Source of the DNA: Catajapyx aquilonaris | Taxonomy: Eukaryota | DNA length: 61,841 bases | Assembly: GCA_000934665.2 (NCBI GenBank) | Contig: JYFJ02002164.1 | Coordinates: forward strand, 1-61,841 | Reading direction: 5' to 3' | In this document: positions 1-61,841 of the stretch, in pieces | How the letters are laid out: every line of letters begins with the position of its first letter | Numbering within the stretch: position 1 is the first letter of the stretch | Translations under genes and position numbers: made by a program | The notes under the pieces: model-generated | What the model saw: the letters and a program-made list of their open reading frames with translations, nothing else | The model's database searches: none | Told to the model about the DNA's origin: nothing

Positions 1-1036
1 GCAATGCCTGGCAACGTCTCGGCGAGTTTATACGGATCCATTGTTTGGTGAACATGTGGTAGATGTCAACATGGCAACGCCTAGCAACACGCCGCGTACG
101 GTAGCGATACGGTAGTGTTTGAATTTCGCGGGCGGATGTGACGTCATGATTTGGCCCAAACTTTGGTGGCCTTGTGAGCCCTAACCAGGCCTCGTAGAGC
201 AATATGACCTTCACTTCCATATACTGATTTTTCAAAAGGAATTCCGCTACCTGAAGCTTGTCCGCCATTTACCGACCACCCTGTATAAAGTGTGCAGCAT
301 TATTTTATTGCCCATGTCGAGACCTTTATTCTTGCATGGCACTGGCATCGTCAAATACGTTGTCTTGGTCCAATCTTGTGTTGAACTTGCTGGCAAACAT
401 GCAGCAATTCCGCAAATATGCGAAAGACGATATAAAAATAAAGACGACATAATTATAATCAAGGGACCCTGAATTCGCTGGAAAAGGCCTCGGACCAAGG
501 CCACTCACCAAGGCCACTCGAGCATTCCGGAATTTAATTACAACAAGACACATGGATCAAGTTAAAAGGAAGGGGACAGGATATGACCCTGCTCTTGTTC
601 AGATAAGCTCACAGTCTTGATAAGCCATATCTTGCATTCATTCATTCACACATCTCTCCCCCTACATCACCCCCAAGTCCTCCCCCTCCCCCCTCAAAAT
701 CGCAGGTCAGCTGTTGCCCGTGATGTGACTCCTTTGCACAACCTCATCTGCCCCTCCACCTCCGTCCCACCTCATCCAATCACCTCCACCTGGTCACTCG
801 CCCTGGTCATGAACCGTATGTTGATACTGTATCAATGGCCACCACTCCCTATAGTGACACTGCCACTGGCAGCGCGTCTTGCGGGACAAAGGCTAACCGC
901 CTAACATAGAATTTGGAAAAAGCCAAACGACAATATCTTTCATTCTGATAGTACATGTACTCATTTGACACCCTGTAGCTGCCAGTGGATATGTAACCAA
1001 TCAATAGATGAGTTGGCCAACAAATGCTTATCCATT

Positions 1037-1200
1037 AGTACAGTGATGGACATTAACAGTGTTGTGCTGGTGGTGCCACAGGCGCTGGTGGCAAAAGAGG
1101 AAATAAAAGTGATGAATTAGCAACCAATTCAATTCACTCTTTTGCCGCCAATGGTTCGTGGCGCCACCAGTACGACATCATTAATGTCCAGCAATGTACT
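1037..1200. mobile_element. Small degenerate MITE-like inverted repeat
   Basis: ~60-bp imperfect inverted arms (gtacagtgatggacattaac...ggcaaaagag / ctcttttgcc...attaatgtccagcaatgtac) around a short spacer. Confidence 0.6.
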
Positions 1201-1313
1201 GCAGAGTTACCAAATATATTAAAATTGGCCTGTTTTCTAAGGAATGCATTTATTTATCACATGGATCATGAGTCCCTCTTGCTCCTAACCAAGTGGCACA
1301 ACATTGTACTTAC

Positions 1314-4300
1314 CACATGAAAGGTCTGTTCTCCAGTATCCTGGTGGTTGTCTCGCCTCCATCTGTACTTATTATTGACTGCTGCTGCACGCATGCCCCG
1401 CTCACTCTTCTGGTGAAGGACGGCTGTGACTGTGTTGGCATGAATGCAATAATGGCCTGTCAGAACTGCTCCATGACGTGGAACACGTGTGCGCAGGGTG
1501 CTCACAGTGGACACAGGTTCATCTGGAGTAGTTAGCATCAAGCACAGGCCCTCTGGGAAAAACCTGCATTAAAATGAACGGGTCAAATACTAATCACATG
1601 ACCGTAGGAAATAAAAATGTGATTGGTTTTACTTTTCTTCAATAACTTGCAGATGAATGTTATCCTTTGCATCTTTTATCCACTTGCATCAACCTTCAGT
1701 TTCAGTATTACAGGTAGCCATAAGGAGAATTGTAAATTCAAATCCAAGTAGAGACAATCAAATAATGGACATTAAACTCACAACAAACTTGGAAAGCTAG
1801 CTGACATAAATTCATGCACCTACAAGCATCATGGTCATCCTGAACCTGGCTATTCCTACATCACTATCACCCATTACATTTGAAGGGCTCAGGAGAAAAA
1901 TGTGATAACCGCCAGTAAAAATTGCAAAAAGTTCTTGGCCTGATTTTTTTCCACAGAAACAAATAAAGCACAGATGAAGGTGTCCTCTGGCAGGGAGTAC
2001 CTTCATGAGTATCCGTGAATTTTTTCCCACCTGCAGAGAGAGTCAGTCGCTGGCAGTCAGCCTGTGAGTGACCGAGGGTATTTGGTGCCCGCTGAATTTT
2101 CATTTCACGCGAAAATGACTGAACAACTTGAATAGGGTATGACCCACGACTCGTCATCAGTCATCACAGTGTTCAGGAAGTCGGGGTCACCGTTTGAGGA
2201 GTCCAGAATGTCCAGCAAGACTTGCAGCTCTGCCGGTAGGTAGCTTTGGCATGAATTGAACGTCTCAGGAGTAAAGCCTGTTAACCACCATGGCAGTGGG
2301 CTCACAGGCTGACCTTTAGCGACTGGTGCTCCCTGCAGGCGGGAAAATATTCACAAATACTCACGAAGGTATCCACACATGCCCACAGAAGGACACCCCC
2401 TGTGCTTCATTTGTTTCTGCGGAAATAAATCAGGCTAAGAACTTTTGGCATTTTTCACTGCCGGTTATCACATTTTTCTCCCAAGCCCTCCTATCACATT
2501 ATTCATTCCATTAGGCCAGTGTACATAATGGCTTTTTAAATGCAGTTGCAGTTGACAAAAACTTGTGAAGGGGTTAACTCGATTTGCATGTTCACAGCTC
2601 AACCTCATGTCGAGTCACACTGACCAGGAAATGCCAACCCTGTGGTTCAAAATTTTGGCCCTAAAGGGAGTAAAAGTAAGCTCTCTCAGGCACAGGTAGG
2701 CACATGGTAGGCACAGGGAGCTCCCACACTAGGTTAAGGCAAGATGGTAAGGTATAGTAAACTATGACCTCATAGGGATGGGGAAGGGGGGCAGGTGCAC
2801 CCTAAGAAAGTGCACGTTGGCATTTCTTGGGAAACATTAGATCTGATTTTGGATCAGATTTGAGTAACTCTGCCATTGTTTTTTGTAGTGAATACACATC
2901 CAGCTCAACCTGGGTTCAAGCTCACTCTTGAGCCAGAATTATTCAACCCCCATGATTTGTGCAGTCAAATTTTATTTATTTATTTAGCTTTACCCCATTA
3001 GAGGGAACAGAGCCCTTGGGTGGGTTACCACCATTTTTTCTTACGAAATTTTCTCCGGTGCAGGGGTCAGGATAGGGATTTGTGAAGGGGGGATACGGGT
3101 GCAAGTGCGATGTCCGAAATTTGGGGGTCATGTGCAGTCCCCCAGGGGGCCAAGCTATAAGCCACTCCCCTAGGTGCGGGTCAGAAACTCCCCACCGACA
3201 CCACACCTCCTCAAGGACAGGACGAGGATAGGAAAGGAAGGAAGCGGCTGAGGCCTATTTTTATATATGATGGGGGGAGGGGGAGAGAGAAGAGTAGTGG
3301 CGGCGTAAGAGTGAAAGTACACCACACATTACAAGTAATTTACTCATTGACAACTTCAAGCCATCAGACACATACCTCAGATATCTGAAGTACTCAACAA
3401 GATGCCAGGGTCTGTAGAACTGGTCCTGAAAGCTGTTCTCTCCTGGACGTACATAAGTTGTCTTACTTATGTAACACCCATTGAACCTCACTCTTGGCCT
3501 CTCGATGTACATGTGGCGCCAGGATGAATATATTGGAAATGGTGAGCAGTTCCTTCCCCACACGCTGCAAGATTGAAAACACAAACTCTGTTTATATCAC
3601 AATTGGTTAATTTAATGCCTGGAACATTAATCAAATGCACAAAATTAAAACTTCAACAATTACAGCTTAGCCATCAAATGATCACATTCTGCAACTTCCC
3701 ATGAAACCTGCTAACCACTGTCAGTGCATCCAAAGAGTGGAATAACAAGCAATCATTGATAATAAATACCCACTCTGGAATTCATAAGATTTTCACTCTT
3801 TTCCATGTATTTGATAGCTAGTAAAAGAAGCCAAATTAAATGGTCTTACCGCATGCATGAAAGTCGCCACAATTCTGAATCCCTACTGCACAGGTAAAAT
3901 CCCCTGCAGACTTTTGACACTGTCTCCAGCGACCTGAGATCCAATTCAGATGAAATCACCCACTTGAGGATGTACAAAAGTACTTCCTTTGGAAGGGCTG
4001 AAATGTGGGTGCACTGAAAGGGCCCACCGGAAAACAGAGAGAGGGTCAGGTGACTCATACCAATACAAACAATACTGATGGTTTTCCATAATAGTATCAT
4101 GACGAACTTACTTTCACTTCCTTCGCAGGTTCACACAAGGGAAGATTTCCATAAAACATGCGTTGAAAGCGAAGAATCAAGTCAACATGCTCAGCTGCTT
4201 CTTCATCATCACTTCCATTGTTGTTGGTCACATCACTCTCACTGATGGTTCCTGAAACGAGAGATTGCAATTTACAATGTATTTTAATTTGTGCGATTTC

Positions 4301-5627
4301 CACAATGGTGTATCATGTGTAACCTTGACTAGAGCCGCTCCCCTTGCGCACATGTGTCCTGGTTTTAGGACCATTATATGTGCGAAACTCGATGTCAGGG
4401 ACCAATTGGACTGCCCTGCGATAATATTGTATGGCCTCATACAGCTTGCCAATCTGCTCATGATGTACTCCTTGAAGAAATAAGTGACGTGCCTGGAATA
4501 AGCAGGTATGGTAAGGTACTGCACAGACATGTGGTAATGACTATAACCAAAATACTGTACTTCAAATAACCCCAAAATCAACAACATAATAAATTCATTA
4601 ATAATCATCATCAGTAACAATGTAGAAAGGTGTGAGGTGATTAACTGACACTGCCCAAGACAAAAACTTCAAGCAGTGCTAATCATCACCTACTTTGATC
4701 TTGCACGCCTTGGCTACAGTTTAGGTGACACTGTGTAATCACCAAACCAGGGTTAGCATGCCTTTAATGACTACCCTTCCGCAGAGAAATGCCCATGGTA
4801 AAATGCCACTCTGTAGTCCTGTATGTATACAATGAGATTTACTGGCAGTTTCCATGTGCCCATGTGGCACTATGTTCCAGTGTAATTCCCCATCAACTCC
4901 AAAATCCATGAAGATTACATATAAAGAAGGAAATTGGTCTCACCCTATCCTCAATGCTTTGATCATCATTTTCAGCAGCTTCCCTCCCTTTGATTGAGGT
5001 GGATGGGATGGATCTGTGTGGAGACAACTCCAATTCCCTCTTCCAAGCTTGTCTGAAGCTTTGAAGGGCACTTTCCACGTGGCTGTCGGACTGCTTTCGG
5101 TCAGAAGAACCTTGGGTTGAGTCACTTGAAGAAGAAGACTCCTCATCCTGCTCATCCCCTGCTTCTAGCTCTTCACCTCCACCTCCTGCTCCTGATCCTC
5201 TGCCACCCATTGATCCTGAGTCAGTCCTGTCTTCACCTAATGGTGACTCTCCCAATGGAGGAGGATTCCTCGTTGCAGATGACTGTAAAGATAAAAACCT
5301 CTTTGTCAGTCTTCAGGTGGAAGCTTGTGACTTTAGCCGCTACACACCCGTGCTGAATTGTCTGGTCAGCATTACATAGTGTTTTTGTTGGAACGGCTTT
5401 ATCCCGTGACGGGTTGCAAGCAAAAGGGAATGAAATGTGAGCAAAATGTGAAGCAACATCTTGTGACATGTCCTCTGCTGGTGCCTTACCCGTCCCACTA
5501 ACAACAGCACCTCTCCCTTCCTGCATACAAGTTGTTCACCTTGGCAAGGTTATAAACCCTATTTTCCACCAATCAACCTCCTTCAGACCCCACCCGCGGC
5601 AGACCCTTCATTTACCAAATTCTCCAT
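1314..5627 (-). CDS. FBXO9: F-box only protein 9 (3' terminal exon(s) not found in window)
   Basis: Phase-consistent GT-AG exons 5627-5616, 5282-4944, 4492-4324, 4251-4112, 4013-3850, 3564-3376, 1563-1314. They encode the MIT/TPR-like [36 protein letters not shown], the F-box [28 protein letters not shown], and [28 protein letters not shown]...RYLRFFPEG, all characteristic of FBXO9. Confidence 0.93.
1881..2491 (-). mobile_element. Internally deleted mariner element with long TIRs
   Basis: ~150-bp imperfect terminal inverted repeats (gaagggctcaggagaaaaatgtgataaccg / cggttatcacatttttctcccaagccctc, then TA). Internal minus-strand remnant [26 protein letters not shown] matches the mariner 'DPDFLxxxITGDESW' first-Asp motif. 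Confidence 0.8.
2624..2830. mobile_element. Possible MITE
   Basis: 15-bp inverted termini ccaggaaatgccaac / gttggcatttcttgg. Confidence 0.4.
2970..3260 (-). mobile_element. SINE-related element sharing its body with the SINE at 43894-44248
   Basis: The reverse complement shares colinear blocks (ctgaccNgcacc, gcacatgacccc, gacatNgcacttgcacc, aaatccctatcc, tgcaccgg, atggtggta) and ends in an A-rich tail (aaataaataaaaa). Confidence 0.7.
4628..4811 (-). ncRNA. Box H/ACA snoRNA/scaRNA-like RNA, copy A (FBXO9 intron 2)
   Basis: Sense to host. Three hairpins, H box AGAUCA in the hinge, ACA after the last hairpin. 175/181 identical to 6358-6538, and the identity ends exactly at ACA. Confidence 0.82.
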
Positions 5628-5878
5628 GACGCCGCCTTCTCTGCCGTGCCACAAGACAGGTGGTATTCAGTCCTCGGATTCGCGATCGGAGAAGCGAATT
5701 ACGCAGCTGGAATCCACCCTCGCTTTACACGCAGCGGCCATCTTTGTTGTGAGGTGCAGGCTGCCCACCCCAGCCCCTCCGCCCCATTTCCCTCCCACCC
5801 ACCCCACCCAAGGCCTTTCACTGCCCAACTTCCATTTCCCACCACGATGAAGCGCCACTAGTCCCCTTTCCGTCCGCC
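5628..5878. promoter_or_regulatory. Compact bidirectional promoter/5' UTR region for FBXO9 and EMC2
   Basis: Divergent ATGs only ~250 bp apart. CpG-rich, with a YY1-like GCCATCTT (~5737) and a GC-box-like ccgcccc. Confidence 0.65.
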
Positions 5879-8111
5879 ATGTTGGCGCAGGCGGACACAC
5901 CAAAGTTTACATATCCAAGTACGGAAGTGGCATCACTCTACTGGTTGGTCCAGCTAGTCATCCTTCGTTTTGATTGGGTGAGTGAGGGAATGAGGCCAGG
6001 TTGGCTGGATCGTCAACCCTTTCCCTGCAAGGAGTTGTGTAAGGATCCGCCAGGTGCCGGCACAGTATTACCCAAATGGCTGCCAAAAGGATCGGTTGGG
6101 CAGGTCTGATTTTTGCACGCGTTCTTGGGAGAGCGTCTGGTTCTCTTGCTTTCCACGCATTACTAGACTTATGGGCAGGGTTCAGTTCGGGGACTGGATC
6201 GGGAGGACCTTGCGGTTGGGTGGAGCGGATGGCAGGGAGCTTCCTGTTCTTATTTAAGCTTAATCATTGCAGTGCATATGGAGGATGCATGTGCACCTGC
6301 CCTTCGCCCACCATTTCCGAAGCCTATATCCTAATTGATGTAATTGAGGCAATTGTGGAGTGGCGTTTTACCATGGGGTTTTCTCTGCGGAAGGGTAGTC
6401 ATTAAAGGCATGCTAACCCTGGTTTGGTGATTACACAGTGTCACCTAAACTGTAGCCAAGGCGTGCAAGATCAAAGTTGGTGATGATTAGCACTGCTTTG
6501 AGTTTTTGTCTTGGGCAGTGTCAGTTAATCACCTCACATGTTTAGTCTGATAACTTCACATGGTTGGGGCTTCTGCTTGGACTAACTACTTTCTAGGTTG
6601 CCTCCCATGCAATCGCAGAGTTAGAAATGATGAGGTTAAGTTTGATAGACTAGCCAAAGTTCAGTCATAACATTTTTAATAATCAGTGTTTCAGCATTTT
6701 TCTCTGAATATTTCCAATACCAAGTAAAACAATATTCTATTTTCCCAGATGTGAGAGATCTGTTCCGGGCATGGCGTGAGGAACATGTTCGCAAAAGCGA
6801 TGAGGTTGTGGAGCTGTGGGAGACTACTTTGTCCTCCTACATGCACAAACTAGGAGATGAATGTAATCATGCATACTGATATTATTGCCTTGAAATGTTT
6901 TTTGGGCCATTTTTTAATTCGTTTTAATTTTCATTCTAGGTTGGATGGTATATGAACAGGTTGCTGTTGCAGCCTTTGACTGCAATCGTTTAGATGTTGC
7001 CGACATATGCTTGGTTGCTCTTGCTAATGAGTTCCCAGGCAGTATGAGGGTGCGCAAATTGAAGGCAATGAAACTGGAAGCACAAGAGAGGTGGGCTAAA
7101 AAAGCAAATTTTAAAACACTATTGCTGACATGAATTTCAACTACATTAAACTTTCTGCAATTATTATTTAAATCAATTTTATCCACCTTGTAAGTGACCA
7201 GATTTTAAAGCCTGACTGTAACAAACATTCTTAATTGTAGGTATGATGATGCAATTGACCTGCTGGACTCTATTATAAAGCGCGACGAGACCAACTCAGC
7301 CGTCCGTAAACGCAAGATTGCCATTTTGAAAGCTCAGGGCAAGACCACTGATGCCATCAAAGAGCTCACTGAATATCTCAAAAAGTATGGATGCTTCATT
7401 AATTTGTGAGAGTAAGTTGAATTCATCAATAACATTTACAGATTCATGAGCGATCAGGAAGGGTGGCTGGAACTGTGTGATATGTACCTGAGTGAGCAGG
7501 ACTACAGCAAGGCGGCCTTTTGCATGGAAGAGCTGGTTCTGCACAACCCACACAACCACCTCTATCACCAGAGATATGCTGAGGTCAGGTACACTCAGGG
7601 AGGAGTGGACAATATGGAGTTGGCCAAGGCCTACTTCTGCCAGGCAGTCAAGCTCAACTCGGGGAACATGCGGGCGCTCTTTGGCGTTTTCCTGGTGAGA
7701 TAAATGAGTCCTTTTTAACAGCGACAGGCCATGAACCATTATATGTGATGTGTTGATAATAATCATTCAGGTTCCGGTGTTAATTTCAAACAGTCTTGTC
7801 CCATTTTGTCACTTTAAGGAGTATGTTACATGCAATATTGCAACCAATTTTTTGGATGGATATATAAAGAAATTAGGTCATCCACTTGTCATCATTGAAA
7901 CTGATAGTCTTCTTTCACACAGTCTGCATCTCATCTCTCGGCACATCCAAAGACGCCTGCCCTGAAGAAAAAAGAATACATAAAGCTGGCCACTTGGGCA
8001 GCAAAGCAAATTGCAGAGAGATACAAGGAGAAGACTGGTCAGAATGTGGACCACCAGATATCCTCCCTGGAAGGCATGATGGGGGTGTTGCAGATTACGG
8101 CAGCTTCCTAG
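5879..8111 (+). CDS. EMC2: ER membrane protein complex subunit 2 (TTC35)
   Basis: Exons ~5879-5918, 6749-6862, 6940-7090, 7241-7384, 7442-7694, 7923-8111. Peptides [82 protein letters not shown]...[11 protein letters not shown] match EMC2. Confidence 0.95.
6358..6541 (+). ncRNA. Box H/ACA snoRNA/scaRNA-like RNA, copy B (EMC2 intron 1)
   Basis: Hairpins AGUGGC..GUCAUU, GCAUGC..GCGUGC and GGUGAU..AUCACC. H box AGAUCA at ~6468 and ACA at 6536-6538, with 14 nt from the top of the pocket to ACA. Confidence 0.82.
6561..6675 (+). ncRNA. Candidate second H/ACA snoRNA in EMC2 intron 1
   Basis: Hairpin UGGUUG..CAAUCG, A-rich hinge, hairpin AUGAU..GUCAU with upper stem GGUUA/UAGCC, and ACA at 6670-6672 exactly 14 nt after the upper stem. 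The H box is imperfect. Confidence 0.45.
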
Positions 8112-8484
8112 ACCATAGGGATTTTTTTATTTGCAGGGGGGAGGGGGTGGGGCAGTGAATATTCCCATCAACATTTCTATTCCATGTGATAACAGCAAGG
8201 AGGAGAAAAAATGACCAGAGGGGTTTTTTCCCAGATGTATTAAAATAAATATTGTCAATATAATAATATGTATAAAAGGGTGTGCTGTTTTTGGGAAGTG
8301 TTGCGATTGCGTTGGCAGAAATTAAAAAGTTGCGACAATAGTGATGGCCCCCTTATGCTCTTCTTGAATTGACTACCCAGTATTCCCTTGACTGCCTTAG
8401 TCTACCCAGAAGTACTACAAATAATTATACAAGGTGGTACAGTGCCTAAGTGAGAACCAGGCCCTGGACACCCTATAATCAGTT

Positions 8485-8780
8485 CTTATCACCTGACGGG
8501 GCGTTTTGCGGGAGGTGCTCACTTGAGAGCGCGTTTCACATCTGTAATGATCTGTAAATACATGTGGCAACCCGGACCGCGCTGAAATTAGGTAGAAGGG
8601 AAGTCTGTCAAAATTAAGAATCTCATACGGGTATGAGATTCTTCATTTCGACCGACTCTTCCCTTCTACCCAAGTTCAGCGCGGTCCGGTAGGATCGCCA
8701 CATGTATTTACAGATCATTACAGATGTGAAAGGCGCTCTCAAGTGAGCACCTCCCGCAAAACGCCCCGTCAGGCAATAAG
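8485..8780. mobile_element. Near-perfect foldback palindrome (MITE-like)
   Basis: ~145-bp arms (cctgacggggcgttttgcgggaggtgctcacttgagagcgc... / ...gcgctctcaagtgagcacctcccgcaaaacgccccgtcagg) centred on ctcatac-gg-gtatgag. Confidence 0.8.
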
Positions 8781-8955
8781 GGGGGGGTGACCAGACCCTA
8801 GTATTCTAAGGGCAAGGTGAGAAAGCATCCAACAATGTGGCAGGGTAAAACTTGTGGGTTACTCATTTCAGTCTGGTGTCATGGCAGTTAAGGCCACATC
8901 CTTCCGTCTTTCAGGTCCCTGCACAACCTCTTAAATGAGAAACTCAAAATACGTA

Positions 8956-9633
8956 CAGGGTGTCCCACAAATTACGCTACCCAGAATTACTTCCATAACA
9001 TCAACACAAATGAAGATATTGCAACAACATTTGAACTGAACTAACCTTGTCATGTGTGATTTGAAATGGCATCACATGTGTTGGAAATGGCCACCGTTAT
9101 CGGCCAGGCAGGTCTCAACACGGCACGACATATTTTGGAATCTTCTGGCCAGCATAATTATTATCCTGCGGTACTGCCGGAATTTCCTGGACGATGTTGT
9201 CCTTCAAGGCCTGGATGGACTGTGGATTGTTGCGGTACACTCTTCCTTTCAGAAAGCCCCATAAGAAGTAATCAGGTGGCGTAAGATCGGTAAGGGCGGT
9301 GACCACAGTCCCTTCGAAATGACTCGGTCGCCGAAGAAGGACTTTATTTCGGGCATGCTGACATGTGACGTGTGGCATGTCACCCCATCCTGTTGAAAAT
9401 ATCCAGTCGAAAGTTCCACATCGTTTGGATTAGGAAGCAAGGACATCCGCCGTGCGCCACTGCTTTGGTGTCATCTGGCCGATTCGTCGATCCAGCGTCA
9501 GTATTACAGCACCCACATTTGCCAGACCCATTCCAATTCCTTTCTCACGTGTTGGGGTTGCTTGAGTTCAAATTCCGTTGCAATATCTTCATTTGTGTTC
9601 ATTTCTGGGTAGCGTAATTTGTGGGACACCCTG
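8956..9633 (-). mobile_element. Non-autonomous Tc1/mariner-superfamily DNA transposon with transposase remnant
   Basis: TA-flanked perfect TIR cagggtgtcccacaaattacgctacccagaa at both ends, plus an inner inverted block. Frameshifted minus-strand remnant YFQQDG..CHTS..FFGDRVISKGLW.P..DLTPPDYFLWGFLKGRVY. Confidence 0.9.
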
Positions 9634-10270
9634 TATTTCCCAGGCCATTTTAAGACATCCAAACTAGACAACGAATTAAACATCAAGCACATTCTTTCTC
9701 TTTAGTGATTAAGGCATTCATGTAGGGCTATGGTAAGCATCATAACAAGCAGTATCAGTAATAATTTCTTCCTGTCATAAACTCTGCAACAGTAATAATT
9801 TTGGACATAAGATACTATGCTCCCTGTATAAACTGCAGGGATAAAAAGAGTGCATAGTGCCCAAGACTTCCACCTGATACTGATTAGGATTATGTTTTAA
9901 GCAAATAAAGCAAATTTAAACTAATATTCTTGCCTGAAAAGTTACATGTGATAAATTAACACAAGTTCACATAAAAAGACCTCTTAAAAACATCCTACTT
10001 GCTGGGGCCATGATGTGTGTGATGTAACTGAGAAAGAATCCAAGCTACTAATGTTTTATCTCTTGATTACTGGAAGGCATTTGTATAACCTCATGTGCAG
10101 ATTACTATAATTAATTGGTGGGCCTAATGAGACTTTTCAACCCAAACTTCAACAGTCATGTTTTTGTAAGCAAAACTATTGTTTGTGGACAATGCATGCT
10201 GGCATGCAGCCTACCAGCTAAGGAAGTGCTGCATTCCACTGAAGGATTCCCACTCAAGACTCTTCTGAGA

Positions 10271-12718
10271 ATGGTGCCACCTGGCACAATGGCGGGTCTC
10301 GTCTTACTGCTGTTTTCACTAGCTGCTCAAGCACATAATTTGGATGGAAATGTTCCAGTCATTGAAGAGACTACGGTAAGTTAATTTCTGATGGCCATAG
10401 AGTGCAATGAAGTAGTGATTTTCTACTTTTTGTGAATACAGATGGACTTAATTCGTAAAGAAGGATTCACTGCTGAAGAGCATGCTGTTTACACTTCTGA
10501 AGGTTATGTGTTGCAATTGCACCGCATACCAGGGAAAGGTCCACCAGTGCTGTTTTATCACGGCCTGTTTGGAACTTCTGCGGACTGGGTCTTGCTCTCT
10601 GGAGACAAATCTCTTGGTGACTTGACATGTCCTATCCCATTATGTACAACTTGCCTATACCTTTCCTTTGCTTAGGCTTTATTACTGCTGCTGCTGGATA
10701 TGATGTGTGGTTGGCCAATGCCAGGGGCACGTCTTACAGTCGAAACAACACAGCACACTCTGTCTACAGTCGAATGTTCTGGAAGTTTAGGTAATTTTTA
10801 CCTATTCCTAAGCACACTAGGCTGATTTTGTGTGTATCAGAAGTTGCCACTGTTGAAACCTGAAACTTTTCAAAAATGTTCATCCCATACCTACCATGAT
10901 ACTTCACTCATATTGAATTTATATTTCCAGACTTGCATACAGTTAAACAGAGGCACTCCCTTTCCAAATTGTCATAATTTCCAATTTCCAAATTTCCAAA
11001 TTGACCTTTGAGGTCACAGTATGTTCAGAAATTGAAGCCGCCACGAATAATGTTTGTAAGTGACATTGGTTACAATCATCACTCACAACGTGATTCTGGG
11101 CGACCCTTCATAAATATTATTAATTCAACCAGAGACATCATTCTTATAATAACTTATAATTATTGTCAGACCTGTAGCAGTAGTAGTAATTATAAATAAA
11201 AATAATTATCAAAATAATTACTACTACTTCTACAGGTCTAACAATAATTATAAGTTTCTTGGAGCTTGCAATCACAGTAGAGTTTAAGAATCAAGGTTCC
11301 ACTGTTCAAAACAAATTATGCGCCATAAAATAGGAGTCTTCAATGCCAAGTGTTTAGCAGGAACCACATCAATAAACTGTTTCACTTACCAGTTTTACAG
11401 AGAGCGGTACACAAGACATTCCCCAACTTGCTGCTTACATTCAACGCTTGACTGGACGCAGGCAGTTGGCTTTTGTGGGCCACTCATATGGGACTAGTGC
11501 ATTTTTCGCTGGTGCTTCAGTGAGACAGGATTATGCCCCTACCTTCAGCGTGATGGTGGCCTTATCACCCCTTGCATTCTGCCAGCATATGCGAAGCCCT
11601 CTGAGGCATTTTGCATCATTCATTCGGGTCTGTCTGATCTAATACACTCTGCAACACGTCTTCATTTTATTATGTCAAATAGGTCTTGCATAAAATGATT
11701 TTGACTCAAATGGAGCATATGTGAAATAGAAAAATCCAGTGCAAATATTGATGCCCACATTCTGCATGTGGATTTCCAGCTTATTTTGTAGTCCTATTTT
11801 GTAGGGAGTTGAGGACACACTGGAGCAAGACTTGGAAATAATGGGTGGTAATGAATTCCACCCTCGGCAACTAGTGATGGCAGCATGGACTGTGCTCGGC
11901 TGCCAAGGAAATGTACTTAATTTCAATCTCTGCAACAACTTGAGATACTTCGTCGGTGGGCTCAACCCGTACATCACAAATATGGTGAGACGAATATGTA
12001 TTTGTGATATTTGTGATAAATGTGGAAACATAGTGTATTGTGACTGCCTGACATCGCCTGCTTGCTCATATTATTTGCAGAGTCAACTACCACATTTTGA
12101 AAGACATGCCTCAACTGCTTCTAGCCAAACAATCCTTCATTATATACAACTTATGAAATCAGGTAAGGCTGAATGAAATGCTGCATCTACCAGCCAAAAA
12201 TTGTTGCAGAACACTTTAACTCAAATAGCATGTCACTTGGTTTGTTGATGGTCTATCTTTGTTACCATTTATGATTTATGATTGAACAAAATTACCCCAA
12301 CTATATCCTTGGAGTGTATTTTAAACGGAATAATTACTGAATTTCTTATTTTAGGTACCTTTTCACCATACAACCAAGGAGTAAGAATGAACATTGCAAA
12401 CTACATGAGAGAGGTACCTCCTGAATTTCCTTTGCAAAAAGTCCTCACCCCAGTTGCTCTTGTGTGGAGTGATTATGACATACTTGCTGACCCACTAGTA
12501 AGGACCTCACAAGTTTTCTAACACCATAATTTGATGAGGTGACTTCATTCCTTTTTTGTTTTCAGAATGTGGTGCAACTGAAGAGCATTCTACCAAATGT
12601 TATCAATGATTTCCGAGTTCCACACTCTGCCTTTGGAAGCAATGATTTTCTCATGAGCAACGAGGCTCACAAACTGGTGTATCCACATGTCATAGACATC
12701 CTGAATCAGCACACTTGA
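10271..12718 (+). CDS. Acid lipase (lipase 3/gastric lipase family) homolog, catalytic His replaced
   Basis: Signal peptide (MAGLVLLLFSLAAQA), EEHAVYTSEGYVLQLHRIP, HGLFGTSADW, GYDVWLANARG, GHSYG nucleophile elbow, WSDYDILA, last exon FGSNDF. Exons ~10271-10375, 10442-10616, 10676-10790, 11393-11626, 11804-11984, 12081-12161, 12355-12497, 12567-12718. Confidence 0.88.
11151..11256. repeat. AT-rich intronic inverted repeat
   Basis: aacttataattattgtcagacctgtagcagtagtagtaattat / ataattactactacttctacaggtctaacaataattataagtt. Confidence 0.7.
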
Positions 12719-12909
12719 AAGTGGATATTATGAATGTCCTAGAAGCTGGAGTGTTTGTCAAAAGGTGAATAGTACTACTGACCACTATGCTATACGGCAG
12801 TGGAGTCATTCTGCAACAATGATATTCAATTTCCTTTCTTTACTTCCAATCAAGTGATATTTACCATTTTTCACACATGTAAATAAATAACTTCTGTTAT
12901 GTCCACCTG

Positions 12910-15682
12910 TCAGCGATGGCTTCCATGAGCTGTGCATGGCAGCTGTGTGTAACGTAAGCAGAATCCAACATTATCTACTTCTTTCTTGGAAAGCTCATCA
13001 TCATCAAAGGCAACACGAAGAGTAAATGGCTTGGTGTGACCTATCAATGGACAACATATTTGAAATAAATTTTCATACCATATCAATTGAAAAACTTACT
13101 TTCCACAGGGCATGGTTCTTTGGCCTTTTTGTTCAGGGAGCAAAATATGGTGCCACAGAAACGGTTGGCACAAGGTGATCCTTTCTTCTTCCCAGCCTGG
13201 ATCTGGAATAAATTGTTGCGGGAGATATAATGCATGGCAAATGTTACAAAAGGTTGACCTGACTTATTTTCAATTTACTGTGTGTGAGACATAAAATAAA
13301 AAGGTTACACATGTTATCAAAAATACATATCTAGCTAAACGCTTTCAACAATGGGTGCAGTAAAGCAAACCATGGCAGGAACTAATTTAAAGTAAACAGG
13401 CTGTGTACTAACTACAACTCTCAAGTAGGCTGGGATATCCGAACCTTCCGTAAGTTCCTGTCCTCTATAGGCAAGTCACCTCTCTTGATGGCACAAATCC
13501 TCACTGCCAGCCTTGTGCCCTAACCTAATGCTTCAGCCCACCTGTGACACCATTGACAAGCAAGAAATAACGTTTTACTGAATGGATTTTCATTATGTGA
13601 GTGGCCATTCAGGTCACAATGATTACTAACAGTAACTAACAAACCTATACTGGAACAGGCCATGGCCAGGGATGCTCCAGGTGGGTATTGTGCATGCATG
13701 GTCTTAGTATTGCATTTACTGACCAATTTATACAAACAGACCCATTAAAAAAGGTTAATTTTTTAACAAAAGTAAACACTTATTTGGGTATCATATAAAT
13801 TAGGATGGTTATAATGTCCTGCATGAGAGTAGTAACTTATTTTTAAAATCTCAAAATTGTACGTTTAGGGTCCCTAATGCAGCTGTCTGATCAAAATAAG
13901 CTAATGTCACAATTAAGTGTTTTGTATGGCTCTTGACAGCTGTCCGCACCAGGCAAGGTGAATACCACCTATAAAAATTAATATTGCTAGTGGCACAAAA
14001 AATCCAAAATATTATTCTGACTACAGGTTGCTTAAAATAGTACAATACCTTCTTGCCATCAGTGGTCCCACATGGTATCATGATGTGATCATAACTACCT
14101 TTCTTCTTTGGGTTCAAGCATTCACTATCTGTAAGGGCTTTTTCTGAAGTTAAGAAATGAAAGATTATATACCCTCTGTCCCTGAAAAGCATCAACAAAA
14201 TAACAACTGCAAATACCACATACTCTCATCTTTCCCAACACGGAAAGTCCCCTTGTGTGGGTCACACTCCTCATATTTGATGGCACAAAACCCAGCCTCC
14301 ATCCTTACGCATATAGTATACCATTGATTGGCCAAGTGCTGATCCCAACCATCAAAATTGAAGGATTTGATAACCCCAGACACACCATGGTGATACTGTA
14401 GGCATCCATCAGGTGCTCGATCGCAGCATTTTACCTGAGTGATCTGAGAAAAAGCTACTTTTAAATTGTCTCTAAGCATGTGAAGTTTAAAATATGGCAC
14501 TTACTTTTATATCCCAACCAGGATCTTTGTGATAACCAGCGGTGGTGACAGTGAGAGTAACAGGGCCATAATTGTGCCCACCTAAATCAACATACACTGA
14601 AAAGCAGATAATACTGATTTATTTGCTGCTTTGTTTGTCCTCTCTGCTTACCTTAAACCTCACTTTGCATTAGTGTAATTTATCAACCAGAATTACAACC
14701 CAACAATTGGCAGGAACATACTTGTGCTCAAGTTGAAAATTTATCTATGTATGTCTGTAATTTACTCAGAAAGTACAATTATGAGACTTACTGTGCTGGC
14801 CAGAATTCTTTCCACAAATGACAGGAGGATTCCAAGTGGCTCCAGTCACCAGGAAGGCATCCTTGTTGCACTGTCCTGAGAAAGGGTCAGGAGGGCCCTG
14901 CAAAAGAAATGCCCATACAAAACACTGCCGTTCAATGAGCATAAATTGACACGATTGTCCAGCTTACCAACTCAAAGTGAATGAAATCCAATCTCAACTG
15001 GCACACATCCGAATCAGACTTGTGGACGTGCAACTGACAGTTCAGGACAGGTCCAGCCAGATATCGTCCTTCCCTTGGGCTGGTGAAATATGTTCCATTT
15101 TCATGGGTGCTGTATCCACAAGTCCTCTGAACTACAAAATGCATTTTGGTAAATTTTCACATTATTAAGTAAAATTATCATATAAAGCAGAAGTAGTGTA
15201 ATTGAAAAACTTACATATGCAACAAACACCAAATCCAGAAGCACATGACCCAGTGGGATGACCTCCGCGTTCTCTGCATTCCCTAGCCGTGTAGCAAACA
15301 CCTGCAATGTGAAAAATTATCTCCTCACAAGGTGTATTTGATAAATTTTCAAAATCCTTACCTGAGCGGTGCGAATCAGCAGTCCAGCACGCTTCATTTG
15401 GAAACTTCACAATTGTAAATATGTTCAGAACTGTAATACAACACAGTTTAAAAGTAGAAACAAATATCACACAATTTGATTTTACATACACTTGTCATTT
15501 CTGCTGCTTGAATTGCTTCCTACTAGCACTGGTGATGAACTCTCCTCTGAATAGTTTCCAGAGAGTTTCAGTTCCCCTGAGTTCTGTATCACAACTTGGG
15601 CCTCACAAATAATGAGTCCTGCCCAAAGACACACCAGAACCGCTGAAATGCACTGGAGTTGCCACCACACAGAGACCGACAT
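12910..15682 (-). CDS. Secreted arthropod-type CUB-domain protein
   Basis: Signal peptide MSVSVWWQLQCISAVLVCLWAGLIICEA. Family-typical blocks LNIFTIVKFPNEAC, GVCYTARECRERGGHPTGSCASGFGVCC, DVCQLRLDF, ICGKNSGQH, APDGCLQYHHGVSGVIKSFNF, QHLANQWYTICVRMEAGFC and terminal VGFCLRYTQLPC. Multi-exon. Confidence 0.85.
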
Positions 15683-17338
15683 GTCTCTAGTCCGAAGGCT
15701 GTCCAGCAAGTGGCACCAGGAAATCTCCGTTCCCTGCCCTCCTTTAGCCTTTTATACCTCCATTCTTTTGTCTCACACTTGATTCGTACACTTCCACCCA
15801 CCCATCAGTTTTGGCCTGGCTCCTCAATGCATGCATTTATTCAGCAACCTACTATTTTCCCCAACAATATTTTAAAAATCACTCTTAGTCATGTCAGTTT
15901 CACCCGTGAAGGATATGGATGACACAGTAGTGTAGCGATTTAACCTGTTATCCCTTTGTATTGGACAAGTTAGGTGCCTGATTATGGAGGTGGATTTTTT
16001 GCATATGTGATTTCCAATAATATGATCGGATCTCACTGTCAGAGCTTGTGTGGGATTTCTCTCAGGTCACTGTTTCCTCCTATTTCAAGCTCCATCAACA
16101 ATTAGGTGCTTAAAAATAATAATAAAAACAAAGATTTCCTGATGAACTACCTTTTATTAACATCGATCGGTGACAAGTGGTGTCTGCCACCATCTGTTAA
16201 TGACGCAGTTAAATTACATGATTAAAAAGTGAACCAGTAGTAAATTTGGGAGCATGAAAGTTTTCATGGACAATGCATTGTGTTTGAAACCCTTCAACAC
16301 ACAATCCACTATTAGCCACACCCAAATTTGAGGAAGTGGAACAGGTGAATCCGTTATACCTTGGCAATGAAATACGGAACAGACGATTTACAGCACTAAG
16401 AACCGTATGGTATGGTCAAAATGCTTAGAATTATTTCAGCCTTTACCTTGTGCCCACTCCCACAAAAAATATCCTCATTTTATACTTGTGGGTCTCTTTT
16501 CCTGTCTTCACAAACTTTGGCACTTTTTCAACACCAAGGCAAATATTACCCTTAGTACAAGAAAGGTCACCCATGCAGGTCATTACTGTTACCTATTGAG
16601 GTAGCATTGTTGTCATTAAGTGAGGTCTTTTAATTAGAAAGTTAATGTTCTAATTCCCAATAATTATAAGGCAAATTCAGAACTACGTTGACGCACATAG
16701 CAAAACAATCCACCATGATGTTATTTGCATAATTCTCAAAAAGGTGGTTCTCTCAAAGTTGAATGCTTATAATTTAATTCCTCTACTTCTCACAAGCATT
16801 TCGTTGTTCTGATATTGCTTGTTAAATAAAAGGCAATAGGAATAGCAAATGTGTCAATGAGTTGTGAAAATAAAGCTGCAATGAATATAAACAAAGCCGT
16901 CTGTTGGCTACCTTCCAGCTGTTTTCTACTCTAACCTTCGTGGCAGTCTAATGGGATGTCATGCCAAATGGGTTGGTCTCAAGGAAGACAAGGCTGCATG
17001 CATAAGAAATTGGTTTACAAGCAATGCACATTGCTGTAAATTGTTAAAGAAATTAACATCAGATATTGACAAGTTGCGTTTATTCACACATTAGCACCAC
17101 ATTTGGTTCAACAGAAATAATCTTCCATAAAAATTAATTGAACAGCTATTCAACGTTTAAACATATGTACATTAATATTTTGCAGTTTTTTTCCTTCTAT
17201 TGCAGTAAACTTATTCAAATCCCTATTTATAAAAACTCTCCTCATCTGACCAGCAGTGATCAGAGTACACTTCATTAACATATTTAATATCCTTAATATC
17301 ATATACATTTTGCTTTTTTAAAAGTTAGTGAGGGCAAA

Positions 17339-20300
17339 CTAATCCATTTGCACACCCATTCCACAGCCTAGGAAATCCTGTATGAGGTACTTGAGCTTAA
17401 CAGGAAATAACCTGAAATAAATGGTTTTAATGTTATCATTGTCTTTTTTACAAGGAACAAGAAACTTTCTCAGGAATACTCACTTGGATGTGACATAAGT
17501 GTAGAAGAGTAAATCAGGTATTGTGACTTCAACATAGTTTCTCCTAAATCCCTGTATGATTTTCGCTGCTGCAGCACTAGGCTCTGTTATTGGTAAGAGT
17601 GATTGAAACCTGGAACAAACCCCATAACATTATACAGTCACCTCACAATTTACCTGCGGCAGCACTGCAGCAGTACCAGAAAAAATAGTTTCCAACATAA
17701 AAAGCAATGTCAGTAAAAGATTCAAACAGATAAATAAAAGTATGTGACAGAAAGTGAAGGTTCCTCTCTAGGTTCCCAAGAAAGCATCAAGACAGTGCTT
17801 CTCAAATTTTTATGACTATGTGCCATGAAGGGAACACAAAGGTTCTGCACCCCAAGTCGTGTGGTCACTTACCTCATAACGAAATTTTCCTCCACCTGTA
17901 AAATCCCACTACAAGACTTTTAATAAATTATTGACCCCGTCACAGTCCACTAGTTGGCAATGCACCACATTTTGAGAACCACTGAACTAAAACACTTGAT
18001 CAAGGTGCATAAGCATGACAGTTCTAAAGAGTTGTGGCCTACCATACTGAAGGTAAACAAGCATGTGCCTCAGTGAGAGTGTCGAAGGAATGCCCGCTTT
18101 TCTCAGAAGATATTATCAGCCTGAAAGAAGTGAATTGCATCCTCAACACCCAACACCATCAGTCCCACACATCCACCCCAAATATGAGTATCTATTAGAA
18201 TCACCAAACGACAGAGCTACGATTCATCAATTCTACGTGAAGGACATTACTTGGACAGCATGAGCAAACACAAGCACCCCATGTTAGTTTTGCAAGTAAT
18301 TCAAATTATGATTTGGGATGCCTTTCCCACCTTGAAAATGGTTTCTGCACCATTCCAGTAGCCATGAGGAAAGGATAGACAGTGGTGAAGTGGATGTCAG
18401 AGTTGCGAATATCCACTCGCAACTCCTCCTTAATTCCTTCCATAACGCCTGGCAGGATTATAATCAATAATCATCCATTTTTATACCTCACACACATTTC
18501 TCTTGACAATTGCTGATCAAATTGATTAGGAGTAATAAACTTACCCCTGACAGCAAATTTCGTTGCACTGTAGGGCACAGCATTGGCACAAGCAAGTAGT
18601 CCGGCAGCAGATGACACACTTACGATGTGGCCATGCCTAGCTTCAATTATGTGTGGCAAAAATTCCTGCAAGACCTGTAGTACAAGAAAATAACAATTAA
18701 CAAGACCAAGAAGATGTCATGAAATCTACCAATATTGGACCCTAGATCCAGTGGAAACTAGCCCATAACAGAACCTTTGTTTGGTCTCAGTACACAGGTA
18801 GTTCAAATGAACATGAGAAAAGAGCAATACTAATTTTATAAAATGCTCCTTTGGGGATGTGGTTCCAAAGGGACAATTGGGCACTCATATATGGGGCATA
18901 GATTTATCAATAGCTGGCATGTGAGACATATAGCATTTGTTTTAAAATGGTGGAGCACTTTCACACATGCATCAAGGAGAAGGGAGCTGAAATTCAGTTT
19001 TGTGCATAAACTGGGGTGGGGGGTGGAGGAAATCATCAAAATGTATCAGCAAAAGCATACATACTACAAATCTGTCATGTATCTTGCCATCACAAGTGGT
19101 GCAAAAAATTCCAGAAAAGTGGAGGTAGTCTGACATATGTGCAGGGGCTATGCCAGGCAAATGTATCTGTGACTCGTGCAATTTTTACACTCCACATACA
19201 CATGTGAGTGTTAGATAAATGGTGCATCCATTTTTGTGCCTGCAGCACAAAATCTAAGAAAGCTCACTTCCCCTCCTTGGTGAATGTCTTGAAAACAGCT
19301 GCTGTTCAATTCACACTACATCTATTGTCAAAGTACCTGAAGTTATGAGTTATGTATGAATCCACAACTGTCCTTATCAAGCAGCATCGATGACAGTTAT
19401 TTTTAATATTTTTATTTCATTTCTCTCATATTCGCAAGAGCTCTCTGCTCCTACTTGGGCATGCCAAAGATATGCAGTCATCTTTACACAGCAGCTCCAC
19501 CTTATGAGTCCACAATTGTCCCTCTTAAATGACAGGTTTTTGAAATGACCATGACACTTTTAACATCGTCATTTGATTGAGGTATCATTTCTGTTGCATA
19601 AAATGGCAGCTTGCTTCATACAAAAAGGTTTTTGCGATATACAGTAACTCTACTAGATGTAGGTTTCACTGTATTAATAATTTGATAATACCAAGTACAA
19701 TAACAACCACATCGTAAAATTCCACTACCAATATTCAGAGGTAGAGTACAGTACGGCATGGCATCATGTGGTGCTCATAATTAATATTCCAAAAGCACAC
19801 ATATACTAGTGCAATAGCAACAGCTAAGCCCTTTTTTCTCTTGCAGGTGATTAGTGAAAAAACATGTTTAAAATTGTATACTCCACCTCAACTTAATTTA
19901 CAATGGAAATATACAAATTTACAATAGAAATAAGCTTAAATGGGATATTCACCCCAAGCAATTTCCTAAATAGGTCATTGTCATTCAAGGCAGGATTTGT
20001 CAATTCAACTATGTTTGGCAAGGGTAGGTAGTGAGTGAAATATAAACAAGAGTAAAACAAACTGACCCATATACATCCAAGCACATTGACATCAAAAACC
20101 CTCTCAATCTCCTTGGAGCTCTGTTTGAGGAACTCCTTTGAGTGAAGTATGGCTGCATTGTTGATGACTATGCTCACATCTCCCACCTCTTGTCGCACCT
20201 GTCCTGCTACCTTCTGTACATTAGCCCGATTTGACACATCGCACTGGAAACCATATGTTCGTCCACCACTTTGTCGGGCCAGTCGGACAGTGTCTTCATT

Positions 20301-21645
20301 TCCTTTGGCATCTAAATCCCAGCACACAACCACAGCACCTAACTTTGAGAGCTGGATGGCAAGCTGTCGTCCCAAGCCATTTGCAGAACCAGTCACCTGC
20401 ATGGGAAGTTTGATAATTTAAAAATGCACATAACCCAACTCTAATCAACAAGCATTCTAAAAGTTAAAAATCTGTGTTTTAGTGAGATCGCATGGTTTAA
20501 AAAGCCAGAATTAAGTTAGACATCCTCCCTGAATTCCATATGTGTGTCAAATACAAACACTCTGCAACTCTGGATCTGGAAAGCTCCATAACCTAAATAT
20601 GCATGGAACACCAGAACTTCCTGATTCAGTAATCCAGGATCATGACTCACTCTTCATATCACAAAATAGTCTTGCTGCTGTATCTCTACCAGTATATACC
20701 AGTACAATATCATATTAAGTTGCACATCACTGACCTTACCATGGAGCTGCCCTTCACAACCCTCCTCACTTTCTCACAAAAACAACCCCATACCAACCCC
20801 ATTATATAGCAATTAGCGGAGCATATAACTTTACAAAAATGCACACGCCACAGTTCCACAACAAACAGCATTCTCAGCAAATACAGAAGAAAAAAGAAAA
20901 TCAAGGACAAAACTTCCTGTCAATAAATTTCAGCATTTACTACTACCAAAACAAGGAAAAAGGAAAAAGCGCTGGATCTTGTGCTCTTAATGTAACTGAC
21001 GCAAAAAAAAAAGAAGATATAGCTGTGTACAGTACATGAACTAGTGCAACATCCCATATAACAACTGTACACAAGATTGAATGTAGTAATTATTTAAGAA
21101 AAAATGGGTGCGCAGATGAGTACACAAATTCCTTAGTTTCAACAAGTCCAGCACTTGATACAGCCTCATGTAAAGCTAACAGTACTTTTTATGCAACCTC
21201 CCCCTTTTCCCCCATTCATTGACAACTTATCCCTCATAATCCCCTAAATAACAATCGACTGGCTCACAAATTATCGCATCCAATGAGACCATTAGCATGA
21301 CTTACACAATACAAGTCTGATATAGCGTAAGGCGGTAAAAAAATTTATACCGACACATAAAATCTTGTCCTACCACTTTCCCTTTCCGATCAGCCTCACA
21401 TCAGACACCATGCTGTGCAACAACATACCTTTTGTATCCAATAACCTGTTGCATGACCTAGTCACACCTGACACAATTACCAAGGAGTATGGTGCACTTA
21501 CCAATATAATCTCTCCTTCCAGTGACTTTTCAGCAGGAGGTACAATCATTCGGTAAAATCCCTCAATGTAGCACAAGATTGCTTGGAATGAAAGCCAAGC
21601 CAAATCCCATGTTATCACAAACAAGGAGTAGAGTTTTAAGATCAT
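17339..21645 (-). CDS. Short-chain dehydrogenase/reductase, SDR16C (RDH10/epidermal retinol dehydrogenase-like)
   Basis: N-terminal anchor MILKLYSLFVITWDLAW...EKSLEGEIIL, TGSANGLGR cofactor motif, INNAAIL, HIVSVSSAAG, catalytic YSATK, and C-terminal exons ending ...DFLGCGMGVQMD*. The start codon is uncertain (upstream exon candidates near 24357 and 24853). Confidence 0.88.
17793..17984. mobile_element. hAT-like MITE
   Basis: Termini cagtgcttctcaaa / tttgagaaccactg resemble the CAGTGGTTCTCAA hAT (Charlie-type) TIR. No TSD is preserved. Confidence 0.55.
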
Positions 21646-24600
21646 TGTGGGCCTCACACTCTTCAGGTAGGGCTTAGCGCTATAAAAAGAAGAGAAGAGA
21701 GTCCACATGAGTCCATTTTTTCCCTTCAAGTCTTGCATGACCAGCTCTTGCAAAACCAGCATTACATAGCATAGTTATAAACAAAGAGTGTGTGACATGA
21801 AGTATTGCATCCAATCACAACTATAGTTCAGTCATTGACTTTGGAGGTCACTGAATGTTTCCTCAGTGTAAAAAAACAGTGGTGTCTAAATAGGGTTCAA
21901 AATTATAGCATCTTACAACTCAGCATGCCACAATGATTTGCTTTAAATGTTTAACCACTTTTCCTCTATTTAGCAATACACCAGGAAGTAAGGGTAATGT
22001 TTAAAAGTATCCTGGTAGTAAATATTTTAATTTTGGAGCTTGCACTAATACACCTCATAAAAACCCACATTCAAGTAGGAAAAAAATGAGGAAAGAAAAA
22101 TCATCATCCCTGATATAAAATACACTTTCATACATTTACACTTTCATACATACTTGATTCATTTACACTTTCATACATTGTGGTGTCAAGCAACCTTTGG
22201 TGATTGGTTTGGATTACTGTTGGGGGGGGGAGGGGGGGGGGGAGAAACAGTTTTTTTTTGTAATTGAACCAGATTGGAAAAATTTAAGGTTGTAGCACTG
22301 TATGAGAGACAGTAGTTTTGGTGCACAGAAACCAACAAAAAATGTGGTAGGGGTGCAATAACTGTTGTTTGAATAAGAAATGTGTTGCCCAACAACTTAC
22401 ATGCTGACACATCCAACACACTGGCAAGCCCTCTCACACACTGTCACACAGAATTCCACATTTCTTAACTCCCTGTAATGGGTTCAAGGTCTACCTTCTG
22501 ATAACAAATAGGATGCAAGGCACTATGACATTCTGAACTTACATTGGATAAGATTGATGGAATTGCAGGGAATCTGGTGGTTAGTTAATTTCTGTAGTGT
22601 TTTCCTAACACAAGCCAAAAACATCCTTAGGATTTCAAATTACACATATGGAAATGTAATACCATGGTGAACTGTTTAGCATTCATTACTGGCATTAAAT
22701 GCCCAACGCCTGTACGTTGATGTACAATGTGCAAGTTCAATAACTCATCAGATATCAACATTAGATCTATTAGATCAATTTCCTATGCTTCCACTGCACA
22801 TTTTCCTAAAATAGTACTTGAAGTGATCCAATCTTGATTTCATGAATACTCCACTTCCGTGCAACAATAAATATCTAAAAGCGGGTTTGAGAGGAACATG
22901 ATATGAAGTTGATCTAAAAATAATTTATCAAGCAGCTGAGGGGAATGTAAATGACCCCAATATTCAACATCCCCCAAATAGTTTTGATGGATGGGGGCAG
23001 GGCACAGAAAGGGCAGTGACCAAAATCCGAGTTATCAGGTTGTAGTCTACATAGAGTATTGAGCCTTGCCACTAGTAGTGACCATGAGCCACTGCAGCTT
23101 AAAATGGGATAGCTCAACCTATGCAGCCCTAGATTTTTTAAAAACATTCTATGTATGTAACTATGTATATGTTTCTTTGACCAGAAACTACCACTGTAAA
23201 CCATACACAGTGGATCATTTGTAGTTTTGTTCATAGCATTACCAGGGGGCTTTCAAACACTCTCCAAATCCTCTGATATCTCTGGAGACCTTTGGTCCTT
23301 TTATTTGTTTGAGGAAGTGGCCTTTAACTTCAGAGGTTCAGAGGCCTGGTAATGCCTCAGACTCCCCATGGGAAATGTAATATGGAGAATAAGATTGAAG
23401 CTTAAATGGGCATATCATGGTAACTACTGTTGCAACCAATCACATTGAGAGTTGGAGTAGTTACCACAGTGATCGTCAAACATCCAGTGCTGGAGTAGAC
23501 AGCCTATACTTTTCTAGATTGTTGTATATGGTGTTGGAACGCTTACTTTTACAGCATCACAATATAAGCAATTATATGACCATTCAAAATTCATCCCATT
23601 TCCTTGGCTAGAAAAGCTTAGCCAACTAAAGCAAGGGGAAGGCAGACATATGGGGATGGGGATGGAGATGGAGGTAGCTCCCCAGAATTTAGGGCGAATA
23701 ATAAGCCCTAGCTTTCTTTTCTTATTGACGCCAAGTTGGTGTCTGTTTTGTTCCACCTTGAATAAATTTCTACTGGAATACCCACCAAGGAAGACATGTG
23801 AACAGAAAACATGACATCATAACTGCACATCTTATGCCTTTTAACTGACTTCACAACCAAAGGACCACATCATGTGTCCAATATGTCCCTTTGACTGTAT
23901 ACTTTTTGGTTATTAAATAACTACAAATAAATCTAATGCGTATTTTTTGAATGCATATGTAACTTTTACCTTAAATATGCATAAAACTGCCAATGTCATA
24001 TTGTCATAATCATGCTGCATGATCTATCAATGTATCAGTATTCCATACCATAATATGTACGTGCCAGACCACTAGCACACAGCCCTGTTATGAAAAAATG
24101 GCACAAATCTATTACGCAATAGTGTAAAATCGTCCCACTAATGACTATTGAAAATTCTCTTGCACATAGGCAAATGTTTTCTTCTTTCATTCTGGGTGTT
24201 TTCTGGGCGAGGGGCTAAATAAACACTCAGGCCCAGTTCCACCCCCAAAGATGACCTCTTGATTGCACGTTCATTACAAACAATTAACATGAACCAATAC
24301 ACGTGAGCAACGCAACCAAGTCTATGGGCACACAATATTCCAGTGTAGTGCGCTCACCTGTAGTGCAGCCGCAGCAATAACAGATCATGCTGTTTCCTGG
24401 CAACCTCCTATGCTGTCAGCCCCTGCATGGTCCTCCGACTACAGGGTCTAACAATCTGTCCACTGCCACAGCATCCCTCCCTCCCTATTTGGCCCCTGGG
24501 AGAACAAACCCTAGTGCCCCTGACAACACCAGGTACCAGACGGCCCACAGCAATATAGGGGACACCCACACGACCCACCCAGACCTGCCTGGATACCACC

Positions 24601-26447
24601 TTCCGAACCCGTGTTCCGGACACTGACAGACAGAACAGCGAAGAAAACACGTTCATAAAAGTGAGAGTAGTTTTCCCCGAGGCGATATCATCATCCACAC
24701 CCGCGTGGGTGCAAACGGATTATTATGCACGCACCCTGCAACTGTCACTAATTATTATTCGGGAAATATTTAAATGCACTCAGGCCACAGCCCGATAATA
24801 CCACATTGCTTAGTCTTAAAATTAAATATGAATCGGAATAAGTTGGACCGTACCTTTCCATTGGCTCCAGAGGAGAGTGTCTGCATCACCTCGAGCATTG
24901 ACTGGGGGCTATATATGCAATAAATGATGCATACGTCACTGCCCTTGGAAGCTATTTAAATTGTTCACAAAAGGTACAGAATATACCTTTAATTCCTGGC
25001 GTACTGACTCGTTATCCTTGAACCGTACGGTATGGTTCATTCCTTATTTGATCTCACATTGTGTCACTCGAGCCTAAACCGCGTGTAAAAAATAGATAAC
25101 GAAATGAAAATGAAAGTAAGCTGTGTTTATCCATCTTGCAGCGAACATTTCTCTAAAGAAGCAGCATTGAATAAATGTAAATATCTGGCAGTTTAAACTG
25201 GTTTAAAAGGTATCGTAATTATCTTGAGAAGAAAAAATAATTTTACGATATATTATGTGTTCACTAAAATTTGAAGAATATTTGCAGAACTTGCAGAAAA
25301 AAACGCTTCTTGCCATACATACAAATACATATATTTTCAGGTGTCACTTCATCAGATGATTTTCTTAGTATATTCTGAAAATTACCATTGATTTATTCTT
25401 ATTTGGCCTAGAAAAGAAGCGCTGCTGAAGTCGAATAGCGAGCTCATAATTATTTCCTGGGTGTTATTCAACGAGTGGCAATAACACTTTGTGCGATCCA
25501 ACCTGAAGTAACTTATACTTATTATTGCAATGGGACATGCTACCAGGAACACTTGTTGAGCCTCTAACACGAAAAATCACATGAGGAGAGGCGGTCATTA
25601 TCTTACGCATAATTTGTTTCACATTCGTGGCGGTTGAATGTTTAATTTGTCTCATAATAATCAACCAGGAAATGCTCGCCCTTTTTTTGTGCGTAGCTAA
25701 TAATAAAGGAAGATTACTTTAGTCCCACTCGTAAACCAGCGTAATGAGTCTGTTTGTCATTCATACACAATGTTAAACATGTGTTTGTTATTAGCCCATG
25801 GGTAATTCTGCACTGGAAATGCAGCTTACTACCCATGGTCTTGTAATGATTGCGGAAATCAGGGAAATAAAAAATCAATGCCATTGAGCCCATAAAGCTC
25901 AGGGTAGTTCCCATCGCATCGACTTGAAAAGTTGAAACTATACGACTTGTGCGTGAAAGTCAAACTTTTGCTTTTTTCGAATCAATCAACCACATTACGC
26001 TTGCGAACAATCGAACAGCACAAGAATCGAACTGCAACAATCATTGACCACTTACCAGTTTCGCGCCTCGATATCTCTCATTCTCCCTCTCTGGTGGTGG
26101 TATGGCCCTGGAGCAGACCATCCTGATATATTTTTTTGAGTGAGAAGGGACCTATATGGGTTGGTAATAATGAGCAAAGAACGGATTTCTAAGTTTTTAC
26201 CTATACTGTTTATTTTGTAGGCAGAACACCGGAACCGGCACGGAACCAAAATATCCATCCGTTTCATAACACAAGGACCTCAAAAATCGTAGTTTTATGA
26301 AACCTAAAATCGCCTATTTCGGACGCTGGGACAGGTGACCTATTAGCCCCTATTTTCACCTTATGACGCCTTTTCGTAATATTTTCGGCAGTTTTTACGT
26401 GTTTTCCGTTCAAGTCATCCCTCCCGCTTCAACAATGTATTGCTTTC

Positions 26448-26480
26448 TATAAAAGGAGTGTACAATTCCATTGGGTTAGT
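26448..26480 (+). promoter_or_regulatory. TATA box plus arthropod-type initiator, likely core promoter of the clavesin gene
   Basis: TATAAAAG at 26448-26455 and TTAGT with its A at 26478, i.e. the canonical 30-nt spacing. Confidence 0.6.
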
Positions 26481-27056
26481 GGACCTGCTTCATTTATAGT
26501 CAGCACCGCACGTCCAAATCAGTGCTGAAATAATCCGTGGATGACTGTAATTTGCTTACCATCCGAGGGTTATTCTCACGAGGAAACCCCCATCCACTAC
26601 TAAGCAATTTGTAGTGTATTTCCGCGAAGCTCCAGTCGTTACCCTCCTTCAGCCTCCGGATGGTTTGAAGGTCGGCGCCACAACTTGGATTCAAAATGTC
26701 CGCCTCCTGTCCTCCATGCAGGTGCGCCACACTGGCGCCACCGACATTTACTTTCTCTTGTGGACTGCTGGCGCTCCCCACCCTCCTCGCCCCTCCTTGG
26801 CGCCAGTTGTCAGCCTGTGACGGGTCAATGCATGGAGACTAGGAACATATGTCAATAGCTTGTATTACACACATACAAAGGGCGAGCTCTCCCTGCCATC
26901 ACCCTGTCCATGGGCCACACGATGATACCTGTTGCCCTGCTGGCACCCCCAGGGAGGAAGTGATCAGGCAACTGCTGATGTGATATATTCATTTATGATA
27001 TTTATTCACGCTGTGTGCAACTAATCCAGCGGCTGCCTGCCTGCTGTTGATGAGTG

Positions 27057-28505
27057 ATGGCAGAGTATGCCCAGTACAACTGGCAGAGCTCCTTCTCGCC
27101 AAAGCACACTCCAACAGATGAGGACGGCATGGGAGAGGGGGGCCGGGTGGGCCGGGGAAAGAACCAGCAGCACGACCCAATGCAGAATGTGCAGGCCGTG
27201 CGTTCACTCATCCCTACCAGACCAGACGTCGGTATGATAAGTTGCCCACTGAACTTCTCAACTAAGAATTGCCCATTTTTACCACCAAATCTAAAAATCT
27301 GGTACAATCTGTATACACAATTCAAGTTTTCTTATGCAGGCTTTATCAGGACAGATGAAGAGTTCATCCTTCGCTTCCTCCATGCACGCAAGCACGATGT
27401 CGAGGAGAGTTTTGCCCTATATGCCAACTACTATTCGTACAGGCAGCGCAACAAGCCCCTTTTCACCCGGTTCAATATTCGAGAGACTGCAATTAGGCAT
27501 GCCCTTTGTGATGGATTCCCTGGGATTCTGCCTCAAAAGGATCACCATGGAAGGACTGTGCTGGTCTTCTTCACCTCAAACTGGGACCACAGCAAGTTAG
27601 AGACCCAGCTTTTTTCTTTAAAAAATTAGCAAAGATTCAGCAATAATTGTGATCCAACCGTTAACTATTGGTGGAAGTTAATCCACTTACAACTTTACAG
27701 GTATGACTTGGTAGCGATATATCGGGCCCTCCTGCTGTCCCTGGAGCAGCTGATTCGTGAGCCACAAGCCCAACTCCGTGGATTTGTTGTAATAGTTGAC
27801 TGGTCCGAGTTCTCCTTCAGGCAGAGCAGTCACCTGAGCCCATCAGTTCTGCGTCTTATGATTGAGGGCCTGCAGGATTGTTTCCCTGCCAGGTTTAAGG
27901 GGGTTCATTTTGTGGGACAGCCCTGGTATGTTGAGGCTGCCCTTGCACTCATACGAAGGTTCCTCAAAGACAAGACAAGGGCCAAGGTAGGAATTCGTTT
28001 AATTGCTGGCCCCTCTTAAATTTTGATGAGGCCTGCTATGTGAGAAGGCTCCTGCAATGCGGCACATAATGCACTGGCCATTTTAACAATTAAGAGTAGC
28101 CAATGAGCTAGCTCTAGGTTTTGTTGGCATTGCATATATGAACATCCTCTGATGAGAGAGAGAAATCCATGTGATATTTCTGTCTTAGATATTCCTTCAC
28201 GGCAACAACCTCAGCACCCTGCACTCCCATGTGACTCGCGACATCCTTCCTGCTGAACTGGGTGGGGAGGGTCCATCCTATCACAGCATGACTTGGGCAC
28301 AGCAGATGATTGATGCTGTAGAGAAAGAGACCAATGGCATTGGGCCTGGAGATGACGATCTCTCACCAGAGAAGGAAGACGATTATGGTGATTCTATGCT
28401 CAGGTAAACCTTAGAAAAAGCATGCTTCCTGTAACATAATCTGACAGCATATTTCTTTTCAGGAAATCAGAGACATTCCCAGCAACCTCATTCCAGGAAG
28501 GGTAG
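27057..28505 (+). CDS. CLVS: Clavesin (CRAL-TRIO/Sec14 domain)
   Basis: [30 protein letters not shown]...[30 protein letters not shown] and [12 protein letters not shown] closely follow vertebrate clavesin-1/2. Exons ~27057-27231, 27340-27595, 27701-27986, 28189-28403, 28463-28505. Confidence 0.88.
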
Positions 28506-29716
28506 ATCTGACCAGTATTCATGTGGTATTATGTATGTTTACATTAGGCAAGAGTTTTTAAAGGCATTGTTGTATACTTTCCTGCTTCGAAAAGTACAAA
28601 CACTTTTGTGATAATTTGTGCTACTATCTCTAAAATTGTCTTAGTTAATTTTTGTTCTTATTTAAAAAATTTGAAGTATTTATGTAGGCCTACATGTTGG
28701 AAACTATTGAAGACATGACACAAGTGAAACTTAACGTGGCTTTTATGACAATTACACACGTGCCTGCTTCAATAAGCTTTGCACAGCATTTCACAAGATA
28801 AGTAAATTAGTGTAGGTTTTGACCAGGAAATGCAATAGAATACAGGGAGAGTAGTTGCTAACTGATAAGTCATACAGGTTTTTTCTTAAGTACAAAAGAG
28901 AAAAGTACTGTATATTGCAGGACCATACACAACTGACAATCACAGAATTGCTTCATGGGCTTTTTGCCACTGGTGAACTTGCGGACCTGTAATTCAACTT
29001 GTTTGAAATGGCCTTGAAATGTCAACCAAAGTACTTGTGAATGTGTAAGATACCTGTGTATGTCCCTAGTTAGAAACCAAATGATTCATACCTTGCCCAT
29101 TGCTCACTAAGAATCTAACTTCATGCCTTCCTTAAGGAGGTACGAAATAAAACGTATAATAAGTTCCCTAACCTGTAATTTTGTGACGGCAAAAAAAAAA
29201 AAAAATGCACGAATAATGACAATAGTTACTTCCTAGTTAGTACTGTATCTTGTTGAATAAGAAATTGTGAAATTCTACTGTGCATGACTTGTAAACCAAA
29301 TGGACAGCAGGGATAAGTCAAGATACGTTACCTCTCAGCCTTTTTCTAAGTTGGACTCATAGCTAGTAGTTTGTATTTATGATCAATGTGTGGACAGCTG
29401 ACTGTCTAGTCATGAAGAATTTGCAGAAAAAATAAATGCTTTTTAACATGTTTAATTTTTAGCATTGTCTCCGACAATCCATCCACTTATGCATAATCCT
29501 TATTGTCACTTGTTTCAAAAATCTCTCTCAACACATCACTTCCACATAAACATAAATAATACATTAAAACAGGAACTCACAATTATTGCATAACTTGGGG
29601 GAAATTTTTTTCTTTCCCAAGGCACTCTTTGCACTTTGCATCTCAGACAAAAAAACAACAAAGGAATGTTACGATTGCATTTTGATCTGCCTCTTCCTTT
29701 TTTAAAAAAAAAATAC

Positions 29717-31884
29717 CTAGAGCAGGTCATAGAAGAAATCTAAGCCTTGCCCCAGCTCCCATATTGCAAGGCCAGTTCCCAACTCTTGGGCCAGCTCAAT
29801 TCTCTTCTGGATGGAGTACAAAGTTGGGTAGTAAATAGTGTGCTTCGCACTCTTGGTTCTGGAAACAAATTTTAGCATCAACAACAATTCAAACAGAAAA
29901 CGTGAGTCTAGTTGTGATAATTACCTCAACTCAAAGTGATGCTCTGCGGATTCATTGACATAGTGCATCTTCCCCTTGAACTTTTGTAAGAAATCAAGGT
30001 ATTCCTTGGCCAAAATGGGATGTCCTCCTGTGGCAGTGTAGTCATACCCATAGAAATTCAAGCCCATCAGGATTTTGGCTCGCTCTGGACTGTCAGGATC
30101 GGGAGCAAGAGTTTCGATGCACTGGCGCACCCAGTACAGTGGACTGTTTGGACCTGCCCAAATTTTAAAATTCAAAATACAGGACATGCTGTATGATTTA
30201 GCAAGTGGTGCAATGGTGCCACAAGATGTTATGCAACATCTCACACCTGTGCTATTTGAGACAACTTCTCAATATTTACAGACTTGTATAATTTTTAACA
30301 GAGAAAACTTTGCTCTCATTGTGCACTCCATGTTCTTGACTCAAAGAAGCAGTTGGTCCAAAAATGCTAACCTGGTCTGGCTGGACTGGAGTAGTCATAT
30401 GACATGAGTGAAAATGCATCCACATCTGCAGCCATGGCAGCTACATCTTCCACTCCAATCATTCCTGTGATACCCCTGATTAAATAGAAACAACAGAAAA
30501 GAATCACATTCACAAATTCCTCTTGATGTGTGCGTCTTGTTTAACGATCCTTGCTGTGTTTTCCCAACCCTGCATTGTTTCCATGTTGCTTAAGTAGATG
30601 GAAATATGAACTGATGACATCTTACCCTGCCAGTAGCGGAGGTGGAATTACTGCAATGAATTGAAAGTTAGCTCCTTGCAACGTCTTAGCTATGGCAGAA
30701 AACAACAAACGAAGGGCAGGACGAGCTTTTCCACCCAGCTGACTCCATGTTTCCAAAACTATTCCATCAAACTTATATGTCTGTGAAGAAAATTATATAT
30801 TTTAAGTAGGTTAAATCTTCGTGCAATTCAAATGTGATTCCTCACTCTAACGGTGTCTAGGATGGCTTTACACAAATCCCCAGGTTCAGATGGGTTTGTG
30901 AAGAGCGCATAATAATCATCACTGCTCCAGCCATCAAAGAGAACCCTAGGAACAACTGAGAAGATTACACTGATCAGTGCTTGTTCAATAGCACTTACAT
31001 AAACCTTTTCAGTATATGAAAAAGGAGCTGTTTGGGAGTTTCTGGCCAATAATACAGTATTTTCTTGTTAAAGGAGTAGGTACAAAAATCCAAAATCTGT
31101 GTGATATTTGAACACCACACATCATCCAACATAACCTGAGACTTCCTCCCTAATTTGAGTTGATACAACCAGCTCATAACTTTAGATTGCATATGACTAC
31201 ACTTTGCACAATTGAACCTTGTGGCAATAATTGTCTTGTGGTATTAATACCACTGCCTAAATGTATTGCAAATTTAGAGATGCTCACTCTTCACGTTGGC
31301 TGTCTTCCCAGCTTTCTTCACTTCCTTCAGCCATTTCTTGTCCACATCATGAGTTCCAGTGACAAAATAAGAGCCTTCTTTACTGCGTTTAACTTGTAGC
31401 CATACCGGTGAAATGTGCGTAAACTTGCCCCCAAACAACTTGGCTATATCATATCCCCGATTATTCCACTGGAAACAGAAAAAAGTGTCACAACATTATT
31501 GCAGCACATTTTCAAGCAAATATCTTTACCGGTGTGACATATCCCAGAACAACAGCATCAATATGCCTCTGCTTGGTATTCTTGTAGTAGGAAGCATGGT
31601 TTCCAATTATGTCTGGTGGTTTAGCTGTATCTGTGACCAGGTTTCGATCCTTCACATGCTTATTTACAGATCCACTTATCTCCTGCCATGTAAAACAGAC
31701 AATATGTAAACAACCAGAAAGCTGCAAAACAGGTGGTCATCACACTACAGCAGACCTTGACTTTGTCTTTGCCTCCCCTCCTGTCACTCTGGGAGAATGT
31801 GGTCCCCTGAGCCAAAGTGGCAAAGCATGACAGCAGGCAGGCGACCAGCAGGACATCGGCGACGCCCGCACTCTGACCCCACAT
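29717..31884 (-). CDS. CHID1: Chitinase domain-containing protein 1 (SI-CLP)
   Basis: Signal peptide then [66 protein letters not shown] and terminal [14 protein letters not shown]. Confidence 0.93.
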
Positions 31885-34800
31885 AGCTGGCGGGGTGCTC
31901 CTCCAGAAAAGAGGAGGACGGACAAGAATGGAACACGATGACACGTCCTTCCTACCACGCCGAAACACCCACTGACAGCACCATCTTGCACAGCAGGAGT
32001 GCCAATCGGACACAGGCATCCGCAGGGAAGGGAAGAAAGGATGGGTAACAGCTACTTACAACGAATAAGGCCATATCGGGCAGGGTCATCAAAATCCCTG
32101 ATTGCGGGTGACAGCCACCTGTGGAAAATGTATTCCACGACAGTCACAAGATGTCACAAGGAAGGACAAGGGCGATCAGAAGCCACATTTGACAGAAACT
32201 GAGAATAGATCATGACGTCAGCAGCTATTTTCATACCCATTGGAAGTAACCGCTACGTAGTGGGCATCTCGATCAATGCTATCAAGGTTGCCAATGTGAG
32301 ATTAGCACAGTCTTACGAAGCTTACAATACAGTACTGTAATTTCTACTTGTGTTTGGGCAGTGCTAAAGCAAGTGATTGGTCCAAGATTTTCCATGGTAG
32401 TGTCTCAAGTACGTAACACATATTCAGAGATGTTCTAAACATGTTGTAAAAAGTGCAGTTGCAAATTACATTTGCATACCGACGTAAAGAAAGCCATAAA
32501 GGTACAGTACTACTACGTTAGACTACGACGACGACCGCTCACAGGATAGTTTTCTGGATTTCCAGGACACCTGTATAACATAACTCTTCTGCATTGTATG
32601 CCCTATCACGCCAATAGAACAGTTGCATCTAACATGTCAACAGGACTCCTATACGTATCACCTTTATTCACAAGTTAGCTGGATCTGTGGGATGATTGAG
32701 GCTCTGAAATTTCCAGGTACAATTAATAAATTCAATGTGTAAATATACTCTTTATTCAATAATTAGGAAATCTTCTAAATTATGCATTTTATGGGAGTTC
32801 TATTACTCATATGTGGAGGTAATAATTACTGTACTGCAGGAATGGTATTTCTTAAAATGTAATACAAGCATGCATATGGTATTATTGGTTCCTTCCTTAT
32901 ATGGCAGCTTCAAGATTTTCTTCAAGACATGGTGAAAATACAGTTGCATAAATGAGCCAAACTTGTTAAATATAATATTATGGCACTGGTCACCACAACA
33001 AAACAGCAGCATTATTACAAAATTACCGAAAAAGCTCAGGTATGACAAATGTTACGAGTTCAAAGAAAACTGGATATATAAAAACATATGCCTAGTTGTA
33101 CACTGCAAAATGTAAAATCGCTTTAATGACTACGGTTATTGTCCACTTGTAAAATTGAGACTTACTCTCAATAGTTGGAATCCCTGCCAATAGGAAAAGG
33201 AATCATTGCACTGCATGACATACAACATTATGCTTAATCATTACTTTAACAGACAAGTAGAATACGGAAGGCCAGTGTAAATGCAAAAGCACCAAATACT
33301 CTTTTATCACAATTATAGGATTCCAAACTTTTACGAAAAAAGAACTGGAAGAAGCTTCCTTCATTAGCACCATGCTACATTACTTTTTTCCTCTGTTTTG
33401 ATCTATTTTCTTGAAAAAATACACATTAATAATTAAAATTGAAAATGTATGTTCAAAACATTTGGTGCCCTAAACAATTTTAGGGGTAAACCTTGGCATT
33501 AGAAAGGTGCCCATTGGTCATTACACACCCTATATCTAAAGACAATGTGTCCTTGATTTGTCACTTTGAAGTACTGCAATTCTTGCCGTTGTTTGAAAAT
33601 CCTATCTATAATTAACACTTTTTTTTGTCACTTTTCTCTAAAAAAATGGTACATCTATAAATTCCAGCTTCACAAAATCCTTCACCACATAAATAGGACT
33701 TGCACACATTTTCTGCTCAAGATGTACTGCACCACTTCCCTAAAAAACTTCATAACAGTTACAACTGCAACATAAACAAATAAATAAATTCACCTGATAA
33801 GTGCATGACTTCACTGCACTTCACTAGTTGAGCCACAATTTTTTCCCCAATCATTTTACAAGTCCATTTGCCTCCTTCTCAGTCTTATGTACACTACTCA
33901 CAACTCAGATTTATTATGCTATGGATCAGCAATAGGCAATAACGATACCCCAAAATATACGAGTCGTTTAAAAAATGCACTTAAGGCAAGTACTACTGGT
34001 TTCCCTCCAAATACAATGTTTCGCAGATATCCTAGAGGCTAACTGGTGAAACATTTCTCAACTTGTAATGGTCACTACAAATTTGGTGAGTCAGTCACCC
34101 CATACTCTTCGTGTAGTACATCACAGAGGCAGTAACTTGCAAATACACCATCCTACCAGTAGAGAAATAGCTTCAAACAGCAAGCTAACTTGAAATAAGG
34201 CCAGATGTACAGTACTTAACATACTTACATGTAAACTTTGGTATAGAGTTTTTACGTAACAAGCCAATAAAAAAATATCATGAAATAAAATTGAATAAAA
34301 CATGGGGATGTAAATAAACGTGACGCACATTACGTCTTTGTGAAGTGAAGGATTGCCATGTTGTGAGATATGATTCTCATATCGATATGCAGAGTGGAGA
34401 CTTCGATGCCAACTGGAGTGAGGTAGTAAATAAAGCATTGCAAAGGGAGGTCGAGGTGTGAGAATTTGGTACTGCAAATGGTTTCATGTTAAAAAGGCAT
34501 AACCTAGCTCACATAAAGTTGGTCATGGTTTTGCGGGTGTTAAGTGAGAAGATCCATGTCCATGCAGTGCCAGGAGCACTTCATACTGGAGAGAGGGTGA
34601 TTTTCGTATCTGTCACTGATCCAACACTTGCCAAAAAGGTCAAAATCATTCTTTTACTGGTATATTTGGCAAAGAGACGGTAAGAGAAAATTATGGATTT
34701 CGTAATTCAAGGATGAGTTAATTTCACAACTTGTGGATAGGTTCATTAATCAGTATGCCGCAGTGTGGATTATAAGCATAATTATGGAAAGCAGACAATT

Positions 34801-35282
34801 TTGTCGATTTGTTGCAAAATGGCGATTTGGCTGTAACATACTGTACTTTTTTCTGTGGTCCCTTGAAGTCTGTTATATCCGGATTCAACTGTAGTACTTT
34901 GCCTTCCCATACTAACGAATCAGCCAATACCCCCAAACAGATTGGTCAGACATGTCAGCAGAATCCACAGAGGTCCGTGGTCTTTAAACAGTTCTCTAAC
35001 ATACACACAGTATTGACCTCTTCCAGTATTTGGGGACAGCCCTACTCATAATTTTAGAGCAAGAAATGACAGTTGAATTCCATGGCAATCTTATATGAAG
35101 TTCCATCCCTTCCCAGATCACTCCCACAAAAAGCATGTCAACTCATAGCAAGCCCACCTGCAGAGTGAAACTTCCACAAGCCAAACTGCTCACAAATGCA
35201 GAGTAAACTCCCCCAATCCAAACTTACTGAGATGGATGGGTCTGCTTAAGGTGCAGTTTGGATAGCGGAAGTTTGGCTTCAC

Positions 35283-38200
35283 CTAGAGAAACTCTAACCC
35301 AACCACTTTGCTCTCACTGTGCTTTCTCTCCCTCTCATGTTCAGATGATGAACTGTTTGGCACCTTCTCTGTCAATAAGTCTGTCCCTGCTTCTGCTCCT
35401 GGTGGTGCCTTGGGTGCTCTCCTCTTCTTTCCTCCTTTGTTCACCTGGGCGTACACCACTTGAGAACTAGGTGGTGGGCTGTCCACATATGGAGGTGGAG
35501 GAGGTGGTGGGGGCTCTTCCGAAATAGTCTCATAACCACCCATGGAGTTGCAATCATCTCCATCCACATGTTTAACTCGCTCGTATCCTGGAAGTGTCTC
35601 AGAATCACCTGAGTCAGGGAGTCGCTCATATGGCGGATACTCAGAGTCAAGTACACTCTCATAATTGGGTTCTTCTTCCTCATACCTGAACTGTGATTGT
35701 AATGTCTCATATGTAGGATCCTCAAGTGTTGCCAAGCCCACTTCCTCATAGCCTGCATCCTCTTCCTGATGTACTGACTCATACCCAGGTTCACTCTCAT
35801 TGTCACCCTGAGATACTCCATCCTGCAGTGTCTCATAACCTGGATCTACATACTTCTTGGCTCGTGGTTCATACTCAGGGCCAGATGGAACTGTTTCGTA
35901 TGGGTCAAACTTACCACCAGGTGGACCTGACTCATATTGGTAATTTTTCCCACTAGACAATGATTCATATGGGTCATATTTTTTCCCACTGCCAGCTGAT
36001 GACGACGCATCATATACATCATGCTTCTTGCTGCTAACTGAAGATGAGTCGTGGGAATCATACTTCACACCTGGTGTTGTAGGTGGTGGGTCTCTCACCA
36101 CCTCAAACTCTGAAAAATTAATCTCGGTCTTTGATCGGCGGCGCTCCTCCCACACATGTTTCCCTCCTCCATTTAACTCTAGCCAAGACGGACCAGGCTC
36201 AGGTGCATTAGAGTCACGGGTCAACTGAAGGCTCTTCTTCTTGGTCACTTTAGCATACATGTCCTCAATGCTTTTAGGAGCAGGAACTTCCAGTGATGGA
36301 CACTGTCCTGATTTTTTGGCTGAGGTATTAACACTAGCATACACATCACTTCCACCTTCACTGGTACTGCTGCTGCTACTGCTTGAGGGTGCCAGCACAG
36401 GTGTCAGTTGCCAATTAGACACTCGCTTCTCAGGCTTTGGCGATGCTACAGAGCTGGATGATGAAGCTGCAATAAAATAAAATAATCATTATTGAAGCTG
36501 CAAAGATCAATTCTTAACTATTCAATAGTCAGACTAAACATGTCGCAGCGTGAGAATTACAAGGTTGTAACTGCAATGAAAATCCTTTGTAATTACAACC
36601 TTGTCATTCTCACCCCGTGATGTATTACTGCATCCCAAAAGTAAGTACTGTTTAGCTGTAAAAATTTGACCTTGTCTGGAGTGCGCCTGAGCCACATGCT
36701 TAAGGCTGTCAACACTTGGTGGTGCTGGCGGGGTCTCATATTCATCGGTGGCAGGGTCAATCTGCATGTACACTTCGCTGTTGGTTGTGTAGGTACTGTT
36801 AGGATCCTCTATGGCAGCATACATCTCCTCAGAATCGTCAGAAACTGTGGCATAGTGGGGGTCAGACACCTCTGAAGGGAACTTGGCATGCTGAACTGCT
36901 GCTGCCCTTGCTTTCAGGGTTGCCAGAGGTTCTCTGACACTTATGCTGGTGTAACCCTCTGAAAGAATTTCATGTTGTAACATGTTAAAAATCTCTGATT
37001 ACCATGCTGTGAATATGTATGCTGAACCAGAGATTTTTCCTTCATCTCACACACTCACTTGAGTCCTGAGAGTCTCCACTGAAATGAATCTGTGGTGGTT
37101 GACCCCTTGAACTGCTACCTTCCCTGCCTTCTCTGGTGGTTGACTCCCTGCGTTGCCGCTGCCCACCACCTCTCTCCTCATTCACATGCTGCCCTCCCCT
37201 GCCTCCGTCCGCTGCATCCCTTGCCTGCTGCTGCAGTACTAATAGGGGAGGGGTCATGTAAGGTAGCTCTGGATTGGCAGGTAGTCTCCCTGCAATGGCA
37301 CTGGCAGCCAGGATGACCCCGCTGCCTGGAGTAGGGGTCCCTTCTCTCTCCTCTTGATTTGATGGGGATGGAGAGGAAATGCGCATAGGAGAAGGAGAAC
37401 CAGAAGAAGCAGGGGATGGTTTATGGGGAGGTATGACAGAAGGGTGAGAGGAGCGTTGCAGGGCTCCCCTCGGGGGAGGAGAGGGATGAGGTGGGTCCAG
37501 TTGGCTCGTAGAAGGGCTTGGAAGACTCTCACCCCTGCAATATTTTAAAATGTGACAATACACTTCACACAATCTTCGACGGCTTCAAGAACTGCTGGGT
37601 GTATGTGAAATATAAAAATATCTCTCTGCTAGATCAGCAGCAGGCAACACTTTTAAAATCTGAACCACAGCATAAATTTTGCACTGGCTTGGTATGCTTG
37701 GGGGGAGGTCACCATCGCCTTGTTTCCCTGCCTCCCCTGCGATATTGGCAACCTCTAAATGCCAGATCACATTGTACTCGCCGGATCTTCAAAACTCCGC
37801 AAGGTCATCTCTGTATGTGTTACCGATTTTAAATTTAAAAATATGCGCAATGACTTATGAAACAACCCACGTAAATTTCGTTCCAATATATCGATTACTC
37901 TGGTTTGCTCTTAAGAACAACCTTAAAAAGTGGCACAATCTCACCCCGTTTGACAGCGTGTCTTTTCACATGGATTCATTATCCATTGTCAACACAGTAT
38001 TACATGGTCATGTTAAATATGGAAACTACAGAGATGACAAATATTAAAGCTAGAAAGAGAGATAATAACCCTAATAAACAGTATTAACTACTGCTACATC
38101 CTTAGCTGGAAAACACCCAACTGATTATGAGTCTACATACCTATTTCTAACAGGTCGGATGTGGGGCACATCATAATTGTCTGTGTCAGTCTCATCTGCA

Positions 38201-41125
38201 TCAATGCTCTCATGTCCTTGCACCTTGGCATAGGGATTCTCTGGAAAATCACACTTGTAAGCACTTCCTTCAGAAATGAGACACTCAGAAGGGCAGGCCA
38301 TGCAAAAAAGACAGGCAGCTGGAAGGACCAGAGATGTATAGAATGCAGCATAACACAAACCTTTCTTGACCCTTGCATATTGGTGGTTTTTCACTTCCAC
38401 TCTTCCATCTGGTTCTGAGTCACTTGACGGGGTGGGCTCTGGCACCATGGCAGTGCTGCGATTGATTGCCAGTGCTGGAATCTCTGGTGCAGGCCTCTTC
38501 TTGTTTGGGCTTACTTTCTTCTTGCCAGCTTTTCATGCAAGTTTACAAGCCAAGCGGCAAAAAGGCAAAGCAGAGTGGAAGAAGCAAGAGTTAAGACAGG
38601 GAACAGCAGGGAACAATACTCAATGATGAAGAATATCACTTTTGGATGTTATCCTACTCTGCATAAATGTTCAGAAACATGGGAGGAATTGTTCAGTGGC
38701 TATTTAATTCCTCGCTATCACAGTTGTTAAATTATGAAGCATAAGAATCAAAACACTCCTGAATTGATTGCTACCATGTTACTTGACAAGGAACTACTGG
38801 TATTGTTAAGTCTTAAGAGTGTGATGACAAGGTCATGACATCACTTTAAAAAAAGTACTAACCTATAGAATCAGGAGCTTTTTCCTCCACAGTTGCATAC
38901 ACTTCCGATCCAGTAGTAACACTGTTGCAGCGATTGCCAATACTGTCATCATCTAAGTCCGAGGGAATATCTGGCAACTGACGTTGTAGGGTTGATGCCC
39001 TGCAATGGAAAAAATAGTTAAAACCACATCTCAGACATACTTTATTTGCTCGTTCATGAAATATGTGAAAAAAATATTAATGATGTGCTTCTCTTATTAA
39101 ATATGGCCACAAACATGGGTGCAATCTGCATGTAAATAAAACTTGGCTGCATACTGGGATTTGAATCCATAGGGCATTGGTTGAGAGCTCTCCTGCACAT
39201 TAGCACTCCTGAATCACACTATAATGTTCCATGCTAATTTCATAATCCTTTGACCCCTGTAAGACACCTGATATTCAAATTCCAAGAATCCCCCAAAAAT
39301 GGTCGGAAAAATCCAAAGCTGCCTTTTGGAGTACACATTACATGAAAGTGCGACACTCTAGGTTCTGCGCTTCTGCCTTTACACAAATATCCTGATTTCA
39401 TCATCATAGCCATAAAGCAGCAAAACAGTAAAGCAGAAGTAAAAGCCAGTCTCTAAAAAACTTAATGTCTCTCAATACTTAATCCTGTTGTATAAAAACG
39501 GAGTTTAAAAAAGGTAGGTTATAACAGTACTGCAGCACTACAAGCAAACAATGTAAACAAGCAGATTCAATATCAGAGAAGCAGCTGATAAGAACTGCCA
39601 TAACATTGTAGGTTAAAATAATATTGTCACATAAAAAGCAACATTTACTGGGACAAAAGGACAGAAAAAAACTGCACCTGTCATTGTCGTCTGCATGATC
39701 CAGGTGGACAGGTGCTGCTCCATTCTCTTTGGGAATGGCCTGTGACTGGCCAGCAATTACAAGCGGAGCATCGGGATTGGTTAGGGTCATTTTGCCTTCT
39801 ACGCCAAACAGCTCTTCCCTACAGAAAGCAAAAGACAAGGCTTCCATTTTTTAAAATGGTTTCTTGCATCTTCTTTTCAGCCAGGCTTTGCATGAGCATG
39901 AACCAAACTCATAACAAATAGTATGCTAATTAGGAACGTGCACTTATTGGCTCTATGCGTGATTTATTATAATGCCAAGTCAAAGAATGACTCATCTCTC
40001 TCAGTAAGGTAGATTGAAATTTAACTGCGGATGAGCACACTTTCTTCAGGTTGACATAAACTATACTCCATATTTGTCTGTCATTACATTAGAACCTTGG
40101 CATGATCATAGCCTGAGCAAAAATCAAATGTTGCATATACGGTAAATGATTGGAAGTTATTCTTACAGTTAGTGTGTAATGCCTTTGGTTGATGTTGTAG
40201 GCAAATGACATTATAGGTCATGGAATACTGATTGTTCATCTTTATATCCTCTGCGTGCACTTGACCAGTCACCAGAGGATTAATATAATATATTTGTAAT
40301 CTGAGATGGCTATGTGTTTCATTCACCTGATCATTGCTGCCTACCCCAGAACGAGATAATGACATGAGAAAATGAATGAACGATTAATCACCTGATTGTG
40401 ACGCACACACAAAATGGTTTCATTAGAATATCTAAAAATCTGTACCAAGAGTAACACAGCTTAAATGTCAATTTCAACACAAGTCATGTATGACTTCTTA
40501 TACAGTATGAGTTGTTTCAAAAAAATGGTATTTTTTGCATTAAAATATGAAACAGGTGATAAATTCAATTGACGAACAAAAATGTCCTGAGATATGTTCA
40601 AATGTAATAGCTTATCTCACCTATATTAATTTCACTAAGTAGGTCATTCAGGTTTCCACTGCTTAAATTATTAGTATTTAATTTGGCAAAAAACCTTTAA
40701 GCTTTTCAAATTTCCATCCATATTCATAATTTTCTACATTTATTGAAGTTCCCGAAGAAAAATATAAAACACTAATGCTCAAACATGACCAACTAATTTG
40801 TGCCACTTAAGTGAATCATTAACTTTTAAAATGATATGTTAAGACACAAAACACACAAATTCAGAGTTGTGCTAACTGGGTATAGAGCACCATGCCTCTG
40901 TGACATGCACGACCACCTTACTTAGCCTTGTAAGCACCTAAAAGCTATGTTGATTAATTAGCACATGCCTATACATTTGAAACTACCAAGCGCATCTTAC
41001 TTGGGAGAGGCCTTCCGACAGACAGCAGGCAGGCAGACAAGTGCAACCATCAATAGTAGGACGGCAGCACTGCCACCAACAGCCACCAACATCCATGAAG
41101 CAGGCAGCCCTAACACAGACCACAT
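35283..41125 (-). CDS. Uncharacterised type-III transmembrane adaptor with many tyrosine motifs (PAG1/Cbp-like)
   Basis: Phase-consistent exons starting 41125-41001 (MWSVLGLPASWMLVAVGGSAAVLLLMVALVCLPAVCRK), then ~39818-39678, 39000-38863 (RQLPDIP...EVYATV), ~38529-38361, 38240-38142, 37535-37059, 36958-36671 and 36465-35283. No folded domain is recognisable. Confidence 0.8.
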
Positions 41126-42399
41126 TTCCCCAGAAGGAAGGTTCCTGGGCAATGGATCATATCAGGCCCTTTCTGTGTCCTCTCATGTCTTCAACCTGAG
41201 TAAATGACAGACCTGTGGGTATGGTTTTTAAAAGACATTTAGTCACTTGCTTCAATAGTTACAATTGATAAACCATATAGTGCACCTCAATCAACATTAA
41301 TACAGCTTTGGGGCATGTGTACCATGGTAAATGGATGCTTAGCCACAAGTTGGCTATCGCAGAGGGTAATTTCCGAGTTCCATGGAAATTTTCAGTAGCC
41401 AAAATGTCAGGTCAGAAAACCAGACCTGGATGCCTTCGGTTTCAAGAAAAGGCTGGACAGGCATAATTTTGGATGCCATGGTTTGTTTTCTCATGAACTT
41501 CTCTAACCTCCTCCTACAAAGGGCACAGAACCCTGCTATTTTTATTTCTGACCATTAAAACATTCCATGGACCTCAGGTATGATTACATTAGATGGCCAA
41601 ACACCCATTCATTATGAAAATGAATGCTAGAAGTTGATATTTTAACACATGGCCAAAGATGCTCAAAAAAATATGATCCTGACTTTGGGGCATCCACAGC
41701 ATTTTCCCCAAGGCATGTCTGAAACAGTATTAGCAGATTAAAAACTTATTATGAAAGAAATTGAATGTCAAACTATGGGCAAAAGCAACTCATATGTGGG
41801 GCAATATGGTAATGCATCTACGTCTAGAAACAAGGTAGAAAAAATGGTATCTCCCTACGTGGATGCACATTCTGGGAGCAATAACTGGATTCTTCCAGGC
41901 ATGACAGGCTTGAAGAACACACTTACTAACCTCTGGACCGCTGCACCAACTTAACAACAACCTGCACAATATTCACACATCACTTTGCTTTCTGACAGTT
42001 GGCATAACAGATTCTTGTTTCAGGTCTCAGTAATATTCTGGGCCACAAAATGGGGCACTAATGCTGCACTGGAATGATTCTGTTACACATGATACATCAT
42101 GCTTAAATTATTGACTGCCCTTCGCGGCCCTTCGTAACGCAAGGTTACGCAATGTCAGGTTTAGCCTTGTCACTAGCCTGGGGCTAAGTACTAACATGCT
42201 CGGAATGGGGAAAGAACCAACACTGTTCAACTTGGTTCAACCCCCCCCCCCCCCCCCCCCCCCANAAAAAACGTAGGCTGTCAGCTTCTCCATGTCATGT
42301 ACTCCTCGAGACAGCGTTGCCTAAAAAAATGAGGCAGTCCTGCCAATAATCCCACCCTGAGCAATGGCAAGGCAAGGTCAGAGAGTGTGGTTTAATGGT

Positions 42400-43260
42400 G
42401 ACAAGGCGATTACCATGGCGCTGATTGTCCCCTCGCTTGTCCTCCGTTTGGCAGCCCCGAGTGTCAGGCAGTCAGTGGGCGGTGAGCATCACCAGGGCCA
42501 TCGACTCTGCCATCTTGGCCGGATGTAAATACGGGCCACCACGGTCCCTGATCTCGGATGAGAGAGAGAGGACTCCAGGGGCCGTATCCTGGAGGGCGGA
42601 CTGGCAGGCAGGGCAGGAAGCGGAAGCTGCGGCGTGCGGGCGGCGGTGTTTGTGGCCGGCCGGGTAAAAGGTACTCTCGACACACAGTCACACACCTTAA
42701 TTGGCGCCCACCACTCCGCCTCGCCCAGCGCAACGCCGCAACCCAACACAAGCAGACGCCCAGAGGTGACTGATTTTTTTTTATGCATACACTTTTCCTC
42801 CTCTTCCCCGCCCGCACTCCTTCCCCCTTTTTTTTTATGACAGCGAAAAAAAATCGCGTGCGAATTCCGGCCAGAGATGGCGCCAGAGTGAGAAAAGCGC
42901 GTCCGAATTTAGGAACTTGTCATTAAACTTTAATTGAGTATAATCAAGCATGATAGCTGTTAATAGCCCAGTATAAAATGTGGATGTGGCTTGATATGCA
43001 GGTTTTTGTATGCGGAAGTAAATTGGGTTGGCGTACCCGAAACTGCGCTACATGGTAAAATGTGGCAGATTGTTTGAACCGGGTTTAAATCGTAGGTTTG
43101 GCTCTGGACTGACGTGTAGGGGCGAGCACATGTGGATCTGTTGACGTCCGTCTCATCCTGGGAGAAAAAGGAAGGCTCATTGCTCTCACCTTGCGCAACA
43201 GCCAGGGAGAAAAAAATAGGGGGAAGAAAAATTCCTTTGCTGTGCATGCTGTTGTTGTAG
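42400..43260. promoter_or_regulatory. CpG-rich promoter/first-exon region between the adaptor gene (-) and PMVK (+)
   Basis: Locally CpG-dense, with YY1-like GCCATCTT (~42509) and AGATGGCG (~42875), and a minus-strand splice donor at ~42413. Confidence 0.5.
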
Positions 43261-43893
43261 ACCTTGACGCATGTGAAGAAACCTCGTTTCGCAAGGGAAG
43301 GGGAAAAAAGAGGGGTTAACAAAAGAGGGGTCTTCCCCTGTGGCACTGCATCATTTGCACTTGTGTGACGACAATCACTACATCAGTGCGGCATCGTTAC
43401 AGCATCTGGTAACTAATAGCTAGGTCTATGTGGAGTAATAGCAAAATAGCATTCACATAACTGCTTATCGGTGGTTGGTTAGTTAGCAGGTTAGTTGTGT
43501 AATTGTATTAGCATATAATTATGGACAAGAACATACTGGTAAGACAGGTATTATTTTGTCAGATATTTTTGGATCATTATCAGAAATATTTTCAAGCATT
43601 ATTGTGTTATGATGTGTGGTAATGCCATTTCAAGTTGTACAATTTAGTTATCATTCTTTCAAATCGTGGTACGATAAGCGTAATCAGACGCTACAATAAA
43701 TTGAAATTATTTCAAACATGAAGGGAACTCAAGCATCAAAGTGCACGAGTGTTACAGTATTATTGGATAGTGTTAACTCTAGCACTGTATATTCAAAATG
43801 TGAACTACTGACCACAGTATAACCCAGCTCTATTCTGCAAAAGGTTTACACACTGAACAGGTTTCCATAGTATGGGACATATTCCGTGCTAAT

Positions 43894-44248
43894 GGGGAGG
43901 TGTAGATGGCCAAGATGGTAACGTCTCGGCTTGCTGAGTGAAAGGCCCCAGGTTCGATCCCCGCCTGGGGAACTTTCCTTTCACCTGCGTCAGGAGGGTC
44001 TCTGACCTGCACCAAGGAGGTGTCTGGCAACCTAACCTCCTGGGGAACAGCACATGACCCCTTTACCGACATTGCACTTGCACCAATGTTCCCTCCCCAA
44101 AAATCCCTATCCCTACCATACATCCTTGACTCCTTGCACCGGTGAATGAAGATAATAGGAAAAAATGGAGTGAAATGGTGGTATTCCACCCCCCTAAAAA
44201 GGCTCCGCCTTATCACAGGGTAACGTAAAAAATATATAAATAAAAAAA
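43894..44248 (+). mobile_element. Full-length tRNA-derived SINE with 15-bp target-site duplication
   Basis: A box TGGCCAAGATGG, B box GGTTCGATCCC, A-rich tail, and flanking direct repeat ATATTCCGTGCTAAT at 43879-43893 and 44249-44263. Confidence 0.92.
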
Positions 44249-44704
44249 ATATTCCGTGCTAATAACAAACAAAAGTGCAGCAAAGAACAAGACTCCCTGT
44301 GAGTCCAAGGTCTGTTTTAGTCAGATTTCACTGTATACAGAGCTACATTGCACAGGAGTGAAAAGAAAAACACAATTCCTATTGCAAGCATTGAATGAGT
44401 TTACTGGAAAACTGGTGCCACCTCTCCTACTACAATGTCCATATACAGCACTTCACTGTCCTCCCACTGGAAAACGCCTCATCTACATAATGAAATATGG
44501 TCATGTTTTCTTTTGAGTTGTCAAGCCCAAGGGTCCTTATCACAATGTGCAAATACATTCTGCAGTAGGGAAGTGGTATATATCAAGATACACACTTATG
44601 AATACTTGCATTAGACTATAGTATCAGCACTTTTTGCGGGAACCTTTGAAGTTGAGTCATCATCAGCTTGGCTGCAGTAGTACATGGATGCACAAACCAT
44701 AATT

Positions 44705-45187
44705 ATACGTGGGGTGTCTACAAAGTTCAGTGAATGTTAAAATAAAAGCAACAAAACAAAAGGTACAGTATAGGAATTACCTTTATTGGCCTTCAAAGTG
44801 CTCTCCATCATATGCAACACACTTTTTAAACCGTTCAGAAACTTCAGACGTTTTCAAAAGTGTGTCGTGTCTGCTGGAGATCCCTTTGAAGGCCAATAAA
44901 GGTAATTCCTATGTACCCCCGCAAGCATAAAGATGGAGACGGCCGGCCCTTTTTTGACCTTTCTTTATCCGACTCAAATTAATGAACTCTTTTTGGATCG
45001 AGTTAGCTGCTTCAGGCGTGTGTTCGTGTATTTATGTCAATATATTTTGATACCGTAATAGCTGAGATTGGCAGAGCAGCCTGCCGAAGGTGAGGGCTTG
45101 CCGTCTCCATCTTTATGCTCGCAGGTGTACCTGCCGTTTTGTTGCTTTTATTGCAGCATTCACAACACTTTTCAGACACACCACGTA
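44705..45187. mobile_element. Degenerate mariner-like non-autonomous element
   Basis: TA-bounded inverted termini tacgtggggtgtctacaaag / cttttcagacacaccacgta, plus an internal inverted block (ggaattacctttattggccttcaaag / ctttgaaggccaataaaggtaattcc). Confidence 0.6.
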
Positions 45188-45563
45188 TTGTCACATGTTT
45201 GAAACAGCAGTAAAGTTCTAGATCTGAATTGCATTCCTAAGGAGTGCTATACTGCGATGGTCTCTACTACTCATGGTTTCCCTTATCAAAATAACCACGG
45301 AATTCGAAATCCCTGATGTTCTTCTTAACGTATCCAAACCTCTTTTACCAAGACCTGCTCATTTCAGCCTCCAGATCAACAACATAGCACAACTGAATTT
45401 TCCCTAGAGACAATATAATCATAAACAACATCCTGTACTTCCAACTACCAACACACTTCAAAAAGACTGGACCAAGATGTCCCACGTAATGCTGCCCATA
45501 GACAGGCAGGCTCCATGCCAATTTGCCAGCTTCCAACCATTTTGTCTTTTCCAGATTGGCCTG

Positions 45564-46355
45564 ATGTCATCCCCAACGTGCATTCTGCTCTTCACAGGCA
45601 AGAGGAAGTCTGGCAAGGACTACGTAACTGACCTCCTCCACTCCAAGCTCCTTGGCCCTGACATCAAACTTTCCCCAATAATTCGACTGTCAGCCCCAAT
45701 AAAACTCCATTGGGCACGTACCCATTCACTGGACTATGACCTGCTGCTGAGTGATGGTCCCTACAAGGAACTCCATCGGAAGGGTATGGTTGAGTGGGGT
45801 GTTCAAATGAGGAATGAGGATCCAGGATACTTCTGCAGGGCAGCTATTGAGATGAGCAATGCCTCACCAGGGGCGGTATGGAATATTTTCACCCCAGTTG
45901 TTTATAAGATAGCAGTTGGCTCAAAATATAAGAGCATTAGCATGACCACTTTTGAATGCATCCCTTTTATCTATGTATCAATACAGTATTCAGCAATATT
46001 ATTTTCACTGTAGCATAAGCATATCTTCTTATGTGATGTGCGAATTTCAAAGTGCTTGCCTTTCTTTTCTCACTAGGTCTGGATAGTTAGCGATTCCCGA
46101 TACAGGTCAGACCTGAAATGGTTTGGGGAAGCATATCCAGGGAAGGTGAAGACGGTGCGGGTGGTTGCTGATGATGAGGTGAGGAAGAACAGGGGCTGGG
46201 TGTGGACTGACGGCATAGATGATGTTCCTTCTGAATGTGACCTGGATGGACATCAAGGCTGGAACTTTGTGGTCAAGAATGAAGGGACAGAGGAGGAGTT
46301 GAAGAAAGCATTGCAGCCAATTGTGGAGTGGGTGAGGGAGATGGCAAAGAAGTGA
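45564..46355 (+). CDS. PMVK: Phosphomevalonate kinase (animal type)
   Basis: LLFTGKRKSGKDYVTD P-loop, IRLSAPIK, YKELHRKGMVEWG...RNEDPGYFCR, VWIVSDSR and RGWVWTDGIDDVPSECDLD. Two exons, 45564-45874 and 46077-46355. Confidence 0.95.
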
Positions 46356-47254
46356 AGGAACTGTCCAAGATATGGCTGGCTAGTTACTGCTAACAGTTCA
46401 TCTAGTTTGGTATTTTTGGTGGAGGCAAAGCAGCGAATTCACTGTTGTTGGGAGTGACAATGATATTAGCATACATGGGAATAGTTTGTGTTGTGATATT
46501 TACTTTGGTGTGGATGGGACTACTGACCAACAAAAATATATCCAGCACACCATATTCTTTATGTTGGAAGTTAATTATTTTACTTGTCTTATTTGTACTG
46601 AATTTCAGTTGTAGAATGCTGCAATAAAGCAGGTATATTTTGAAATGAGTCTTCAACCTTGTCCTTGTCATAGAACCCATTTGTTTTCCACAAGCTGCCA
46701 GAACCCTGAACATTCCCCGTCATCTTCCAAAGGTACCACTGTAACTGTAACTAACAAGTAATTTCCAAAAATTGAAAACAGCAATCACAATGGCGCAGGT
46801 CTTATTCCAAGTCTTGGGAAGTTCATCTGGGTCACCTTTTAGCACTCAGATCATGGTCCAAATCTTTTACCAAGTAGTGACCTTTACTTGTGTTGCTACC
46901 TCCAGGAAATCTTAAGCCAGTGCCTATGGGGTGACCCAGAGGTGAATGAATAGGCATGGTCGCAAGAGTGCTTGATATTCGCTTGCATAATATCCTCCCA
47001 CAATTCGAAAAATGGCCCCTTCTCTTTATCACCATTCGTTTCTACACCTCTGGCTTCGTCTCGGGTGGTATTTCCACAGACTAAACCACCCGGGGGAGTT
47101 CACTAAAAATTTCCACGTTTAAGACATTGCACTGCACCTTGCACATCCCCTCCTGTCATGGGCCCGGGCGTTACGTATAGAGGTTCCAATATATGTACCA
47201 GACATAAATAAAGGTCCGTGCTATATACCTCTGATGAGGTCAAGCACTACCCGG

Positions 47255-47257
<3 letters not shown>

Positions 47258-47302
<45 letters not shown>

Positions 47303-47323
47303 TATTATTATTATTATTATTAT
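47258..47323. repeat. (AAT)n-(TAT)n microsatellite, self-complementary
   Basis: A run of aat repeats is followed directly by tat/att repeats. Confidence 0.9.
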
Positions 47324-47708
47324 TCGTTTCTAAATGTAAATGAGACCAGCTTCAATAAAACTCAGACTTCAGCTTCCACTGTTGCCTTGATAGACTTTTC
47401 ATGCCACTGGGACTGTCACGGAACTTGAATGGGGGGAAAAAATGTGCCCATAGCGGCCCATAGCTTGTGTCTTAATTGTTTTTATTCCAATTAGTTCATG
47501 AATGAAGAATCTTATTTCTTCAACTCATTATACTTGAACAAGTAGTTTGGAGTAGTATAGTTTAAAGCAACACACATAGGGGCATAGGATTAGCGGTAAA
47601 AAATTAAGACAGATTTTGTGAGGAACTGAAAAGATGGGGAACCATGGCTGGTGACCATAAATTAATGAGGCATGTCAAAGTGCGGGCAATACTTCATAGT
47701 GATGGTCA

Positions 47709-50700
47709 TCAGTCATCCAGCTCTCCATGCTCATATGCATTCTGATAGCCGCGCTCATCTTTCCTCTCTGGGTCCAGCTTGATCATGTCGTCTATGCGCA
47801 GGATGGTGATGGCAGCCTCAGTTGCAAACTTGAGACTCTTAATCTTGGACATCATGGGTTCCAGGACACCAGCTTTGCGATTATCACGGACAGTGCCTTC
47901 AGACAGGTCCAGTCCAACCCTGATACAAAAGGAGACATTAACCCAAGTCCTAAATACATGGAAGTTCTTAAAAAACAACCCTGATAGCCACTCACCACTT
48001 AAGCTGTGCATGATCAACCTTAGTCTGGCTGGAGTTGTGGTATGCCCTAAGCTTAGCTACAAGATCTGTGGCATCCTGTGCTGCATTGACTGCCAGAGTC
48101 TTTGGGATGACCAACAAGGAGCGGGCATATTCTGCAATAGCCAGCTGTTCCCTTGAGCTTAGGGAAGTGGCGAAGTTTTCCAAATAAATGGACAAGGCAG
48201 CTTCCACAGCCCCTCCCCCTGCTACCACCTGACGGCTCTCCAACACCCGCTTCACAACACACAGGGCATCATGCACTGATCGCTCCATCTCATCACAGTA
48301 GAAATCATTTGGGCCACGCAAAATAATTGATGCTGCTGTACGAGCACGAGGGTCCTTGATCAGGATCAGTTCATCATCTGAGATACGCTCCTGGACCACT
48401 TCAGCTGCCTCACCTAGTAAAAACAATTTCATTGTCATCATAGCTCTGCATATTGCAACCTTTCATGTTGCCCCTTAGGAAATGACACGAATTTTCATAG
48501 CACCTTATGAGTAACAAGATCAAACAAGAGGCATAACTTCTCAATTTCTCCCAAGCCTAAAAATTACAATTCCAAAAACTAATTATTTTCACAATAATTA
48601 CTGGCACCCTAGGTGAATCCTTACCTAAGAGAGAGGCCTCAAAGCTCTCTTCCCCCTCCATGTTAGCCAGCGACTGAACAAAGGTGGCTCCAGTTGCCTT
48701 GGCAATGCGCTTGAGGTCTTGTTTCCTACAGCGCCTGACAGCCATGGCACCAGCCTCCACAAAATACTTCAGGCACAAGTCATCTATCCCACCAGTGGTT
48801 AGCACAACATTTGCTCCAGCATTAAGGATTTTCTGGATTCGCTCCTTCGTGATGTCCATCTCTCGCTGGCGGATTGCCTCCAGCTTCTCAGGATCTGTTA
48901 TCAGCACCTGATGAAACATAAAAGGAATTCAGTGTGACTGCTGCATATGAGGTGACCCAGGACTACCAGAAACTCAAGGAGTAATTGACTATCTAAACTT
49001 TATGTTACTTGATGGATTTACCTGTACTCCCAGCTTCATTTTTGCCTTCTGGAGAGAGAAGTCAATGCAGGCAACCTTAGCATTCACTATCTTCTTGTGC
49101 ATCTGTTGCGAAGCCACAGTGCAGTTCAGAGCATATCCATGCACCAGGATGCTTTCCCGAGCACTTCGGCCATGGGCTTTCAACACATTCACAGCCTTGA
49201 TTGGGTACAGGTGGCTTCCTTTTCCATCATTGATTTTCACAGCCTGGGCTGCATCCACAACCATATTTGCAAAAAAGTCTGAATCACTGAAATTCAAGTT
49301 AAGGGAAAGCCCAGCACTAGGATATTCTTTGTTATTGAGAAGATCATATGAAGCACCCCACAAGGATCTCTTGGATGCACATGTGGGTGCAACAATGCCA
49401 GTCACCAGCATTTGAATGGTGTGGGCGTACATGACTTCATGATTTGGGTGTAAATTTTGAGCAACGACTACGCATCATAAGCCACTGGGATCTTCACTTC
49501 CCTACACTGTTTTTCCCCAAGGAATCTCATTACGTGAAGCTTGTGCATCATTTACCAATCACCCTGTGTGATGGCAGAAAACAATATTATCCCCTGATAG
49601 AGCTACGGTTGAGCCAAACTAAGCAATTTATCTAACAACTTTAACACCATACTATAGGACTCTTTCAAAATGGCTCAATGAATCCTGAATGTAATGATTC
49701 CCACAGGTACTGCATTCAGTCCAAAGGATACGCTCCAATCAGCTTGCTGGACATGGCAGTCTTGGCCACATTGACCAAAGCATCCTTACCAAGTTCCTCC
49801 ACACTGACAGTCAAGTGCTCCTGAATGTATTTGCAAGCCTCCCTGGAAACAAAATGCAAGATGCAAAAAACCAGTTCACCAAAAATCTTTTAACTGTCCA
49901 TACTTGCATGCCAAGCGGTATCCACTGATAATTGAGGTAGGGTGGATCTTCTGCTTCACCAGCTCATCTGCGTTCCTCAGCAACTCTGCAGCAACTATGA
50001 CAACAGAGGTGGTACCATCTCCCACCTCCTCATCCTGCAGCTGCGCAAGCTCTACCAGGACCTTGGCAGCTGGATGTTCTACCTCCAACAAGCGAAGGAT
50101 TGTGGCTCCATCGTTTGTCACGGTCACATCCTGTGAATGTTCTGGTCATTAGCCTTTACACTTCTGACAGGTGACATTGTCGACGCGAACTGCATTGGAT
50201 ATTCTGCTGAAAATCTCCACTGCTAGTTTTTATGCTACACACTTAAGTTTTTTTTGGAAGACCCCATCAAAGCAGATGATCTGGGGGACAACAATCTGTT
50301 CAATATTGTACAATTTGTGGAGTTCTCGCATGGAATATAACACCCACTCAAAATGGGGTGCTTAAAAATGAGTCATTTGCCACACCCCATGTTCCAACCA
50401 GCCTACCCCAATGTCGTCCACAAGCATCTTGTCCAGTCCCACAGGCCCCAGGGAGCTCTTGACAATGTTGGAGATGGAGCATGCTGCCGTCACTGTAGGA
50501 AGAAGGGAGCGGTCATTAGATAATGGAACATTCTAGAGGTGATTGGGGCTGAAAGGTAGACGACGGAGACGCCTAGGCCTGGCCGCCCACATGGCCCGAC
50601 ACGCCTTCCGGCTCCTCTCCTCTTTTTGCGACCGGGCCAAACATTCAGACACCCGCCACTTACCGTTCTGTGAGCGGACGGTAGCCCCAGTGGTCCTGGT

Positions 50701-50736
50701 CCCCCCTACGTTGAGTGCGGCCGCGATTGTCGACAT
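47709..50736 (-). CDS. TCP1: T-complex protein 1 subunit alpha (CCT1)
   Basis: [80 protein letters not shown] and [19 protein letters not shown]. Confidence 0.97.
49287..49731 (-). other. U12-type (minor spliceosome) GT-AG intron of TCP1
   Basis: 5' splice site GTATCCTTT and branch site TTCCCTTAAC about 12 nt before the CAG. Splicing restores IGA|DSDFFA. Confidence 0.88.
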
Positions 50737-51365
50737 CCTCGGCTGGATTATGCAAACAAACACAAGAACAAACTACACCTCCAACCTACACCGGAATCAA
50801 AAAGGAAGGGAGAAGCACACAAGAAAGAAAGGAACTCATTCCGTGGAGCCACGCTAGAGGCGCCACAAGCACAGAATATGCCAGAAGGAACTTTCTCACT
50901 TTGTTTAACCCCTGATTATAATTTAGCAACAATATTTTTGCTGTATCAGTTAGTTTACAAATGTAAATTCGCATAAATTTGTGTTCAGCAGTGGATGCGT
51001 ACCATCTGTCGTCTAGATGCGAAAGTGCGTGCAGCTGCCACCTGCCCCCAGCTGATTGAACCTCCATCCTTGTTATGATTTACTATTTACCAAGGGTGAT
51101 TAGGCGCAGGCAAAGCAAGGCTGATTCATGGTGGCAGACGGCGACATTATCAATATCCCTGGTGCTGCCCTGCTGTTGACCCGGGTGCCTTTCTACGCAG
51201 CTGCCCAGTGAGGACCAGCATTGGAGGCGATTGTCTGCAGCTGGCTGTAAGACCCACTTAATGATCTTGAAGGTTGGCACTGCTGCCACTAATACCATGA
51301 ATGTGTCACACTGCTCACATGATTGATAATAAGCCGCAGCCTGGTGTTGCTCTCTCTCTGCAGGG

Positions 51366-54014
51366 ATGAATTCCACCACCACTACGCTGGTCACGGAGGT
51401 GGCCGGATACACCAATGGGACTCTGCCGAAGGGGATTGAGGCTGCCCAGGGGGAGGGCAAGGATGAGGTTGATGACGGGATCTGCGAAGAGGAGGACTCG
51501 GAAGACGAGGATGCTGAGCCAAAGCTGAAGTATGAGCGAATTGGAAACAACCTGAGGTCCATCCTCTGCAAGGATGCAGCCAGCACCATTGCGGTCCACC
51601 CTAAATTTCTGTGTATTGGGAGCCACTGGGGTGTGATTTACTTACTAGACCACCAGGGAAACTCAGTCCAGCAGCAAGAATTACCATCGCATGCAGTGGC
51701 AGTCAACTGCATTTCGATTGATGCCAGGGGTGACTTTGTGGCTAGCTGCAGTGACGATGGACGTATTGTGATAGCATCCATGACAGGCACAGACAAACCA
51801 TTTGTGATGAATTTTGACCGGCCGGTTCGTTGTGTTGCAATTGATGATCAATATGGGCGGCGAACAGGGGGTGCCAAGCGTTTTATAACGGGTGACACTG
51901 GCTCTCTAACGATGCATGAGATTGCATTCTTTAACCGGGTACGTTCGACCTCTCTCAATGACGAAGGGCCGGTGCATGCAGTGTGTTGGCGGGGGCGGTA
52001 TGTTGCCTGGGCAGCAGATGATGGGGTACGTGTCTACGATCTGGATGCAACGCAGACAACTAGAAGAAAAATAGGACTAGTTCGTCGTGACCATGATGTA
52101 AGCCTTAGACCAGAATTGTATCCGTGTCACCTGTTCTGGTCCGATGACCGCACCTTGCTTGTGGGCTGGGCTGACACTGTGAAGGTGTGTGTTGTGTCAC
52201 CACGACGAACAACACAACCTGACCTGCCCCCATGGTGTGTCCAACTTGCTTCTACCTTCGTGGCAGATTTCTTTGTCGCAGGAATTGCGCCACTTGAAAA
52301 GAAGTTGGTACTGCTTGGCTTCAACAAGGATTATGATGCAGTTACTGGGAAGTCACAGCGGCCACAACTGTACGTTGTCGATCCAGACATCGAGGATTAC
52401 ACTGTTGATTCAACAGACATATTATCAGTGCGAGGATACGAAGAATACCGCTGTTCTGATTACCACCTAGTGTGCCTTCCAGAAGAGAACCTGTATTTTG
52501 TGGTCAGCCCTAAAGATGTGGTTGTTGCCAAATTACGTGATGCTGATGATCATGTTGCATGGCTGGTGTCACATGGCAAGTATGACGAGGCGATGGCTGC
52601 AGTGACAGGTGCAAAAAGACACACTTCACTTGAAGTTGGCCGTGCATATTTGGATCATCTGCTTACAACTGGTGAGTTTGATGCTGCAGGTCGCCTGTGT
52701 GTGACTGTGTTTGGACGTGACAAGCGATTGTGGCAAGAAGACGTATACAAGTTTGCAAAGCATGGACAACTAAGAGCAGTCAGTCCTTATTTACCACACA
52801 CTGAGTGTCGCCTGGATCCACACATATATGAGATGGTGCTCTATGAATACCTCAAAACTGATGCTGCTGGATTTCTGCACCAGGTGCGTGTGTGGTCACC
52901 AGCACTGTATAATGTACCAGCTGTCATCAATGCTGTACTAGAGCACTTGCTATCAAATAGTGTGGATGACAAGACACTTTTGCAGGCACTGGCAGTGCTG
53001 TATTCACATTCAAAGAAGTATGACAAAGCAATGGCCATGTACCTTCGCCTCAATCATGAAGATGTCTTCAACTTGATACGTCAGCACCACCTCTTCTCAT
53101 CAGTACCGTCCAAGGTTGAGGACCTTATGCGCCTCAATCCAGACAAGGCCATCACGTTATTTTTGGAGCAGATTGACAATATACCACCGCAACAAGTTGC
53201 CAACCGCCTCGAGTCAAATCGCCGCTTCCTGTATCTATATCTTGATGCTTTGTACCGCAAGGAAGGAAAGCAAACTCCACGCAAGTACCATGGAATGCTG
53301 GTCCAGCTCTATGCTGCATATGATCCATCTAAGCTCCTGTCTTTTCTGCGAAGTTCAGACCAATATCCAATTCAGGAAGCTCTTGATACCTGTCGGCATC
53401 TTGACTTGGTACCAGAGCGTGTGTACTTGCTGGGGCGCATGGGCAGCATGAAAGAAGCCCTTCAGCTGATTATGCAACGTTTAATGGACATCAACCGTGC
53501 CATTGAATTTTGCAAGGAGCATGACGATGCAGATCTGTGGGATTCACTTGTAGCATTTTCACTGGATAAGCCGCCATTTGTGAATGTTCTCTTACGCAAC
53601 ATAGGTACACATGTGGACCCGGAAATACTCATTCGCCGCATCCCTAATGGGATGGAGATACCTGGACTGCGTGATGCCCTAGCTAAAATCATGCACGACT
53701 ACAACCTTCAAGTGTCTCTCCAGCAAGGATACAAGAAGATATTGGTGTCAGACTGTGCCAACCTGCAGGAGAAGCTTGCCAGGCTACAACAAAGAGGAGT
53801 GGATGTAGGTAGTTCTGACGTTACCTGTGGTGCCTGCAGACGGAGTGTACTGATGCGGCAGAGGGATGATGATGCAGGAGGGTCAACACACGTGTCAGTC
53901 ATCGTTTTCTACTGCAGGCACTGCTTCCACCAGAGTTGCATGCTACACCTGGGTCCTGGTGCCATTTGCAGCGTTTGCCACTCACAGAGAAGGGATGCTG
54001 TTCGGGTGAGGTGA
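51366..54014 (+). CDS. VPS41: Vacuolar protein sorting 41 (HOPS subunit; Drosophila light), single-exon CDS
   Basis: 882-aa uninterrupted ORF: acidic EEEDSEDEDAEPKLKYERI, WD40 region (SCSDDG), VVSPKDVVVAK, clathrin repeat (AIEFCKEHDDADLW) and C-terminal RING-H2 (CGAC...CRHCFHQSC...CSVC). Confidence 0.97.
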   Translation: MNSTTTTLVTEVAGYTNGTLPKGIEAAQGEGKDEVDDGICEEEDSEDEDAEPKLKYERIGNNLRSILCKDAASTIAVHPKFLCIGSHWGVIYLLDHQGNSVQQQELPSHAVAVNCISIDARGDFVASCSDDGRIVIASMTGTDKPFVMNFDRPVRCVAIDDQYGRRTGGAKRFITGDTGSLTMHEIAFFNRVRSTSLNDEGPVHAVCWRGRYVAWAADDGVRVYDLDATQTTRRKIGLVRRDHDVSLRPELYPCHLFWSDDRTLLVGWADTVKVCVVSPRRTTQPDLPPWCVQLASTFVADFFVAGIAPLEKKLVLLGFNKDYDAVTGKSQRPQLYVVDPDIEDYTVDSTDILSVRGYEEYRCSDYHLVCLPEENLYFVVSPKDVVVAKLRDADDHVAWLVSHGKYDEAMAAVTGAKRHTSLEVGRAYLDHLLTTGEFDAAGRLCVTVFGRDKRLWQEDVYKFAKHGQLRAVSPYLPHTECRLDPHIYEMVLYEYLKTDAAGFLHQVRVWSPALYNVPAVINAVLEHLLSNSVDDKTLLQALAVLYSHSKKYDKAMAMYLRLNHEDVFNLIRQHHLFSSVPSKVEDLMRLNPDKAITLFLEQIDNIPPQQVANRLESNRRFLYLYLDALYRKEGKQTPRKYHGMLVQLYAAYDPSKLLSFLRSSDQYPIQEALDTCRHLDLVPERVYLLGRMGSMKEALQLIMQRLMDINRAIEFCKEHDDADLWDSLVAFSLDKPPFVNVLLRNIGTHVDPEILIRRIPNGMEIPGLRDALAKIMHDYNLQVSLQQGYKKILVSDCANLQEKLARLQQRGVDVGSSDVTCGACRRSVLMRQRDDDAGGSTHVSVIVFYCRHCFHQSCMLHLGPGAICSVCHSQRRDAVRVR

Positions 54015-55655
54015 TAATACAAAAGGCATTGCAGTATCAGGACAAATGAAGCATCTAATGGTACTTGTCTTTTTCAGCCTTGAGGGCATCCACATGGACT
54101 GAAAATGCGCAAGGTTTGCACCAGTAAAAGTCACTGGAACCAAGTCTACCTGTAAGACTGACACCCCAACTGTGTATATAAAGGTACATTTTAAAATATC
54201 TGGAATTCATGTACAGATGTGTGTAATGATTTAACATTGAAGAACTATCGAAATGTGGTGTAAAGAATTGCTACTTGTGGAACACCATGTCATACTTACG
54301 CAATATACCTCCACAATGTTCACAATAAAAATGACATATGAAATTGTACATCGTATGTTTAATTCTGTTCTTACATTAACTTTTAAATTACATTTTTCCT
54401 TATGTCTGTACAAAAGGTTGCTGGTTCTTGTTAAAATAACAGTGTCCCATTATCTGACATCCAACTTACCAACATCAGAACCTAATCCAAATATATTTAA
54501 TTCAATATTCTAACAAGTGACTCGGAAAACTCATTATCCATTGATCATCATCTATTATAAAATAGTTACGTCTGCTTATCTATCTCATGGCATCACATTT
54601 AAACCACTGTTATCTAGAAACTTGATTCTGAAATGGAACATCCTCTTTGGCAAAAAAATTTATAATAAAAATAAATCCAATTGACCGTTCTGATTCATGA
54701 TACATAATATTGTTTTCAATCTGTAGAGTACTAGAAGAACTAACAAACGTAAAAGAGGGTCTATGGGACAATAAAGGCTGCTCCACAATTCCACACAAAG
54801 TCTTAACTCTTGATGGGCACCACATCAAATTCACTGCCTAAACAGTGCAGTATATTGTGGGTGTTCCTGTTCGTGTCTGCGCATTCTTCAGGTACCTTCC
54901 CGTGGGAGACTGGGCATGTTAGCATCACTGGTAAGCACTCAAAAGCCATCTTCGAGGCAGCAACATGCAGTGCTTTAGTTCCCTATCTCCATCCCACAAC
55001 TGTGATGATTCTTGTTTCAATGTGTAGCTTGCTTACTCGTCACTTTTATCAGTAAGACTTGTGACACGCACCAAGTCATGGACATGCACCTGGCTACTGT
55101 GGTGACTCCATTGCCAGATCAAAGATCTTACCAAATGACATGCAGCTTGACAGAGTCTCGGCTTTTCATGTTCAGGATTTACATAGTCGGTAAGAGCTGG
55201 TTTGTCCATCATTCCCCAGCCGACACACTGATCACTGTGGGAACATCAGCGATGTTGAGGAAGCTCATGGGCAAAAGAGATTTTTGAACAAAATGAATTT
55301 CACTTGCTTATGTACTATGAACCCACTTACAAACCAATTAGAAGGTAAGCTTTCTTGCGTGAAATGGTATTCTTAGCTTTCAAGTATATGAAAATCATGC
55401 ACCTTGATTATGTATGTTGTGTGGTCATGAAATAAAGTTCCATGATGTTGGCAAGGTTGAGCCACCAACAGTGCCTAGCAGGACAGGCCCCTGATTTCGG
55501 AATGGAAATAATTTCCTCCTTATAGTAAACATAAAATGGCAGTGTATAGCTAAATGAGAGTCATGGACATGAAATGATGAACAAACAAAACTTCTCCGCT
55601 CTGTGCAGTCCTTCTCCATTGCCGATGGTCCACAATTGATGGGAAATAAGTCGGC

Positions 55656-58600
55656 TCATAGCTGCGCAGTTTCGAACTTTGGCCCACGGGAGATAAACAC
55701 ATCGTCATATGACTTCTCCTGCATCAGTTCCACAGCTTGGTGCTTCTTCAGGACCAGGAGGGTGTAGAATTTCTGCGCAACCTGCAAAAATTAACAAATT
55801 GTCAGGCGTTCAGATATGCCGGGTCAGGAGGTTCTGCCACGAGACTTGCTCAAGGCCCATTTCTTTATCGGCTAGTGTACTCGCAGTTATTTCACAGCCT
55901 TATGCTCGCCAATCAGTGCATGCAAGAGAGGTTACACGGGATAAACTAATGCACTTCTTATGCTAGTGTACATCAGTGCTACACCAGCTGATGAATATTA
56001 AAAGGTGAACACTTTCAGTTTGTCAGCACGAACTTGTGCCACATGTGGCATGTTATAGCATAAAACTAAACTAACTGACATACCTGCTTGCGGTTATTTC
56101 TGACAACCATTCCATTGAAGCTCAGCTTTTCTGTGTCGTGCTGAAGCAGCTTTGCCCGAATGACACTGTACATCTGTCCTGCCCTCTTGTTGAGCACCCT
56201 GGCCTCATACTGCTCGTATGTCTCGTCTGTTTGCTGCTCTTCAGGGGGGCCAACGGACGCAGGGAATTCATAGTCTTCTAGCCAGGGTGTGGCCGCACCC
56301 CTCTCTGACAAAGCCCCAGGGGTGTGGGCAGGAGGGTGCTGTTCATCATAGCCCATGTTGGCCATCATGGTGGGTGGGTTGTTTTGGTCATATCCCATGT
56401 TCTCCATCATTGGCGTATGAACTACAGGTGGTGGAACCTCCTCCTGTGGCTGCACAACCTGAAAGGAAATGCCATTAAGTACTGTTGAATGAACATAGGT
56501 GATGGTGAAGTAGTGTTAGGACAGAATCCCCAACCTGTGCTGGTATTGCTGTCGGAGGGGTGGCTGGTGTAGGTGCTACTGATGGCAACATCTCTTCTGC
56601 CTGTGGCATCATGGGTGTCTGAGGTGGAGGCAATGGTGTGGGTGGTGCTAGCGTTGCCTCTGCTGCCAACTCTGCCTCTCTCCTGGCCTCCTCTTCTGCC
56701 GCTGCCTGTGCTGCTGCAGCTGCAGCAGCCTTCCGCTGCATCTCCTCTGCTGTGTCTGCATGTTTCCTCTTGCGTGGCGCCCTTTGCTTGGGTGGGGCTG
56801 GAGTAGGAGGTGCTGGGGTTGCAGGAGGAGCAGCCATAGAGGCATCAGCCAGCACGGAAGCAGCCAGCAGTTCTGCTGGGTCAGCACCATCCCGCACTTG
56901 CTCCAAGTTGAGCTGGTCTCTGTCAGCATCACCTGCCATACCGAAATCCTCATTCTCTGCCGGGCGACTTGTGAGGTGGCGCTGATAGTTCTAAAAAAAT
57001 GAAAAGAAAATGCACAGGTTATAGCAGAAATCTATCCACAAAACCTGAAAATTTCCATACAATCCTAAAATGAATGCCATTTGAAATCAAGTGCACAAGT
57101 GATAGGTACAATATCTGACTACATTCAGCAAAACAAGGTTCTCTTTATGTGATGGGCTGGTAACTTCCTAGATGCATAATGCAGACAACAGAAGTAAATG
57201 TGTCTGGGGCTTGCAGAGAAATACTTGTCCATCCCCTAGGTTAACTCATGGTTACCCCAGTTGAAATTTTACTTTTCAAGCCCACCCAGAAGTGTTCCCT
57301 TCTCATGGCACCAATCCTTGTAAAAATAAGTTCCCTCAAGAGAGAGATTTCAGCCCAGCCAATGCATCAGCAAGAATGAATACACATTCTAATCTATAAC
57401 TTGTTGTGTCAAGTTCTGCACAGTGATCACCTTCCACAACTCACCCTAAAGAGCATCCTTGCAGGTATGGACCTCCCAGGAAGGGCAAAAAGCTTCTCCA
57501 CACCACCTGTCTCTTTCCAGTGCATCAAACGCTTGGTAGGCGGCGCCAGGTCAAGAGTAGTGACAATATCACTGGTATCACTAAGCTGAGACTTCATCTC
57601 CTCTCCGCTGATGTTCTTCACTTCATCAACAATTAGCTTGCGCTTGCGTTTAGTTTTGCTCCAACCACGCAAGGCTGATGCATCAACTGGTGCCAATGCA
57701 AAGCTCTCCTCCTCATTCTGCAACAGTGTGGTCTGATCTGATGGTCCTGGTACTGGTTCAGGTGGGTTGAAGATGTGATCAGCTGGTGGAGGCATCAGAG
57801 CTGCTGCTGTGGCTGCAGCATCTGGTGCTTTCTCAGTCAGTGCAGGGCTAGCTGGACGTGAGTCACCATCCATGCTGGCACCACCAACAGATGGGGGTCC
57901 TCCAAAGTGGTCGCCATCGTCATCACTCTCTGGCTCTGGTCGTTTATCCGTTGCAGTACTGGTGTCGACATCCCCCATTGGCGCATCATCAAACAGCCCA
58001 CCTTCAAACAATCCACCAGAGATGATGTGTTCCCCAAGATTCCCACCAAATCCGTCATCACGTAACGGAGCATCCATCTCGGACAGTTGTGGACGCTGAC
58101 TGGTTGACTTGTCCTCTGATGATTTATCCTCCGGTGCTTTCTCAGCTGGGCCTGCGCTGTTGTCACTAAAGAGGACATTGTCCTGGTCTAGTGAGGGCTG
58201 TCCCATGTTGGAAGTGGCATCTCGAATGAGCTCAGGTGGGTCAGTGTCAAAGCCCATGTCACCAAAGCCCTCATCATTCTGTACAAGGTTGATATTGCCG
58301 TAGTCCTCTCGCATTGTTATCTCTTCTGCTCGAGACTGATTCAGGCTAAACTGCACCTGTATATCCACATCACTATGGAAGAGAGATAATAAAATATTTG
58401 TAATTGCCATCACAAAGCAGAAATTTCAAAATACTTTTTCAAACAATGTATTTCATTACACAGTATATTTTTTCCAGTTACATAAAAGAGGATATGGCAA
58501 AAATGAATCAAAAACACTTTTCACGGCAACTTACTTGAGTTCAGGCATTGTGGTGTCAAAGTCATGGAAGACCTCAGGTAAGGTGATGGCATTAACGGCA

Positions 58601-58908
58601 GCCTCTCTTTTCTCTTCCGGTAGATCAACCATACCAGGGCGGAAAGCCATCTTGATCTTGACGAAGGCTTCATTGCAGTCAGCCAGCAGGTACTTGGCTT
58701 TCCGAGAATAGATCCGCACCACTCCCAGCAGCAAGTGACCAGACGTCCTCAAGGCCATCTTCACTTTAGGCTGCAGGATGCCCTCCACTGACTTCTCAAT
58801 GTTGGTCTCAAACACATGAGCTTTGGTCAGCTTCTTGTCCCAATGGGCTGCCAGCCATATTCGAGCCAGAGGGCCCTTCTTGGCCAACACAAAGTGGGCG
58901 TAAAACAT
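55656..58908 (-). CDS. RAD21: Cohesin kleisin subunit RAD21/Scc1
   Basis: [47 protein letters not shown]...LAPPTKRLM and C-terminal [19 protein letters not shown]. Candidate separase ExxR sites (PELIR, LEQVR). Exons ~58908-58535, 58372-57445, 56991-56535, 56458-56084, 55781-55656. Confidence 0.97.
57196..57362 (-). ncRNA. Candidate H/ACA snoRNA in RAD21 intron
   Basis: H box AAAGUA (57275-57270), then a hairpin CUGGGGU...GCCCCAG, then ACA+3. The 5' hairpin is poorly defined. Confidence 0.4.
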
Positions 58909-59799
58909 CTTTGTTTATTCTGAAACAAGGAGGACCTTGTGATTAGACATACACTGAAAATCTACATCTAAGCTTACATAATACTGACAACAACGCAAGA
59001 CTGAGTACTGTTGATTTTGCATCAGTTATAATGATGACTTACAAGATGAAAGTTCTGTTGAGATGAAAGGAGACACATTCATAAGCTCTCCTAAAAATTA
59101 CTCGAGAAAAAATCAATGTGACTTTAACCAGTGTTTCTCTCTGCCAACAATTATTACAATTAAACAAGCATATGATGGGTTTCTTGTAGAAGGTGGATGG
59201 TCTAATTAAACTCTTCCCAACCTCTCCTGATTCAATCCAGGAGTCACTATCCTACAGACTTACCTTACCCCACCTACTATGTATTGTGAAGTATGACTGG
59301 GCTATTATGCATTATCAGAGAAAGCAGTGTGATTCAAGATGTGTTTGTCTTGTGTGTGAGCATTCAAGGCAGCTGGGCATGAAAATCACCCAAAAATTCA
59401 ACTGCATTGCAAGTTACCACCATTGCTGGTATTGCCTTGCCAAACCATATTGGGCTGCAGTCTATGCAGAACTCTAGTCACTCCCTAGTAATTTAGGTAA
59501 TTGTGTGTAAACAGAAGCAGGCATTCACCAAAAACACATGTGACGCGTCAGAGCAAAGGTTCAAAAATGTGCAGGGGTGTTACGAACATGGCCCTTTCGT
59601 TGTGATAGCGCACTGTTGTTATCCTCTCCCACAGCTGTGACATACACCACAAGAACCAAGCGCCTCGGCATTTCCACTTTCCCCTGTACCACAGCACATA
59701 ACAAGTAAACGCTGTCCCTCTGGCAGTGACAATTGCACGAAGTGCAATCCTCCGTGCCAGGCTAGGCATCTCCCCTGCCCCACTTCCAATCAAACTGGG

Positions 59800-60300
59800 C
59801 GTATGTCTGTGGCCACAGTAGCCGCACCTGTGCCCCTTTGGCGTCCCTGTGTCTGGGATACTCACTCGTCGTCCTCCTGTGATTATTCAGATCCGACGTT
59901 GGGCCCGCCCGTCAGCGGGCCTCTTCCTACTCCCGGGCAGCAGCGGCGGGAGTGGCAGAGACGTACCCCGAGCGCACCTGCAATCTGATCCGTCACCCGG
60001 ACCTGGTCATGGGCCTTTCCGCTGCGGGCTGCCTGCAGGGCGGGAAGAGTGTACAGTGAGCGCAGGGGCAGCAAGATGGCGCCCGGACGAACGCTCCTCT
60101 TCTGGCCGCCGCGGAAGCCGAAGCCCGCCCGCCCAATCCCGTCGGGGGGGACACCCTGGACAGGGGGAGGAGGGGGCCAATCGGGTGCCGCCTCACTACT
60201 ACACGCTCCATTCAAACGGATGCACACACATTCATGCGCGATAGGAAAAGTAGTCCCGCGGGACATACCATGCGCGTCTACTCGCATTCTTGTGGTGACA
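59800..60300 (-). promoter_or_regulatory. RAD21 CpG-rich promoter and non-coding first exon
   Basis: Very CpG-dense, with YY1-like AAGATGGCG at ~60073 and a CCAAT. Minus-strand donor GTACGT at ~59966; acceptor TTTCAG directly upstream of the ATG at 58908. Confidence 0.6.
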
Positions 60301-61841
60301 ACCGGGCGGTCATAAACAACATGAACATCGACACCTTCCTTGCCATGTTCATACCACGCATCCAGCTGTCACCAACTGGATTAGTTCAAATTAATTACAT
60401 TTTGAACAGAGGCGAAGTGATACGGAGGGTGGATAGCTGCTTTGTGCAAGCTTAACCTGCTTATTACAAACCGTTATGATTTAGGCGGGATTGTCCAGTC
60501 AGGTGCAAAGGCGACGTGGCACCTGTACCAGCCTCACAAGTTGTTGGACTTCCTGGAGCAAATGGCCAAACTGAACCATTTGCACCTGCTATGAACGTGA
60601 TGTTGTGTCATTGGAATGTACAGTACGCTGCAATACTAAACCTAATGTTGAGAGTAGCCATGCAGAGTTGTGGGTTAATAGTACGACCGCAGGCAAAGGG
60701 GGGATATAATGGAACTAGGAAGGCGGGAAACAGCTGCTGGCCTTTCCCGCCTGAACGACCCTGCCGCGCTGCGGGGTGTCCAACCATTCATCGCCCAATG
60801 ACTCACTAGTTGTCAAAAAAATAAAATAAAAAAAGAGTAATTTGTATATCCTGACCTGCGACAGGTGCTGTTGGCTGTATCGCATCAGGATACCGCTGCT
60901 AATAAGATTCATGTATTCTGCGATTCCATATCGCATATCCTAACATAAACAAGCATGTATGTCGCTGAAGGCGGTGACGTGTATTAATGATCTCGTTGTC
61001 TGCAGTGGGTAAGACAACAAACGCGATTATAATTCTAAGCAAGGCTCGCCCCCTACATACCAGCTGATGAACACAATGTTAGACTGTTGTCTTACAAAGT
61101 TTCACGGCAATATCTTCATTTATCGCAAGCATGCAGAACAATAGATATAAACCCGTATAAAGTGCAAAGCATTTCCAGGACTCTGCACTGTATAATCAGT
61201 CATCGGTGTAGTACAATGCGGGCCATTTCTGTTCAACCTCATTTGTGGCTGACGTACTTCTTACTGTTTTATAATGAACGAGTATTGTCCAAGGTAACGA
61301 AGTCTATATGCGAGATTTGTATATGCTCGAATAATGTTTTATTTTGCATTATAGGCCGTCACATTCAAAAGAATTCACAGAAGAATTTTTCACGATGGCG
61401 TAAGTACATAGTAATTATACACGGAATATTACTGGTAAATCAGCAGTGATACTGTACAACTTAATATGCATTACTCCACTTTGCAGAATGTTATGGCATT
61501 TAAGATGTCACCTACCCAGTGTGTGGTTACCGCTGATTTTGGAAACCCTACCAGTGAAAGGTACATGATGGACACTTTCATAGAAGAAAGCGAACTAGAA
61601 GAAAAATACGGCTCAGATGTTGCCACATTCTGCGGCAATTCGACGCAAAACATCCTGGCAAGAAGAAAGCGCAAGACAGAGATTAAGATGGACCTTCGCA
61701 TTCAGGTGCAACAAGGCAAGTGCATTAAGAATATTGCTTACTTTCACAATGGGGAACTAGCCTTCATTTTGGAAACTACATAATAAATTCGCCCATATTT
61801 TTTGGATTTTTTTGGCATATTCCGTTTTAAGATATCAGTTC

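Follow-up and report, generated by a model that had tools for sequence, protein, structure and literature searches.

What is encoded by the sequence that occurs twice, almost unchanged and in mirror orientation, in the two members of a head-to-head gene pair of Catajapyx aquilonaris? A repeat search of the window, that is, the whole 61.8-kb stretch of DNA that was analysed, placed the copies at 4626–4811 and 6358–6543 as one inverted pair (186 nt, 96% identity, arms 1546 nt apart), and both our own comparison and blastn aligned 4631–4811 on the minus strand with 6358–6538 on the plus strand at 175 of 181 positions, free of gaps. With position 1 of the element set at 6358 of the plus copy, the six differences fall at positions 8, 21, 22, 121, 142 and 143. 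The identity ends at an ACA triplet (6536–6538 in the plus copy, 4633–4631 in the minus copy), after which come two mismatched bases and then TTT in both copies; it is because these three T residues match again that the repeat search extends to 186 nt. The flanks, taken as 60 nt upstream and 40 nt downstream, match at random level only. A first-pass annotation of this DNA had described the 175/181 match without indels, the unrelated flanks and the stop at ACA, and all three were reproduced here. Counted with a 3-nt tail after ACA, the whole duplicated unit (element 1–181) spans 6358–6541 (plus) and 4628–4811 (minus), and neither blastn nor our own comparison found a further copy inside the window. 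The window also contains five other inverted-repeat pairs of 63–90 nt, some of them near-perfect foldbacks, which have no sequence in common with the twin element.

The minus copy lies in sense orientation in intron 2 (4492–4942) of an FBXO9-like gene, an intron seen in a spliced transcript contig that joins 5616–5736 (exon 1), 4943–5282 (exon 2) and 4323–4491 (exon 3) on the minus strand, with GT..AG ends; the exons downstream of these give TPR and F-box matches. The plus copy appears to lie, also in sense orientation, in intron 1 (6104–6745) of EMC2. In this case, a transcript contig begins at 6746, directly after a cccag acceptor and exactly at the start of exon 2 (6746–6862, plus strand), while the coding part of exon 1 (6076–6103, plus strand) is predicted from an ATG at 6076 and a GT donor at 6104 rather than confirmed by RNA. 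A later EMC2 exon matches TPR_EMC2 with 48.2 bits (cutoff 27), and the family assignment was confirmed by the protein atlas. The twin sense-intronic placement previously proposed for this head-to-head FBXO9-like/EMC2 pair is supported, for the minus copy by the spliced contig and for the plus copy by the predicted EMC2 intron. The one transcript-like contig set analysed (X5) covers only exons and is uninformative on small non-polyadenylated RNA; a literature search linked neither FBXO9 nor EMC2 to snoRNAs.

The 3′ 134 nt of the element consist of a hairpin of 59 nt, a 12-nt hinge containing AGAUCA, a hairpin of 55 nt, 2 nt and then ACA. In the plus copy, the 5′ hairpin (6408–6466) has a 7-bp lower stem, an internal loop and an upper stem, the same in both copies, and is followed by the AGAUCA box (6468–6473), the 3′ hairpin (6479–6533, with pocket strands GAUUA at 6485–6489 and CAGUUA at 6522–6527) and ACA. 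The corresponding features on the minus strand are the 5′ hairpin at 4703–4761, the AGAUCA box at 4696–4701, the 3′ hairpin at 4636–4690, in which the A at element position 121 makes the lower stem one pair longer, and ACA at 4631–4633. Both hairpins are unbranched in the predicted fold, and AGAUCA, which matches the ANANNA consensus of an H box, is unpaired in the minimum-energy structure. The 134-nt unit folded better than all of 200 shuffled sequences in each copy (z −2.67 for plus, −3.39 for minus); separately, the 3′ hairpin (element 122–176) was equalled by 0/200 shuffles (z −4.18) and the 5′ hairpin (element 51–109) by 2/200 (z −2.25). The H/ACA reading of the first-pass annotation, with its AGAUCA box, is supported. 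When each of the 2795 ACA triplets present in the window, counting both strands, was examined for a hairpin–ANANNA–hairpin–ACA arrangement, 20 passed the filter, three of these with a folding energy of −15 kcal/mol or lower for each hairpin, and the twin copies ranked first and second. Stems, pockets and boxes together take up 105 positions, and all six differences between the copies lie outside these, an avoidance with P = 0.005 if the six sites are independent and P = 0.03 if they are counted as four events.

A covariance search against Rfam, suggested earlier as a check on the H/ACA reading, assigned the element to no family. The whole window gave 0 matches at the gathering score, and nothing relevant was returned for 4400–6800 at E values up to 10. 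When the plus copy alone was compared with 4227 Rfam families, the three best matches were all to H/ACA families and all sub-threshold: snoR134 (24.1 bits, E 0.0027, gathering 40) and SNORA9 (20.7 bits, gathering 85), each spanning 6406–6541, and snoR83 (18.1 bits, gathering 40), spanning 6454–6541. These alignments begin at or after 6406, rather than at 6358, and all end 3 nt past ACA. With the minus copy alone, three of seven matches were to H/ACA families, all with E > 1, and because of this the E value of 0.0027 for the plus copy is not robust. In the alignments to snoR134 and snoR83 (plant families) and SNORA9 (a vertebrate family), the H box and ACA of the models coincide with the boxes of the element; however, the pocket sequences are unlike those of the element, and none of the three was recovered for the minus copy. 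We regard these matches as generic and place the element outside all three families. The Rfam models of human H/ACA families gave no match to it above noise.

The number of copies in the genome was estimated from assembled reads. The contig representing the core of the repeat had a depth of 1.9–2.5 times that of single-copy contigs in three runs from one sample (57.7 compared with approximately 24 in run X1), and one branch contig was found at each end of the core, one of them departing from the repeat 3 nt after ACA. Depth and branching together suggest a total of about three copies, with at least one further copy probably elsewhere in the genome, outside the window; the first-pass annotation had overlooked this apparent extra copy. 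The two 30-letter loose ends that flank the presumed third copy have no match in the window, and the branch contig suggests that its similarity to the plus copy continues for another 84 nt upstream. The many dispersed copies that would mark a repeat were not found, and a dispersed repeat such as a SINE or MITE was rejected on account of the depth, the single branch at each end and the lack of another copy in the window.

H/ACA RNAs hold their target in a pocket 14–16 nt upstream of the box; in the 3′ pocket of the element, the distance from the top (element 165) to ACA is 14 nt, within this range. The best match of this pocket, (U)GACUG-[U]C-UAAUUA, was found in all four of the eukaryotic LSU rRNAs used as references, which were metagenome contigs of unidentified eukaryotes and not the host's own rRNA. 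The pocket is complementary to GACUG-[U]N-UAAUU(A) of the LSU rRNA through 10–12 pairs (5–6 plus 6 in the best match), including two G.U, giving a score of 10–11 compared with 7.5 for the next best site; shuffled guides reached this score in 11/300 trials, a value weakened by our having tried several pocket definitions. So modest a match, of 10–11 pairs with two G.U, counts against the assignment. In the minimum-energy fold, nearly all of the 3′ hairpin is paired, so the pocket must open. The context published for human 28S rRNA, GAAUCCGAC-Psi3616-G-Psi3618-UUAAUUAAAAC (PMC6182160 supplement), agrees with the four reference LSU rRNAs around Psi3618, and from this context the targeted uridine corresponds to Psi3618. 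This position is 95% modified in human 28S rRNA and aligns with an unmodified U in yeast (PMC6182160 supplement and its table). The predicted target uridine is thus the same rRNA position as that served by the human guide or guides for Psi3618; a literature search for the name of such a guide returned only unrelated number matches.

For the 5′ pocket, we found no convincing rRNA target. Under none of four definitions of the pocket did any match in the reference rRNAs exceed what shuffled guides achieved, whether or not one mismatch was allowed; shuffles were as good in 273/300 and 122/300 trials. A lenient first scan of this pocket returned mostly noise, and a recurrent 11-pair match in it was dropped because it fell on the strand complementary to the rRNA. 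We also set aside an SSU rRNA site for the 3′ pocket, which we take to fit only with three unpaired bases; the scans were set to two, and this site was not among their results. Three loci carrying a 5.8S motif (L026, L033 and L037) were excluded from the target scans as being devoid of rRNA, and L034 was excluded because its rRNA is interrupted by group I introns.

The predicted extent of the mature RNA depends on how the first 50 nt of the element (6358–6407, plus strand) are read. The first-pass annotation had counted three hairpins; two are strong, but the first folds no better than shuffled sequence (z −1.06 and −0.62; 30/200 and 49/200 shuffles as good), and neither the sequence nor the fold shows an ANANNA motif between it and the next hairpin. 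We think it unlikely that the mature RNA is the entire 181–184-nt unit, a three-domain H/ACA RNA with a functional 5′ hairpin. The similarity does set in abruptly at 6358/4811, where the canonical unit is still 50 nt away and the sequence further upstream is unrelated, and therefore the 50 nt belong to the duplicated unit; they are still identical at 47 of 50 positions, and an outer 6-bp stem (element 2–7 with 41–46) is possible in both copies. However, the inner pairs of this hairpin differ from copy to copy, the changes at 21 and 22 breaking the helix of the plus copy, and half of the six differences are concentrated in these 50 nt, compared with three in the other 131 nt. In addition, the extra 84 nt apparently common to the presumed third copy and the plus copy mean that upstream DNA may simply be co-duplicated. 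The upstream 50 nt were copied along with the gene and are probably not part of the mature RNA. There seems little chance, too, of a reading in which gene conversion over the 5′ region common to both genes keeps the copies nearly alike, one promoter region yields a double dose of guide and the co-conserved 50-nt leader functions within a longer RNA. Element 35–41 can pair with the 5′ pocket strand at element 56–63, and on that gene-conversion reading such pairing, within the RNA itself, might be the role of the leader.

It is also improbable, in our judgement, that the copies are nonfunctional low-copy DNA left by the local inverted-duplication or foldback process that also produced the other inverted repeats of the window, resembling H/ACA RNA by chance. 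The five other inverted-repeat pairs mean that inverted duplications or foldback elements are common in the window, and such an origin would agree with the failure of any Rfam family to reach threshold. Those repeats are nevertheless unrelated in sequence to the element, the arms of which lie in two genes with exons of both and the intergenic region between them; moreover, chance would have to account for the best H/ACA architecture in the window, for a similarity that ends at ACA, for differences that avoid the stems, pockets and boxes, and for the fact that the rRNA site matched best by the pocket is known to be pseudouridylated in human. A different class of hairpin RNA, either a scaRNA acting on spliceosomal snRNA or an intronic microRNA-type precursor, we consider very improbable. 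The CAB box of scaRNAs has the consensus UGAG, and this motif occurs in the 3′ apical loop of the plus copy (6499–6502), which, with the 5′ pocket having no rRNA target, would suit a scaRNA; the minus copy, however, has GAAG in its place, and the best pocket match was found in rRNA, the one class of target compared. The long, nearly perfect stem of the 3′ hairpin and weak matches to the precursors MIR3712 (E 1.3–1.7) and mir-33 (E 2.6) would point to a microRNA, but these matches score 15–16 bits against a gathering score of 94.

We therefore favour, with a probability of about three in four, a canonical two-hairpin H/ACA snoRNA in each copy, the 3′ pocket of which would guide pseudouridylation of the LSU uridine equivalent to human 28S Psi3618. 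Each copy would encode an RNA of approximately 134–136 nt, from 6406 or 6408 to 6541 in the plus copy and from 4763 or 4761 to 4628 in the minus copy. Splicing of the host intron would release the RNA, and exonucleases would trim it to the core covered by protein. The 3′ pocket is predicted to pair with the LSU rRNA on both sides of a single uridine, positioning it for a dyskerin-type synthase, which would convert it to pseudouridine. The two copies are divergently oriented, each within the first long intron of its host, the FBXO9-like gene or EMC2, so the same guide would come from both members of the pair.

In animals, box H/ACA snoRNAs guide pseudouridylation and are bound by dyskerin, Nop10, Nhp2 and Gar1. 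The element shares with the intron-encoded members of this class the hairpin–hinge–hairpin–tail arrangement, the ANANNA box in the hinge and ACA after the second hairpin, as well as the size (approximately 134 nt), the sense-intronic location and a bipartite pocket 14 nt from the box; it differs in having no curated Rfam family and a plausible target for only one of its two pockets. Multi-copy snoRNA paralogues and retrocopies in animals occur as near-identical copies in the introns of different hosts, with the similarity breaking off at the snoRNA 3′ end, and the same pattern is seen here. However, neither copy has a poly(A) tail or a clear target-site duplication beside it, and for mirror copies 1.5 kb apart across a shared 5′ region a local DNA event fits better than random retroposition.

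The twin element is thus a probable new H/ACA guide of a known class in a mirror arrangement, and the known working of H/ACA RNAs is unchanged by it. If confirmed, it would supply a guide for a conserved LSU pseudouridine, that of human 28S Psi3618, in a eukaryote, probably a non-vertebrate animal, for which the catalogue of such guides is poor, and would name two protein-coding hosts, the FBXO9-like gene and EMC2. The mirror arrangement of the copies across a shared 5′ region would also be a natural setting in which to ask how paralogous snoRNAs originate and how their likeness is sustained.

The duplicated element shared by the plus strand at 6358-6538 and the minus strand at 4631-4811 most likely encodes, judging from its sequence, an intron-encoded box H/ACA snoRNA. 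Repeat comparison detected one long inverted repeat here, with arms at 4626-4811 and 6358-6543 (186 nt, 96% identity, spacing 1546 nt), and comparing the two copies base by base confirmed the gapless match claimed in the first-pass annotation: 175 of 181 positions are identical, the differences lying at element positions 8, 21, 22, 121, 142 and 143 (position 1 being 6358). Identity does stop at an ACA triplet; the two following bases differ, three T then agree, and the flanks are unrelated, with 60 bases upstream and 40 downstream matching only at random level. A blastn search with short words found no further copy within the 61.8-kb window, position 42265 of which is a single N.

The 3′ 134 nt of the element form a two-hairpin unit. 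The 5′ hairpin (element 51-109, 59 nt) has an internal loop between its 7-bp lower stem and its upper stem; it is followed by a 12-nt hinge carrying the H box AGAUCA (6468-6473, plus strand) and by the 3′ hairpin (element 122-176, 55 nt), after which come two bases and then the ACA. In the plus copy the 5′ hairpin has a z-score of -2.25, with 2 of 200 shuffles folding as well, and the 3′ hairpin one of -4.18 (0/200); the values for the whole unit are -2.67 in the plus copy and -3.39 in the minus copy, in both cases with no shuffle out of 200 folding as well.

The H/ACA reading had originally included a third, upstream hairpin, and it is this part that did not survive, whereas the two hairpins, the H box and the ACA did. 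Element 1-50 folds at the level of its shuffles in both copies (plus, z -1.06, 30/200 folding as well; minus, z -0.62, 49/200), and its inner pairs are not kept: all that the copies have in common is a 6-bp outer stem, two pairs of which are G.U; the changes at 21-22 disrupt the plus-copy inner helix, and the minus copy takes a different fold. We rejected a three-hairpin RNA because of this weak fold and differing inner pairs, because no ANANNA lies between element 1-50 and the next hairpin, and because three of the six differences fall in these 50 nt, the other three being spread over the remaining 131 nt. The full 201-nt stretch, which includes the first 50 nt and flanks, is unremarkable (z -1.09 and -1.72). 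The first 50 nt are part of the duplicated DNA unit and most likely lie outside the mature RNA.

As a control for the architecture, every ACA triplet in the window (2795 over the two strands) was put through a filter: a pair of unbranched hairpins, each 40-80 nt long, separated by a 6-20-nt hinge that contains ANANNA, with the ACA no more than 4 nt from the second hairpin. Twenty triplets passed; in three of them each hairpin folds at -15 kcal/mol or lower, and the two element copies ranked first and second. The third, at ACA 36985 on the minus strand with the hinge AGAUGAAGG, is borderline and has no Rfam match at gathering score. A 150-nt scan window missed both copies: it cut the upstream part short, and what remained of that part mispaired with the 5′ hairpin. 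The leader at 6392-6398 can pair with 6413-6420 (element 35-41 with 56-63; 7 bp, one bulge), the latter being the 5′ strand of the 5′-hairpin pocket and lower stem; this modelled pairing may be due to chance or may represent a competing precursor structure.

Across the whole window no Rfam family attained its gathering score, and relaxing the limit to E 10 over 4400-6800 brought up no relevant match. When the search was limited to the plus copy (194 nt, 4227 families), the best three families were all H/ACA snoRNAs below threshold: snoR134 (24.1 bits, E 0.0027, gathering score 40) and SNORA9 (20.7 bits, E 0.022, gathering score 85), both over 6406-6541, and snoR83 (18.1 bits, E 0.34, gathering score 40) over 6454-6541. 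The H box and ACA of the plus copy line up with the boxes of the models. The minus copy alone gave weaker and different matches; three of the seven were H/ACA families (snoU109, ceN42 and snopsi28S-3316), all with E above 1, and two microRNA precursors appeared at similar E. These matches lend weak support to a general H/ACA shape and none to membership of a described Rfam family.

Possible rRNA targets were sought in eukaryotic rDNA from metagenome contigs, found via a conserved 5.8S motif and with their rRNAs mapped by Rfam; two loci (L013 and L079) are complete units and two (L003 and L070) have a full small-subunit and a partial large-subunit rRNA. A further locus, L034 (843-12561), was excluded from the target scans; five group I introns lie within its large- and small-subunit rRNA genes. 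The guide strands of the 3′-hairpin pocket lie at element 126-132 (5′) and 165-172 (3′), and the top of this pocket is 14 nt from the ACA, the distance expected of a working guide. Its top match in all four large-subunit rRNAs, none of them the organism's own, is (U)GACUG-[U]C-UAAUUA, with 5-6 plus 6 pairs, two G.U included. The match scores 10-11, the next best 7.5, and shuffled guide strands attained the score in 11 of 300 trials on L013 rDNA. The site lies within a stretch identical in all four references, GACUGUCUAAUUAAAAC. The supplement of PMC6182160 gives the human 28S context as GAAUCCGAC-Psi3616-G-Psi3618-UUAAUUAAAAC, and because the contexts agree the bracketed U corresponds to human Psi3618. 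According to the main-text table of that paper this position is 95% modified, and the supplement aligns it with U1777 of E. coli 23S rRNA and an unmodified U of yeast. The same paper puts the modified sites of human rRNA, whatever their kind, at 228 in about 7,090 nt, and L013 rRNA has 1467 U; on these figures a random best match would therefore fall on a known human pseudouridine in well under 15% of cases. For the 5′ pocket, nothing in the reference rRNAs rose above shuffled guides under four pocket definitions; it may be an orphan, or act on another RNA such as an snRNA.

UGAG is the consensus of the Cajal-body (CAB) box. The apical loop of the 3′ hairpin reads UGAG in the plus copy (6499-6502) and GAAG in the minus copy (4669-4670), and contigs of two DNA runs, X2 and X3, have G at 6499, a third loop variant.

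The host genes were delimited with run X5, which looks like an assembly of transcripts. On the minus strand an X5 contig joins 5616-5736, 4943-5282 and 4323-4491; the 333 and 451 bases left out have GT..AG ends. TPR and F-box domains, the make-up of FBXO9, are encoded by later exons on this strand. The sense-intronic placement claimed at first pass is thereby upheld for the minus copy, which this spliced contig puts in intron 2 (4492-4942) of the FBXO9-like gene, at distances of 131 nt to the donor and 136 nt to the acceptor. A second X5 contig, on the plus strand, starts exactly at 6746, directly after a ttttcccag acceptor; later exons match the EMC2 TPR domain (48.2 bits, cutoff 27), and the EMC2 family was also seen separately. 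Upstream of 6746, the frame of that exon contains no ATG; a plausible exon 1 is provided by the ATG at 6076 together with an in-phase GT donor at 6104. If this predicted exon holds, the plus copy lies sense in EMC2 intron 1 (6104-6745). With the FBXO9-like contig ending at 5736 and the EMC2 ATG at 6076, the genes therefore lie head to head within ~340 nt; a common bidirectional promoter is plausible. Judged by title and abstract, the literature searched gave no link of FBXO9 or EMC2 to snoRNA hosting, and we found no published report of mirror-image H/ACA paralogues across a bidirectional promoter.

Copy number was estimated from contig depth in three DNA runs of one sample, possibly the source of the assembly. 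The repeat core (6380-6538) had a depth of 57.7 in X1, 85.2 in X2 and 65.8 in X3, against single-copy depths of about 23-24 in X1 and 32-36 in X2 and X3, giving ratios of about 2.4, 2.5 and 1.9. Two branch contigs with unrelated flanks have near single-copy depth: one of 372 nt enters at 6274-6320 and one of 513 nt departs at 6541, neither flank being present in the window; a 33-nt contig with the plus-type tail after the ACA has a depth of 50 in X1. For this single sample, the simplest reading of branches and depth is one more copy elsewhere in the genome, having 6274-6541 in common with the plus copy and ending 3 nt past the ACA, which suggests that it also shares the 84 nt upstream of the element; this combines two branch contigs assumed to come from one locus. 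Even if they come from different loci, the family has about three copies and is not a dispersed repeat, as the depth ratios of 1.9-2.5, the single branch contig at each end and the lack of an extra copy in the window bear out. Contigs of X3 have G at 6368.

None of the six differences falls within the 105 positions of the 5′ hairpin, H box, 3′-hairpin stems and pocket, and ACA, an outcome with a chance of 0.005 for six independent sites or 0.03 with the two doublets as single events. The change at 121 gives the minus copy one extra base pair, and those at 142-143 are in the apical loop. As a sign of selection this pattern, drawn from two full copies, is suggestive. The copies may have arisen by recent duplication or been kept alike by gene conversion, and the data fit both. 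Both between the plus and minus copies and at the branch contig, similarity ends no more than 3 bases from the ACA, while its 5′ limit varies (6358, as against 6274 or further); because the 3′ limit is constant and the 5′ limit variable, this hints at a boundary set by the RNA 3′ end, or at selection up to that end. An A-rich tail is lacking from both copies, and no clear target-site duplication flanks either.

Five more inverted-repeat pairs occur in the window, their arms 63-90 nt long (8485-8780, 1884-2489, 44770-44912, 9000-9602 and 44705-45188), and some are near-perfect foldbacks. One such foldback, at 8485-8780 directly downstream of EMC2 (-237 kcal/mol over 296 nt), is perhaps a MITE-like element. 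None of the five pairs has sequence in common with the snoRNA-like element; their number suggests that inverted duplications may often arise locally in this genome. Set beside box H/ACA snoRNAs, the element has the structural features examined, but it lies below the score criterion of every curated Rfam family. It is most likely a new H/ACA-type RNA gene, in a mirror arrangement that is neat but unsurprising.
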